From positions 128,001 through 192,000 of the forward strand of contig CAWJCY010000012.1 in the NCBI GenBank assembly GCA_963841565.1: a stretch of DNA of 64,000 bases, in the 5' to 3' direction. Below are positions 1-64,000 of this stretch, one piece after another. Source of the DNA: an uncultured Nitrososphaerales archaeon (GTDB lineage: Archaea; Thermoproteota; Nitrososphaeria; Nitrososphaerales; Nitrososphaeraceae). Numbering within the stretch: position 1 is the first letter of the stretch; the number at the start of each line of letters is the position of its first letter. Made by a program: the position numbers and the translations under genes. The notes beneath the pieces were generated by a model. That model saw only the letters and a program-made list of their open reading frames with translations, was not told the origin of the DNA and searched no databases.

Positions 1-866
1 TTTATTGATCCGTTTCTAATTGCATCCTGGATCTCGTTTCCACAACCTACAGCTTCACTGGCCTTTGCCATGCCCAAATGATAGATTTCACCAAGTGGTT
101 TCCTATCAAGTGCCATATTTCTGGCTGCCGTGCCCATAATAGCTCGATACTTCTTGTAGCAACCCATCATATTCTCATCTGTGACAGACTCAGGCTTCGC
201 TTTGAGTCTCTGATCGATATACTGTCCTACTCTAGCATCCCTAAAACCTTCTTCAAATGATTTAAGTACAGTGTCTCCACCAACGGAAATCATTTGTCTT
301 GCAACCTCAAGTATATACGGATTCATTAGCTTATAATCATCAAGATAATCCAAATCCTCATCTTTGTCAATGATTCTGTCCATGGGCTCGCTAAGATCGA
401 TTGCAATAATGTGTCCATCTATGATTGTAGTTCTAACTTCAGAACTAATACTTTCTTGAAAGAATGCAGCTGCCCCGTCAAACAATGCGTTTAGAACTGG
501 GAAAGTCATTAAGACAAAATTGGAATTTAGGATGCGCTCGACTCTGTCTGCAAGAATTTCAGGTCTAGAAATTCTCGCCATGACATCTTGTATTTTAGAG
601 TCGTCTAGAGCCATCTCTGAAGAACCAATTTCTTCTGCGAATTTTCTAAGAGAACCAGACGGATTTTGGTCAGAAATGATTAGCTTGTGTATCGATAACA
701 AGTATCGTTTGGTAAAGTCCTGAAATTGTTCTTCAGTTTCACGGCTGTATTTACTAAACTGTTTGTATCCCTTTTCTCTCAACAGAGCTTGCTTGATTAT
801 ATCTCGTCCCGCCCCAGTACTCATTAGGGTGCTTTTCTTGAATAGGAATTCATCTTTACCATTCAT
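1..866 (-). CDS. Conserved hypothetical protein, runs off window edge; all-alpha with isoprenoid-synthase-like acidic motifs
   Basis: Hand-translated open frame from ATG at 866 (MNGKDEFLFKKSTLMSTGAGRDIIKQ...EPMDRIIDKDEDLD...GCGNEIQDAIRNGS), 288 codons with no stop before the edge; absent from ORF track. Confidence 0.8.
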   Translation of the reverse strand, partial: MNGKDEFLFKKSTLMSTGAGRDIIKQALLREKGYKQFSKYSRETEEQFQDFTKRYLLSIHKLIISDQNPSGSLRKFAEEIGSSEMALDDSKIQDVMARISRPEILADRVERILNSNFVLMTFPVLNALFDGAAAFFQESISSEVRTTIIDGHIIAIDLSEPMDRIIDKDEDLDYLDDYKLMNPYILEVARQMISVGGDTVLKSFEEGFRDARVGQYIDQRLKAKPESVTDENMMGCYKKYRAIMGTAARNMALDRKPLGEIYHLGMAKASEAVGCGNEIQDAIRNGSI

Positions 867-973
867 TTATATTGATTTTCACTGGAACCTTGTTATTTAA
901 GTTTCAGCCTAAACACTAAATCGTACATGCAATCTTGGAAGTTGTTACTTTTCTGAACAAGAGATACAATTGG

Positions 974-1579
974 CTATCGTGATGCCATTGCTACTCTTTC
1001 TTGTTCATTTTTCTTTTTTATAGCATGACTGGCCATTTCATTTTCTGAAGCTAAAATAAGTTCTCTCGCAAGAGCTTCTTCTATGGCCTGTGGGTTAGAA
1101 TACGTTGATTCTCTAACCCCCTCAGCTATAAAACGGAGAGCAAGATCAACACGTCTTAGAGGAGCCACGTCAACGGAGACGTGGTAAACTACACCTCCGT
1201 AAACGATTCTCGTAGTATCTTCATTAGGAGATGCATTCTCGACAGCCTTCACAAATACTTCTAACGGATTCTTGCCTGTTTCCAAGTGTATTATCTCAAA
1301 GGCAGTCTTCAACATGTTTAGAGATTTTGCTTTCTTGCCACCCATCCGGCCAGTATTTTTCGCATATCTTTTCCCAAAATGCATTAACTTGTTGGCGAGC
1401 CTTTCCACAATGTTAACCTCCGATTTTTTCAATCTTTGATGTTCGTGTCGTCCAAAGGTGATGGGAATAACAGATGGCTTTAACGATATAACTTTCTGAA
1501 GGCCAATATCGCCGATTTCTATCTTTCTCGCATCCCATTTGTTGAATAAAAGCAAGTTTGCTTGTTCCTTTCCACTCAT
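974..1579 (-). CDS. rps7: 30S ribosomal protein S7
   Basis: IVERLANKLM, AVENASPNEDTTRI, VDVAPLRRVDLALR, KKNEQERVAMASR; follows rps12. Confidence 0.98.
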   Translation of the reverse strand: MSGKEQANLLLFNKWDARKIEIGDIGLQKVISLKPSVIPITFGRHEHQRLKKSEVNIVERLANKLMHFGKRYAKNTGRMGGKKAKSLNMLKTAFEIIHLETGKNPLEVFVKAVENASPNEDTTRIVYGGVVYHVSVDVAPLRRVDLALRFIAEGVRESTYSNPQAIEEALARELILASENEMASHAIKKKNEQERVAMASR

Positions 1580-1584
1580 ATCAA

Positions 1585-2022
1585 TTACCTTCGTGGTTTC
1601 TCCTTCCGTCCTAGGACTAACTCATTGAGGGAGACACCGTTTACTTTGAAGACTCTCCATCTCACTCCAGGAATATCACCCATTGCTCCACCCATTGAAC
1701 CTCCAATCCCTTCGAGCATCACCTCATCATGTTCATCTACGAAATTTAAGGCCCCGTCCTTTGGTAAGAATGCTGTGATGGTTTTTCCATTCTTTATCAG
1801 TTGTACTCGAACGCATTTCCTCACAGCGGAGTTCGGTTGTTTTGATTCTATTCCGACTTTTTCAAGAACAATTCCCTTTGCCTGAGGAGCCCCCTCAAGA
1901 GGGTTAGCTTTCTTATCTAACATCAACATTCTCCTCTTGTAATACTTATTCGACCAGCGTGCACGCTTTCTCTTTGTCTTGAGCACACGCCCTGAGAACA
2001 AACCTAACGGTGATTTGGCCAA
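1585..2022 (-). CDS. rps12: 30S ribosomal protein S12
   Basis: [36 protein letters not shown]. Confidence 0.98.
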
Positions 2023-2499
2023 CTAATCCATAACCTCGTTTCCGATCATTCTTTCAGATGCACTTGTTATCAGAACATTGGATATTTGAAAGTACCTCTT
2101 TGCCAACAATCTTGCCTTCTCAGCATTCCTTCCTTCCTTCCCTACCACTACGCCTTTTCGCTTTGCGTCCACTAGAACTACTGCTTGCTTAGAGCCGTCT
2201 GTTCTTTGGGTTATTTTTACATCATTTACCATTTGAGGGTTCAGCATATTGCGGACAAAGTCGCTTGCATCTTCAGAGTATTCGACTAGTTCTACTTTTC
2301 TTGCCACAACATTTTGTAGTTGTCGAATAGTGGCACCTCCCTTCCCTATGGCCAGGCCCATCTGACCCTTGTTGAGAATAAAAATAACACGGTCCATCTT
2401 ATCATCAACTACACAATCCCTCGCAGTTACACTCGTGATACTCTGAAATAGAGACATAAGTCGCAATTCATCCGAAGTCAATTTGATTTTTTCCGTCAA
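2023..2499 (-). CDS. nusA: Archaeal NusA (two KH domains)
   Basis: GLAIGKGG and GVVVGKEGRN KH loops; canonical position before rps12. Confidence 0.95.
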   Translation of the reverse strand: MTEKIKLTSDELRLMSLFQSITSVTARDCVVDDKMDRVIFILNKGQMGLAIGKGGATIRQLQNVVARKVELVEYSEDASDFVRNMLNPQMVNDVKITQRTDGSKQAVVLVDAKRKGVVVGKEGRNAEKARLLAKRYFQISNVLITSASERMIGNEVMD

Positions 2500-3009
2500 A
2501 TCTTAAATCCTCTTATCATCATAAGTACAAAAAGACCATACACGCAATTCGCGAATCATGCATCTGATTCATTATCGCCAATTTAAGTCTTCCATGTAAT
2601 GCAAATGGCTGTACGGGCACCTATCAAGATCAGAATGATATGTGTTTGGATAAGATCCACATGATGAAATCACCAATTTGTAAATTGTATAAGCCATGGT
2701 ACCAGTTTCATGCAATTGAAAGCGTGTGACTAGTTCACTTTTTCAGAGAGAATGTTTCGAATTTCTTCTTCAGTTCCTGTCCGGATGGAGAACACAGATA
2801 TCCTATGGGGCCGATTGCAAGCCCTTCCTAATGTGACCGATGTTCCATGAAATTTAAGCACCGGAACACCAATAGATTTCGCCTGATCTTCAATATTGCC
2901 TCTGTTTCTATCACTAACTGAATCAGATACAAGGATGAGTTTTGATCCTTTGGCAAATTTCATTACCTCCTTAGCACCTTTCTTGTACTTGCCACTCGCT
3001 ACTGCTTCT

Positions 3010-6838
<3,829 letters not shown>

Positions 6839-6851
6839 ATCAAAAATCTCC

Positions 6852-9800
6852 CTAAACTTTGTCCTTCGCCAACAGGCGAGGAGCAACATTCAAACTCATC
6901 ATTTCCTGCAACAACAATTTGAAGGCGTATGCGATTATGACAGACGAGATCTTTGCCTTATCCCCACACACCCTACAAATGTATCTGCGCTGTTTAATGT
7001 CATAATAAGCCAAGAGTCCGCATCGTTCGCACACGTTTATTTCAGCTTTATCTGACTCTTCTAGAAGACGATCCTTGAGCATCATTGAAGCACCATATGC
7101 TATGAGGCAATCTCGTTCCATTTCACCAAACCTTAATCCGCCTCCTCTTGCTCGACCTTCTGTTGGCTGTTTGGTAAGCATTTGTACTTGACCTCGAGCT
7201 CTACTGTGGATCTTATCTGCCACCATATGATGAAGTTTTTGATAATAAACTACACCTACGTAAACATCGGCGGGGAATTTTCTACCAGTTCTACCATCAT
7301 ACATTATTTCTTTTCCCGTAAGTTTGAAACCATAATCTTGCAGCACATCCTTAAGTTGGTCTAATTTTTCTCCTAGGAATGCTGACCCGTCCACAATTCT
7401 ACCCCTTAGTGCAGCTGCTTTACCTCCCAGTGATTCCAAAAACTGACCTACTGTCATACGGGAGGGAAATGCGTGAGGATTGATCATAACATCTGGGACT
7501 ATCCCGTTTTCAGAATAGGGCAGATCTTCCTGACTAACAAGCATACCTACGACACCCTTCTGACCGTGTCTTGATGCAAATTTATCGCCAATTTCAGGAA
7601 TTCGCATATCTCGAACGCGAATCTTAAACATCTTGCCGCCCTCCACAGACTGAGTCATTATGACCGTGTCGACAACCCCATTTTCTGAGGGTCTAACCCC
7701 TATGGAAGTATCCCGCCTGTATGGTCCCTTGACCTCGAATTCCCTATATTCCTCCATGAATCTTGGAGGGGAGGTTCGACCAATCAGAATATCACCACCC
7801 ACAACCACAGCTTCATGCATTATGGCACCATCTTGTTCTAAGAGGCGATATGCCTTTTCTCCTCTGTAGCCGCGTATATTCTCGTCTGATGAAGGTAATT
7901 CGAAATTATCCTTCATACCACCTGGATACTGCTTAGCCTCTGCTTCGTAGACTCTATAGAAGAAGGTCCTCCCAAACCCTCTATCCACCGCAGACTTGTT
8001 AAATACCACAGCATCTTCTATGTTATAACCTTCATAAGGTAGGACTGCCACGATTGCATTCTGCCCAGTTGGTCTATCGTCCAGGCCTAGCAGATTTATC
8101 GCTTTGGTGCTAACCATCGGAGTCTGAGGATAAAGCATTAAATGTTGTCTCACATATGTGCTCGCATTCATTAAAGGGGTTGAAAACCCGAGACTCTGTT
8201 TTGCCATTGCACTCTCATAGGTATTTCGTGGAGATTGATTGTGTTCAGGGTAGGGTATAATGGATGCCCCAACCCCCAAAATGGATGAGGGGAAAACTTC
8301 CAAATGGGTGTGTGAAAGGTCTATAATATCGGTACCAATGTTAACATAACAATTCTCCTCTTCATTGGCGTCAACCAATTCCAAGATGCCTGTGTGCAGA
8401 AGATCAGTCCATGAAAGAAATTTCTTTTGAATCTTTTCTATTATTTCCTCTGTGATCAGTGAGCGACCATCTCTGACTATGATCAACGGTCTAAGCACAC
8501 GGCCAGAATTGCAACTAATATAAAGACGCTTAGTTGCATTATCGTTCAATGAACTGTAGAGATATACACCCACATGAGGATGAATCTTTCCAGATCTCCT
8601 CATTGTTCTCAAAGTGTTAGCTGAGATGGCCGCCGTCCTCCACATAACCAACAAGCTGCCCATCAACAAATACCCTAGCTCCAATTCTCTTCAAGTTCTC
8701 ATTTGCCTCGTCAACATGTTCTACGCCTAATTCAAAGAGCTTTTCAACAATTTCAGCCGAAGAAACACTTACCGATATAATGGCCGATAGAGCCAAATTT
8801 TTGACCAGTCCGCAATTAGATCCTTCTGGTGTCTCGGCAGGACAAATGCGACCAAAATGAGTTGCGTGTAAATCCCTTGCTTCAAAATTAGGCTGACTTC
8901 TGCTAAGAGGAGATTGAATACGCCGTAAATGGCTTACCGTAGACATATAATTTGTCCTATCGAGTAGTTGCGTTACTCCGACCCGACCTCTTCCCCAATT
9001 TCCAGTTGCAATTGCGTTATTCAGCTTATCGGATATTATTCCAGGTCGGACAGCAGCAGCGACAGCGTTAATTCCTCGCTTCTGACCTGATCGTTCGAGT
9101 TGGTACTTCATGTCGCGTATCAAGTTCCGGAAGGCGGTCCGGAATAGATCTGCAAGCATCTGTCCGGCGAACTTTATTACCTTATTACCATAATGATCTT
9201 TGTCGTCTGCATCAATCCAACCAAGTTTAAGTTCGATCAACTTACTGGCCGCCTCACCAAGGAAGAGTGCTTTTTCATGCCGGTTATCAGGGTTCTTTCC
9301 TAAGTGAGGTAAAAGTCCCCAATCAAGAAGGGTTTCTGCTCTCTTGATCTGAAATTCTTCAAGCATACCCGGGGCAATACGTTTGCTGATATAGATTATC
9401 GCATCTCTACTTGTAAGAACATCACTCGATTTTTCGAAGGAGGGTTCAAGCTCGTCTTGTATTAGGGTATTTAATGATACCCCATTTGCTATGTCCTTGT
9501 CGGTTTCCAGTCCCAAAGCTCGTACCAATGTGATTAATGGCACATCTACTGGAGATCCAGGTATCTTCGCTACTACAGATCCATCAGGTCTCATTATTAA
9601 TTCCAGTTTTGCTCTATAGCCAACAATAGAGGAGTATACTTTCGCCTTGTACAGGAGAGTACCGGTCGCTTCTTCCATATCGACTATAATCTTGTTATAT
9701 GAAAGATCTTCCAATCCTACAATGACTCTCTCGGAACCGTTGATGACAAAGTATCCACCTGGATCACGTGGATCCTCAGCCAACTCTATCAACTTGTGTT

Positions 9801-10191
9801 CTGGCATATTATGCAATATGCAAGCGTTAGACTTTACCATTACAGGCATGTCCCCTATGTGAATAAATCTAGATTCCAAGATTTTACCATCTTCTACAAT
9901 GCTACATTCTAACATGATCGGCGAAGCATATGTCAAGTTTCTCAAACGTGCCTCCATAGGCGCTACATGGGTAATCGAGCCGTCAAGTTCCATAATTCTA
10001 GGCTGCTGCAGCTTTATCTTTCCAAGCTTTATCTTGTAAGGATATTCGGAAGTCTCTATCTCGATTTCTGCAACTTCATCGATAATACTTTGAATCCCTT
10101 TCTCCATGAATTCATTGTAGGAATTCAAATGTTGCCTTGCCACTCCTTCCTTTCTCAAAATGTCATTAATAATGGGCCACAAAACGAACAA
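6852..10191 (-). CDS. rpoB: RNA polymerase subunit B, single gene interrupted by a one-base frameshift near 8622
   Basis: ORFs 8617-10191 and 6852-8684 join as GYVEDGGHL-ANTLRTMRRSG; motifs CPAETPEGSNCGLVKN, GDKFASRHGQKG, GGLRFGEMERDC. Confidence 0.96.
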
Positions 10192-10209
10192 CCACCACCT
10201 AAATTATTC

Positions 10210-10461
10210 CTATCCCTCTACCACATACCGGTAATATACACTTTCACCCGAAGTAGCACTTTTGCGGGTAATTTTTATGATATCTCCAGGCCTAACGTCA
10301 AGATCCTGCAAACCTTTATCGCTTAACATTATGTACGGGAGTTGGCTAGGTTTAGCGTTGTATTGTTTCAGGACAGCGCTGGCTTCGGGTCTAGGCAGAA
10401 TCTCATGCTTGGGTTGATACATATGATCAGTTATCTTGACTAGCTTCTTCTCAGCTGACAA
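10210..10461 (-). CDS. rpoH: RNA polymerase subunit H (Rpo5)
   Basis: HMYQPKHEIL, QLPYI, GDIIKITRKSATSGESVYYRYV. Confidence 0.97.
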   Translation of the reverse strand: MSAEKKLVKITDHMYQPKHEILPRPEASAVLKQYNAKPSQLPYIMLSDKGLQDLDVRPGDIIKITRKSATSGESVYYRYVVEG

Positions 10462-10712
10462 ATCCTCAACTACCTCCCGTACCCAGTAAATGTATATGGG
10501 GATATAAGATGAAATACAAATTCTGATACACCTACCTCCTTTCTCAATATATAGGTATATCTTTATCTGGTCTGAAAAATTCTACATCAGATATTGAATA
10601 AATTCCCAGATTTTCAAGTTGGGTCCAGTTTCAATTCGTTCGTTCAGACCTCCACTTTTTTCAGCAGTACTATTAAACCGAGAATAGCTACCATTTAACT
10701 CGAACGCCGGGA

Positions 10713-11828
10713 CTAATCGACTAAAGAGAGAATATCTGCACCGGAGATTACGAGCATTTTTTGAGATCTTCCGAACTTTGACAAGGCCCTAAGGTAACAC
10801 TCCCTAGTGGACTTAAAAGGTATGAGTCCCAGCTTTAATAGATAATATTCAGGCAAAGTTGATATTATTCCTAAATCATAATTTTTGGTTAACTCCTGTA
10901 GGAACAAAATATGTTCTAGGCCTTCCAAATATTGACGTTTCTCTTCCAAATATTTCTGCATATCCAACCTTTCTTGGACATACAATTCTAAAGCCTCACA
11001 ACCTAGGCCCATACTATTTTCTGAGAGCAGAGCGACTAGTCCGCCCTCTTTAACCAATTCTATTACGTTCCAGAGAGAGTTTAGAGACGAACATAAAGTA
11101 AGATGTGATTCGAGGTCGTCACTAGGACTAATTAATGTAGTTTGGCACTTTACTATACCAGTTTTCCGACCAAGATCTAATGAGCGAGTGGCACTTTCAA
11201 ATGACTGAGAAATGGATCCATGGTGCAAGCTAAGGATTTTTGGACTTCCAACTACTTCGATCGAAGTAGCATTCAGGTTGTCGGCCATTCGCAATGCAAT
11301 TTCTAGTGGTGGAGGTTTCTTGCGAGGGTTTGGTAGGTTATTTGATCGTGAGTAAAACGCTTCGCTCATTTCTGATGGAAAGAATTGTCGAAGAAACAAG
11401 GTCGGGGTCCCGCCGTAACCGAACAATGGATCATATCTCACTTGGGAAATTAAAAGAACATTCTTGTACTTGCTTAGTAAAGAAGATAGTGAAGAATACG
11501 TTACCCCATATACAGGATAGGACTGTTTTCGCAATGCATTCTTTAGTGGTTTTATAAGATTCGTTCGAGATGCAAAAGCAACGCAAGCATGGTTTTTTAG
11601 GACGGCTCTTTGAGAGATGTGGTCTACCAAATCCAAGACCGCTTGTGAAACTGACAAAACAATTATGATCGTGTTATCAGTTATGTCCATATTGGACAGT
11701 TCATCCTCTACCTGTTGTGCTGCCAAGTAACCTGTAGATGGAGTTGGATAAATGTGAGCTAGTAAATTTTCGTACTTTATGTCCACTACTACAGAAGTTT
11801 GGCCGTACTTTAGCCACAGCTCAGGCAT
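10713..11828 (-). CDS. LarA/DUF2088-like (lactate racemase domain) protein, divergent
   Basis: N-terminal MPELWLKYG, YDPLFGYGG, VKEGGLVALLSENSMGLG resemble the LarA family. Confidence 0.6.
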   Translation of the reverse strand: MPELWLKYGQTSVVVDIKYENLLAHIYPTPSTGYLAAQQVEDELSNMDITDNTIIIVLSVSQAVLDLVDHISQRAVLKNHACVAFASRTNLIKPLKNALRKQSYPVYGVTYSSLSSLLSKYKNVLLISQVRYDPLFGYGGTPTLFLRQFFPSEMSEAFYSRSNNLPNPRKKPPPLEIALRMADNLNATSIEVVGSPKILSLHHGSISQSFESATRSLDLGRKTGIVKCQTTLISPSDDLESHLTLCSSLNSLWNVIELVKEGGLVALLSENSMGLGCEALELYVQERLDMQKYLEEKRQYLEGLEHILFLQELTKNYDLGIISTLPEYYLLKLGLIPFKSTRECYLRALSKFGRSQKMLVISGADILSLVD

Positions 11829-12324
11829 GCAGTATCATCGCCACCTGATAGATCGAATCCGAACCCAAATTAGTTAAGAGGTATTTATTCAAAGGAAAGG
11901 CTTTTGCACCTGATGAAACAATTTTTTGAAATGCCAGAGAATCCAGATACGATTCTAGGTAATGCATTAATAATAGTGATCTAGGCAATGACCGCACATT
12001 TTTTATTAACATACTCGATTCTAAATTTTCACCGTCCCTATTAACATATGTCAATGTTTGGAACCAATACGGTGCATTGATCTATCTAGAAGCAATTCAG
12101 TTAAAAGGTTATGAAGGAAAAGTTACACTGCAACAGATTGATCAATTTCTAGAGAAGACTGACAATAGGTAATCAAAAAATCAGACGAGTGAGATCGTAG
12201 TTGCAGAATGTTTATTCGAATTTCAATTAGCGTCAGTGGATAAGAGATGCTTCTATACTTTCGATGGATGCATTAGTTACGGTCTATTTTTGAATGCCAA
12301 ATGCCTGATTAATATCGAGAGTAT

Positions 12325-12889
12325 TCACCCTTCGTAGATCATTAGATTCTTTTCTTCCAAGAGATTGTGGAGATTATGCACAGCTCTGTATACCTCAGTT
12401 TCTTTCTTTGCTCCTGTGCAAACTAGTTTTCCAGAAGCGAATAATAAGATCACTGTCTTAGGATCTAGCATTCGATGAATGAGTCCTGGAAATTGTTCAG
12501 GCTCATACATGCTCCTGGGGAGTACCTCTAGCCGCTAATTCGAGATGAATTTTTCCACCCAAACTTGCCGAAGCAACGATATTCTGTATTTCAATAATAG
12601 GTTCATGCTCGATAGAAATGCCTCCTTTTTTCAATTTTTGGACTACATTTTTTACTGCTTTAATGGCTTGGTCTTCAGATTTAGCTCCGGTACATACCAT
12701 CTTTCCTGAACTAAAGATCAGAGTGGCAGTCTTAGGTGATTTCAGTCTAAAAACTAACCCCGGGAACTGATCGGGATGATATTCCACGTCTGGAAAAATC
12801 TGGGTAATCAAATTGAGATTTACTGTTTGGTTGACAGTGGCTGACGCTACTACGTTCTCTATGCTAACTATTGGTTTAGTCTGAGGCAT
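12325..12889 (-). CDS. tbp: TATA-box binding protein; one extra base near 12526
   Basis: Two repeats (IENVVAS...[12 protein letters not shown]...[14 protein letters not shown]; IQNIVAS...[12 protein letters not shown]...[14 protein letters not shown]) joined as [17 protein letters not shown]. Confidence 0.97.
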
Positions 12890-12900
12890 ACCCTATTCAG

Positions 12901-12926
12901 CCTTTATAAAGGAGAACTATATATAC
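12901..12926 (-). promoter_or_regulatory. tbp promoter: TATA box plus a second palindromic TATA-like element
   Basis: TATATATA at 12918-12925, about 30 nt upstream of the ATG; palindrome CCTTTATAAAGG at 12901-12912. Confidence 0.55.
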
Positions 12927-13197
12927 TGTTTACATTGACATTTCATCAAATTTTGGTGAATAATGGCTGAATCAGTTACCAGAAAATTGGAAGCATGATG
13001 CAAGGATAATAATGAACCTTAGCTTGAGGAGTTTGAAATTAAAAAGTAACTTATTTATTTGAAGTAGGGCAGATCTCCACCTGAGAATAACTAGTCCGTA
13101 GCAATTAATTATTCGATTAAAGTATACATTCTTCCTCTTTACTACGTTACCCGAATAGAATCAGACGTAATAACAATGGACTACAATTTTCTCAAAA

Positions 13198-14145
13198 TCA
13201 GTAGATTAGACTCGAACTCAAATTGAGTAGACTTTTTTTTGACAAGTAATATGGTTTGTTTATTTTCAATTTTTCCGCTATTGTAAGACCAATGATTTGA
13301 ATAACGAATATCGAAAATAGAATGTTTTCAAAAAGAGATAGTCCTAAATGTGGCTGAAAATAATAGGCCAGAGCATGGGTCTTTTTCAATTTGTTGTGAA
13401 AATTCGCTGACATAGAGTTTTTTACCTTTTCATGGTCGAGAACGAAGACGCAGTCTGGCTTTTTCAAGCTAAATATAGGTGCATGATAGTAATCATCTAG
13501 TAGATATCCAAACGACCTAAATCCAAAAAGCTCATGCATTTTAAGTGCTCCGTAGTTGGCGAGTGGATATGATATGCCGTCTCCCAGGAATAGGATCGAC
13601 TTGAATCCTGATGGCAAGTCGAGACCATATTGACTGACCTGTTCGATAGCATCTTTCATTATCCTTTCCAAGATGTTCAAGTTGATATTAATTCCTATCA
13701 ACGCCATACAGGATATCACCGTGGCAGTGAATTCCAAAATACTAGTGTTTGACGATTGGGGATTATGCAAGTAATCCAGACTGAGTGTTTCATTACATAC
13801 CTCTTCCAGAGGACTTTTAGACTTGGTAGTAACAGCGGTAGTTTTAGCCCCAAATTTTCGAGCTATCTTGGCAGCCTCAATATTTGAACGAGTTCTACCA
13901 GAAGCTGATATGAAGAAAATTTCATGGTCCGATAGTACTTGTGGACAATTAAGTATATCTGTAGGATGATAGGCAAGCATTCTATGGTCTGATAGATATT
14001 CCATTAATAGAGCACAGGTATAGGAGTCACCCGAACCAACGAATAGCCCGCTCCTAGTACCCATGGACTTTGGAAGTCGGAGTCCTTGGAGATACTTTAC
14101 TTGAGAATATATATCTCTCCTAAACTGTCTAACCCAGCCTGACAT
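13198..14145 (-). CDS. SIS-domain sugar-phosphate isomerase/deaminase-like protein
   Basis: FVGSGDSY, FISASGRT, FLGDGISYPLANYGALKMHE, YYHAP (GlmS C-terminal-like tandem SIS). Confidence 0.85.
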   Translation of the reverse strand: MSGWVRQFRRDIYSQVKYLQGLRLPKSMGTRSGLFVGSGDSYTCALLMEYLSDHRMLAYHPTDILNCPQVLSDHEIFFISASGRTRSNIEAAKIARKFGAKTTAVTTKSKSPLEEVCNETLSLDYLHNPQSSNTSILEFTATVISCMALIGININLNILERIMKDAIEQVSQYGLDLPSGFKSILFLGDGISYPLANYGALKMHELFGFRSFGYLLDDYYHAPIFSLKKPDCVFVLDHEKVKNSMSANFHNKLKKTHALAYYFQPHLGLSLFENILFSIFVIQIIGLTIAEKLKINKPYYLSKKSLLNLSSSLIY

Positions 14146-14229
14146 GGTCAGATGTAGTCACCAGGTCCAAGAGATTAATAGATTCCATGATATTTGGGAA
14201 CTTAAGATAAATGATCGCGCCTTAGCGCT

Positions 14230-14499
14230 CTAATACTCTTCTTCGAATTCTTCCTCGCCTTCTTCTTCAATGTCCTCGACGTCTTCATCAAGCTCTTCTC
14301 TCTCTTCCGCACTCTTATACGGCAGGTCTGTTTCACCAGCTGTGCCGCAGACAGGACATTTGAATTCGATTGTCTGACCTTCCAAGTCTAGCAGGAAATC
14401 CTTTGAGAAAACTTGGTCGCAATTAGAACAAACCAAAGTGGTTTGAATATTATCCTGACTGAACTTATGAGATTGGACTCGAAAAATAGTGCCTGCCAT
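14230..14499 (-). CDS. Zn-ribbon microprotein with highly acidic tail
   Basis: CSNC...CPVCG followed by EEREELDEDVEDIEEEGEEEFEEEY; TATA-like TTATATAA upstream. Confidence 0.75.
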   Translation of the reverse strand: MAGTIFRVQSHKFSQDNIQTTLVCSNCDQVFSKDFLLDLEGQTIEFKCPVCGTAGETDLPYKSAEEREELDEDVEDIEEEGEEEFEEEY

Positions 14500-14574
14500 T
14501 CTTCTTACCTATAGAAAATACCCTTTTTTATAAGCCTTTGTGATAATTTGAAAAAATTTACCGTTCTTTCATCT

Positions 14575-15189
14575 TTAGAAAGATCTTAAACCTGGTTTCG
14601 AATTAGAAATGAGTGCGAGAATATTTTCTCTAAGCTCCTTTTGCTCCATCAGACCTCGGTGTGCCATCGTGACAACAACGCTGTGATTTCTGACTCCTCT
14701 CATTTTCATGCACAAGTGCTCGCCCTCAGCTATGACGACGACCCCTCTAACCCCCATTTTAGTTATTTCGTCAGCTATCTGTTTTGTTAACCTCTCTTGT
14801 ATTTGCATCCTACGCGAATACTTCTCTACGAGACGGGTTAGTTTGGATATTCCAAATACCTTGCCTTCAGGTAAATATGCAATGTGAACCTTGCCATAAA
14901 AGGGGAGCATATGATGCTCACACATACTATAAAACTGGATGTCTTTGGCAATTATAGCATCGGTTTCCTCAGAGAAACTCACATCGAGTCCTGAACTCAT
15001 TGTGTAACCTGCAAATATCTCTTCAAATGCTTCTGCCATCCTTCTTGGCGTTCCGATTAGGCCTTCCCTGTCAGGATTTTCACCCAATTCTATCAATAGA
15101 TTTCTTAGAATCTTTTCAATTTTCTTTTTGTTTAGGGTTCTTCCCTTCTCCTTTTCATGTAACAATATCTTACTATAGGACTCCATCAC
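14575..15189 (-). CDS. folE: GTP cyclohydrolase I (FolE, type IA)
   Basis: REGLIGTPRR, SMCEHHMLPFYG, GISKLTR, QIQERLT, HLCMKMRG. Confidence 0.96.
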   Translation of the reverse strand: MMESYSKILLHEKEKGRTLNKKKIEKILRNLLIELGENPDREGLIGTPRRMAEAFEEIFAGYTMSSGLDVSFSEETDAIIAKDIQFYSMCEHHMLPFYGKVHIAYLPEGKVFGISKLTRLVEKYSRRMQIQERLTKQIADEITKMGVRGVVVIAEGEHLCMKMRGVRNHSVVVTMAHRGLMEQKELRENILALISNSKPGLRSF

Positions 15190-15282
15190 CAGTACACATT
15201 TGTTCAGATATTATTCTTACTCTCTTGATGGAAAAACTTAATCCCCAAAACAAGGGGAAAACACAAGCTAAGGAAGTCTAGC

Positions 15283-15990
15283 TCACCTTGCATATTCTGT
15301 TTTATCTGGAATATTTGCTTCGTTAAAACTTGATTTACGGTTGATACATGATTCGCATGCGCCACAGTGCACTGGTTTATTTAGACTATTCCGTGATTCG
15401 TCTGAATAACAGCTCCAAGTATCGAAGATCTTATCCCCCAAAAGTTCGTACCCAATCTTGACCAGCTCATTCTTGTGGATATTCTCTTTCGCTGGACACC
15501 AGATTTCAATCCGCTTTCGTAAGCCAAGGTTTATGGCATCAAGATCAGATTCGTTCAACATGTTTTCAAGAGAACTTACGAATTTTGGTCGGCAATCAGG
15601 ATAATTCTGGTCATCAGCATGAGCTCCATACACTAAAACACCAATCTTTAGGCTAGCAGCCCAGGCTGCGCCAATCGTCAAAAAAACCGAGTTTCTGTGT
15701 GGAACTACTATGGACTGGTGAAATGTTTTTGGAATAATGATATTCTTTCCAGTCAGTGTGTTATCGTTGCCGTAAAGATCTTTCATGAAGCTTATATCAA
15801 TCTCCTTATGAACTTCAGATCCTAATAACATAGAAAATAACCGCGCTCTCCTCATCTCCTCTGTCGACCTTTGACCATAATGAAAAGTAATCGTATATGG
15901 TGCAAAATTCCAAACTTGCCTAACATAGAATGCCGAAACAACGGAATCCAAACCACCACTAAGTATGCAAAGTGCCCTCGTTGAGACCAT
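15283..15990 (-). CDS. queC: 7-cyano-7-deazaguanine synthase
   Basis: LSGGLDS, YGQR, VPHRN, YPDCRP, TWSCY...HCGACESC. Confidence 0.96.
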   Translation of the reverse strand: MVSTRALCILSGGLDSVVSAFYVRQVWNFAPYTITFHYGQRSTEEMRRARLFSMLLGSEVHKEIDISFMKDLYGNDNTLTGKNIIIPKTFHQSIVVPHRNSVFLTIGAAWAASLKIGVLVYGAHADDQNYPDCRPKFVSSLENMLNESDLDAINLGLRKRIEIWCPAKENIHKNELVKIGYELLGDKIFDTWSCYSDESRNSLNKPVHCGACESCINRKSSFNEANIPDKTEYAR

Positions 15991-16436
15991 ATTCTAAATA
16001 TCAGGCCAGACATTATGGACTTTTCCTCCTCAATGCCTCTCAAATTTACATTCACTGAATTTCAACCTAATTGAGAAGTGTTGCAAGCGAAAAAGACTGC
16101 TTCGAACGGACAATTATCGTCATTCCTCCTTTTGAGCACTTTGAGGTGCTATAAAATAGATTATCCATAAATGGCACTTGATTATGAACTATTTCCCGCC
16201 TCGACGAAACAGTCGTGGGATGTATGGTCGCCTTAGTACGAAAGTGTGCGAATGGAATGAGTAATACGTGAACCCTTGAAGCGACTTTTCCTGCACATAT
16301 GGTTAGCACCATGATGCAAACCAAACAATTTCAATGTATATTTCTCCATTAGTATTTATCCCCACTGACTAATAGACTGGAAGATTGGTTCAGAATATGG
16401 GATTAATTTTTATCATCGGTACAATATGGTTAATTC

Positions 16437-17234
16437 ATGATAATTGAAGAAGGATCGTATGTACTTCTTTACCACTCTCCTCAAAAAACTTGGTTGGTAG
16501 AGGCAAATACTGGAAAGAAGTTCCACACCCATTTAGGCGTGCTCGATATAGGAGAAGCAGTGGGACTTGATTTCGGTTCACATCTTTTGTCTTCTAAGGG
16601 AAAGAAAGTCATCCTACTAGAGCCATTGATATATGATTTCGTGATGAAATCAGAAAGGTTAACTCAAATTGTATATCCCAAGGATCTAGCATATATCGGG
16701 ATGCGGAGTGGGCTCACAAGTGGTTCACGAGTTCTAGAAGTTGGCACCGGCAGTGGCGGCCTAACGACCTACTTGGCAAGTATCGTTAGACCATCTGGGC
16801 ACGTTTATACTTTTGACGTGAATCCAAAATTTAGTGCCATCGCCAAGAAAAACATCAAAAAGGCAAACCTGTCTGATTTTGTAACGTTTCATGATCATAC
16901 CCAATTCCAAGAGGCAAACTGTGGTGAGGTAGATATAGTTGTCGTTGATATTGGAGATCCCTGGACGATGATCGAGAAGACGTATGAATCACTGAGACCG
17001 AGCGGAACACTCGTAGCAATCTGCCCTACGATGAATCAATTAGAAAAAATGTCCTCGGCTCTAACAGAGTTCGGTTTTGTATTCGTCGATTCTACCGAAT
17101 TAATGGTAAGGAATATCGAGGCCAGGACAGGAAAAACACGGCCTGCGATGAGGATGATAGGTCATACAACCTACCTTATTTTTGGAAGAAAAGCGCTCCA
17201 GAATACAAGCAGTGGCATTGAAATAGATACGTAG
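16437..17234 (+). CDS. trmI: tRNA (adenine-N1)-methyltransferase (TrmI/GCD14)
   Basis: TQIVYPKD, VLEVGTGSG, DIGDPW, TRPAMRMIGHTTYL. Confidence 0.93.
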   Translation: MIIEEGSYVLLYHSPQKTWLVEANTGKKFHTHLGVLDIGEAVGLDFGSHLLSSKGKKVILLEPLIYDFVMKSERLTQIVYPKDLAYIGMRSGLTSGSRVLEVGTGSGGLTTYLASIVRPSGHVYTFDVNPKFSAIAKKNIKKANLSDFVTFHDHTQFQEANCGEVDIVVVDIGDPWTMIEKTYESLRPSGTLVAICPTMNQLEKMSSALTEFGFVFVDSTELMVRNIEARTGKTRPAMRMIGHTTYLIFGRKALQNTSSGIEIDT

Positions 17235-17256
17235 GAGTGAAGTTCCAATATTTCCA

Positions 17257-17553
17257 TCATACGCCAAGAATTTGTTTGAGTAAAGAACGGTAATCGACCG
17301 TTTCTTTGGTGCTTCCGGGTGACGGAAGCTCAAATACTAGAGGAATTGGCTTTTTAGATCGCAATTCGGTTAATTGATATCGAATCTGCTTGCCGAAATC
17401 ATCACTAACAAGAATCAGTCCTACATCATCGCTATTACTTATCCTACCGATCTCGTTCAATACATCTTCCGCAGTGTTTGCTTTAATACCCTCTACACCT
17501 GCCAACTGAAAGCTGGTAACAAAGACCCTACTACCTACTGCAACAACTCTCAA
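17257..17553 (-). CDS. atpF: A/V-type ATP synthase subunit F, stand-alone
   Basis: VVAVGSRVFVTSFQLAGV, DVGLILV, PLVFELPS, LKQILGV. Confidence 0.92.
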   Translation of the reverse strand: MRVVAVGSRVFVTSFQLAGVEGIKANTAEDVLNEIGRISNSDDVGLILVSDDFGKQIRYQLTELRSKKPIPLVFELPSPGSTKETVDYRSLLKQILGV

Positions 17554-17727
17554 CTTTGATCAAAAAGACTCTGCTAAGGTCCCCTTTTATTCCTTCTGTG
17601 GCTGAGTTTGCTAAGGGATCACCAAAGGCGAATAAAGAACCAGGATTGAGAAAATAGATTTTCCAAAACTAATGCTCCCGCACAAGTATGCGTTTACAAT
17701 ATAGCTCCTGCAGGTTTTACTAACGTC

Positions 17728-18150
17728 TTATCTGATCCACAATATGAATGCAACCAACCCAAGTAGGCCAGCAAATAAGAACAAAGTAGCCTTCCACAGA
17801 CTTCCACTATCTCTGTCGCTGATATCCCACATACCGCCCGCAAAGTGGGACCGATCGTATTCCTTCTTCAGATGCTCATAGCTATAGACTTGCTGCCAAT
17901 CAGCAGGAGGCGTCCACTCACGATTAATGCTGAATTCCTTATACTTGTAAGTGCGATCATATTCTTTTCTGGATTGGTCATCCGATAGAATCTCGTATGC
18001 TTCCACTACTTCCATAAACTTCTTTTTGGAATCTTCTGAGTTTCTGTTCTTATCTGGATGATGCTTTAACGCGAGCTGTCTAAATGACCATTTAATATCT
18101 TCGGGAGATGCCGATTGATGCAGGTTCAGTACGTCATAATAATCGGACAC
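17728..18150 (-). CDS. DnaJ (J-domain) protein with C-terminal membrane anchor
   Basis: DYYDVL...ALKHHPDKN...EAYEILSD; hydrophobic C-terminus. Confidence 0.9.
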   Translation of the reverse strand: MSDYYDVLNLHQSASPEDIKWSFRQLALKHHPDKNRNSEDSKKKFMEVVEAYEILSDDQSRKEYDRTYKYKEFSINREWTPPADWQQVYSYEHLKKEYDRSHFAGGMWDISDRDSGSLWKATLFLFAGLLGLVAFILWIR

Positions 18151-18331
18151 GATTAAATAATCAGGCAGACCCCATAAATAATCATTCTCGTGTATCCCAG
18201 CTCTTCACGGTCCTACCAAGAACCTCCTCCTCAACCCTGCTCTTTGCACTCTTATTTCGTATTTTGTAATTCTGACCCCCATAATTCGAGGAAATCAAAT
18301 AAATATGCAAAAACTCGCATAAAACGAATCA

Positions 18332-19934
18332 ATGAATGACAGCTTATCAACAGCGGACCTTAGATGTACTATTCAATTACAAGAAGCGGGTTTCAATTTT
18401 TCTAAGCTGCACAGAAATTTACCTCCCCCATCATTAATTGAAGTCTGCTATTCATAGGCGCGAAGGAGAACTCTCGACAACTGGGGCTCTTTCCGTCAGA
18501 ACTGGCAAGTTTACTGGCCGATCGCCGGATGACCGATATATTGTGGATGATGACTTGACACATGATTCAGTTGATTGGGGAAAAATAAATCACCCATTAT
18601 CCCCTGAGAAATTTGATCGAATTTTCAATAGAATGAAAAAATCTTTAGAAGGAAAGGAAGCCTTTATCTTCGATGGATACATTGGAGCAGAGAAGGAGAG
18701 CAGGCTTTCGATAAGGACAATAACAGACAATGCATGGCACAATCTCTTTGCGATGCAAATTTTCATACGCCCAATCCCATCAGAAATTCTAAGTCATAAT
18801 CCATCATTCACTATATTGTCTATAATTGATTTCCAAGCTTGCCCAGAAGTAGACGGGACAAAAAGTGAGACTTTCATCATTCTCAATCTCACGAAGCGCC
18901 TTGTATTGATTGGCTCAACGTCCTATGCAGGAGAAATAAAAAAATCAATGTTTTCCGTAATGAATTATCTGCTTCCTCTGAAAGGTATTTTTCCTATGCA
19001 TTGCTCCGCGAACGTAGGTAGTGATGGAAGGACAGCTCTTTTCTTTGGCTTATCAGGCACTGGAAAAACGACACTTTCTGCTGATCCTGATAGACGTCTC
19101 ATTGGAGACGATGAACACGGATGGTCAAAGAAAGGCATCTTCAACTTTGAAGGTGGTTGTTACGCAAAATGTATAAATTTACAAAGATCAAAGGAACCAC
19201 AAATTTGGAATGCAATAAGGTTTGGTTCGGTTATGGAGAACGTTATACTTAACCGATGCCGTGAACCTGATTTTGACGACGAGTCGCTAACAGAAAACAC
19301 TCGGGTTGCTTACCCGATTGAATTCATTCCAAATGCCGTTTTACCAAGTATAGGAAACCATCCTGATGTCATTATTTTCCTCACAGCAGATGCGTTCGGA
19401 GTACTCCCTCCGATTGGAAGATTGTCAAAGGTACACGCTATGTATCACTTTATGTCTGGTTATACTAGTAAGTTGGCCGGCACAGAGAGGGGCATCACTG
19501 AACCACAAGAAACTTTTTCTCATTGCTTTGGTGCACCGTTCATGATGTTGAAGCCAAGAGAGTACGCGGACATGCTTGGCGAAAGAATTACCGAGCACAA
19601 TTCGAAGGTTTATTTGATAAACACGGGGTGGGTAGGGGGACCATACGGGGTTGGGCGTAGGATGAACCTGCAACACACTAGATCCATGGTGAAAGCGGCA
19701 GTCAATGGTGATTTGGAAAAAGTTTCTTATAAACGAAACGAAATATTCAATGTGGAGATTCCAATGTCATGTCCGGGAGTCCCAGATTATATCCTTGATC
19801 CTATTAATACATGGTCCGACAAGCAAAAGTATTTGGAATCTGCTAAAAGACTCGCTTCCCTGTTTGCCAAAAACTTCCAGAAATTTGGCAATATGCCGAT
19901 AGATATCATGAATGCAGGTCCAAGAGCACAGTAA
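18332..19934 (+). CDS. pckA: ATP-dependent phosphoenolpyruvate carboxykinase; one extra base near 18443
   Basis: TGKFTGRSP, FFGLSGTGKTTLS, LIGDDEHGW, FNFEGGCYAK. Upstream frame from ATG 18332 (..KLHRNLPPPSLIE) joins the ORF after a 1-nt correction. Confidence 0.95.
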
Positions 19935-19942
19935 ATGAAGAG

Positions 19943-20072
19943 TAGCCCGGAGCAGATTCGAACTGCTGTCCTCAGGTTTCTTTTCTTGTAGATCCAGAGC
20001 CTGAAATCCCTAGCCCTCAAGTAAGTTTGGCCACTAGATTCGGCACACGTTTATGACGTGCTCGACCGGGCT
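19943..20072 (-). tRNA. tRNA-Gln(CUG) with three introns (10/11: 20039-20062; 21/22: 20010-20026; 37/38: 19978-19993)
   Basis: Removing 24+17+16 nt gives a 73-nt cloverleaf AGCCCGGTCGTCTAGTGGCCAAGGATTTCAGGCTCTGGACCTGAGGACAGCAGTTCGAATCTGCTCCGGGCTA (A1-U72, typical of archaeal Gln). Each junction fits bulge-helix-bulge geometry. TATA-like TTTATTAA upstream at ~20087-20094. Confidence 0.92.
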
Positions 20073-20222
20073 TCCGAGCTGTAAGGATTAATAAACAAGG
20101 ACCAATATTTGACTGTAACGCTCGCGAGTAATTGAATCCATGGCCTTAATCGTAAGTCGTCATTTACAGTGTAAAGCAAATTTTCAAGAATTGCAATACT
20201 AAATAGTTTCGAAAATGCTGTT

Positions 20223-20834
20223 CTATATCTTTTTTTCAAGTAAGTAATTCCTCTTCTGATATAACCAATAGGTAATTAGGACAAGCAACGCGGCGAGAAA
20301 AACGCTGCTCAGTAGTGTGCTCGGATTCTCATACGGCATGCACTTATATTCACCAGCATAGCACCCGGCAAGAAAGAATAAGCAATTCCAAACCGAGTGA
20401 GATACTACTGCAAACCAACCTTTACCAGAAACCCACACTCGAAAACTAAAAAAAAATGAAGGGATTACAAATAACCAATTGATATATGCAAGGCTCAAAA
20501 TGGATAAGTCTTCGGTATTAATGAGATGGAGAAAAATCCAAACCAATCCTCCGATTAGTGCAGCATTTCCATTTGCTAAACCGTACAAAGGTATACCAAA
20601 AAATAATGACTCTTCAATTGGGCCAGCCAATACTACAGAATCAAAATATCGTGGAATATTGGGCTCGACGTAACCTGGAATAGTCGTTTGTATCAAAAAT
20701 GTACCAACAAGGGCAACAATAAGACCTAAGGAATGATAAAACCCAAACATTAATAACAAATATGGGATCGATGTTCGCTGAAATTTTGATAGCCATCGTG
20801 ATGGATTCAAGTCGTTTACAAATTGGCCTAGCAT
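20223..20834 (-). CDS. CPBP/CAAX-family intramembrane protease-like protein
   Basis: Multi-TM; GPIEESLFFG (EExxF), WIFLH, HSVWN motifs. Confidence 0.7.
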   Translation of the reverse strand: MLGQFVNDLNPSRWLSKFQRTSIPYLLLMFGFYHSLGLIVALVGTFLIQTTIPGYVEPNIPRYFDSVVLAGPIEESLFFGIPLYGLANGNAALIGGLVWIFLHLINTEDLSILSLAYINWLFVIPSFFFSFRVWVSGKGWFAVVSHSVWNCLFFLAGCYAGEYKCMPYENPSTLLSSVFLAALLVLITYWLYQKRNYLLEKKI

Positions 20835-21221
20835 TATGATCTTGCTTCCGATTTAATATCAGCCGTTATAAAGCTGCATTCCTTCTGATTGATTGAGTTC
20901 TTCTTGGGACGGCCTCAAATTACGCTGGTTTATCTTCATGACAGAGTACAAGGCATCGCAGTAGCTAATGTGATGAGCGCTTGTTGTTCCTACAGTAGAA
21001 TATATTATAAGAGTACAATTTTTCCACTCTCCACATTTAGCCTAATCTATCCAAAAGAATGACTCACAGACCGCACCACACGATCGACCATGCTTCCAAA
21101 AGCATAGAATATTGGCCAAATCGTTGAAATCATTGTGAAGATAATATTGGAACAAGATTTTTATGCTTTCTTGTTCTTGGAAGGCATAATTGCAACGTTT
21201 TGTAGATACAGTTTTATTTCA

Positions 21222-22643
21222 TCACTTCGCATGAAACTTAGGTCGTTGAGAATGGATGGCACTGATAGCACTATTGACACTGTTCCCTGAATCTTCTACA
21301 ACTATTAGTATTCTTGACGTCTCTTCTTGTGCATCTAAATTGAGAATGTTAATACCATGCTCACCCACAGTGCTACTTGCCAAAGATGCAATTCGAGGAC
21401 TCTTCCACATATTGTCTCCGATCATCGTAACCACACCTCTTTGATATATTATCTCTACCTTTGAGCTGTAAGCTTTAAAATACCGCTCGTTCCTTCTTAT
21501 GAATTCCGCATCCAAAAAAAGTATCCTTGAGATTTCAAGGTCATCGGATCTATAAGGAGATAGTTTCACAAATTCGTGATACTCTCTTACCTTCTCTAGC
21601 ATTGCCAATAAATGTGAAGCGGAGATTGAATCCATTCTTACAATAGCGCAGTTTTTTTTACCAGTAACGATCTTGATTAGATTCTCGTCCCCATCAATTG
21701 GCAATGTCCTCTGTATGATCGTAAAGCGTGAAGGATATGACATATCGGTTACCGTAATAGGGATATCTAGACCGTTGTCATCGATCTCTTTTATTGCCAC
21801 TGGGTCGAGAATCTTCATTCCAAACATACCTGCTAACCTAGCTTCGTTGTAGGATAAATGAGTAACGTAATGTAGGCTATTCTTGACTACTTTAGGATCG
21901 GCACTTTGCACGGCACCGTCCTTCTCAAAGTCTAATCTGACGTCATATTTGTCGCTAAGAAGGATAGCAATATCTGCAGCAGTCCTATCAGAGCCGCCTC
22001 GTTCATATGTAGTTTCAAGCCCATCAGGTGTCTTCCCTATGAAGCCTCCCATGGTAACAACTTCGTTATTTTCAATCAGATCTAACAAATAAGAAATTCT
22101 TCTTTTAGAATCTTCCAAGCTGAAATTTGCTCCTTCAAAGTTGTCATCCGTGATAATTGGCCATTGTGTAATGCTAACATGTCCAGATCTAAAGCCCTTA
22201 CTCTTTAGGACATAATCCATTAGGTATGACATAGGAATTTCGCCACTGTATGCCAATGTCCTTGATCTGACGACATCCACAAAGCGCTTATTTTCCGCAG
22301 CTTGTTTAAGAGATACAGTCACCTCATGAAAAAAGGAGTTTAATAATTCTACGAATTCCTGTCTGTAAGCTGAGCTAAGATAATTCGATGATAAGTCGTC
22401 GTATACGCTTCTAAGCACTCCTAAATCGACTGGTCGTGAAGAGGCAAAACTCTTGCCTTTGCTTAACGCCACATCAGTCATCGAAACATTCTTTTCATCG
22501 TACTTAATGATGGGTGCAGAAAAAACAGCAACTATTTTTGCATCTTCCTTAAGTTGCTTTATCCGCTCTATAACTGAGGGAAGCAAAGATCCATGCACGC
22601 CAAGTGCGCTTCCTCCGAATTTCGCTACTACAACTCCAACCAA
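21222..22643 (-). CDS. Aspartokinase-family protein (paralogue 1, divergent)
   Basis: VAKFGGS, GGFIG...TTYERGGSDRTA, SADPKVV, LSYNEA, C-terminal ACT domain. Confidence 0.9.
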   Translation of the reverse strand: MVGVVVAKFGGSALGVHGSLLPSVIERIKQLKEDAKIVAVFSAPIIKYDEKNVSMTDVALSKGKSFASSRPVDLGVLRSVYDDLSSNYLSSAYRQEFVELLNSFFHEVTVSLKQAAENKRFVDVVRSRTLAYSGEIPMSYLMDYVLKSKGFRSGHVSITQWPIITDDNFEGANFSLEDSKRRISYLLDLIENNEVVTMGGFIGKTPDGLETTYERGGSDRTAADIAILLSDKYDVRLDFEKDGAVQSADPKVVKNSLHYVTHLSYNEARLAGMFGMKILDPVAIKEIDDNGLDIPITVTDMSYPSRFTIIQRTLPIDGDENLIKIVTGKKNCAIVRMDSISASHLLAMLEKVREYHEFVKLSPYRSDDLEISRILFLDAEFIRRNERYFKAYSSKVEIIYQRGVVTMIGDNMWKSPRIASLASSTVGEHGINILNLDAQEETSRILIVVEDSGNSVNSAISAIHSQRPKFHAK

Positions 22644-22834
22644 ATCAGCTATTCGTAAAAATTGCTACATGTCAAACCATATATTTGCTGTCTTTACTTG
22701 GTTGGGTCTGATATCATTCCGTCGATCCATTTTCAAGAGATTAAAAGAGCTCTTGGACAGTTCTAACCAAATAAACATGCAGCAATTAGATGCAATACAT
22801 TATACCACCTGAAACGATAGGTATTTTGGTCAAA

Positions 22835-23017
22835 TCAGATAGACTCTTTGACTCTAGCCACTATTGCATTAAACCAAAGGCTATCAATTCCTTGACTCCA
22901 AATGGTTACCTTCTTGAATCGTCTCTCCGATCCCCCTGCAAAAAATCCAGTGCAATCTTCCGCGGTCATGTTATTGTATTTCTGCCCAATCTCTGCCACA
23001 ATGGTCTCAGCCTCCAT
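22835..23017 (-). CDS. Small hypothetical protein (60 aa from MEAET)
   Basis: Open frame only; no recognisable motif. Confidence 0.3.
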   Translation of the reverse strand: MEAETIVAEIGQKYNNMTAEDCTGFFAGGSERRFKKVTIWSQGIDSLWFNAIVARVKESI

Positions 23018-23732
23018 TGGCAAGTACAGTATGGTCAATGTCGGGAAAGGAACAGTATTCTGAGTCGAAGAAGTTCCATCTTCCATATGACAGATCTTTC
23101 AAAGTCACAGTTATATCTGGATTTCGAGGAGTTGTGCGAAGTCCAACTTTCATGATTTGATTACATAGTATGTATTAGAGTTGGTCGTTAGTTTTCAAAT
23201 AGTAAGATTGCAGTCTGCGCTAGTTACAATTTTCAGAAGCTTCTTGTTCATTATGACGATCTTGCCTGATCCAAATAGTATTTATACCAATCCTGTTCGA
23301 AAAAAAGCTTTGCTTTTTCCATACATAATGAGAGAGATAAATAGTACCACTTGTGCTTATCAAGATCACCAAAGTGTAATTTTTATTTAAAGATAAACAA
23401 TAAACTAAACGTTTCGAGATTATTACAAAATAGCGACTCCCGCAAATTATATGTTCTTTATATATGACTATCTCGGTTCTTCCCAGATTATTCTTTTGAG
23501 AATCCGATAATGAAATCTAATTTATAGATTCAAATGAAAGGTATTCTTTCCAGAGCCTATTATGGGTTGAATGAACTTCGGTCATGCCAAATTTCATTTT
23601 GCAAATGTAACCATTAAGTTAACTACCACCCTTAAATCTTGCATATTTACGCATTCAGCGTTGAGGGTTAATCTGGCCAAGCTAAAGTATAGGATCAATT
23701 ATAATCCAATAAATTATGATGTACAAATAGGC

Positions 23733-23870
23733 ATGTACAACACCGAATCGGACAACCATATTCGATACAAAGATGCGAGAGCGAATCAGTGGAGATGCGA
23801 CAAATGTGACGGTACTTTTTCGACCTTCCGAAAGCTCAAATCGCACAAGTCTCAGTTTCATGCATATTAA
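23733..23870 (+). CDS. C2H2 zinc-finger microprotein (45 aa)
   Basis: WRCDKCDGTFSTFRKLKSHKSQFH fits C-x2-C-x3-F-x5-L-x2-H-x4-H; start placed at ATG 23733. Confidence 0.8.
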   Translation: MYNTESDNHIRYKDARANQWRCDKCDGTFSTFRKLKSHKSQFHAY

Positions 23871-23936
23871 ATTTTTGCAAATAGGGGCTATAAGATCGCT
23901 ATATATAACAACCTGAGTTGTATACTTCCGGTAACA

Positions 23937-24688
23937 TGAGTTATGCTGAGTACATATCCCAACTGGTAAATTGTACTCCGGCTGAGTTGAAGGATCCTGA
24001 AAAATCTTCATTCCTACGGCTCGTGGAGCCTTCTAATAAGAATGAAGGGATACATTCGTATTTATGGTTCAAAAGGCATCAACCATTTAGCTCTGAGGAT
24101 GAAAAGCTAATTTCTACCCTTGTCGATCATAATCTAATAGAAGTGATTCATGGGAGTAGGTTTAGAAGAGGTGGCAGAAACTATGCATTAACCACTTGCG
24201 GATTATTTAACATTCTGAGCGAGGATCAGCTTTTTTCTGGCATTTTACTCTCGAAATACTACGAAAATATTATTCTGCAGCTATTATTGTTTCAATACTT
24301 GGAAGAGAATACCGTCAAAAATTGGAGCCCACAAGCTGAAATCATAATCTCCGATTACTTGCATAGATGCTGTGTTACCTCAAAACGTACTATCGAGACC
24401 ATTAGATCCTCAAAGATTTCGGAAGATAGAGAGAGGTATTTGAGAATACTTGAATTAGACCTGAAAGCATTCGCATTTTGCTTAGGAATCAGGTTAACTC
24501 GATTGTATTCCCGCTACATGGGCATTTCCAAGGGTAGAGATCTCAAACATGCGGACCAATTGAACCATGAAGAATATAAAATGTTGAGTCTGCTGTCAGA
24601 GGATGATAAGTTTTCCCGATTTCGAAGTAGCGTTCTAAAGGAATTAGATGAGGCATGTGAAGAACTCGCTAGAATAAAATTAGATTAG
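23937..24688 (+). CDS. Hypothetical protein with probable winged-helix segment
   Basis: 250-aa ORF; LVDHNLIEV...RGGRNYALTTCGLF resembles a wHTH wing. Confidence 0.65.
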
Positions 24689-24836
24689 TCTATTGGTTCC
24701 GTGGCCAAGAATTACCTTATGACGAACCAATTTTTATGAAGACGGCAAATAGTATTGTTACAAGCACAACCGGTAGTGGATTGTCCGCAACAATGATAAT
24801 ATCATAAGGGTTGACATTTGAGTAGATCACATCATT

Positions 24837-25436
24837 ATGGATAGTTGCTTGAATGAATTTACGAAAGTAGGCTTGTCTAAGTTAATGAAGCCGTTTGAAA
24901 ATTCTCCTGATGACCTATACAAGTTAACTAGGGCCTTCAGCGTAGCTTTCAATATACACGCCGGTCTTTCAAGAAACAACAATAAAAATGACCCATACAT
25001 TAATCATTGCCTAAGAGTGTCGCTTATCTTAAGTGAAGAAATTTGTTGCAGAGATATCATTGCATTGAGTGCGGCTCTTCTGCATGATGTCTTCGAAAAG
25101 ACAAGAAATCCTTCATACGACTCGACAAGGTTATTAGCAGACTTTGGGGAGAACATCAGTGATATCATTTTTACACTATCTCGGGATAACCCGGAAGATA
25201 GAAAAGCTGAATATTTACAGCACTATTTTGAGAAAATTGCGTCTAGTTCCAAGATTACTAGGTATGTAATGCTAGCAGACAGGCTAGACAACGCCAGGTT
25301 TTTGAGAACTATTAGTCAGCGTGAAAGGGCATTTAGATACAAAGAAGAAACCGAAAAATATGTCATTCCAATCGCTCAAGCTACGGATGAAAGGTTTGCC
25401 GTAAAACTGTCAATAGCGTTATACGAGATAAAGTGA
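24837..25436 (+). CDS. HD-domain hydrolase of RelA/SpoT-Mesh1 (small alarmone hydrolase) type
   Basis: AFNIHAGLSR...DPYINHCLRV, AALLHDVFE, ADFGENI, VMLADRLDNAR. Confidence 0.85.
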   Translation: MDSCLNEFTKVGLSKLMKPFENSPDDLYKLTRAFSVAFNIHAGLSRNNNKNDPYINHCLRVSLILSEEICCRDIIALSAALLHDVFEKTRNPSYDSTRLLADFGENISDIIFTLSRDNPEDRKAEYLQHYFEKIASSSKITRYVMLADRLDNARFLRTISQRERAFRYKEETEKYVIPIAQATDERFAVKLSIALYEIK

Positions 25437-25452
25437 TTATTCTCACTTCCTA

Positions 25453-25572
25453 TCAGCCCTTTTGAGCACAAACACCGTCTCTCCCCTTAGTGTGCTTCAT
25501 CCAATGTAATATGCACCCTATCCATCTATGCTCGCTACATCCACATATTCTGCATCCACGATAGTCATTCAA
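25453..25572 (-). CDS. Putative 39-aa Zn-finger microprotein (below ORF-track cutoff)
   Basis: MNDYRGCRICGCSEHRWIGCILHWMKHTKGRDGVCAQKG from a TTG start; GAAGATATATA about 26 nt upstream. Confidence 0.5.
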   Translation of the reverse strand: MNDYRGCRICGCSEHRWIGCILHWMKHTKGRDGVCAQKG

Positions 25573-25989
25573 ATTAAGGAGATTACATACTCATGCCTAT
25601 ATATCTTCAATCAAATTAACAGATTGAAAGGTATGCATATTTAAGTCAAGCAATATTAATTATCTCAAATCTCCTTTAGAGGCGTTACAATTTTCGAACA
25701 CAAATATGAATTTTTGATTTTACTCTATTTTACGAAAGATAGATATAAACTGCTAAAGACTCGCGATGAAAAGCACCGAGGTGAGAACTGGGACACTATT
25801 CGAAACCTTCTTTGATACCTTTCATATCTTGATATCCGTTCGAATCCATACATATCGAAAGAATATCGAACTCGAGTTTTTCCTTGATAGGTCAGAACTC
25901 ATAGCAAAGTACACGAGTTAAACACGATCATGCAATAATCAACAAAAAATGACATCGCGTCTTTTGTAGAAAGTATCACGATTTAACAC

Positions 25990-26682
25990 ATGTATGTTCT
26001 AAAATCCTGTTTTCGACATATTATTGCACTTCTTGTACTTAGCACATTAATCTTCGCCCTTGTTCCCATAGTAGATACTGATAGTGACTTGACTTTCAAC
26101 GTTTTAGCACAAATAGGTGATGGAACTAATCCTAGACCCCCAAATATGGCAAACGATCCAGAGGAATTGCTAGAGTCCATGGGATCCCCAGGCAATTTGA
26201 TGGATTCCGTTCTTGATGAGGTAAGAAACACCAATACCTCTGAAACAACTGTCGATCATAGTGAGGCAGATTCATATTCGCAAGGGGAGAATATAATACT
26301 ATCACATCAAATAATACCGGCAAAGGATTTCATTCACCTTTATGACACCTATCCGTTTGCTATAGCAGAAGGATTTATTTCTGCTAAACTTCCTTGTGAG
26401 TCTAATAACAGTACCCATCTAAAAGTGATGATAGGTCAAATACCAAAATTACAGCCTGCCAACTTGAGTATAGAGACAGATCTATCCAGGCCTGGATACA
26501 TGTGTCTTTACGACTTTGAAATCCAACAAAATTCCACAAGTAATAGAAATACGTCGGCGATCACAGACATCGTACTATTTAATACTAGTGATGAAAGAAC
26601 TGTTCTGCCTAACACAAGCACATTTGTTATAGGAGTTACCAAACTGTATCCTCTCCAAAATGTAACTATCCCAGGGGCATAA
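25990..26682 (+). CDS. Secreted or membrane-anchored hypothetical protein
   Basis: N-terminal hydrophobic signal, low-complexity linker, beta-rich domain (IPAKDFIHLYDTYP...AKLPCE), many NxS/T sequons. Confidence 0.8.
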   Translation: MYVLKSCFRHIIALLVLSTLIFALVPIVDTDSDLTFNVLAQIGDGTNPRPPNMANDPEELLESMGSPGNLMDSVLDEVRNTNTSETTVDHSEADSYSQGENIILSHQIIPAKDFIHLYDTYPFAIAEGFISAKLPCESNNSTHLKVMIGQIPKLQPANLSIETDLSRPGYMCLYDFEIQQNSTSNRNTSAITDIVLFNTSDERTVLPNTSTFVIGVTKLYPLQNVTIPGA

Positions 26683-26769
26683 GGAAGAGCAATTTAAACC
26701 AGTTAAAGAGCTCGCGAGAACACAGGCCTATCTCAAACTTAATAAGAGTTCCTAATTATAGACTTTTAA

Positions 26770-27834
26770 ATGCGTCGTAAAGGATTGTCATACGCTGAGT
26801 CTGGTGTAAATATCAAGGAGATAGATCTTGTACACCAACTGATAGGTCGCCTTATACAACGAACTCACAGGAATACCAATATGGGACGAGTATTGTCCGG
26901 TTTTGGTCATTATGCCGGTTTGGTCGATATTGGATCATGTATATTGGCCCTTCATTGCGACGGCGTAGGCACAAAATTATTAATTGCCCAGGCGATGAAT
27001 GATTTCAACACAGTTGGTATAGATTGTGTAGCTATGAACGTAAATGACCTTATCTGCGTGGGAAGTACCCCTTTTGCATTCGTGGACTATATTGCTACGT
27101 CGAGACCAGATCCCGATGCACTCAGTACAATCGCCGACAGCCTCGTAAAGGGGGCAGAAGAAGCCGGGGTTGCAATTATAGGCGGTGAAACTGCAGTAGT
27201 ACCGGGATTGCTATCAAATGGTCATAATAAGAATTCTATCGAACTCTCTGGAACTGCAATGGGGTTTGTCAAAAAGAGATCGGAACTTGTTTTAGGAAAT
27301 AGGATTAAGAAAGGAGATATCATATTGGGAGTGGAAAGCAGTGGCCTACATTCCAATGGCTTCACTTTAGTGAGAAGAGCTTTATCAAAACATGATCTTC
27401 ATAAAAACGTAGGAAATTTAGAAAGATCATTGGGCAATGAACTGCTCACGCCAACGCGAATTTACGTTAGACCGATGATCGACTTGTTTAGTTCTGGAGT
27501 TGAGGTCCATGGCATAGCACACATAACAGGCGGTTCCTTTACGAAGCTACGTAGAATCAACAATAATGTTAACTATCGGTTAAACAGTATGCCAGATCCC
27601 CCTGAAATTTTCAAATTGGTACAGGTTAAAGGGAAGATTGGATTCGCTGAAATGTATAGGACTTTTAATATGGGAATCGGCTTGTGCGTAATCGCACCTC
27701 GCGCTTCCGCTGAAGCCATAGTCTCGAAGTTCGAAAAATATCGGATGATAACTTCCAAAGTCGGGTCAGTAGAGAAGCCAGGTACTGGAGAAGTTTCCTG
27801 TGAAGTTCGTAACAAAGATACCAGACTTCGATGA
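26770..27834 (+). CDS. purM: Phosphoribosylformylglycinamidine cyclo-ligase (AIR synthetase)
   Basis: YAESGVNI, DGVGTK, AMNVND, IGGETA, SSGLHSNGF, AHITGG, TFNMGIG. Confidence 0.97.
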   Translation: MRRKGLSYAESGVNIKEIDLVHQLIGRLIQRTHRNTNMGRVLSGFGHYAGLVDIGSCILALHCDGVGTKLLIAQAMNDFNTVGIDCVAMNVNDLICVGSTPFAFVDYIATSRPDPDALSTIADSLVKGAEEAGVAIIGGETAVVPGLLSNGHNKNSIELSGTAMGFVKKRSELVLGNRIKKGDIILGVESSGLHSNGFTLVRRALSKHDLHKNVGNLERSLGNELLTPTRIYVRPMIDLFSSGVEVHGIAHITGGSFTKLRRINNNVNYRLNSMPDPPEIFKLVQVKGKIGFAEMYRTFNMGIGLCVIAPRASAEAIVSKFEKYRMITSKVGSVEKPGTGEVSCEVRNKDTRLR

Positions 27835-27940
27835 AATTGAGAAAACTTCGACCTCTTACCTTCGCAGGCCAAAATTGAGCAAAATCTCAACTGGAACAAC
27901 AATTAATATTCCTATAGTCGAATAGTTTGTTGCACCAGAT

Positions 27941-29596
27941 ATGACCGGGTCGAATTTAGTCGAAATCTCAGGAACAGAAGATCCACTTCAATATGACCTT
28001 GCTTGCAAGGAAATCGCAAGAAGAATAAGCAAGGTGGACGAGTCCAGATTGCCCATTGCATCAAATATTTTGAGACAAGTTTCGTCGGAGTTCCATCTGA
28101 AGCACCTCCCTCGTCGCCACGATTTTATGAAGTATTTGCCAGAGAACTGTTCCTGGAGGAACTTGTTAAAGATAAGACCGGTAAAAACAGCCTCAGGTGT
28201 TACTGTCGTAACGGTAATGGCCACACCCTTCCCATGTCCTCAAGGGAGGTGTATTTATTGTCCAGGTGGGGTTGAGTTCAATACTCCTTTGAGTTATGTA
28301 GGGTCGGAACCTGCCACGAAAATAGCTCAAGCTCTTGAATACGATCCCTTTGAACAGATAACCACTAAGTTGAATACGCTTGAGATAAATGGTCATGATA
28401 CGGGCAAGATAGAACTAATCATAATAGGCGGGACTTTTCCTTTTATGACGGAAAAGTATCAGCATGATTTTGCAAAGGGTTGTTATGATGCACTCAATTG
28501 TGATATGAAGATAGGACCATCAGCCACCCTTCAAGAGGCCATGAGCGTCAACGAAAAATCAAATCACAAATGTGTCGGACTAACAATCGAGACAAAACCT
28601 GATTACTGCAAGCGAAGCCATATCGAAATGATGCTAAGTCTGGGGGTAACAAGAGTTGAAATCGGCGTTCAATCGCTTCGAAATGAAGTTTTCAGGCTAA
28701 CTAACCGAGGGCATAACTTAGATGACGTAATAGAATCATTCAAGATTGCAAGAAATGCTGGATTTAAAATAGTTGCACATATGATGCCAGGTCTACCCGG
28801 TTCATCTCCTAAAAAAGACCTAGAAGACTTAGAACAGCTTCTCTACGACCCTCGCTACAAACCGGACATGCTAAAAATATACCCTACGCTAGTATTAAAA
28901 AATACAGGATTACACAAGATGTATTGTAGTGGACGGTTTACTCCATGCACTGACGAAGAGATGGTAAAAATACTTGTTGAATTGAAAAAGAAAATTCCTC
29001 CTTGGATCCGGGTTATGAGGATACAAAGGGAGATAGAAACAAATGATATAATAGCTGGTCCAAAAGAAGGTAACCTTAGACAAATAGCCTTAGAAAGATT
29101 GTACTCAGAAGGGCATACATGTAAATGCATCAGATGCAGAGAGATAGGATTAAGATCGAAAGGCGGTTTTGATCAACAATCCTTTAGGTTAGTTAGATTG
29201 GATTATGAGGCAGCAGGAGGGCAAGAAATTTTCTTGTCTTACGAAACAGACGATGGATTAGCGTTATTGGGCTTTCTAAGATTGAGAAAAGTTACCGGAT
29301 CCATTGAATCTGAGCTTAATTCGTATGAGTGCCACGATAACCGCACTCAAGTTGTAGCTGTTGTAAGAGAGCTTCACGTCTATGGCCAGACGCTTAGTGT
29401 CGGAAGAAAAGCAAACAATCTGTCTTGGCAGCATAGAGGTCTAGGCCGATTGCTTATGGCCGAGGCAGAGCAAATAGCTAAATGCGAGTTTGGCGTGGAC
29501 GCCTTATCAGTGATTAGTGCTGTAGGAACAAGAAAATACTATGAAAAACTGGGTTATAGTCGAGATGGGTATTATGTTACCAAATCACTAAAGTGA
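27941..29596 (+). CDS. elp3: tRNA uridine(34) acetyltransferase Elp3 (radical SAM + GNAT)
   Basis: CPQGRCIYCPGG, TIETKPD, LKIYPTLV, CKCIRCRE, RELHVYG, QHRGLG. Confidence 0.96.
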   Translation: MTGSNLVEISGTEDPLQYDLACKEIARRISKVDESRLPIASNILRQVSSEFHLKHLPRRHDFMKYLPENCSWRNLLKIRPVKTASGVTVVTVMATPFPCPQGRCIYCPGGVEFNTPLSYVGSEPATKIAQALEYDPFEQITTKLNTLEINGHDTGKIELIIIGGTFPFMTEKYQHDFAKGCYDALNCDMKIGPSATLQEAMSVNEKSNHKCVGLTIETKPDYCKRSHIEMMLSLGVTRVEIGVQSLRNEVFRLTNRGHNLDDVIESFKIARNAGFKIVAHMMPGLPGSSPKKDLEDLEQLLYDPRYKPDMLKIYPTLVLKNTGLHKMYCSGRFTPCTDEEMVKILVELKKKIPPWIRVMRIQREIETNDIIAGPKEGNLRQIALERLYSEGHTCKCIRCREIGLRSKGGFDQQSFRLVRLDYEAAGGQEIFLSYETDDGLALLGFLRLRKVTGSIESELNSYECHDNRTQVVAVVRELHVYGQTLSVGRKANNLSWQHRGLGRLLMAEAEQIAKCEFGVDALSVISAVGTRKYYEKLGYSRDGYYVTKSLK

Positions 29597-31248
29597 ATTT
29601 TTTGAATTCAGACGCATTCATAGGGAAAGGTACCTGGCTTGACAAGGTTGCATACGAGTTAATTGAGAGAGAAAAAAGGTTAAACAGGACCCTTTCTAGA
29701 ATTAGAGTAGAGAGTGGCCTCGGAGCATCAGGAATTCCCCATTTGGGAAGTTTAGGGGATGCCGTAAGGGCGTACGGCATCGCGGTTGCATTGAAAAATA
29801 TGGGTTACGACGCGCAGCTCCTGGCTTATTCGGATGATATGGATGGGCTTCGTAAAGTCCCTTCGGGTTTGTCGAAGGATTTGACCTCATACATAGCTAA
29901 GCCAGTTTCAAGCATCCCTGATCCGTTTGGATCTTGTCACTCATCATATGGTGCGCATATGACTGGGCTCTTGCTTGACTCCTTGGATCGGCTTGGTATA
30001 AAGTATACCCATATTAGCGGCAAGTCGACTTACAAACGCGGGCTCCTCGTGAATCAGATCGACTTGATTCTCAAGAATCATGAAAGGATCGGAAAAAGTA
30101 TCTCCCAAATTGTTGGACAAGAGAAGTACGTGCGATCCCTTCCTTACTTTCCTATCTGTGATAAATGTGGTAGAGTATATGTCGCATCTCCGAAAGAGTA
30201 TTTCTCTGACAAACATTTGATAGAATACAAATGTGAGGGGACTAGAATAGGAGATGTACACATAGAAGGATGCGGTTACCATGGTGAAACACGCCTGGAA
30301 GACGGAAAAGGAAAGCTACCTTGGAAAGTGGAATTCGCCGCTCGATGGCAGGCCTTTGACATCAGGTTTGAGGCATATGGGAAGGATATTTTGGATTCGG
30401 TGAGAATAAATGATTGGATATCAGATGAGATTTTACAGTTTGCGCACCCCACGCATATTAAGTATGAAATGTTCCTAGATAAACAGGGAAAAAAAATTAG
30501 CAAATCGTCGGGAAACGTTTTGACACCTCAAACATGGTTAAGATACGGTACTCCAGAATCGCTTCTTCTATTATTGTACAAACGCATTTCCGGTACTCGA
30601 CATGTAGGCATAGATGATGTTCCAAATTTGATGGACGAATACGATTTCCTAGAAGATGTTTTCTTTGGTGACGTAAACGAAGAGAATATTGCTAAGCGTA
30701 CAAAATTAAGAGGGATTTATGAATACATTCACCAACTGAAGCCTCCGTCCATCCCTTCCATGCACGTTCCTTATAGAATATTAGCACAACAGGCACTTTT
30801 GTTCAGAGAAGATGAAAAATTGGTGAACAAAGTATATGATCGATTGGTAAAGTACCGGTTGGTAAAGAATAAGAGCGAGTCGCTGATTATGAAGATACAA
30901 CTGGCATCGAACTGGGCAAATGACTATCTTTTAACAACGCTTGTGAGTGCAAACGTAAATGTTTCTAGGACAGAACAGGAGGCACTGCTTGAACTGATAC
31001 ACTATCTAAAGAATTTGAAAGTTATAGATGAAAAGGGCGAACTTGCCATTGCTATTCAATCAGAGATATTCTCGATCGCGCAAAAGAAGGGGCTCCAACC
31101 AAAAGGATTTTTCAAAGTGCTCTATAAAATATTAATTAATGCAGAGAAAGGGCCACGGCTGGGAAATTACATAGCAGACATGGGGATAAAGTGGGCCTAT
31201 GAACAGCTTGATAACTTTCTCACTAGATCACCGCAAGAAACCAAATGA
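29593..31248 (+). CDS. lysS: Lysine--tRNA ligase, class I
   Basis: GASGIPHLG (HIGH-like), SDDMDGLRKVP, KLPWKVEFAARW, KISKSSG, GPRLG. Confidence 0.96.
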   Translation: MNFLNSDAFIGKGTWLDKVAYELIEREKRLNRTLSRIRVESGLGASGIPHLGSLGDAVRAYGIAVALKNMGYDAQLLAYSDDMDGLRKVPSGLSKDLTSYIAKPVSSIPDPFGSCHSSYGAHMTGLLLDSLDRLGIKYTHISGKSTYKRGLLVNQIDLILKNHERIGKSISQIVGQEKYVRSLPYFPICDKCGRVYVASPKEYFSDKHLIEYKCEGTRIGDVHIEGCGYHGETRLEDGKGKLPWKVEFAARWQAFDIRFEAYGKDILDSVRINDWISDEILQFAHPTHIKYEMFLDKQGKKISKSSGNVLTPQTWLRYGTPESLLLLLYKRISGTRHVGIDDVPNLMDEYDFLEDVFFGDVNEENIAKRTKLRGIYEYIHQLKPPSIPSMHVPYRILAQQALLFREDEKLVNKVYDRLVKYRLVKNKSESLIMKIQLASNWANDYLLTTLVSANVNVSRTEQEALLELIHYLKNLKVIDEKGELAIAIQSEIFSIAQKKGLQPKGFFKVLYKILINAEKGPRLGNYIADMGIKWAYEQLDNFLTRSPQETK

Positions 31249-31844
31249 GGCAAGAACAGCAGCATTTGAAAAATTATAAAACACGGCAAGAAGGATCCGA
31301 TATGCAGATGTCTCAATGTACCCACTGATTGAACTACTCGAAGTATAGGATACCATATTCTGATCCTTGCCAAGCACCTGTTTCTAAATTACCTCCATTA
31401 GATTGGAACATCCAAATCTAAAGCGATCGCCTGTTATGTATAATAAAACCTTTGAATTTCCTGTTTACTTAGGCCAGTCAAGATTTTAACCCAATTTCAG
31501 TCTCTCACAGAGCCCGGCAATTTCAAATTTTATTTATGTTTTAGTTATTTGGACGGAGGCTATATTAGCTTCTGTACTGACAAAAATATTGTCGTTGCTA
31601 TTCTGAACGTGCATAGAAGGGTTTTTCCAAAAAAATTCGTCCAGCAGATAAAATTGTTATGATTGGCATATAAACGACTTTTGAAATACCAAAAATCTTT
31701 AGATTTTGGAATTTTACTTAATATAGAACTAGAAAGTCAGTACACTTGCGGCAAACTTTGTTGCCAATTCCGAATGACGTTAACCGCCCAGGGAACAAAT
31801 AATTTGGCCCTCCTTGGTTTAGAATAATTATTTATCAAGGGCCT

Positions 31845-32951
31845 CTACAAGATACCTGACTCACGTAGTTTTTGAGGAAGATATGTTTCAGCCAAATATC
31901 TGAAACCATGCTTAAAGAAAGCATCAAGTTCACATTTTTCCTTATTCTTGAGAAAGAGATTCAATTCTTTTTGCCATTTCTTGTCCTTTAGCCATTGTTT
32001 CTTTTTCATGTCATTGGCCCTGTTTAGATCCTCGTCAGATGCCGTAAGTCGAGCAACTTCGGGAATGTTATAATCATATATATCAGAAAACATCATACCC
32101 AGTACCTTCGCATCTGGCGTGACTAGTCTATCACTATCGTAGCTCAGGGACTCACTACCAATTTTGTACCTCAATGCGATCCCCAATCCCCAAGGGTCTG
32201 CGTCTGCAAATACCACAACTGGTTTTTTCCATACTTCATTTAAGGTCTTCACCATCATCCTTGTTGCCCTATCAGGCTCCCCGGACCCTGTCATCAAAAT
32301 GGCATTATATTTTTGAATGAATCCAGATTTTCTAATATTATTCAAAACAGTGTCCTTCTCAACTACCATCACAAAGTCAGCTTTGACGTCAACTATTTCT
32401 ACATCCATGATATTTGTAGGAATCAATTGTGATGTTGCACGACTTCCGAGATTACAATCTATTATATCCCCTCCAACACGTAGTAAGATGGGACCTGAAA
32501 TCATTCCCTTAGGCTTTGATGTAACAGAAAACTCTTCACGTGGAACTCCAGTTAATAATTCAACAGCCTTGATAGCATCGTCTGATGCATCTTGGCTTGT
32601 CCAGAATTTTTGCTTGTTCTTTTCATCTCCTACTGTGCTAAGGGTTGCGTAGTACATTCCTCTAATAGTACTCTCCATTTGCTCATCCAACAATTTCCTA
32701 ACAGCATTGGACATTACAATATACTGTGAAAAGGTTGGAATTTTTTTAGTCGTATCAGGACTTATGTGGACTGTCTTCGCTCCTACCGTAAGCATTCTTT
32801 TCTCTTCTGACCAAACCGTGTTATCATAACCAATCTTTGTTATGTCGAGAGAAGGCATTTTTTTTTCTGAAAGGACAACATCACAAATATCCTTCATAAT
32901 TAGCCTTATCTTTTTTATCGTCTCTTTATGGCGTCTGTCCATAGCCGCCAT
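31845..32951 (-). CDS. top6A: DNA topoisomerase VI subunit A (divergent)
   Basis: TIRGMYY (catalytic Tyr), SQDASDDAI, TOPRIM VVEKD and DADPWG, KCELDAF. Confidence 0.9.
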   Translation of the reverse strand: MAAMDRRHKETIKKIRLIMKDICDVVLSEKKMPSLDITKIGYDNTVWSEEKRMLTVGAKTVHISPDTTKKIPTFSQYIVMSNAVRKLLDEQMESTIRGMYYATLSTVGDEKNKQKFWTSQDASDDAIKAVELLTGVPREEFSVTSKPKGMISGPILLRVGGDIIDCNLGSRATSQLIPTNIMDVEIVDVKADFVMVVEKDTVLNNIRKSGFIQKYNAILMTGSGEPDRATRMMVKTLNEVWKKPVVVFADADPWGLGIALRYKIGSESLSYDSDRLVTPDAKVLGMMFSDIYDYNIPEVARLTASDEDLNRANDMKKKQWLKDKKWQKELNLFLKNKEKCELDAFFKHGFRYLAETYLPQKLRESGIL

Positions 32952-32953
32952 GA

Positions 32954-34882
32954 CTAACCCAATTCCTCTGAAGATGTCATGAAATTCTCGATTTTCTCCT
33001 GCGTACTGTCCACACGCTTCATTTTCAAAGATTTACTTGACTTAGTGACCAAATATGCTTTTTTAGATCTCGAACTCTTATGCTGTCCTCGAACATTATG
33101 ATGCTGTTCTGGTACTGCATGATTCTCAGCGTTTGCCTTAAGTGATCGCGGGTGAGAGACTTCCTTCTTGACATGTCTATCAACCAAAGTCAAAAAGCTG
33201 CTCGTCAGATCTTCAGCGCTAACATCAATAGATTCAGAAATTGCATCTACGATCAAAGGTATATAATACTTGTAAAGTTTTAGTCTATTCTCTGCATCCT
33301 TCAAATGCATTTCATGCCGTATCTGCTTACTCACTTTCCTGTAAAGGTCACTAAGACAGGCTTTCATGTATTTTTTCAATTCACCTTCTGATGCAATGCT
33401 CTCCTTTCCTGCAGTCTTGTAAGGTATTTTTGTAGAACATATATGGAAAAAAATATGAATAGGAAGAAGATCTATCGCACGGTCCGATCGAGAATCGAGA
33501 CCGCTGAATTGCTCTTTAACTTGTTTCTTAGATACACCCATTTTGTTTAGTTCTACTTCCGAAATTACTTCCCTAGCTACGTCAGATCCTTCATCATAAA
33601 GCAATGGTATCTTGTTCGCAAATCTGTAGAGCTTGAAGTAAGAAAGATTACCACCGTATGCAAGTCCGCATTCTACTATCGTTGGTCTATTGTTAATAAT
33701 GCATGCACGTGATGAATATCCCGTTAGTGTGGGTTTCATCTCTCTTGTTGATATTTTTGGCTGTAAGTTGTCATGTGAAATCGCGTTTTCTTTCCTAGTA
33801 AAGATAGCTCTCTCTGTATTCATTCCTACTGTAAAGATTCGTTCTCCAATTGGGCTCAAATGGTCTACATTAGGGGATTGAAATTTAGTTTGCCTGCAAA
33901 TATTTACAATCTTGATCAGCTCATGCTCACTGTATTTATCAGCCTGTTTTGCTTCAATACCTGCATTTCTGATAATTTCTTTGGCCTTATCAAATGATAG
34001 CTTTTGAAAAGAATTGCATAATATACCTTGTATCGTCGTCTTCTGAAGAGCATGATTCCCAATTGCCTTCTTGAGTGTCTTTAAATCCATGTCTGCTGGG
34101 TGTGGAAGGACCTCCTTGGCGGGTTCAGGCATAATATTGGTTCTCCTATCAAATGTAATCTTTCCATCGTCCGTTGAAAAAGATATCACAGCATAGGGAT
34201 TTACAATGCTGGTCTGACTTATATAATCATATATTTTATTCTTGGTAACCGGGGAAAGCCGTCCTCTTAAAACTGCTTCTATCCGAAAGCCAGATTTTCC
34301 TTTAATAATAGATTCCTTAGGCTTAGTATCACGCCTTGTCAATACTATTGGTTTATTGGTACCTATATCAGTGCGTAACTCAAAATAATATTCGCTGGTC
34401 TCTTCAACTGATTTTGACCATACTTTAAGAGGATGATCCGTATCTTTTGTAGAAAACGCTGCTATCATTTTAAGGCCCACGCCGAATAAACCTCGCTGCT
34501 GTAGTTCGACATACTTACCTGAGGTTAGAAATGAACAGACAGCTATCGAGACTTTATCCGAACGGATCCCAATCCCATTATCTTCACATGAAATCGACCA
34601 CAAATCATTTAGAGGATCTACTAATTTGAGCGATACTGCTATTTTTGGCAAGATCCTTTCTGCCTCACATGAATCGAGGGAATTCTCGATGAGCTCGCGT
34701 ATAGCCATATACAAAATTCGCTCTCCAGTAAATCCTGCTAAGGCAGAATTATCTACGAAGAACTCAGATTCAGCCTTTCTACTAAAGTTGATCTTGGCTT
34801 TGCTTTTTGTTTGAACAACCGATGAAGTTCCCAACTGCACTGTCCTAGACGAATCCATTTCAGTAATGTTCTTAGATTTCAA
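32954..34882 (-). CDS. top6B: DNA topoisomerase VI subunit B
   Basis: GHKL motifs ELIENSLDS, EDNGIG, QQRGLFGVG; transducer RFANKIPLL, PYKTAGKESIA. Confidence 0.93.
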   Translation of the reverse strand: MKSKNITEMDSSRTVQLGTSSVVQTKSKAKINFSRKAESEFFVDNSALAGFTGERILYMAIRELIENSLDSCEAERILPKIAVSLKLVDPLNDLWSISCEDNGIGIRSDKVSIAVCSFLTSGKYVELQQRGLFGVGLKMIAAFSTKDTDHPLKVWSKSVEETSEYYFELRTDIGTNKPIVLTRRDTKPKESIIKGKSGFRIEAVLRGRLSPVTKNKIYDYISQTSIVNPYAVISFSTDDGKITFDRRTNIMPEPAKEVLPHPADMDLKTLKKAIGNHALQKTTIQGILCNSFQKLSFDKAKEIIRNAGIEAKQADKYSEHELIKIVNICRQTKFQSPNVDHLSPIGERIFTVGMNTERAIFTRKENAISHDNLQPKISTREMKPTLTGYSSRACIINNRPTIVECGLAYGGNLSYFKLYRFANKIPLLYDEGSDVAREVISEVELNKMGVSKKQVKEQFSGLDSRSDRAIDLLPIHIFFHICSTKIPYKTAGKESIASEGELKKYMKACLSDLYRKVSKQIRHEMHLKDAENRLKLYKYYIPLIVDAISESIDVSAEDLTSSFLTLVDRHVKKEVSHPRSLKANAENHAVPEQHHNVRGQHKSSRSKKAYLVTKSSKSLKMKRVDSTQEKIENFMTSSEELG

Positions 34883-35517
34883 ACATTTTCAGTAGTTAGC
34901 GAACTAGATTTAACCTTTTACCGAGATTCGATTTATCCTATAACAAGTTTAGCACGTCGTCTTCGTTTTCAACGTGAGATTCGATGAGATCGGGTTGCAC
35001 GCCATTATTGTCTAACTGCCGAAGAATTTGAATAGGAAGAGCGAAGTATGGACTAAGTTCTGAGCATTCAAGTTATCCAAGATGGGCGTACGAGAGTTAA
35101 TAGTCTGACGTTGCCCTGTGCAAAATATACATTTGATCGATCGGCCCAATTGCCAAATGAAGGATGGAACTTGATGGTTAGTTTACAACCAATGACACTA
35201 GATTTGAGCCTAAGATATCTACAAAGGTAACAGAAAAGGATGCATCGACTGGTCTATCTGATTGATATTTAGGTTGCTCGTTTCGAAAATATTAAGAAAA
35301 AACCCAAAATCTAATGAGTCTCTTCCAAAAAATTTGAGTACCATTTAACATAACCTAGGGAATAGCCGAAATCATTAGAATCAGGCAGGCGTCTTGCAAG
35401 GCTTCATGGTTCTTTAGATCATTTCTGACAGTGTTCTAAAAGCTGTTGATACATACAACATTTCGATTACGATGACTATGACAGGAGCTGGAAGATCAAT
35501 AAACCAAATGAGATGAG

Positions 35518-35590
35518 AGCCCTAGATGGGATTTGAACCCATGGCCTAGGGTTTACGAAACCCTCGCTCTGCCAGCTGAGCTACTAGGGC
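35518..35590 (-). tRNA. tRNA-Thr(CGU), intronless, CCA not encoded
   Basis: GCCCTAG/CTAGGGC acceptor stem, AGGGT-TTCGTAA-ACCCT anticodon arm, ATGGG-TTCAAAT-CCCAT T arm; 73 nt. Confidence 0.95.
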
Positions 35591-35697
35591 TCAAGATTTC
35601 TGTTGGGGACATTTTTATTTAATTCTTCACCTCTATAAACTGTGACTAACCGATATCCAGAACACGAATAAATAGTTGAGTAGATAAAGCACTTACA

Positions 35698-37026
35698 ATG
35701 AAAGTATCCATTTCAGGAATCAGAGGTGAGTATGGAAATGATTTGCTATCAACCGATGTGGGTAAGTTCACCAGATCTTTTCGGCGACGTTAATAAAAAG
35801 CAGTAATTCCTGTATTGTCTCGAGGGATACTCGACCATCGGGTCAAATCTTAGCTTACGCAACCTTAACCTCGCTATTGGAACAAGGAGTCCAAGTATTT
35901 TACCTTGATATTGCCCCTACTCCTATCACATTTAGGGAAGCAAGAAAACATAAAGGTGGAATAATAATAACTGCTTCACATAATCCCTTGAATTGGAACG
36001 GGCTAAAATTCATCTTGAATGGGAGAGGAATATCTGAGCAAGATTTAGAAAGTATACTTGCATATAAAGAGCTTCGTCCAAGTACACCAGGATCAGTATT
36101 TCGAACTACTTCCTCATATGTGGATGATGTATTGAACTTTATGCAGGACAGAAATCATTCTTATAAAAAAAGGATAGGACTAGATCCCGGTGGTGGAGCC
36201 GCTTGTAGGCACGTAAACATGTTATTTCATGAATTAGGCAACGATTATTTAGCTATTAATGATGCTTACGGTATATCCTCAAGGGGTACCGATCCAACGG
36301 TTGAAAACCTGCACGAGTTAGGTTCATTAGTAACGAATAATAAATTATCACTTGGGTTTGCATTTGACCTAGATGGAGACAGGGTAGTCGTAGTAGATAG
36401 ATACGGTAGAAAAATGGAGCCAGATGCAACTCTGTTACTGTGTGTTGGTGCAGCAATTGACCAAGGTGCCCGGAAATTTGTTGTGAGTTTGGACACAAGT
36501 CTTGCTCTAGAGAAATTTATCAGGTATTCAGGGGGGCAGATCGTTTACTCTAAAGTAGGAGAAGCGAATGTTGTTAGCAAAATGATAGAGACAGGTGCTG
36601 ATGCAGGAGGTGAAGGAAGGCAGCGCTGGCTACATTTCTCCCAACTTCAACATGTGTAGAGATGGATTACTAGCAAGTGCTTTGATCTCAGGCTTAGAAG
36701 AAGAAAAACAAGAGAAATACCTTCATTTCATTAGAACTTACAAACAGCAAAGATCTAAGATCTATGTTCCTAATTCAGCGAAATTCAAAATTATCAACGA
36801 GTTGGTTGAGCCCCTACGAAAAATCGCTACTGAAACCATCCTTGACGATGGTATAAAGGCACTGTTAGATGAAAATTCATGGATTCTAGTAAGACCATCA
36901 AATACAGAGGATATCTTGAGGATTTCAGTCGAGTCGACCGTAAACAAAACTCACGATTTGTTCGAGTTTATAAAAGCAAAGGTAATCGCCATTAATGAGA
37001 GAATCAAGGGAACAGCAGATAATTAA
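35698..37026 (+). CDS. Phosphomannomutase/phosphoglucosamine mutase; frameshifts near 35782 and 36620
   Basis: MKVSISGIRG, RDTRPSG, ITASHNP, FDLDGDR, GGEGSS, WILVRPSNTE. Confidence 0.9.
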
Positions 37027-37978
37027 CATTCTATCTTCCCAGCTTCGTCTCCAGAAGCAACCATTCCCTCTAGATGATGTAGCGCTTATCGATTTGGGTA
37101 GGACGAAGCGACCTCTACTGCTGGCTTTCAAATGCGACATGCTGGTCGGAAGTACTGACATACCACCTTTTATGAAATTGTGGCAAGTCGCCAGAAAAAG
37201 CATAGTATCGTGTGTAAGCGATTTCGCCGCAAAAGGGCTTACACCGTCAGTATGCATCCTTTCCTTGGGTCTTCCCCGATCAATCTCACTTTACAACATC
37301 AAAGAGTTGACTTACGGGTTCAGGAGGGCCTCCAAAGAGTTTGGAATTAACATCATAGGGGGGGACACTAATCATAGCAACGAATTTACGATAGATTGTT
37401 CGATGTTTGGTCATTCGAATCTTCCAATTTCTACGATACCAGCTCAGAGCGGAGCAAAGCCTGGAGACGTAATTGTTACCTCAGGAGTCTTTGGACAGAC
37501 TGCAGCAGGTCTTAAAATAGTATTGAATAATGCAAGGGTAAAAAAACAGAACAAAGCCAAATATACGTCGTCCGTGATGCTTCCCAAACCAAGACTAAAA
37601 TTTGGGATTTCTCTTCGGAAATTTCTTTCTTCCTCTATTGATTCTAGTGATGGTCTAGCCAGCTCATTGTATCGACTAGCGATTAAGAGCAATGTGGATT
37701 TTCATGTTGAAAGTATTCCTATTGCTTCTGGGATAGATGAGTTTGCCTCTGAGAATGGGATCCGTAGTAAGGAGTTGGTAATGTATGGAGGTGAGGAATT
37801 CGAAATAGTAGGAACCATTCCTATAGGCCGATTGAGTAAAGCACGACAAGTAGCGAGGACTAAAGGGTTGAAATTAATTGAAATAGGTAAGGTATTAAGG
37901 GGGACGGGGAAGGTCTTCTTGACGAGGAAAGATGATATTCCTGAGGAAGTGGAAAACAGAGGCTATTCAGACTTGTGA
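36995..37978 (+). CDS. thiL: Thiamine-monophosphate kinase
   Basis: DDVA, SDFAAKG, IIGGDTN, GAKPGD, IDSSDGL, GGEEFE. Confidence 0.92.
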   Translation: MRESREQQIINILSSQLRLQKQPFPLDDVALIDLGRTKRPLLLAFKCDMLVGSTDIPPFMKLWQVARKSIVSCVSDFAAKGLTPSVCILSLGLPRSISLYNIKELTYGFRRASKEFGINIIGGDTNHSNEFTIDCSMFGHSNLPISTIPAQSGAKPGDVIVTSGVFGQTAAGLKIVLNNARVKKQNKAKYTSSVMLPKPRLKFGISLRKFLSSSIDSSDGLASSLYRLAIKSNVDFHVESIPIASGIDEFASENGIRSKELVMYGGEEFEIVGTIPIGRLSKARQVARTKGLKLIEIGKVLRGTGKVFLTRKDDIPEEVENRGYSDL

Positions 37979-38228
37979 ATTCAGCACAATTACAATACGA
38001 TGCATGCCAAAGTACCATATCTACATGTAAAACTAAGGCTTCTGAACTTATCCCATTGACTGAGGATGGAAATGTCCAATTCGGAAATTGATCCTCCCTT
38101 TACGAATTACATTCTCTATTGAAATTAACGGCAAGGAAAAACTGAAGTAAACGGCGTCAAAGCCAATCTACATATGCAACTCGATGCACTACATTCATAT
38201 TGATCTGCTAAACGATATCTTCCGAACT

Positions 38229-38639
38229 ATGAGTGATCAAGCTAACGAAATAGTCCAATATAAGTGGGGGGTTGCACACATTTTCAGCAGCTATAATAAT
38301 ACTTTGGTGCATATTACGGATCTTAGCGGGGCTGAAACGATTTCGTTTAGTTCAGGTGGGAGACATGTTACTGCTGATCGATATGAATCTTCGCCCTATG
38401 CCGCGATGAAGTCCGCGGTGGCTGCAGCTGATATGGCAAAAACAAAAGGGATTAACGCTCTTCATATTAGGGTAAGGGCCGTGGGCGGAGTGGGACCGAG
38501 AATTCCTGGCCCAGGTGCCCAGGCAGCAATTAGAGCTTTAGCGAGGGCAGGCTTTCGAATCGGTAGAATAGATGACGTTACACCTATTCCCCATGATACT
38601 ACTAGAAAGCCAGGTGGCAGAAGAGGACGAAGAGTCTAG
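38229..38639 (+). CDS. rps11: 30S ribosomal protein S11 (stand-alone)
   Basis: [49 protein letters not shown]. Confidence 0.98.
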
Positions 38640-38699
38640 CAAATGAGCTCCTTCTTTTTCTTATTAGTAAATAAGATATAAAAACGCCGCATTGGCTTG

Positions 38700-41384
38700 C
38701 TAGTTTCCTATATCAATTGAGTAGGTGCTGCTAATGACCTCAGGACGAAACGCCTGCTGATTTGGTAAATTTCTGAATTGCACCCTGACTGTCTCTCGAT
38801 ACGGATCAAGAATAATCTCGGAGTCTTGTGGCGACCCCGCAATGTAGAATTTGTGGTGAAAGCATATAGGTACTGAATTGCTTCTTATAGAATCTGGGAC
38901 TTGGGGATCAATGATTATTTGGTTATCAACTAAGTTGATGCGCATCCCTAGAAATAGTTCGCGGACAGAGTAGACATACATTGCCAACGACCATGCTTGC
39001 AAAATACATGAATTGAATGGTTCTGGCCTATCCCCTCTGTAAGTCTCTGCGAACATCCCGTTCTCAGACAGTATTCTCTCCGCCATAGACTCGATATAGT
39101 AGAGCGCTTGTTCTTTACGTCCGTACTTTGTCTCAACGGCAGCCGCCCAGCCGGTGACAAGTGGCCAGATTGCTCCATCATGATAAAGACTTGGGTGGTA
39201 TTTTGGATCGAGAGAGCTAAGGGTTCTTACGCCCCATGGTGTAGTAATGTCACTTTTTTCAATCCTTCTTAGTACTGATTCGGCATGAGTCTTTACATCA
39301 GTAACCCCAGTCATTAACATGACAAGAGCGTTAGGTCTTATACTAGCATCTTTAGTACCATTTCTCCTTATAGTATCAAAATAGAATCCCTCTTTGTTGT
39401 CCCAATATTCAGACTCTATTTTTTGCTTTAAGTTAAATGCACCCTTTTCCCACCTCTTCAGATGTAATTTGTCATCCATGATTTTCGCCAGATCGATACC
39501 AATATGCAAGCTTTCGTAGAATAGAGCTTGGACGTCGTTGGCACTCTTCCTTCTATCTATATGGTCCATCCAAGTAGAATCCTGAATAGGTAGTTTTTCT
39601 GCAACACCGGTGAAACCATGTTCAATCAATCCATCGCCGTCAATATCTTTACTAAACCCACAGTTGATCAAATCAACTATATTGTTCCACCTTTTCCTAA
39701 GGTAACCAATGTTTCCAGTTGAATACACATATTCTCTGATACTCCAAGGAAAGAGGAAAGTGGAGTCGGCCGATCCATAAGTAGTGCTATGCAGAAAAGC
39801 CTTACCGCTTATAATCATAGGAAGCTCACCTTTAATTGTAGTTCTAGTTGTTCTCCTGGCTTGATGTTTTAAAAAATTCTCTAAGACAGACAAAACAAAT
39901 TCATAATCTCCGATCGAGAGGTAACCCTTTAATGACCAACCTGTATCTCTAGCCCAATAGTTTGGAAATCGAGGTAAGCCTGCACAGATACCGGGGCCAA
40001 GCTCGTCATATTCTGCTTTGAGATACTCCATTCCTGTTTTTGCCTTCTCAAAGGCTTTGGCAATTTTTACAATAGTCGGGTTTTGCTTAGAATTTGGCTG
40101 GATATCTAGCGTATTTGATGAAATAGCTAGGTCGAAATGTTCTTGCGTTTCTTGTAAAAGCGGTTTGTAATTGTCTCTGATGGTTTGAAATTCATCGAGA
40201 CATTCTCTAGAACTATTGAAACTTCCGGCTGCAATCAAAGCGATTTCGCTTGTTCCTCCGGCGGGAATCTTGATATCATATGATAGTTCTAGATCATTAT
40301 CGAAAGTATCGACCAGGATTCGAGATGGTTTCAGTTCCTTAGGAGCAATACCAATAGTTCCAAAGTAGTGGGCGATTCCTTTTCTTGCTCCAGTCTGCAC
40401 TTGAAGACAATTTTCGTTCTCAATGAACTTAGAAGAATTGCTCTGGGAAATGGCTCGCTAGTCCGTAGCTGGTAATATTACCATCTATAATAAAATGAAT
40501 GCGTACCTTACGCTTTGCCTTAAGAGATCGCTTTCTGGGACTCAACTTTGGGAGATCTATACTTCTGTCAATTAATTCAAGAATTGTCACGAATCCTTTT
40601 CGTTCAGTTGGGACAAACAACTTTCTTTTCACTTGAAGCCCGGCCAACTCATGTCTAGTTGAAAGCACGCCTTTCTCATGTCTTGAGGAGGCAACGAAAT
40701 TGGGAAGCTTTTTCTCACTTGATCTTCAATTGAAAGCTCTACAATAATTCTGCCAAATGCCCGTACTGGAGGTACATATAACCCACCGTTGTCATATCTG
40801 ACCCCCATCCATGTCCAATTGGCAGAAATGGAACCATTGGAAGAACAAACAATATATGCCTTCTTTCCAGATAAAATAAGAGGAGACGTGAAATTCTTAA
40901 AGATGGTATCTTCATTATTGGTATCGTATATGAGATCTTCCAATATGTTTGATGGAATTAGAATTTTCTCTCTTTGTTCACCAACATAGTCGATAAGTGT
41001 AAAGGGGATAATTATTTGTTCAAAACCCTCCAATTTGCTTAGGATTACGATCTTATGCTTTTTCCCTTGTGGCAATCCTTCTTTACTAATAATAAGAAAC
41101 CTTGCGCTCTGGAAAGGTCTAAATGGAAGTGGGCGGTTTTCTGAAATTGACGCTGCATTCACCATGTCTTCTGTAGTTGCTACGAAGATAGATTTCTTGG
41201 GATAGGGTATCTCATTGACATAAATGTCCAATGATACAACATTTCCTCCCAAAGGAACCGGAGGGTTTAGCAAGGAAAATATGAATCCATTATACTTGTC
41301 TTCTCCCGTGACAATGGTCACATTCCTTAAACTTCCTTCAATATAAGAGAGTAAAGTATGTGTTTTATCTAGTGTTCTAGCCAT
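38700..41384 (-). CDS. Amylo-alpha-1,6-glucosidase (glycogen-debranching-like glycoside hydrolase), about 890 aa; frameshifts near 40710 and 40455
   Basis: Three consecutive ORF pieces rejoin with 1-nt corrections; AGLPRFPNYWARDT, SADSTFLF, TWMD, GVRTLS, YHDGAIWPL, QAWS. Confidence 0.85.
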
Positions 41385-41596
41385 ACTTGATCATCCCTGA
41401 CTAGAACTAGTTCGAAGTAATAGAGCATATAAAAGTATTCAAAGACAATAACGTTTACAAATAGTACTTCTTAATATTGATTGGATCCTAGATATGGGCT
41501 CAGTTGGACATATGATTGGAGAACGATGACCCTGTTCTTGTCTGCTGCTAAAGAGAAAAATTTGGGTTAAACGGATGATTTGACGAGAATAATAAT

Positions 41597-42466
41597 TTGG
41601 TTGTCATCAACAACCTACGTGTTGATAACAGATCGCCGACTAGAATAATGGGTGTACTTAATGTCAGCCCTGAATCATTTTACAAAGGCTCGGTAAAAAC
41701 GTCAAGACATGATATTGAAATTACAGCGATTAGTATGGAAGTTAGCGGCGCAAGCCTTATTGACATAGGTGGGATGTCAACAGCTCCTTATTTAATGACG
41801 GAGATTTCAATCAATGAGGAAACAAAGCGAGTAGCGGAAGCTGTTAGTCTAGTAAAAAGGTGTTGTAATTTGCCGATATCAGTTGACACACCAAGAGCTG
41901 AAGTCGCAGAGGAAGCAATAAAGAGAGGCGCCTCACTCGTTAACGATGTAACAGGGCTAAAATTTGACAAGAACATGGCTAATATGATCGCCGGCTATGG
42001 AATCCCAGTTGTAGTTGGAGCATATAGCAAAGATCGCATATCTGGAACTCTATCTTCCACTCTTAAAGCATTACGTGAAAGTCTGAAGTTAGCCAAAAAT
42101 GCTGGAATTGCTGAGAACAAAATCATAGTGGATCCATCTATTGGCTTTTTTAGAAAGGAAATTACAAATAATTTTAGTACTAGGGTGGCAGCCTTGTCTT
42201 GGTACGCTCGTGACCAGCAGATAATAAGGAATCTGAATAAACTACAATGTCTTTCTAAACCGATCTCAGTTGGAGTTTCAAGTAAATCCTTTATGGGAGA
42301 ACTTTTCAAATTGAAGCTTGATGATAGGCTAGTTCCTGACCTCATTTCGGAACTGAAATGCTCACTAGCAGGTGCAAAAATATTGCGGACTCACCATGTC
42401 AAAGAAACCTCACTTGCCCTTAAAGCATGCAAATTGTTCGGAATTGGCAGACGAAATTTTTTTTAA
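41597..42466 (+). CDS. folP: Dihydropteroate synthase
   Basis: IMGVLNVSPESF, IDIGGMST, ISVDT, VNDVTG, VDPSIGF, GVSSKSF, ILRTHHV. Confidence 0.93.
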   Translation: MVVINNLRVDNRSPTRIMGVLNVSPESFYKGSVKTSRHDIEITAISMEVSGASLIDIGGMSTAPYLMTEISINEETKRVAEAVSLVKRCCNLPISVDTPRAEVAEEAIKRGASLVNDVTGLKFDKNMANMIAGYGIPVVVGAYSKDRISGTLSSTLKALRESLKLAKNAGIAENKIIVDPSIGFFRKEITNNFSTRVAALSWYARDQQIIRNLNKLQCLSKPISVGVSSKSFMGELFKLKLDDRLVPDLISELKCSLAGAKILRTHHVKETSLALKACKLFGIGRRNFF

Positions 42467-42994
42467 CAACGGACACTGCAAAAAACCAAGCCTATTGTAA
42501 CAGGTCGGGACCATATGTTCTTCCCTTGGTGACCTGTTTTCGAAACACAACATTGAACACTACTTCATATTGACAAATCTGTAGCACCTTAATCTGAATT
42601 TTTATCTTTGGCCAAAGGAATAAGATCTAAAGATTTCCCCATAAACAAATCAGTTTTCACGACTGTTTCATAAGGAACAGAATTATCAATCGTAATCGCT
42701 TATTCAGCTGCCTGTTTCTAATTCGATTACTGGACAATACATGAGTTTATTCTTGCCTCGGCCGAGGCGCTACGGACAAACACAAGGCGTTCGTAACAGT
42801 AGTAACAACTAATTATATGCCAGTCTTATGTAAACACGGAATACAGAAAAGGTACAAGTCAATTGCAAATTGATGGATGAAATCCATGTGATTAAACGTT
42901 CAAACCATGTTAGCAGGAAGTACGCAGCATATTGACACAATTTGAATAAATCATTTTTGGGGGTGGGCACAAGTTAACGGCATCACTTTAAGGC

Positions 42995-43486
42995 CTACAT
43001 CGGCACTTTCTTCAAATTATCTGTTTTGGCATATTTCAAAAATGCAGTAGACAAGTCGACACCAGTAATGTTGGCTTGTGACAGATTTGATTCAACAAGT
43101 ATCGTCCTTGTTAGAATGCAATAGGAGAGATCCGAATTACTCAAGTTTGACCACATCAAATTTGTTCCTGTTAAATCTGCGTGAGGCATGTTACACCTAC
43201 TTAAGTCAGAATACATCATTAAAGCGGAAGTCAGATTAGACTTCTCGAAGTTGGCCTTTGATAAGTCTGATTGCACAAGGTTGGCTTGGCATAAATTCGA
43301 ATTAGAAAAATTGCAACCAACGCAAGATACTCCATTCAAAAGAGCGCCAGAAAGATCGAGATTGGATAAATCGGTTCCGTCTAGGTTGAGTTTAAGGATC
43401 AAATTTTTCAATCGCCATTCATTGAATTCATTAATTCTGTGACTTCTGAGAAAAGTCGAAACAACAGATTGAATGTTAGAGGACAT
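42995..43486 (-). CDS. Pentapeptide-repeat protein
   Basis: Tandem A/S-N/D-L-x-x repeats after INEFNEWR. Confidence 0.92.
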   Translation of the reverse strand: MSSNIQSVVSTFLRSHRINEFNEWRLKNLILKLNLDGTDLSNLDLSGALLNGVSCVGCNFSNSNLCQANLVQSDLSKANFEKSNLTSALMMYSDLSRCNMPHADLTGTNLMWSNLSNSDLSYCILTRTILVESNLSQANITGVDLSTAFLKYAKTDNLKKVPM

Positions 43487-43607
43487 GTGCTAAACTTAAA
43501 ATCTCCAATAAACGCATCCTAAACAAATTTATCGCTACCATCATAGAGTGAAGGACCGGACTTAAGCAAGGCGGACTGTCTAAGACGCCACGATCCCTGC
43601 ATTTCAG

Positions 43608-44069
43608 CTATCTAAGCCCCGGGATCTCCAATAACTTAGAGGAAGGGAGGTTGATGAGATTCTCTTGCCTATCATCCTTAGATATCTCTTCAAATTCTAT
43701 GGTGATCTCAACTGGTCCTTTAAATCGTTCACTAATTTCGTTGGCCAATTTCGCTATTTCATGAGGAGCTGTGAATTCCTTTGATCCGTTGAGAAACACT
43801 CGGCTTTGGCGGCGCAAGATTTCTCCTCCGAAGTTATCGTGCAACATTTCAATCAATTCATCTACTATGTTCTTTGGAACATCATTATAGTAAATTGCTA
43901 ACCCATGAACAGGTTCCTTGTCATACGGTGTCCCATATCTATACCAAAAAACTCCGAAATGCTCGTAATCTCCTTGCAAGCATTTAATCTCCCAATGATT
44001 AGCCCTTTCTAATGGATAAGTCGCCACAAACAAGTCTTCAATTGTGAGTCGCCAATACCTAATCCGCAT
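43608..44069 (-). CDS. Hypothetical protein
   Basis: 153-aa ORF with ATG start and globular composition; no known motif recognised. Confidence 0.75.
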   Translation of the reverse strand: MRIRYWRLTIEDLFVATYPLERANHWEIKCLQGDYEHFGVFWYRYGTPYDKEPVHGLAIYYNDVPKNIVDELIEMLHDNFGGEILRRQSRVFLNGSKEFTAPHEIAKLANEISERFKGPVEITIEFEEISKDDRQENLINLPSSKLLEIPGLR

Positions 44070-44567
44070 GTTAGAATCTGCTATTAATTCGGTATAATAA
44101 GGTGATGCCGTTTACAAAGCAATGCATACAGTCAAATACCGAAAAGTACCTCACTTTTGTTCTTTTTTTCGGATAACTAATTCAAAGATTTAGGGTTCAT
44201 CAGACGGAGAATCGATGGTATTTGAAAAGTCTAGAACCCAGATCTCTTTACATAAATATGTACAAAACTGCAGCTCATCACTTAAATCATAAAAATGCAA
44301 TGAAAGGAAAGAACGACAGATTAGGTATCTGTTTAGGTTTTTCTTACCATAAATCCGTTCCTAGCCCTGCTCATAAAGATTTAGAACTTAATGTTAATGA
44401 TCATTAGACCTAACAGGTCATCCTTCCTATTTTAGAATATTTGTACATTGACACATTGAAAAGAACCAGAGCGTAGGATCCTCTATGGTTCAGGTTAATT
44501 AGCTTTCTGCAACTTGGTCCCTATATCATAATATATATGGAAACTGAGGAATAATCCTTAAAGATAA

Positions 44568-45078
44568 TTGAACCACAAACAAAATACTAAATTTGATCAC
44601 AAATCACCACGTATTGGATTACTTCACGAAATGGAGAAGCATTTTGATAATAGCGATATTGAGTACTTCAAACAATTGCTTCATCATGAAGACAATGTAA
44701 TCAGAACAAGAGCAGTATGTATACTTGCTGAAATAGGCGGCAGGGGAATCGTAGATGCTATAAGTGACACTTTGACTAATGATAAAGATTCGTTGGTTAG
44801 ACATGAGGCAGCTTTTGCGTTGGGACAGATGGGGTTCACTGACGCATTGACTACGTTGTCCCATTCAATTAGTTCAGATCCTAGCATGTTTGTCAGGCAC
44901 GAAGCTCGCTATCGCAGTAGGCGTCATCGGTTCAGAGCGAGGGAGAGATCCGCTCCAGCAGGCATTATCTGATGAAAGCCAGGAAGTCCGTGAATCAGCA
45001 AAGATAGCTCTTGCTAATCTAGACTATATCTCGAGTATTAAGAGTAAAGGAAAATTCGCCAGGTTGACAGGCGGATGA
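44568..45078 (+). CDS. HEAT-repeat protein resembling one half of deoxyhypusine hydroxylase; one extra base at ~44907
   Basis: Corrected 169 aa: LVRHEAAFALGQMG...FVRHEAAIAVGVIG...SDESQEVRESAKIAL. Confidence 0.85.
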
Positions 45079-45129
45079 GAGGGATCTTCCTGATTTTTCG
45101 GCCCGACGAAAATCATCTAATGACGAAGG

Positions 45130-46170
45130 TTATGTAAGAATAACTTTCAAATCAGTATTCTTCTGAGCATTTTTTATTTCCAAGGCAATCCTTCTACCCA
45201 TACTCATTGGATCATCATAGATAAGGCAAGAATAAGGCGAACCCATCACATATAGGTTGGTGCCCGCAACAATCCTCGCAGAAAATTCAAAAGTAACGAA
45301 ATTCCCTAACGCATCGCAGACGCCTTCAAGGCAAAATGGACCTATCATACCTGGAGGAACCAGCTGTTTGGCGGCCTGCACAAAGTCCTCACCCATCGAA
45401 AACACTTTTCCCAGTAAAGACTCTCTTAGGACGAGAGGGAAATTTCCAATTACATTGTACGACGAGGTCTGAATTCCTATCCCCAATTGATGGCTGGCCG
45501 GTATCCTACCCAGTCCATCTATATCAGTTTCGTATCTTCTGTCAACGCCAAGGAATTCTAGCTCATTGTTGATTGCAGAATAAAAATAATGAAGATAGAC
45601 CGGAACTCCCTTTACATATTCCTGAATATATAGATCATCTTCACTCTTGATTACATTTTGCTTAATTAGATCACGTGCCCCATTTTCAAAAGTTTCCCTA
45701 TTCCAAGCTAAGAAATATCCTCTCCCTCCAGCAGCTCCATGTAGCTTCACAATACATAGCCGATCTATGTCGTGCTTCGATTTCACAGTCTGAGGAGTAG
45801 CTAATCCAGCACTCATCATCAATTCTTGTTTTAAATTTCTATCTGCTTCCCATCTCAATATCCATTTGTTACCAAAAATAGGTACAGAGAGCTGTTCAAT
45901 ATAGTCAATATCTGAATATGCTATAAGCGATCCGTGAGGTATCAAAATACAATCATTTTCATTAAGATATTCCTGGCATTCTGTGGATATTGTTTCTGAA
46001 TTCTGTCCAATTTCGAAGATTTCATCTATAAACTTGAATCGCTTGTATAGAGACGTCCTGTCCTTTTTGCACACGAGAATTGTTTTGAATCCTTCATCCT
46101 TTGCTCCTTTCATTAATTGCAATGCACAATGAGAACCGATAGTTGCAATGCTTAGATCCTGACTCAGCAA
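45130..46170 (-). CDS. purP: Formate--phosphoribosylaminoimidazolecarboxamide ligase (PurP family)
   Basis: IATIGSHCALQ, LIPHGS, GGRGYF, DRRYETDIDG, FEFSARIVAGTN, MSMGRRIA. Confidence 0.95.
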   Translation of the reverse strand: MLSQDLSIATIGSHCALQLMKGAKDEGFKTILVCKKDRTSLYKRFKFIDEIFEIGQNSETISTECQEYLNENDCILIPHGSLIAYSDIDYIEQLSVPIFGNKWILRWEADRNLKQELMMSAGLATPQTVKSKHDIDRLCIVKLHGAAGGRGYFLAWNRETFENGARDLIKQNVIKSEDDLYIQEYVKGVPVYLHYFYSAINNELEFLGVDRRYETDIDGLGRIPASHQLGIGIQTSSYNVIGNFPLVLRESLLGKVFSMGEDFVQAAKQLVPPGMIGPFCLEGVCDALGNFVTFEFSARIVAGTNLYVMGSPYSCLIYDDPMSMGRRIALEIKNAQKNTDLKVILT

Positions 46171-46335
46171 TAATACCCAACTTATAGGCAGAGGGTGATT
46201 AAAACACTTCGAGAGGGATTAGCTTCAACCGTGAATATGCTTTTTGATAAGGGCCCCTTCTATCTTTTCATTGTACTGATGCAGAATAATTCTAAATCGT
46301 CATTCATGTTTTAAGGCTACATGTGACAGATTTGT

Positions 46336-46518
46336 TTACTGTCTGCCGCCAAAAGTAATAAATTCTGCAATCAACTTGATGACGAAAGCGATGCCTCCTA
46401 CTACTCCTAGTCCAAGTAAGACCAATCGCATATGGGTTACATAGTCGTCTTTGCTAGTCTTTTTCGCTAACTTGAGCGTTTGTATTATCTCAGTAAACTT
46501 TCGCTGTACTACGGCCAA
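46336..46518 (-). CDS. secE: Protein translocase SecE / Sec61-gamma
   Basis: TLKLAKKTSKDDY followed by single TM LVLLGLGVVGGIAFVIKL. Confidence 0.85.
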   Translation of the reverse strand: MAVVQRKFTEIIQTLKLAKKTSKDDYVTHMRLVLLGLGVVGGIAFVIKLIAEFITFGGRQ

Positions 46519-46596
46519 TTACTTTCAATATTAGACATAGGATTCGGATATTTGAAGATAACGCAACAGAAATCAAAATGCTCTAATTTCTTATTA

Positions 46597-47067
46597 TTAC
46601 CTTACTATTTGCTGTTGTAGTCCATAGGCGGGGTCCTTATCAGTCCTTTGCATCTCTACAAAGGTTTCAGTATTCTGAATTCCCTCAATTTTCCCTATCA
46701 GCTCTATTACAACATTGTGTAATTCCTCCAAGGTTCTGGCATTTACAGTGACAACCATATCAAACCTACCTGTAACCTCAGAAATTGATCTTATCTCCGG
46801 AATTTTAAGAAGCTCTGCATGGATCCTCTCTTTTTGCTTAGGATCTCTGTTTATCCCAACGATGGCTCTTACGCTAATACCCAACATACCTTCATTTATT
46901 ATAACTGTAAATTTCTGAATTAGATCGCGTTTGGACAAACGCTTGATCCTACTATACAAGACGGATGCATTTACGTCCAATTTCTTACTAAGGCGAGGAA
47001 CCGAAATGCTAGCGTCGCGAGTGAGCTCGGTCAAGATCTTCATATCCAAGTCGTCGAATCTTTGCAC
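46597..47067 (-). CDS. Lrp/AsnC family transcriptional regulator
   Basis: DDLDMKILTELTRDAS HTH; EVTGRFD...IEGIQNTETF RAM domain. Confidence 0.93.
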   Translation of the reverse strand: MQRFDDLDMKILTELTRDASISVPRLSKKLDVNASVLYSRIKRLSKRDLIQKFTVIINEGMLGISVRAIVGINRDPKQKERIHAELLKIPEIRSISEVTGRFDMVVTVNARTLEELHNVVIELIGKIEGIQNTETFVEMQRTDKDPAYGLQQQIVR

Positions 47068-47248
47068 GTTTTACAATCATACTGCAGGTGATCTGATTAA
47101 TAAATGTAGTTTTTTCGAATATTTCATACTAAAGGTCGGGAGATAACCGAAACCTGGTCAAATTGTTAAATATATTAATTCTCTAAGATCCCCAGCAAAA
47201 TAATCAAGATCAAAAACTATAATTTCACCGGATGTTTTTGTATAGATA

Positions 47249-47752
47249 TTGTTTGGGCGTGGGCGCATAAAACGTGGAGATTACGTTTTTGCAGCACAGA
47301 ACGAAAATGACTACCGTATTTTAGTCATAGGGAGGGTCCACGAAGTTAATGGGAAAAAGCTATCAGTCCTCGGCTCATTTATCCGTCCTATTGGTTTGAT
47401 GGAGAGAGTTAAATCTGGGATAGTGCAAGGTAGGCCCGCACAAGTGCTTCATGATCCAGACCCAAATAACTGCATATTTATGCTCATTGATCGGGTGGAA
47501 AGTGGGGCTTTCAGCGATGAAATTGATTTAGATAATACTAAGACTACGTGGATAAACGAAAAAAGATACTTCGTGCTTGATGGTTGGATACGCGAGAATC
47601 TTCCAGATTTATTCTCACGTATATTCAGGGCCTCGACTGAAGAGGAAAGGCAGTATGCTAGGTCTGTCCTGTTAGAGAAAATGAATTCTCTTTACGAAAG
47701 GGACTTGAAGGAACATGTTTATGCGGTCGCAAGGAGCACACGGATTCTATAG
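47249..47752 (+). CDS. Hypothetical protein, probably co-transcribed with rpl12
   Basis: 167-aa ORF; SH3/KOW-like start IKRGDYVFA; ends 47 nt before rpl12. Confidence 0.75.
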   Translation: MFGRGRIKRGDYVFAAQNENDYRILVIGRVHEVNGKKLSVLGSFIRPIGLMERVKSGIVQGRPAQVLHDPDPNNCIFMLIDRVESGAFSDEIDLDNTKTTWINEKRYFVLDGWIRENLPDLFSRIFRASTEEERQYARSVLLEKMNSLYERDLKEHVYAVARSTRIL

Positions 47753-47799
47753 GATATTGAAAGTTTTATATTATGGTCAAGCATAGACCAAATTCTACA

Positions 47800-48105
47800 A
47801 TGGAATATATGTATGCGGCTTTATTATTACACAAACTGAAACAGGATATAAACGAGGATAATGTAAGGAATGTTATAAAAGCTACCGGAGTAGCTCCAGA
47901 TGATGTGCGAATCAAGTCTCTTGTTACCGCATTGAGCGAGGTAAATATTGACGAAGCCCTAAAGAGTAGTCCTGTTTCCGTGCCGGGTCCTGCAACATCA
48001 CCGGCTGCAACCTCGCCTCAGCCTACTGAATCAAAGGAAGAAGAAAAGAAGGAGGAAAAGAAGGAGGAGGAAGCATTGGAAGGATTATCTGCACTTTTTG
48101 GATAG
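47800..48105 (+). CDS. rpl12: 50S ribosomal stalk protein P1 (L12p)
   Basis: [11 protein letters not shown], Ala/Pro hinge, acidic tail [13 protein letters not shown]. Confidence 0.97.
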
Positions 48106-48179
48106 ATTGACCTTCTGAACTGAAGTAATCTCTATTTTTTATTTTTAATTAGTGCCGTAAGGTACTTTAGAATATTAAT

Positions 48180-49073
48180 TTAGGCTACGTCATAGCCTTT
48201 TTCTTTAACGAGGTTCGAAACACTTAGGGATTGTGCATGAGCATTCAATAGAATTGGTTTTATCGTATCCTTAGTTAGATATTCAACCGATACTGATAAA
48301 TTCAAAGCTTCCTGTCCCGCTTGAATAATCAATGGCCTCACTGTTTCTGGGGTTAGGTAACCGCATACAATGGCCAGATTCAAGCCCTCAAAAGCTCCTA
48401 TTGCCATTTCCTTAGCGTAGGCATCCAAATCAATTTTTAGATCCTCTTCCGTAAAGAGGAGACCATCTGCAAGAGCACAGTTTACTGAGATGCCAGCTTC
48501 AATAGGCTTTACGTCCAATTTGCTCAAAAGGGAAGCTAATTTCTGAGATATTTGGTCTCCTGGCTTAGCAACACGAGTATCCTTTACCACCCAAATGCTC
48601 CCTTGATCAATTTTTGTTGGAACATTAGCTTCTTTAAACTCTGAAAGGACAGGTCCTGGAGTAATACCAGTGTTTCCAGCGGGAACGATGATTTCAGTTG
48701 GGGCAATATCACCACCTTTTGCAGGTAGAAATATTTTACTTTTATCAAAAATTAGATTAAGACGGAAAGGATTGGTATTAGTAAAAAGAAGCAAACATTG
48801 TCCTTCCAGTCTATTGCTGAACTCAGGGAGTCGAGGAATATCGTCGATCTTTTCAAATGCTCTCTGTACTACTTTATTCTTAACAACCCTCAACTTCATT
48901 TCGGCACGAAATTTTTTTCTTAGCTGCATTAATTGACTTGCTCTAACTTTATTCAGATTAGAAAGGGCCAAGGCTTTGTATTCTTTAGGGAATTTCAACA
49001 TCTCCTGATACATAAGCCTCTTTTTCTTAGGGTAACTCTTTCTGGCGCTACTCATAATATTAGATCCGACCAT
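48180..49073 (-). CDS. rpl10: 50S ribosomal protein L10 (P0)
   Basis: LRVVKN, PAKGGDIAP, PAGNTGITPGP, LLSKLDVKPIEAG. Confidence 0.96.
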   Translation of the reverse strand: MVGSNIMSSARKSYPKKKRLMYQEMLKFPKEYKALALSNLNKVRASQLMQLRKKFRAEMKLRVVKNKVVQRAFEKIDDIPRLPEFSNRLEGQCLLLFTNTNPFRLNLIFDKSKIFLPAKGGDIAPTEIIVPAGNTGITPGPVLSEFKEANVPTKIDQGSIWVVKDTRVAKPGDQISQKLASLLSKLDVKPIEAGISVNCALADGLLFTEEDLKIDLDAYAKEMAIGAFEGLNLAIVCGYLTPETVRPLIIQAGQEALNLSVSVEYLTKDTIKPILLNAHAQSLSVSNLVKEKGYDVA

Positions 49074-49078
49074 GGTTA

Positions 49079-49756
49079 TTATCCCGAAATTTCCCTTTTA
49101 GAAGCGCTCGTTTTTGCCGGTTTACTCATTGTGAATTTGAAAACGGCGCCGCGTATATTCTTCTCTCCTTGAGGGAGTTTCTTTTCAAGTGCTGAAACTA
49201 CTGCACTCGCATTGCTAACCAATGAGGAATCGTCCATATTCTCATCTCCAACTCTAGCAGAAACACTCAATTGATTCTTAATTCTCACCCGTATGGAACC
49301 TTGAAAGCGGCTGACAATCGATTCGAGAGGTGCGCCGTAGGGCAATGGAGTGGGCATCTTGCCCTTCGGGCCTAGAAACTGTCCAATAGACCTACCTACT
49401 GACGACATTAAAGAAGTATCTGACAAGAAAAAATCATGCTTTCTAACCAATTTTCTTGCCTCTCTTTTGTTTGTTCCCAATCGGTCGAGCTCTTGGGGTT
49501 CTAAAATTGTCGGAATGCCCACTTTCCGGGCTCTCATTGCCAAGTCTCCAGAGCCAATTAGGCAAATCGCAGATTCATCATTTGATTTATGGGGTAAGCT
49601 TACTACTTCGTTTAGACTAAAACCTTTTTTAACGTCAATATCCTTCAGAATAAGCGTCAATTCAGCCGACTGCGTGAAGTGTCGCTTATCCAAGCCATTC
49701 CTAGCTTGTTTTATCAACTCCTGCAATTGCTTATCATTTACCAATTGGGTCAGCAA
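49079..49756 (-). CDS. rpl1: 50S ribosomal protein L1
   Basis: RHFTQSAEL, GQFLGPKGKMPTP, FKFTMSKP. Confidence 0.96.
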   Translation of the reverse strand: MLTQLVNDKQLQELIKQARNGLDKRHFTQSAELTLILKDIDVKKGFSLNEVVSLPHKSNDESAICLIGSGDLAMRARKVGIPTILEPQELDRLGTNKREARKLVRKHDFFLSDTSLMSSVGRSIGQFLGPKGKMPTPLPYGAPLESIVSRFQGSIRVRIKNQLSVSARVGDENMDDSSLVSNASAVVSALEKKLPQGEKNIRGAVFKFTMSKPAKTSASKREISG

Positions 49757-49835
49757 GATTTGTAGGAAGCCTACTTAAAATTGTTTATAATAAATGGCGA
49801 AGGCACCCTAGGGGTTGTAAGATCACAAGTTCTAG

Positions 49836-49924
49836 CGGGCCCGGAGGGCTTCGATCCCTCGACTTCCGGCTTTCTTCACTAGGAATAGAAGGCAGGCGCT
49901 CTATCCAAGCTGAGCTACGAGCCC
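49836..49924 (-). tRNA. tRNA-Arg(UCU) with 14-nt intron at 37/38
   Basis: GGGCTCG/CGGGCCC acceptor stem; anticodon loop CTTCTA-[TTCCTAGTGAAGAA]-A with CTTC/GAAG central helix; T arm GAGGG-ATCGAAG-CCCTC. Confidence 0.92.
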
Positions 49925-50087
49925 AAAGTAAACGAATGCTTTGTGTATATACCGGGTGGTATTCTTCTGCTTTGTAATTTCCAAGGTCCATTCCTTATTA
50001 AATTCTTAGTTTTTGCAAAGAAAAAGTCTCACCGTACACCAATTTCAATAGCTACAAATTCGGGCAGAAACTATAGTAGGACTGTAT

Positions 50088-50675
50088 ATGGCGTCAGAGG
50101 AACAAGTGGGAGACGAAAAGCGGCATGGCCTTGGACAAAATGATGAGCTCGCAAAAAGTATGCTGGGAATTTGGGAGGAAATTTTTAAACTACCAACAAT
50201 AGGTCCTTTATTTTCCTACTTTGGTAATATCAAGGATGAGAACGCTCAGGTTGCAAACTTGACGGAGACAATATTGAAATCCCAGATTACTCTGGGTCAT
50301 TATTGGAAGCAGGTAAATCAGGCATATGTTAATGCAGTTTTAAGAATAAATGAGAAGAGCGCTTCTTCACTACTGGATATTAAAACCAAAAAGGATCTAG
50401 ATGACTACAGAAAATTAATGATAGATTCCTTTGAGGAGGAGTTTACTCAGTTATTTAATTCTAGGGAATTTGCGGTAACTTATCGAGATTTGCTGGACAA
50501 ACAAATGGACATATTAAGGCAAATCCAAGCCTCATCTCAAAGAACACTAGGAATACTAAATCTTCCTACAAGAAAGGAATTGGATATGATATCAAAAGAT
50601 CTCCATGATTTGCGTAAGTCTGTAATGGATTTGAATGAAAGGTTGGAATCAACAGTGGGCAAGATGCAGAGCTAG
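50088..50675 (+). CDS. phaE: Class III polyhydroxyalkanoate synthase subunit PhaE
   Basis: KLPTIGP, YRKLMIDSFEEEFTQLFNSREF, PhaE box LNLPTRKELD followed by coiled coil. Confidence 0.85.
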   Translation: MASEEQVGDEKRHGLGQNDELAKSMLGIWEEIFKLPTIGPLFSYFGNIKDENAQVANLTETILKSQITLGHYWKQVNQAYVNAVLRINEKSASSLLDIKTKKDLDDYRKLMIDSFEEEFTQLFNSREFAVTYRDLLDKQMDILRQIQASSQRTLGILNLPTRKELDMISKDLHDLRKSVMDLNERLESTVGKMQS

Positions 50676-50823
50676 TTAAACCTTGTAATAAATTTAGTGT
50701 CTATGACTTGGAATTGGCGGAAGCCATATGGCAGAAATGCAATTAGTTCGAGGGCTAGCAGAAAAAGTGGCTTGCATTCTGGGTCAGAAGAATAGGAGTT
50801 AATGGACATCGCAGTAGTCAATA

Positions 50824-51120
50824 TTACTCGGTCCCTTTCTTTCTTCTTAGTATTGGTGTAACGATCACCTGTACTAGATCGCCTTCCTCTATGTTTAGGG
50901 CGATCCTTTCAGCCTCAGGGATTGAGATCCTGCCGCTGCTCTGAACAGTAGTTTTGAACATTGCGTTAAAATGCAAAGCATTTTGCATAGTTGAGATATA
51001 ACTATGCATTGCATCCTGTTGGACTGAAGTCAACTTTTTCATAAATTCCCGTTGGGCTTCATTTCCCTGTTCAACTGCTTTTCTTAAGGCATCAAAAGAG
51101 CTATTATCATTTTCAGTCAT
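50824..51120 (-). CDS. phaR: AbrB-like regulator of haloarchaeal PhaR type
   Basis: Q/M-rich helical N-terminus plus FKTTVQSSGRISIPEAERIALNIEEGDLVQVIV; adjacent to phaE. Confidence 0.8.
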   Translation of the reverse strand: MTENDNSSFDALRKAVEQGNEAQREFMKKLTSVQQDAMHSYISTMQNALHFNAMFKTTVQSSGRISIPEAERIALNIEEGDLVQVIVTPILRRKKGTE

Positions 51121-51179
51121 TAATAAGGATCAGTTAGGTACATTTATTTAATATTATCACTGAATGCCTCAGAAAGAGC

Positions 51180-52013
51180 TTACTGCAAGAAATCTAGAAC
51201 TATTTTCGTAAATTCCTCAGGGTTTTCGATAGGTGGGGTGTGTCCGCAGCCCTTCATAACTTTAGTAGTACATCCTGGGATATCGCCATAGGCAGCCGAA
51301 TACTGGAAAGGAATCATTTGATCGTGTTCTCCCCAGATACAAAGTGTTGGAACATTTATTTTTGACAATCGGCCAGCAAGATTGGGAGAATCTCTAATTC
51401 CCAACAAGGTCGACATAAATGCATACTTTGCGTTAGGGAGTCTCATTCGGTTAATGAAATCGCGTATCGTTGACTCCGGTACGACTTCTGAATTGTAAGT
51501 CATATGTGAGAAGGCCTTTGCAACGTTTTCGTATGTGGGATAGAGTGCAGCCATGATATATTCATCAAGGGTTTGAGTCGACGTCCTCATAGTCCCTGCT
51601 GGAGAAACTAGAACCAGCTTTTTTACCTGGTTTGGAAATTTCATAGCGAATTCTGTGGCTAGAAAACCTCCGAATGACGATCCTATAAAAGTGGCTTGCT
51701 TGATATAAAGGGCCTTCATGAATCTATCGAGGAACTCGACAAAGAAATCCATCGTATATTCTACGGTCGGCTTATCGCTATATCCAAAACCAATTATATC
51801 AGGAATTATCACCTCAAATTTCTTTGATAAACCAGGAAATACGGGTACCCACCTCTCTGCGGAAGCACCTATTCCATGCAATAAAACCAGTATTCTGCCA
51901 CTCTTTGGATTAAAACTATTACCCGATATGTATCGTATAGTGTATTCATCCATATGAACCAGATTCATTGAAATGTCCTGCCTCACAACCGATTTTACAT
52001 GCTCTTGATTCAC
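51180..52013 (-). CDS. Alpha/beta-fold serine hydrolase
   Basis: LLHGIG oxyanion loop, GSSFGG nucleophile, WGEHD acid, CGH base. Confidence 0.92.
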   Translation of the reverse strand: MNQEHVKSVVRQDISMNLVHMDEYTIRYISGNSFNPKSGRILVLLHGIGASAERWVPVFPGLSKKFEVIIPDIIGFGYSDKPTVEYTMDFFVEFLDRFMKALYIKQATFIGSSFGGFLATEFAMKFPNQVKKLVLVSPAGTMRTSTQTLDEYIMAALYPTYENVAKAFSHMTYNSEVVPESTIRDFINRMRLPNAKYAFMSTLLGIRDSPNLAGRLSKINVPTLCIWGEHDQMIPFQYSAAYGDIPGCTTKVMKGCGHTPPIENPEEFTKIVLDFLQ

Positions 52014-52109
52014 GACCCCTAATTTAATATCTTGTACTTTGCGCTATACCCTAAGTCAAGCCTATTATCTAGCAAAGCAAATATTTCGAATAATTTCTAT
52101 AACTTAAAA

Positions 52110-52478
52110 GTGAACCCTACTAGTCATCCAATCTCAATTGAATTGATAGAGGAGCAAGTGACTTCAGGCCAGGATATCCATGGAACTATCAATCTCTCTT
52201 ACGATTCCAGATACGACACTATTGTTATAAATTCACAAATAGAGGATTCTAGCGGTACTTTTGAATTTATAGAACTCAATGGAAGAAAAATAGATTATCC
52301 TTACCCAAGGTTTTCAATCTTTGAAAAAGATATCTCTGGTCAGAAAAAGATAACCTTTACGGCGAGGACAAATCATATCCCCCGCGATGCCTCCGCTAAG
52401 GTCAAGTTTAGGGTATCCATTATCCAAGAACATAAAGAAATAGCTAGCGATATTTCCTACCTCATTCTTAGCAAGTAA
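52110..52478 (+). CDS. Hypothetical beta-sandwich protein (arrestin-N/SpoOM-like)
   Basis: ISIELIEEQVTSGQDIHGTINLSY alternating beta pattern; start placed at GTG 52110. Confidence 0.65.
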   Translation: MNPTSHPISIELIEEQVTSGQDIHGTINLSYDSRYDTIVINSQIEDSSGTFEFIELNGRKIDYPYPRFSIFEKDISGQKKITFTARTNHIPRDASAKVKFRVSIIQEHKEIASDISYLILSK

Positions 52479-52546
52479 TGCTTTAATTGAAGCTGTAGAT
52501 CGTTCGTCTTGTGCATTAATTAAGCACTTCTTAGATGCTATGATTA

Positions 52547-53008
52547 TCAGAATCTTCCCTCAGCCACGGTAACCTTTCCTGTCATCCATGGATGTGGCTC
52601 ACAGTGATATGGATACTCACCTGCTTCGGTAAATGTAAACTCATATTTTTCATTAGCAGGAATAAGACCAATGGTATCCATGCTATTGAATGCCCCATTG
52701 ACAGGATCTTCAAATCCTGTATCTGAGGTTACTGTGTGAGGTACTGAATCGTCATTTGTCCAAATGAACTTGTTCGATAAACCCAATGCCCCTTCCACCT
52801 CTTTCGGGACAAAGTTTTCAGTCTGTGATGGCTGTGAAGATCCAACTGCTATGGAAATTTCCACAGACTCCACGGGATTCAGAATTTCTTCAGGAACTAC
52901 TGGAGTTGCAGTTGCTTGCGGGATATATACAAATTGATAGTAGGCGACGCTAATGGCAACAGAAACAACAAAGGCCATGATGCTGATCCCTGCGACATTA
53001 TTAGTCAT
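52547..53008 (-). CDS. Membrane-anchored plastocyanin-like blue copper protein (complex III acceptor)
   Basis: N-terminal TM; WTNDDSVPHTVTS and YPYHCEPHPWM type-1 Cu ligands. Confidence 0.93.
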   Translation of the reverse strand: MTNNVAGISIMAFVVSVAISVAYYQFVYIPQATATPVVPEEILNPVESVEISIAVGSSQPSQTENFVPKEVEGALGLSNKFIWTNDDSVPHTVTSDTGFEDPVNGAFNSMDTIGLIPANEKYEFTFTEAGEYPYHCEPHPWMTGKVTVAEGRF

Positions 53009-53073
53009 CTACCTGTGCTTTGTATGAGGGGGAGACATTTCACATATAAAGCTTCTTTAGTGTTGAAGTTGAT

Positions 53074-54726
53074 TTAATCTGCGCGTCCATTTCGAGATTT
53101 ATCGATATTATCTGCTTTAGTTGAAGAAATGGTGTCTTGGGAAGCTCCCACCTGCTTTGAGGCACTATTATCAGCATTACCACCAGTTCTTAATGAGGAT
53201 GATTTGGTGTTTTGAGATGAACCAATTGAAGGTTGAGTTTTTTGCGCTTGTTGAGGAGCTAAAGGCTCAGCGACACTAGGTTCAACGGTGTAGGTAGTAG
53301 CGTAAGAAGTTTGAGGAAGTGGTGAAGGCGCTTTAGGCTGGATCGCAGGTTTAGGTGGCAGAGGTGGAGGAGCTTTTTCCATAGCCCGACCGTGTCTATA
53401 GATATGGAACATCCCTGCAAATACCAACATCATCAAGCCTATAATGAACAATGAAAAGTTGTTCATTCCACTTACTACTGCGTAGTATGCCGAAATATTG
53501 AGGTATATTTGAAATATGAGCAAGCCAATGAAGATTATATATACCCATCTTGCTGGAAGGTTGATCGGACCCTTTCCTGTAGCTTTCTTTGGCTGCGCCT
53601 TTGCCTTTGACTCTGCATTTTTGGCTAGCTTTATCATCATATATGTGAAACCGAACGAAAGCGGAACCAATAAGACCATTACAACATAGAAGAAAATAGG
53701 GTCAATAACAAGCCGCTCGAGAAGAGATTTCTGAATATCGGGATCTATATAGAAACCCCAATAGGTCGTAACAATAATCTGGGCTAAACTTGTGATACCA
53801 ACTGCAGTAATGATCGGTCGGTCCTTCCATGAGAACTTTTTGTATCGATCGACGAAAGGTATTATTAGCAATGTAAAAATGAATAGTCCAGGCCAGAGCA
53901 CACCCGTCACGAACTTATCATACTGCGTTCTTAAGAAAGCGTACAGACCTGTAAGGTACCACTCTGGAACCGTGATCCCGGGCGGAACGTTAGGATCAAA
54001 TTTCAATCCAAGATCCACAGGGAAAACGCCTCCCGTTATCATTATGGCCCCTGTAAAAGCCATTACCATAGGAACATCAAAAACCAAGAACCTCGGAAAG
54101 TGAACGACCATTAGACCGAGCATAGCAATTGGCAGCCAGAAGACGTGGAATGCGTAAAACCTCAAGATAAAGTCGGAAAAGCCTCCTCCAAAAAACGCTT
54201 CTCTCATATCAGGTCCTAATACAGGGATAGAATTAGTTAATGAAGCTGCGATAGAGATAGCGAGCTCAGCACGCTCACTAAATATAATGTCATATCCTGT
54301 AAAGGCCTCAAGTATTGTAAGAACTCCTAAGATGACTCCAGTTACCCAAAGGATTTCATTTCGAATCTTGTAGCGGCCACTGAAATATTGGTAATACATA
54401 TGAAGTAATGCTACCATCACCATTGCGTTGGAAGCATGATAATGAATATTACGTAAATGGAACCCAAATGGGATGGTATCATTAATTCTTTCAACGCTGT
54501 CCCAAGCCCTATCCAGGATAGGTTCATACCATAGCATCAAAAGCGCCCCAGTTATACCTAGAATTATGAATATGACAAAGGTTAGCATCCCTAGAAATCC
54601 AAGGGGACTGACGAATCGTGAGGGAATCGTGAATTTCATTCCCATAAATATAGTTCGGTCTACCCCATCATAGACCCATTTACAAAACTGGGCTAGACTA
54701 TTTTCACTCTTTAAGGTAGCGCCCAA
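53074..54726 (-). CDS. petB: Cytochrome b of Rieske/cyt b complex, with extra TMs and Pro/Ser-rich tail
   Basis: RNIHYHASNAM...LLHM, RFYAFHVF...VHF haem ligands, PEWY motif. Confidence 0.95.
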   Translation of the reverse strand: MGATLKSENSLAQFCKWVYDGVDRTIFMGMKFTIPSRFVSPLGFLGMLTFVIFIILGITGALLMLWYEPILDRAWDSVERINDTIPFGFHLRNIHYHASNAMVMVALLHMYYQYFSGRYKIRNEILWVTGVILGVLTILEAFTGYDIIFSERAELAISIAASLTNSIPVLGPDMREAFFGGGFSDFILRFYAFHVFWLPIAMLGLMVVHFPRFLVFDVPMVMAFTGAIMITGGVFPVDLGLKFDPNVPPGITVPEWYLTGLYAFLRTQYDKFVTGVLWPGLFIFTLLIIPFVDRYKKFSWKDRPIITAVGITSLAQIIVTTYWGFYIDPDIQKSLLERLVIDPIFFYVVMVLLVPLSFGFTYMMIKLAKNAESKAKAQPKKATGKGPINLPARWVYIIFIGLLIFQIYLNISAYYAVVSGMNNFSLFIIGLMMLVFAGMFHIYRHGRAMEKAPPPLPPKPAIQPKAPSPLPQTSYATTYTVEPSVAEPLAPQQAQKTQPSIGSSQNTKSSSLRTGGNADNSASKQVGASQDTISSTKADNIDKSRNGRAD

Positions 54727-55321
54727 ATCCCACTACTCCATTACCATTTGGACTCCAGTTCGGAGGTTTAATCCAGATTGCCCCGTTTTGATCTGCTTCT
54801 AAATCAAGCATTGGTAAGACATTTGAAGGAGGCGATTGAAGCGATGCTGGTCCTGCAAAGGCTACGCCGGTCAATGGATCGTATAAGCTGCCATGACAGG
54901 GGCATTCTCCCCTTTTCCGTCCGGGTTCAGGCCAATACTTCCATAAACACCACAAATGCAAACACACCATACTATACATTCTGAAAGATGAAACATCATT
55001 ATTACTTCCCCCTAATTCTTCAGGTAACCGAATGAACTGCCATGTTCTAAATGATTCCGAGTTTAAAGTCGGGTCATCTGTCTTGGGATATATCACGGCC
55101 TCAGCATGGTTCACTGGGAAGGAGTTGAGGTTAGCTTGAGATCCATCAGGTAGTTCAACCTTAGCCCTCTCCGATACTTGCGAGGTGGGATTGGGTAAAA
55201 ACTTACCCCAATCTATGAATGGTATAAATGTTAACACGGTACCTGCAGCAGCCATTAATTTCAAGAAATCACGTCTAGAAACCTTACCTCCCAAATTTGG
55301 AGGGGTCTGCTGTGACATCAT
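54704..55321 (-). CDS. Rieske [2Fe-2S] protein with Tat signal
   Basis: SRRDFLK; CLHLWC and CPCHGSLYD. Confidence 0.96.
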   Translation of the reverse strand: MMSQQTPPNLGGKVSRRDFLKLMAAAGTVLTFIPFIDWGKFLPNPTSQVSERAKVELPDGSQANLNSFPVNHAEAVIYPKTDDPTLNSESFRTWQFIRLPEELGGSNNDVSSFRMYSMVCLHLWCLWKYWPEPGRKRGECPCHGSLYDPLTGVAFAGPASLQSPPSNVLPMLDLEADQNGAIWIKPPNWSPNGNGVVGFGRYLKE

Positions 55322-55432
55322 TACAGGACTCAAGAATCGCATCTATAAACTTTTGGCCTGGCTAGATTGCAGAATTTTTCATCTTGAAATTCAGTGTTAT
55401 GCAGCGAAAATTCTCATTAGCATGTCATGCTG

Positions 55433-56410
55433 TTAACTTAGCCGCACGCGAATGATGCCGTTAAGATAATCAATTTCTTGCAAATTATATTTCGTGGCAT
55501 CTTCTGGCAGTTTAGCCAGAATTTGTGAAATCTTGGATTTGTTATCGGTTATCCTTACTAAACTGTTATGAGGTTCGAAATTCACACTAACATCAGATAG
55601 GCCTGAAATACCTTTAACCTCGGCTAATATTTCGTAAAAGTCTGGTCCTTTGATAATATCTGGTTCTCCTCTAACCAACTCACTTTCAGGCGGCTTAAAT
55701 GCTATTTTCCTAATTGGAGGAGACCGAATATCTCGAACTTGCAGATCTCTGTTACGTACTAATAGCTTCCAGACGTAGGCGGTGCCCAATCCTGCCACGA
55801 AGCCTCCAATATGCGCAAAATATGCTACACCTCCAGATTGTGGGAAGAAAAAACCAAAGACTAGTTGCATTATAAACCATATTGGTAAGAATGCAATTGC
55901 GGGAATCCTAATCGTCGTGATAAAGAAGGCAAATACCACTGTGAATATTTTCGCTCTAGGAAACATCACTAAATAAACTCCTAATACACCTGAAATTGCA
56001 CCCGATGCTCCTACAGCCGGAATCAATGCATTGGTATCATCCGTGGTGACCAAGCTGTGAGCATAGGCTGCTAGTATTCCCCATAATAGGTATATTAGAA
56101 GATATTTCAGATGTCCAAATCTGTCTTCTATATTATCTCCAAAAACGAACAGAAAAACCATATTGCCCGCGATGTGAGCAATTCCACCATGCATGAACAT
56201 TGAAGTAATGATGGACACGACATCCCCAGAGAGTACGAAACGAGGAATAGAGCCATACGTATAAAATAATTCCTGTGTCGCGATAGGATCTGCGAAGTTG
56301 CTCGTAAACGACAATTCCCAAACAAATACCACGACGTTAATAAAAATCAGACCATAATTGACATAGGGCCTTCCATGCAGTCTTTGGGTATCATCGTGGA
56401 TTGGGAACAT
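55433..56410 (-). CDS. Rhomboid intramembrane serine protease with C-terminal Hsp20/alpha-crystallin-like domain
   Basis: SMFMHGGIAHIAGNM, GASGAISG (catalytic Ser), AHIGGF (His); tail YEILAEVKGI...LPED...YLNGIIRVRL. Confidence 0.9.
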   Translation of the reverse strand: MFPIHDDTQRLHGRPYVNYGLIFINVVVFVWELSFTSNFADPIATQELFYTYGSIPRFVLSGDVVSIITSMFMHGGIAHIAGNMVFLFVFGDNIEDRFGHLKYLLIYLLWGILAAYAHSLVTTDDTNALIPAVGASGAISGVLGVYLVMFPRAKIFTVVFAFFITTIRIPAIAFLPIWFIMQLVFGFFFPQSGGVAYFAHIGGFVAGLGTAYVWKLLVRNRDLQVRDIRSPPIRKIAFKPPESELVRGEPDIIKGPDFYEILAEVKGISGLSDVSVNFEPHNSLVRITDNKSKISQILAKLPEDATKYNLQEIDYLNGIIRVRLS

Positions 56411-56464
56411 ATGTGAGCCTATTACAACCTTATTTCATCCTGGGAATCGGATAAATTTGTATAT

Positions 56465-56629
56465 CTAAAATCCGCCAAACGGATTTGCGTTAGGAGTAAA
56501 GTCCTCGTTCTCCGAATGTGCTTTTCGAGAATGCCTCTTTAACCGCTCTTTGTCATCGAATTTCATGTCACAGTACTTGCATTTGAATTCATTCAATCCT
56601 TCTTCATTCTTCTTTCTGAACAAAATCAT
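56465..56629 (-). CDS. C2H2 zinc-finger microprotein (54 aa)
   Basis: FKCKYCDMKFDDKERLKRHSRKAH. Confidence 0.85.
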   Translation of the reverse strand: MILFRKKNEEGLNEFKCKYCDMKFDDKERLKRHSRKAHSENEDFTPNANPFGGF

Positions 56630-56774
56630 ATGTTCGATCGATATTAGACAATGCAATACAACTTCATTAACCTTGTGTAGTCTATTTTCTTTGGAAAGGC
56701 TGGATGGCCCTTAATAAGCTTGTAAGCCTAATCGTTCTTACTTGAAAGACACTGACACAAATTAGTTAGCGACT

Positions 56775-57005
56775 TTAATCCATCACTATCATTGTTAATG
56801 TGGATTTGACCCCATTGAGCTTTCTTAGTTTCCACGTGATAGTTTCTTTGACCTTCTCCATTGTGTCAGCTTCGACTTGTGCCACAATATCATAGACGCC
56901 ATAAACCTGGTAAACTTCCCTTACACCTTCAAGTTTATTGAGTTCGGTGACTATAGAGTCTTCACTTCCTAGTTCTGCATTCATAAGTACAAAGGCCTGT
57001 GGCAT
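56775..57005 (-). CDS. Stand-alone Lrp/AsnC ligand-binding (RAM) domain
   Basis: AFVLMNAELG, VYGVYDIVA, LRKLNGVKSTLTMIV. Confidence 0.92.
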   Translation of the reverse strand: MPQAFVLMNAELGSEDSIVTELNKLEGVREVYQVYGVYDIVAQVEADTMEKVKETITWKLRKLNGVKSTLTMIVMD

Positions 57006-57275
57006 ACACCTAGATAGTCATAGCTGGTGTATAAAAACATGTAGATGAGTTCAATTTGTGGTAATTTTAACATGGAATAATATGTTCGAACCTGCAAATG
57101 CATTTAAAAAAAAACCAGTCGTCAATCAAAATATTTGTCCTGCTGAGCCGAGTCACTATAATAGAGTAGCTTAATAAATCTCAGAACTTCGGACTCACAC
57201 TTATCATCGAACATTAGAATAATGAGTCTTTTCGTTCACTGGTCATATAGGAATCCAGTTCCCAATTCAAAGCGT

Positions 57276-58088
57276 TCAGGTCTCGTGTGGCAACTTACTC
57301 TCATCGAAAACACCGGCCCGGTTCCACTGGTATGCGAAATAATCTTCACACCATTCGTGAAATTCAATATTATCACTATAATATACTATATTCAAGTCGG
57401 GCCTTCCCTTTAGACTAGGGAATGCAACACAAGAATGTCTTTCGTTAAATATCAAGACTAACTTGACGCTATCCAGCATTCTTCTTTCCACCATTCCTTT
57501 GGAAATTAAGCTTCGCCACCCTATTCTTTTCAGAATTTCACTCCTTCCCTTCGGGACCACTGGATCTCGAGGGAATATGTAGGAAAATCTTACTCCGCTT
57601 TGAATCCGTGAACTAAGCGTCTCAATAAGATCAACAGGTACTTCTGAGATTATTTCTTTGATGTACTCGTTTGAATTCAAAAATATATACTTCCATCTTT
57701 GAAGTATAGCCATAACACCATTAACGACCTCACATTCTGCGAGGGAACCTATCCTGAGAACGAATTTTAATGGAAGATCACCAAATGTATGATCATTGAA
57801 ATACTCTCTATTCTGAAACATGAAGGCGTAGCTTGGAATTAGTGAAACAATTGATTCTCCATACGGTGTCAGTACAAGGTCTCCTTCTTGTCCCTTCGTA
57901 ACGAGATTTGAAGATACAAGTCTTGAAATGTTTCTATGGGTTTCCTGCATCGTTGCATTGAGCTCTTCAGCAAGTTGTGAAAGACGGTAAGATCTGTTTC
58001 TAAGTTTCATTAGAGTAGAATATCTTAGATCTCCGGCTAACTCGAAAAACAAGGAGCTGACTTCCTCCTCGCGCTCTCCATGCATCAA
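57276..58088 (-). CDS. ArsR-like wHTH transcriptional regulator with C-terminal effector domain
   Basis: LFFELAGDLR, SQLAEELNATMQETHRNISRL, LTPYG; FHEWCEDYF. Confidence 0.88.
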   Translation of the reverse strand: MMHGEREEEVSSLFFELAGDLRYSTLMKLRNRSYRLSQLAEELNATMQETHRNISRLVSSNLVTKGQEGDLVLTPYGESIVSLIPSYAFMFQNREYFNDHTFGDLPLKFVLRIGSLAECEVVNGVMAILQRWKYIFLNSNEYIKEIISEVPVDLIETLSSRIQSGVRFSYIFPRDPVVPKGRSEILKRIGWRSLISKGMVERRMLDSVKLVLIFNERHSCVAFPSLKGRPDLNIVYYSDNIEFHEWCEDYFAYQWNRAGVFDESKLPHET

Positions 58089-58195
58089 TCAATGACTGTG
58101 TGCCTAAAATTTAAACTTGACAAATGTTGCCAAGTCAAAACCCCATAACTCGAATTTTGTTCATGATTTCTGAACCATTAATGAACTTGCCACGG

Positions 58196-59497
58196 CTAAG
58201 GACTGACCCTTGACATGGTCCTCGGAAATAGGACCGAATCCTTGATATCATCGATGCCAATAAACCATCTCAGTAACCTTTCGATACCCATCCCAAATCC
58301 TCCATGTTCTACCGATCCATATTTCCTTAAATCAAGATACCATCCATAGTCAATAGGGTCAAGTCCTGTTTGCTTAATCCTCTGGGACAGAATTGGGAGG
58401 TTGTCTTCTCTCATGCCTCCACTACTCAACTCACCATACCCTTGCGGTCCCAAAAGATCAAAAGTGAGACTTGTTCCGGGCCGATCCTGGTTCTCTTTGA
58501 CATAGAAGGGTTTTACCTTAGTAGGGTACTCGGTGATGAACAATGGGGTCATCATCTTTCTAGTTAATTCCCTTTCCGAATCAATGTTCAAATCATCACC
58601 CCATCGAATAGTTCTAGATTTTCCATCGATTTCAGATATCTTGAAATCAAGTGACTCCAGCTTTTCAATGGCTTGATCGTATGTAATCTTGTGAAATGGC
58701 TCTGCAAGATCTCTAAACCTACTAGTGTCAATTTTAAGAAGTTTTAATGATTCTTTTCGATCATTGATAGTCTTATCGATTGCAGATCTAACAAGTTTCT
58801 CTTGGATTTGTAGAAGGTCCTTAAGGGAAACCCATGGAGACTCGCACTCCAGATGTGAAAATTCTGCCAAATGCCTAATAGTTCTAGATCGTTCTGCTCT
58901 AAAAGAAGAAGTAAGACTCCATACTGGACCCAGCGAGAAAATCATTGCTTCCAGATAGAGCTGTGCACTCTGAGATAGGAATGCCACGTCGTCAAAGTAA
59001 TTTAGTTTGAAAAGAGTTGATCCACCCTCTACAGATCCCTTCACTATCAACGGAGGGGTTATTTCCATCCAGTCATTGTCCGAAAACCATTGTCTAAGAA
59101 ACTTAAACATCGATGTTCTAATTTTAGCAATTTCTATCATTTTTCTCGTACGTAAAGCGAGGTGTCTGTTATCTAGGAGCAACTCTGCGCTTTGATATTC
59201 ACCAAGAGGATAATCCTTTTCCGAAACTTGAAAGATCTTGAGATCTGTCCCAATAATCTCGATCCCCCCTTCGGGGGCGCGAGCATCTTGTTTTACAATA
59301 CCAGAAATCTGCACGGATGACTCCCTTGTTAGGTTGTCTAACTTGGATGAAGGGAAAACACATTGTATAATAGATCCGCGATCATCTCTGAGAAGCACGA
59401 AAGCGTTTCCCTTTTGTTTTCTTAGCCTATACACCCAACCTCGTAGAGTCACCTCTTTACCAATGTAATCTGAAGTTAATATATCACGTATTCTCAA
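58196..59497 (-). CDS. asnS: Asparagine--tRNA ligase
   Basis: OB fold VTLRGWVYRLR, FLSQSAQLYLE, FRAERSRTIRHLAEF, WYLDLRKYGSVEHGGFGMGIER. Confidence 0.9.
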   Translation of the reverse strand: MRIRDILTSDYIGKEVTLRGWVYRLRKQKGNAFVLLRDDRGSIIQCVFPSSKLDNLTRESSVQISGIVKQDARAPEGGIEIIGTDLKIFQVSEKDYPLGEYQSAELLLDNRHLALRTRKMIEIAKIRTSMFKFLRQWFSDNDWMEITPPLIVKGSVEGGSTLFKLNYFDDVAFLSQSAQLYLEAMIFSLGPVWSLTSSFRAERSRTIRHLAEFSHLECESPWVSLKDLLQIQEKLVRSAIDKTINDRKESLKLLKIDTSRFRDLAEPFHKITYDQAIEKLESLDFKISEIDGKSRTIRWGDDLNIDSERELTRKMMTPLFITEYPTKVKPFYVKENQDRPGTSLTFDLLGPQGYGELSSGGMREDNLPILSQRIKQTGLDPIDYGWYLDLRKYGSVEHGGFGMGIERLLRWFIGIDDIKDSVLFPRTMSRVSP

Positions 59498-59687
59498 ATC
59501 TCTACCTCAAACCTTCCCGCCAAATTCTGAGCCATCCTCCCAGTAGAATGCAGGACATCTGATGAGTCACACAGGAAGATTTCCGAAAGTTATCGCTTTC
59601 AATGACCCAAATATATGTTAGGGGCATTTCAACTAATGTAAAGTTAAGATCTAATTTAATATATCTGGTCGGGAACACTTAATACTT

Positions 59688-59834
59688 ATGACAAAATTTG
59701 ATGGGATAAAAGGTCAGGAACTACTGGATGTTGAACAGTCGGACTCTGAAGTAACGCTAATTTTTAAGGACAACCGATATCTATTTGTCAGACTTGAAAA
59801 TGGGCGCATAATCTGCGAATCGGTGCCAGAATAG
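59688..59834 (+). CDS. Small hypothetical protein (48 aa), below ORF-track cutoff
   Basis: MTKFDGIKGQELLDVEQSDSEVTLIFKDNRYLFVRLENGRIICESVPE; TTTAATATA about 25 nt upstream. Confidence 0.7.
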   Translation: MTKFDGIKGQELLDVEQSDSEVTLIFKDNRYLFVRLENGRIICESVPE

Positions 59835-59938
59835 AAAGAAGTGATTTACATTTTATCGCCTTGACATTCTAACCAGTAGGTAGGATTCAAGTATTTGGTA
59901 CAATCGGGGGTCCGAGCAGCTGACCCAAAAACATGAAT

Positions 59939-60454
59939 TCAATCTAATCTTGTTGAATTGGATTTTGCCGATAACTCTACTGGTTCGGTAAAGTCGTGTC
60001 TTCCCCATGAAACTCGGATCTCAGCATAAATATCACCAAATCTTGACCTTCCACATTGATCTCCATTAACTTCTATGGTCTTGCTGACGTCAAACATAAG
60101 TGATTGAGCTTCTTCAACTGAAAGTGGATATAGTGGCACATCTTCTTGTACTATGAATACCCAAATCCTAAATGGGACCTTGGGGTTCCTGGTCCAAAAC
60201 AGGACTGCTTTTCTTACATATTCTCTAGTAAGGAGAGTTTTGTTACTGATCTTGAGGGCAATGCTTATCTTAAGACGAAAAGAATTATCATGTTTGTTGT
60301 ACGCCTTCTCCCAACCTAATTGATTAAACGCGCCCCTGATAGTCCCAGTTATACTAAAGCTAAGTCTTAGCTGCCCTACATTACTAGATTCTTCCCTTTC
60401 GTGGACAGTTTCTAACTTTGTTTCGGAAATGAAATTTCCTCGGCTATTCAACAT
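59939..60454 (-). CDS. Hypothetical protein (start uncertain)
   Basis: 171-aa ORF divergent from rpoL; beta-rich. Confidence 0.7.
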   Translation of the reverse strand: MLNSRGNFISETKLETVHEREESSNVGQLRLSFSITGTIRGAFNQLGWEKAYNKHDNSFRLKISIALKISNKTLLTREYVRKAVLFWTRNPKVPFRIWVFIVQEDVPLYPLSVEEAQSLMFDVSKTIEVNGDQCGRSRFGDIYAEIRVSWGRHDFTEPVELSAKSNSTRLD

Positions 60455-60506
60455 CTGTAATATCAGGAGATCATTTATATCTTCAATAAGTAGTTGTCTC
60501 TATCGT

Positions 60507-60785
60507 ATGCTTGCAGAAGTAACTGAGAGTAATGCTAATATCTTGGAGTTAAAACTAAGGGACGAAGATATTTCTGTGATGCTGATTATCCAGCATGAAC
60601 TTCTTAGTAAAAAAGATATTGACTTCGCCGGGGTTATTCTGAAACACCCACTTATAAGAGACTACATTATGAGGATTGTCACAAAAAAAGAAGATCCTGC
60701 GGTGGCACTAAATGAAGCATCTGCCAGTGCAAGTAAATACTTGGAAGAATTGGGTTCGAGTATTAAGACTCAACTAAGAACCTGA
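60507..60785 (+). CDS. rpoL: RNA polymerase subunit L (Rpo11)
   Basis: LELKLRDED, IDFAGVILKHPL; precedes tfs and pcn. Confidence 0.88.
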   Translation: MLAEVTESNANILELKLRDEDISVMLIIQHELLSKKDIDFAGVILKHPLIRDYIMRIVTKKEDPAVALNEASASASKYLEELGSSIKTQLRT

Positions 60786-60787
60786 AG

Positions 60788-61141
60788 GTGATAGCTAAGC
60801 TGAAGTTTTGTCCTAGCTGCGAGTCACGTATGAAGCCAATGACAGAAGAGGGTACGGTAAAATGTCCAAAATGTGGATATGCTGAACAGGGTAAATTTTC
60901 ATCTCAGGATGAAGAAATGCTTCAATCCAAGCAAACAAGATCAGATAATATCGCAAAAAGTTCACTCAAGGTCATGGATTCCGATGCGCCAAATGCCATG
61001 CCGACAACCACCATTGAGTGTGCTAAATGTGGGAATATGACTGCTTTTTGGTGGATGTTGCAGACAAGGTCTGCCGATGAGGCTACTACCCAATTCTACA
61101 GGTGTACTGAGTGTAGCTACACCTGGAGGAATTATTCATGA
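60788..61141 (+). CDS. tfs: Transcription elongation factor TFS
   Basis: FCPSC..CPKCG; CAKCG...QTRSADEATTQFYRCTEC. Confidence 0.96.
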   Translation: MIAKLKFCPSCESRMKPMTEEGTVKCPKCGYAEQGKFSSQDEEMLQSKQTRSDNIAKSSLKVMDSDAPNAMPTTTIECAKCGNMTAFWWMLQTRSADEATTQFYRCTECSYTWRNYS

Positions 61142-61243
61142 TAAAAGCCATTCGGGTCGGTTACGCATTTCTAGATCGGATTCGCGGCCTGAAGTCAGAC
61201 AGCAATGTTTAAAGTTAATAGATGATAGCGGTAATCATAAATA

Positions 61244-61996
61244 TTGACATTCAGTGTTAGTACAAACTCTCCAGACGAATGGAAAGTGGTAACCTCTGCG
61301 ATCTCTACCCTTGTAGATGAGGCTACATTTGAAGCCAATGTCGAGGGACTTCTATTCAGAGGGATGGACCCTTCGCATGTAGCGCTAATTGATATACACT
61401 GGCCTAATTCAGCCTTCCAAAAATTTCAATGTAATGATTCGATTAAATTTGGTGTAAGGATTGATGAATTTTCTAAACTGATAAGACGAGGCGACAAGAA
61501 GGATACAGTAGAGGTTTCTATCGGGGAGAACTCCACACTAGTAATTAGGATCAAAAACGGCTACAGCAGAGAATATAAAATGCGACTCATAGAAAGTTCT
61601 TCTGGTTCAACTCCACTTCCAAAATTGAATTTTAACTCGAGGGTTGTTCTAAACTCTTCTACTCTGGATAGAGTATTTTCAGACATCCAAGTGGTATCTG
61701 AATATATCACGTTGGGATCAGAGCAAGCAAAAATTGTCTTCACGGGAAAAGGAGATTCAGGCGAAGCTAACATTACCTTGGATCAATCAAGTGAAGGGCT
61801 AGAAGATATTACTGTCAAAGAAAGTAGTATTGCAACATATAGTCTTGATTATCTATCAAGAATGATAAAAGCTATAGGAAGCACCGGTGGATCTGTGATA
61901 GCTGAGTATTCTACCAAGATGCCATTACGACTTGAGTTCAGGGTTGCAAACATCGGAAGAATACATTTTTATCTTGCACCTCGGGTTCAAGATTGA
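61244..61996 (+). CDS. pcn: Sliding clamp PCNA
   Basis: MDPSHVALID, YSLDYL, MPLRLEF, FYLAPR. Confidence 0.97.
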   Translation: MTFSVSTNSPDEWKVVTSAISTLVDEATFEANVEGLLFRGMDPSHVALIDIHWPNSAFQKFQCNDSIKFGVRIDEFSKLIRRGDKKDTVEVSIGENSTLVIRIKNGYSREYKMRLIESSSGSTPLPKLNFNSRVVLNSSTLDRVFSDIQVVSEYITLGSEQAKIVFTGKGDSGEANITLDQSSEGLEDITVKESSIATYSLDYLSRMIKAIGSTGGSVIAEYSTKMPLRLEFRVANIGRIHFYLAPRVQD

Positions 61997-62067
61997 AGTA
62001 GTGATAATTAAGTTGCCAAAGTGCAAACACATTCAGGTAACTTTTTGATTCTGCATTAAAGGATTAC

Positions 62068-63481
62068 TTGGACATGTTAGTTGTAATGAAATTTGGAGGA
62101 ACAGCGGTCGAATCAGGTGAGCGAATTAGACACATAGCAAATTTGGCGCTGAATTATCAACAGAAGATGGGATTTGAAGTTATATTGGTAACATCTGCGG
62201 TGAAAGGTATGACTGATGAGATACTAGCAGTGGCAGAAAGCGTAAGAAGGGGAGATAAAACAATCGTGAATCAGTTCGTCGAGCGTATTAAACGAGTTCA
62301 CCTATCTCTTATAGACTCTAGTATTTTTGATGAAGCTAAAAAGAAAGAGGCAAAGAATACCGTGTGTGAGCTTGTCGAGCTCGTTGAAAATGTTCTTCAT
62401 GGAATGTTGCCTATGAAAGAAGTCACTCCGAAGATGCTCGACTATTTGTTATCATTTGGGGAAAGGTTTTCAACTTTTATTGTGTCCGTCGCGATTAGGG
62501 ATATTGGAGGAAGTTCAGAATTTCTGGTGGGGAATGATGCAGGCATAGTGACTGATTCCAATTTTGGCGAAGCGCTCCCATTGATGGATACTACTAAACT
62601 GAAGGTCTCTCATAAGCTGAAACCATTGCTAGCTAAGAAAATTATCCCAGTTATCACTGGTTTCATTGGGGGTGACCAATATGGTAACATTACTACCATC
62701 GGTAGGGGGGGCTCTGACTATTCAGCAACGATAATAGCTGCAGGTTCAGGAGCAGACGAGGTCTGGTTGTGGAGTGACGTTGATGGATTAATGACGGCTG
62801 ACCCGAAAATTGTCAGCGAAGCAAGAGTTATACGAGAAGCGTCATTTGCAGAAGCGTTAGAAATGGCACTCTTTGGCGCTAAATATATGCACCCAAGAGC
62901 GTTAGAGCCGGCTATCGAATCCAATATCCCAATGAGGGTAAGAAATTTCATGAAGATAGATGACGACGGCACATTAGTAGTTAATAATCCCAGCAAGGAT
63001 TCCCACAAAATAGTCAAATCGATAAGCTCTATTCGACACACCGCCTTGATAGACGTCAGTGGGGTTGGAATGGTTGGTGCGCCAGGGACTGCCGGAAGAA
63101 TCTTCGATACTCTGGCTAAAAATAAAGTAAACATCATGATGATTTCCCAGAGCCCATCCGAATCGAGTATTTCAATGGTAGTTAAAAAAGAAGTGCTTCA
63201 GAAGGCAACTAGTACTTTGGAATTGTCATTGCTTGGCAGGGTTATCAAGAAAATAGATGTGAAAGAAGACGTTGCAGTCATAGCAGTTGTAGGTTCAGGA
63301 ATGCGAGGTATTAAGGGGGTGGCGAGCAAGGGTATTTGGTGCTGTTGGCAATAAGAATATCAACGTGATTATGATAACACAAGGATCTTCCGAATTGAAT
63401 CTTGCTTTCGTAGTAAACGACACCGATTGTGTAGAAGTAGTTAGAACAATTCATTGCGAATTTGAGCTCAACAACTCCTGA
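62068..63481 (+). CDS. lysC: Aspartokinase (paralogue 2, canonical two-ACT type); one extra base at ~63325
   Basis: VMKFGGT, SFGERFS, TTIGRGGSDYSA, WSDVDGLMTADP; corrected tail GVAARVFGAVGNKNINVIMITQGSSELN to TGA at 63481. Confidence 0.92.
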
Positions 63482-63557
63482 TACCATCACTTCTATTTCC
63501 ATTTTTTAGTCACTCTTCGAGCAAAGGATAAATTATTATGTTGATAAGAAGTTGAGC

Positions 63558-64000
63558 ATGGTAAGAGGCCAGCTGTTCGTCGTAGGGATAGGTCCTGGAG
63601 ATCATAACCAAATGACATTTCGTGCGAAAGAAGTCATCACAGCGAGCGAGGTCATAATAGGTTATGACACTTATATCACGTTGATTGAGGATCTAATTGT
63701 CGGTAAGGAGATTCACCGATATCCGATGACCCAAGAAGTTGATCGGGCAAATCAGGCAATTAGGACAGCAGAAGGTGGTAAGAAAGTGTCACTTGTATCT
63801 TCAGGTGATCCTGGAATCTATGGCATGATAGGCCTCGTCTATGAAATTCTCGCCGAGCGGAACTGGGAGCATGATAGTGGAATCTATGTAGAATGCGTAC
63901 CCGGCGTCTCCTCTCTGAATTCCTGTGCAGCGTTGGTCGGCTCTCCTTTAATGACTGACTTCGCAGTAGTTAGTATGAGCGACCTACTAGTCCCTTGGGA
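63558..64000 (+). CDS. cbiH: Precorrin-3B C17-methyltransferase, truncated by window edge
   Basis: Hand translation: LFVVGIGPG, IIGYDTY, MTQEVDRA, LVSSGDPGIYGM, PGVSS, DFAVVSMSDLLVPW. Confidence 0.93.
   Translation, partial: MVRGQLFVVGIGPGDHNQMTFRAKEVITASEVIIGYDTYITLIEDLIVGKEIHRYPMTQEVDRANQAIRTAEGGKKVSLVSSGDPGIYGMIGLVYEILAERNWEHDSGIYVECVPGVSSLNSCAALVGSPLMTDFAVVSMSDLLVPW

Follow-up and report, generated by a model that had tools for sequence, protein, structure and literature searches.

We found that a tRNA-Gln(CUG) gene in the 64,000-nt stretch of DNA analysed here (the window) carries three introns with BHB motifs and is preceded by a short leader sequence complementary to the 3′ strand of its own acceptor stem. 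The conserved leader complement may act as a stand-in that leaves tRNA nucleotides 5-8 free, and the three introns together with such a stand-in form the joint explanation that fits the locus best, one that we hold with considerable confidence. The features, listed from the upstream end of the gene and all on the minus strand, are as follows.

20104..20111, minus strand: putative archaeal TATA element, the A/T-rich box CAAAUAUU, conserved in the alignment and located 23 nt upstream of the leader complement.
20074..20080, minus strand: leader complement AGCUCGG, separated from +1 by a single A, with seven pairs (one of them G.U) to nucleotides 66-72 of the 3′ acceptor strand.
19943..20072, minus strand: tRNA-Gln(CUG) gene, 130 nt, four exons and three introns, recognized by reading the sequence, by ARAGORN on the spliced product and from orthologs.
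20063..20072, minus strand: exon 1, 10 nt, tRNA nucleotides 1-10 (5′ acceptor strand, nucleotides 8-9 and G10).
20039..20062, minus strand: intron 1, 24 nt, position 10/11, pairing through its 3′ GCCG with tRNA nucleotides 5-8; it has a 6-bp inner hairpin and, without an outer helix, a relaxed BHB.
20027..20038, minus strand: exon 2, 12 nt, tRNA nucleotides 11-21 (5′ side of the D-stem and the D-loop).
20010..20026, minus strand: intron 2, 17 nt, position 21/22, with a central helix between G17-C20 and GGCU.
19994..20009, minus strand: exon 3, 16 nt, tRNA nucleotides 22-37, including the anticodon CUG.
19978..19993, minus strand: intron 3, 16 nt, canonical position 37/38, with central helix CUCU/AAAG and the anticodon stem as outer helix.
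19943..19977, minus strand: exon 4, 35 nt, tRNA nucleotides 38-73 (3′ side of the anticodon stem, variable loop, T-arm, 3′ acceptor strand CCGGGCU and A73).

Joining the exons of 10, 12, 16 and 35 nt gives a 73-nt cloverleaf with the acceptor stem AGCCCGG/CCGGGCU, a D-stem containing two G.U pairs, a variable loop of 4 nt, a T-arm with UUCGAAU and the discriminator A73. The features expected of a tRNA-Gln are present: CUG lies in a 7-nt anticodon loop of a standard cloverleaf, and the T-loop and the GG of the D-loop are conserved. ARAGORN recognized the in-silico spliced product as tRNA-Gln(ctg) of 73 nt, removal of the introns having restored a canonical cloverleaf, and a tRNA body with A1-U72 and A73 is common to this gene, the UUG paralog in the same genome and the orthologs. 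The first-pass annotation had proposed this four-exon, three-intron structure; every string, length and junction that it quoted is found on the minus strand at 20072-19943, and its exon and intron coordinates and BHB geometry are borne out by the sequence, by ARAGORN on the spliced product and by relatives. Judged by its sequence, the locus appears to be a functional tRNA-Gln(CUG) gene with three protein-spliced introns at 10/11, 21/22 and 37/38; its host is a soil ammonia-oxidising archaeon of the Nitrososphaeraceae (Thaumarchaeota/Nitrososphaerota).

Each pair of splice sites consists of two 3-nt bulges on opposite strands with a 4-bp helix between them, and each junction falls after the second nucleotide of the bulge. 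In intron 1, the central helix CGGU/GCCG is flanked by the bulges CG^A and AA^U (a caret marks the junction), and the inner 6-bp hairpin has the loop CAUAA. Intron 2 has the central helix GGCC/GGCU and the bulges AA^A and AG^G. Intron 3 has the bulges GG^A and AA^A, and three of its four central pairs form around a C.A mismatch, a detail that the first-pass annotation had not given; by sequence alone, a junction at 38/39 would yield an identical product. Beside the central helix, an inner helix h′ of six, three and three consecutive pairs is present in introns 1, 2 and 3, respectively. The outer helix h of a strict BHB is present for intron 3 only; none adjoins introns 1 and 2, which makes their motifs relaxed (HBh′-like). 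We considered an outer helix formed by nucleotides 1-4 or by the leader with nucleotides 12-15, and ruled it out for absence of complementarity. The three motifs occupy separate tRNA nucleotides (5-8, 17-20 and 32-35), and their coexistence in one precursor is possible. The 4-bp helix of intron 1 takes up nucleotides 5-7 of the acceptor stem as well as U8; because it uses nucleotides 5-8, it is mutually exclusive with the acceptor stem (pairs 5:68-7:66).

We compared this gene with its relatives. The locus was matched in 55 of 61 related genomes (220/301 genomes sampled across the order), and 148 of the 151 Gln loci fetched could be parsed, giving 107 CUG and 41 UUG genes in what is a biased sample. 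Intron lengths ranged from 15 to 37 nt for intron 1, from 13 to 31 nt for intron 2 and from 13 to 53 nt for intron 3, and the introns varied in sequence yet kept their hairpins through two-sided changes, while the exons were nearly invariant; exon 1 was unchanged in 51 of 53 family-f1 CUG genes with intron 1. The same insertion sites in relatives, with invariant exons and variable introns, make a pattern that is beyond chance. Intron 1 is missing from 44 of the 107 CUG genes, and because exons 1 and 2 are contiguous there, the junction of intron 1 is fixed at 10/11. The genome's own tRNA-Gln(UUG), at G000:C12:203981-204075 on the plus strand (about 12 kb past the window end), has a single 22-nt intron at 10/11, is uninterrupted at both other sites and carries an exact AGCCCGG copy one nucleotide before its +1; ARAGORN misses it, and the Rfam match covers only model positions 9-63. 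The junctions of introns 2 and 3 follow from the cloverleaf, the BHB geometry and this uninterrupted UUG paralog. An intron at 10/11 had been described as rare, a view that does not hold in tRNA-Gln of this order, where it is common: within the biased sample, 63 of the 107 parsed CUG genes and 31 of the 41 parsed UUG genes carry it. All 105 genes measured carry both a D-arm intron and the 37/38 intron.

The motifs themselves are maintained in these relatives. With pairing measured from the junctions, without alignment, the central helix of intron 1 had four of four pairs in 61 of 62 genes, with three of four in L013, and its inner helix comprised 2-11 bp of differing sequence across 62 relatives. 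The helix occurs as CGGU/GCCG, as CGGU/ACCG and, in family f15 with its flipped acceptor pair 6:67, as CCGU/GCGG. The central helix of intron 2 was fully paired in 104 of 105 genes, with the types GGCC/GGCU, GGUC/GACU (a compensatory type found in four genes) and others, and that of intron 3 had three of four pairs (pattern 1101) in 91 and four of four (1111) in 14 of 105 genes. We then used 51 representatives, one per genus and isoacceptor and leaving out the unpublished genome G013, and confined pair counts to the central helix of intron 1, as the MAFFT alignment A1 loses the register of the leader (which may lie anywhere between 0 and 13 nt from +1). The intron-1 helix was paired in 204 of 204 cells, compared with 7.8-73.5% when the partner was slid, and family f15 contributed one double compensatory swap from G-C to C-G (three sequences, one event). 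The proposal that intron 1 pairs with tRNA nucleotides 5-8 is thus confirmed. As a separate observation, the D-arm intron lies at 24/25, with central helix CAAG/CUUG, in nine of the 105 parsed genes (L034, L036, L043, L045, L048 and L079-L082, in families f4, f9 and f11) and at 21/22 in the other 96. A GGGCUAG-like stretch in both versions suggests a single intron that may have slid by three positions.

The unspliced gene escapes several programs. ARAGORN made no call on it, nor after removal of any single intron, and with introns 1 and 2 removed it mislabelled the gene as Pyl(cta) with a misplaced intron; over the whole window it reported a Thr gene only. At the gathering score, Rfam reported two other tRNAs in the window and missed this one. 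Under relaxed thresholds, the Rfam tRNA model RF00005 gave the unspliced DNA 18.8 bits, below the gathering score of 29, as expected from insertions outside the anticodon loop. The expectation that standard scans would miss the gene therefore holds only for the tools used here, ARAGORN and Rfam at its gathering score: according to the text of PMC8450103, tRNAscan-SE 2.0 has a BHB model, trained on non-canonical introns of Thaumarchaeota.

The same difficulty extends to other tRNA genes of this genome. Run on the whole assembly, ARAGORN left seven amino acids (Gln, Glu, Asn, Cys, His, Phe and Trp) without any tRNA, and a crude scan based on BHB removal recovered candidates for several of those missed, with competing solutions per gene. 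A large part of the tRNA set is either concealed by non-canonical introns or absent from this 88%-complete assembly. Applied to other long tRNA candidates, the crude scan found no other gene in the genome with an intron after nucleotide 10. At 49836-49924 of the window (minus strand) lies an 89-nt tRNA with an Rfam score of 42.5 bits, for which the ARAGORN label SeC(tca) with a 14-nt intron looks doubtful. A tRNA-Arg(CCU) gene at G000:C2:5832-5937 (plus strand) has a 31-nt intron after nucleotide 15, with the helix GCGC/GCGU, AGA as both bulges and a 7-bp inner helix. The longest tRNA candidate of the genome, 144 nt at G000:C12:217927-218070 (plus strand), on which ARAGORN and the BHB-removal scan disagree, is probably a multi-intron Leu or Ser gene.

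The assembly, G000, comprises 2.05 Mb in 13 contigs. We searched it for another Gln(CUG) gene, as the first-pass annotation had advised, and found none in the 2.05 Mb, which represent 88% completeness. The host encodes the enzymes that relaxed motifs call for, namely two PF01974 paralogs (tRNA-intron endonuclease catalytic domain, located at G000:C3:183152-183388 and G000:C7:35814-36068) and one RtcB ligase; we infer that the two paralogs form an (alpha-beta)2 enzyme. In the text of PMC4090602 and PMC4033280, relaxed motifs are assigned to hosts with heterotetrameric or epsilon-type endonucleases. The tRNA gene converges with a PEP carboxykinase (PEPCK) gene (18438-19934, plus strand) and lies 9 nt past its stop codon, and an Rce1-like membrane protease gene (20223-20834) lies upstream on the same strand as the tRNA gene. 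Named records with the same PEPCK are Nitrososphaeraceae/Nitrososphaerales. Among 80 named loci, a tRNA-Gln(CUG) gene was parsed beside PEPCK in 40, and 31 had no parsed gene; in total, the named loci gave 49 parsed genes, of which 37 carry intron 1 and 12 lack it. The convergent pair itself (window 18438-20072) is syntenic in the named Nitrososphaeraceae loci L155-L232 where the gene was parsed. A scan for sigma-70 promoters and terminators was set aside as inapplicable to archaea; from its spacing, CAAAUAUU may serve as the promoter, with transcription starting near the leader complement.

The leader complement is maintained among close relatives and accompanies the 10/11 intron across the order. 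The sequence AGCUCGG is kept in 12 of 13 same-genus genes, and the thirteenth has GGCCCGG, which retains the pairing. We measured the leader helix as contiguous length without alignment. A score of pairs out of seven with G.U allowed was dropped, given a shuffle background of about 5/7 that left the groups unseparated. The criterion was an uninterrupted leader helix of 6 bp or more lying no further than 11 nt from +1. In raw counts over related, non-independent genomes, 91 of 94 genes with the 10/11 intron had such a helix, as did 5 of 54 genes lacking the intron; G013, an unpublished genome, supplied one of the 94. Grouping by genus and isoacceptor gave 49 of 51 groups with the intron and 5 of 34 without, and in the named records a helix of 6 bp or more was present in 37 of 37 genes with the intron and 3 of 12 without. 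By this criterion, three of the 94 intron-bearing genes (for example, L025 and L123) had no clear leader complement. Intron-bearing and intron-less genes occur together inside families f1, f9, f10 and f13, and in family f15 the leader copy tracks the flipped 6:67 acceptor pair. By these counts, the leader complement is conserved in Gln genes with a 10/11 intron and largely limited to them.

Some intron-less genes of family f19 have a more distant copy. In its CUG genes without intron 1 (L035 and L076-L078), a copy AGCCCG(G) lies 18-23 nt upstream. In L035 and L078 the complementary GGGCU comes after this copy, so that the two make a hairpin within the leader. Family f19 also includes a UUG gene, L143, in which the 10/11 intron is present and the leader helix is 9 bp long. 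In the genome studied here, an intron-less tRNA-Thr(GGU) gene at G000:C1:120378-120451 (minus strand) has a 7-nt leader complement to its 3′ acceptor strand 15 nt upstream, the sole case of a distant leader complement among 35 other tRNA genes examined.

A mechanism can be proposed in which, before splicing, the leader stretch would take the place of the 5′ strand and pair with the 3′ acceptor strand, and this pairing would leave nucleotides 5-8 free for the intron-1 motif. A two-paralog endonuclease would cut after the second nucleotide of each bulge and RtcB would join the exons; once intron 1 was out, the true 5′ strand would displace the leader and RNase P could then trim it. An encoded stand-in acceptor strand of this kind, accompanying introns that invade the acceptor stem and often pairing also with A73 and the trailer or CCA, would keep the motif from being displaced and enforce splicing first, followed by acceptor-stem formation and RNase P trimming, and intron and stand-in would have been gained, kept and lost together across Nitrososphaerales. 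For this full account, belief and doubt are about evenly balanced. The first-pass annotation had also placed splicing before end-processing, an inferred order to which the conserved leader complement lends indirect support.

Predicted folding lends partial backing to the stand-in. Folded alone, the 130-nt gene kept the acceptor stem and did not form the intron-1 motif, and for all 27 representatives, folding in the absence of a leader gave the intron-1 helix a predicted probability of no more than 0.005. With its native 12-nt leader, the tRNA-Gln(CUG) gene reached a predicted probability of 0.65. When the leader was 9 or 12 nt long, the minimum-energy fold contained the leader:3′ strand helix together with all three motifs; with 16-30 nt, it reverted to the native acceptor stem, the two states lying about 0.5 kcal/mol apart. 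When the 27 representatives were folded with native leaders, the intron-1 helix had a predicted probability of 0.17 on average, and 13 of them exceeded the shuffled-leader mean. This gene and the families with 7-bp copies showed a clear predicted effect, which was weak in many family-f1 genera.

One possible alternative is that the gene and its introns are real and the leader complement is a functionless relic, left, for example, by a 5′-end duplication when the intron arose or by gene conversion from exon 1. The stretch does resemble exon 1 nucleotides 1-7. On this account the intron-1 motif would form simply because its transcription precedes that of the 3′ acceptor strand by about 100 nt, so that co-transcriptional folding could suffice without a helper; the inconsistent thermodynamic benefit (13 of 27 representatives) points the same way. 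Degenerate copies also persist in some intron-less genes: besides the five of 54 that carry the complement, weaker or more distant copies are found in families f12 and f19 and in part of one f1 genus. These remnants would also fit decay after intron loss. Against a relic, many families have retained the stretch even where the leader positions around it vary, and it decays where the intron is absent (5/54 as against 91/94). Its interior variants, counted by eye, comprise about eight C-to-U changes, which still pair with G, no G-to-A change and one C-to-A change. Moreover, the pairing extends into A73 in 27 of 50 groups and into the trailer in 19 of 50, positions outside exon 1, so that a mere copy of exon 1 is not a sufficient explanation. 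We consider a relic unlikely.

A second alternative grants that the leader:3′-end helix is real and assigns it to end processing or stability (the timing of RNase P or tRNase Z, or protection from exonucleases), with no help to the intron-1 motif. The reach of the pairing into A73 and the trailer would suit such a role, as would its extension, in several families, across a genomically encoded CCA. UUG genes including L123, L125, L126, L128, L129 and L141 (families f6, f9, f10 and f13) encode CCA immediately 3′ of A73; two of them, L126 and L141, have UGGU in the leader, which complements A73 and CCA to give 11-bp leader:3′-end helices. A general role at the tRNA ends, however, does not account for the tie to the 10/11 intron, which is seen even within single genomes: in 12 genomes with the intron in one of two Gln genes that share an acceptor stem, the leader helix of the intron-bearing gene was the longer in 11, with one tie. 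Nor does it account for the other tRNA genes of this genome, in which a 7-bp leader helix adjacent to +1 is found only in the two Gln genes among 37 tRNA genes examined and is absent from the remaining 35. This explanation seems to us less probable again than a relic.

Metatranscriptome contigs from four runs contained the unspliced gene in X3 and X4, the latter also with a relative's unspliced gene, and in X1 and X2 covered the flanks. Joined forms were absent from these contigs, a kind of data that hides a 73-nt modified tRNA, strand and ends and in which DNA carry-over is possible. The absence of spliced RNA there and of any call by standard scanners could be taken to mean a decaying pseudogene, a chance tRNA-like string or other splice junctions, a reading made very improbable by exons that stay nearly invariant across the order while introns drift with compensatory changes, by intron-less relatives that show the exact predicted exon 1-exon 2 junction and by the lack of another Gln(CUG) gene in the 2.05-Mb assembly.

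Multi-intron tRNA genes of the Thermoproteales were reportedly described by Sugahara et al. in 2008. According to the text of PMC4033280 and PMC4090602, up to three BHB introns per tRNA are found, mainly in Thermoproteales, which agrees with the first-pass statement that triple-intron tRNAs are best known from that group. Thaumarchaeota also have tRNA genes with multiple non-canonical introns, 107 non-canonical introns being described in the text of PMC8450103. Similar to the gene described here, the Thermoproteales genes have relaxed motifs and hosts with a two-subunit-type endonuclease, as far as those texts go; the host of this tRNA-Gln(CUG), by contrast, belongs to another phylum and is a mesophile. 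The Thermoproteales examples lie at 3/4, 20/21, 22/23, 25/26 and other positions, and 10/11 does not appear among them in the text of PMC4090602, its figure aside; we found no mention of a leader complement in PMC4033280 or PMC4090602. The Thaumarchaeota introns of tRNAscan-SE 2.0 come from the same phylum as this gene, and we found no mention of pairing between leader and 3′ acceptor strand in PMC8450103, supplementary tables aside. A further parallel, likened by description only, is the multi-intron tRNA-Gln(CUG) of Candidatus Caldiarchaeum subterraneum, the same isoacceptor in a related lineage that, in the text of PMC3082918, has a heterotetrameric endonuclease.

The split tRNAs of Nanoarchaeum equitans offer a different comparison, in that flanking non-tRNA sequence pairs to make an endonuclease substrate; there, as the texts of PMC4033280 and PMC4090602 have it, the leaders of two transcripts pair in trans and are cut off at the BHB, whereas the Gln leader would pair in cis with its own 3′ acceptor strand, outside the BHB. 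In the literature searched, supplementary files aside, we found no description of a leader standing in for a 5′ acceptor strand; none turned up in PMC4090602, PMC8450103, PMC3218864, PMC4033280, PMC3082918 or 10.64898/2026.10.13.758758. What is new here is the coupling of a leader complement to the 10/11 intron, a multi-intron tRNA in itself being already known in Thaumarchaeota.

These results show that tRNA genes of mesophilic ammonia-oxidising archaea can be interrupted as heavily as those of Thermoproteales. Without an archaeal BHB step, scanners leave the assembly's only CAG-decoding Gln tRNA unannotated. Because the intron is present and absent in close relatives, and even within one genome, the idea of a stand-in is directly testable, and named records with and without the 10/11 intron are available in Nitrosocosmicus and Nitrososphaera. 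If functional, the leader complement would explain simply, at the RNA level, how an intron persists despite competition between its splicing motif and the tRNA's most stable helix, and it would yield a rule, open to testing, on whether splicing or end maturation comes first in archaea.
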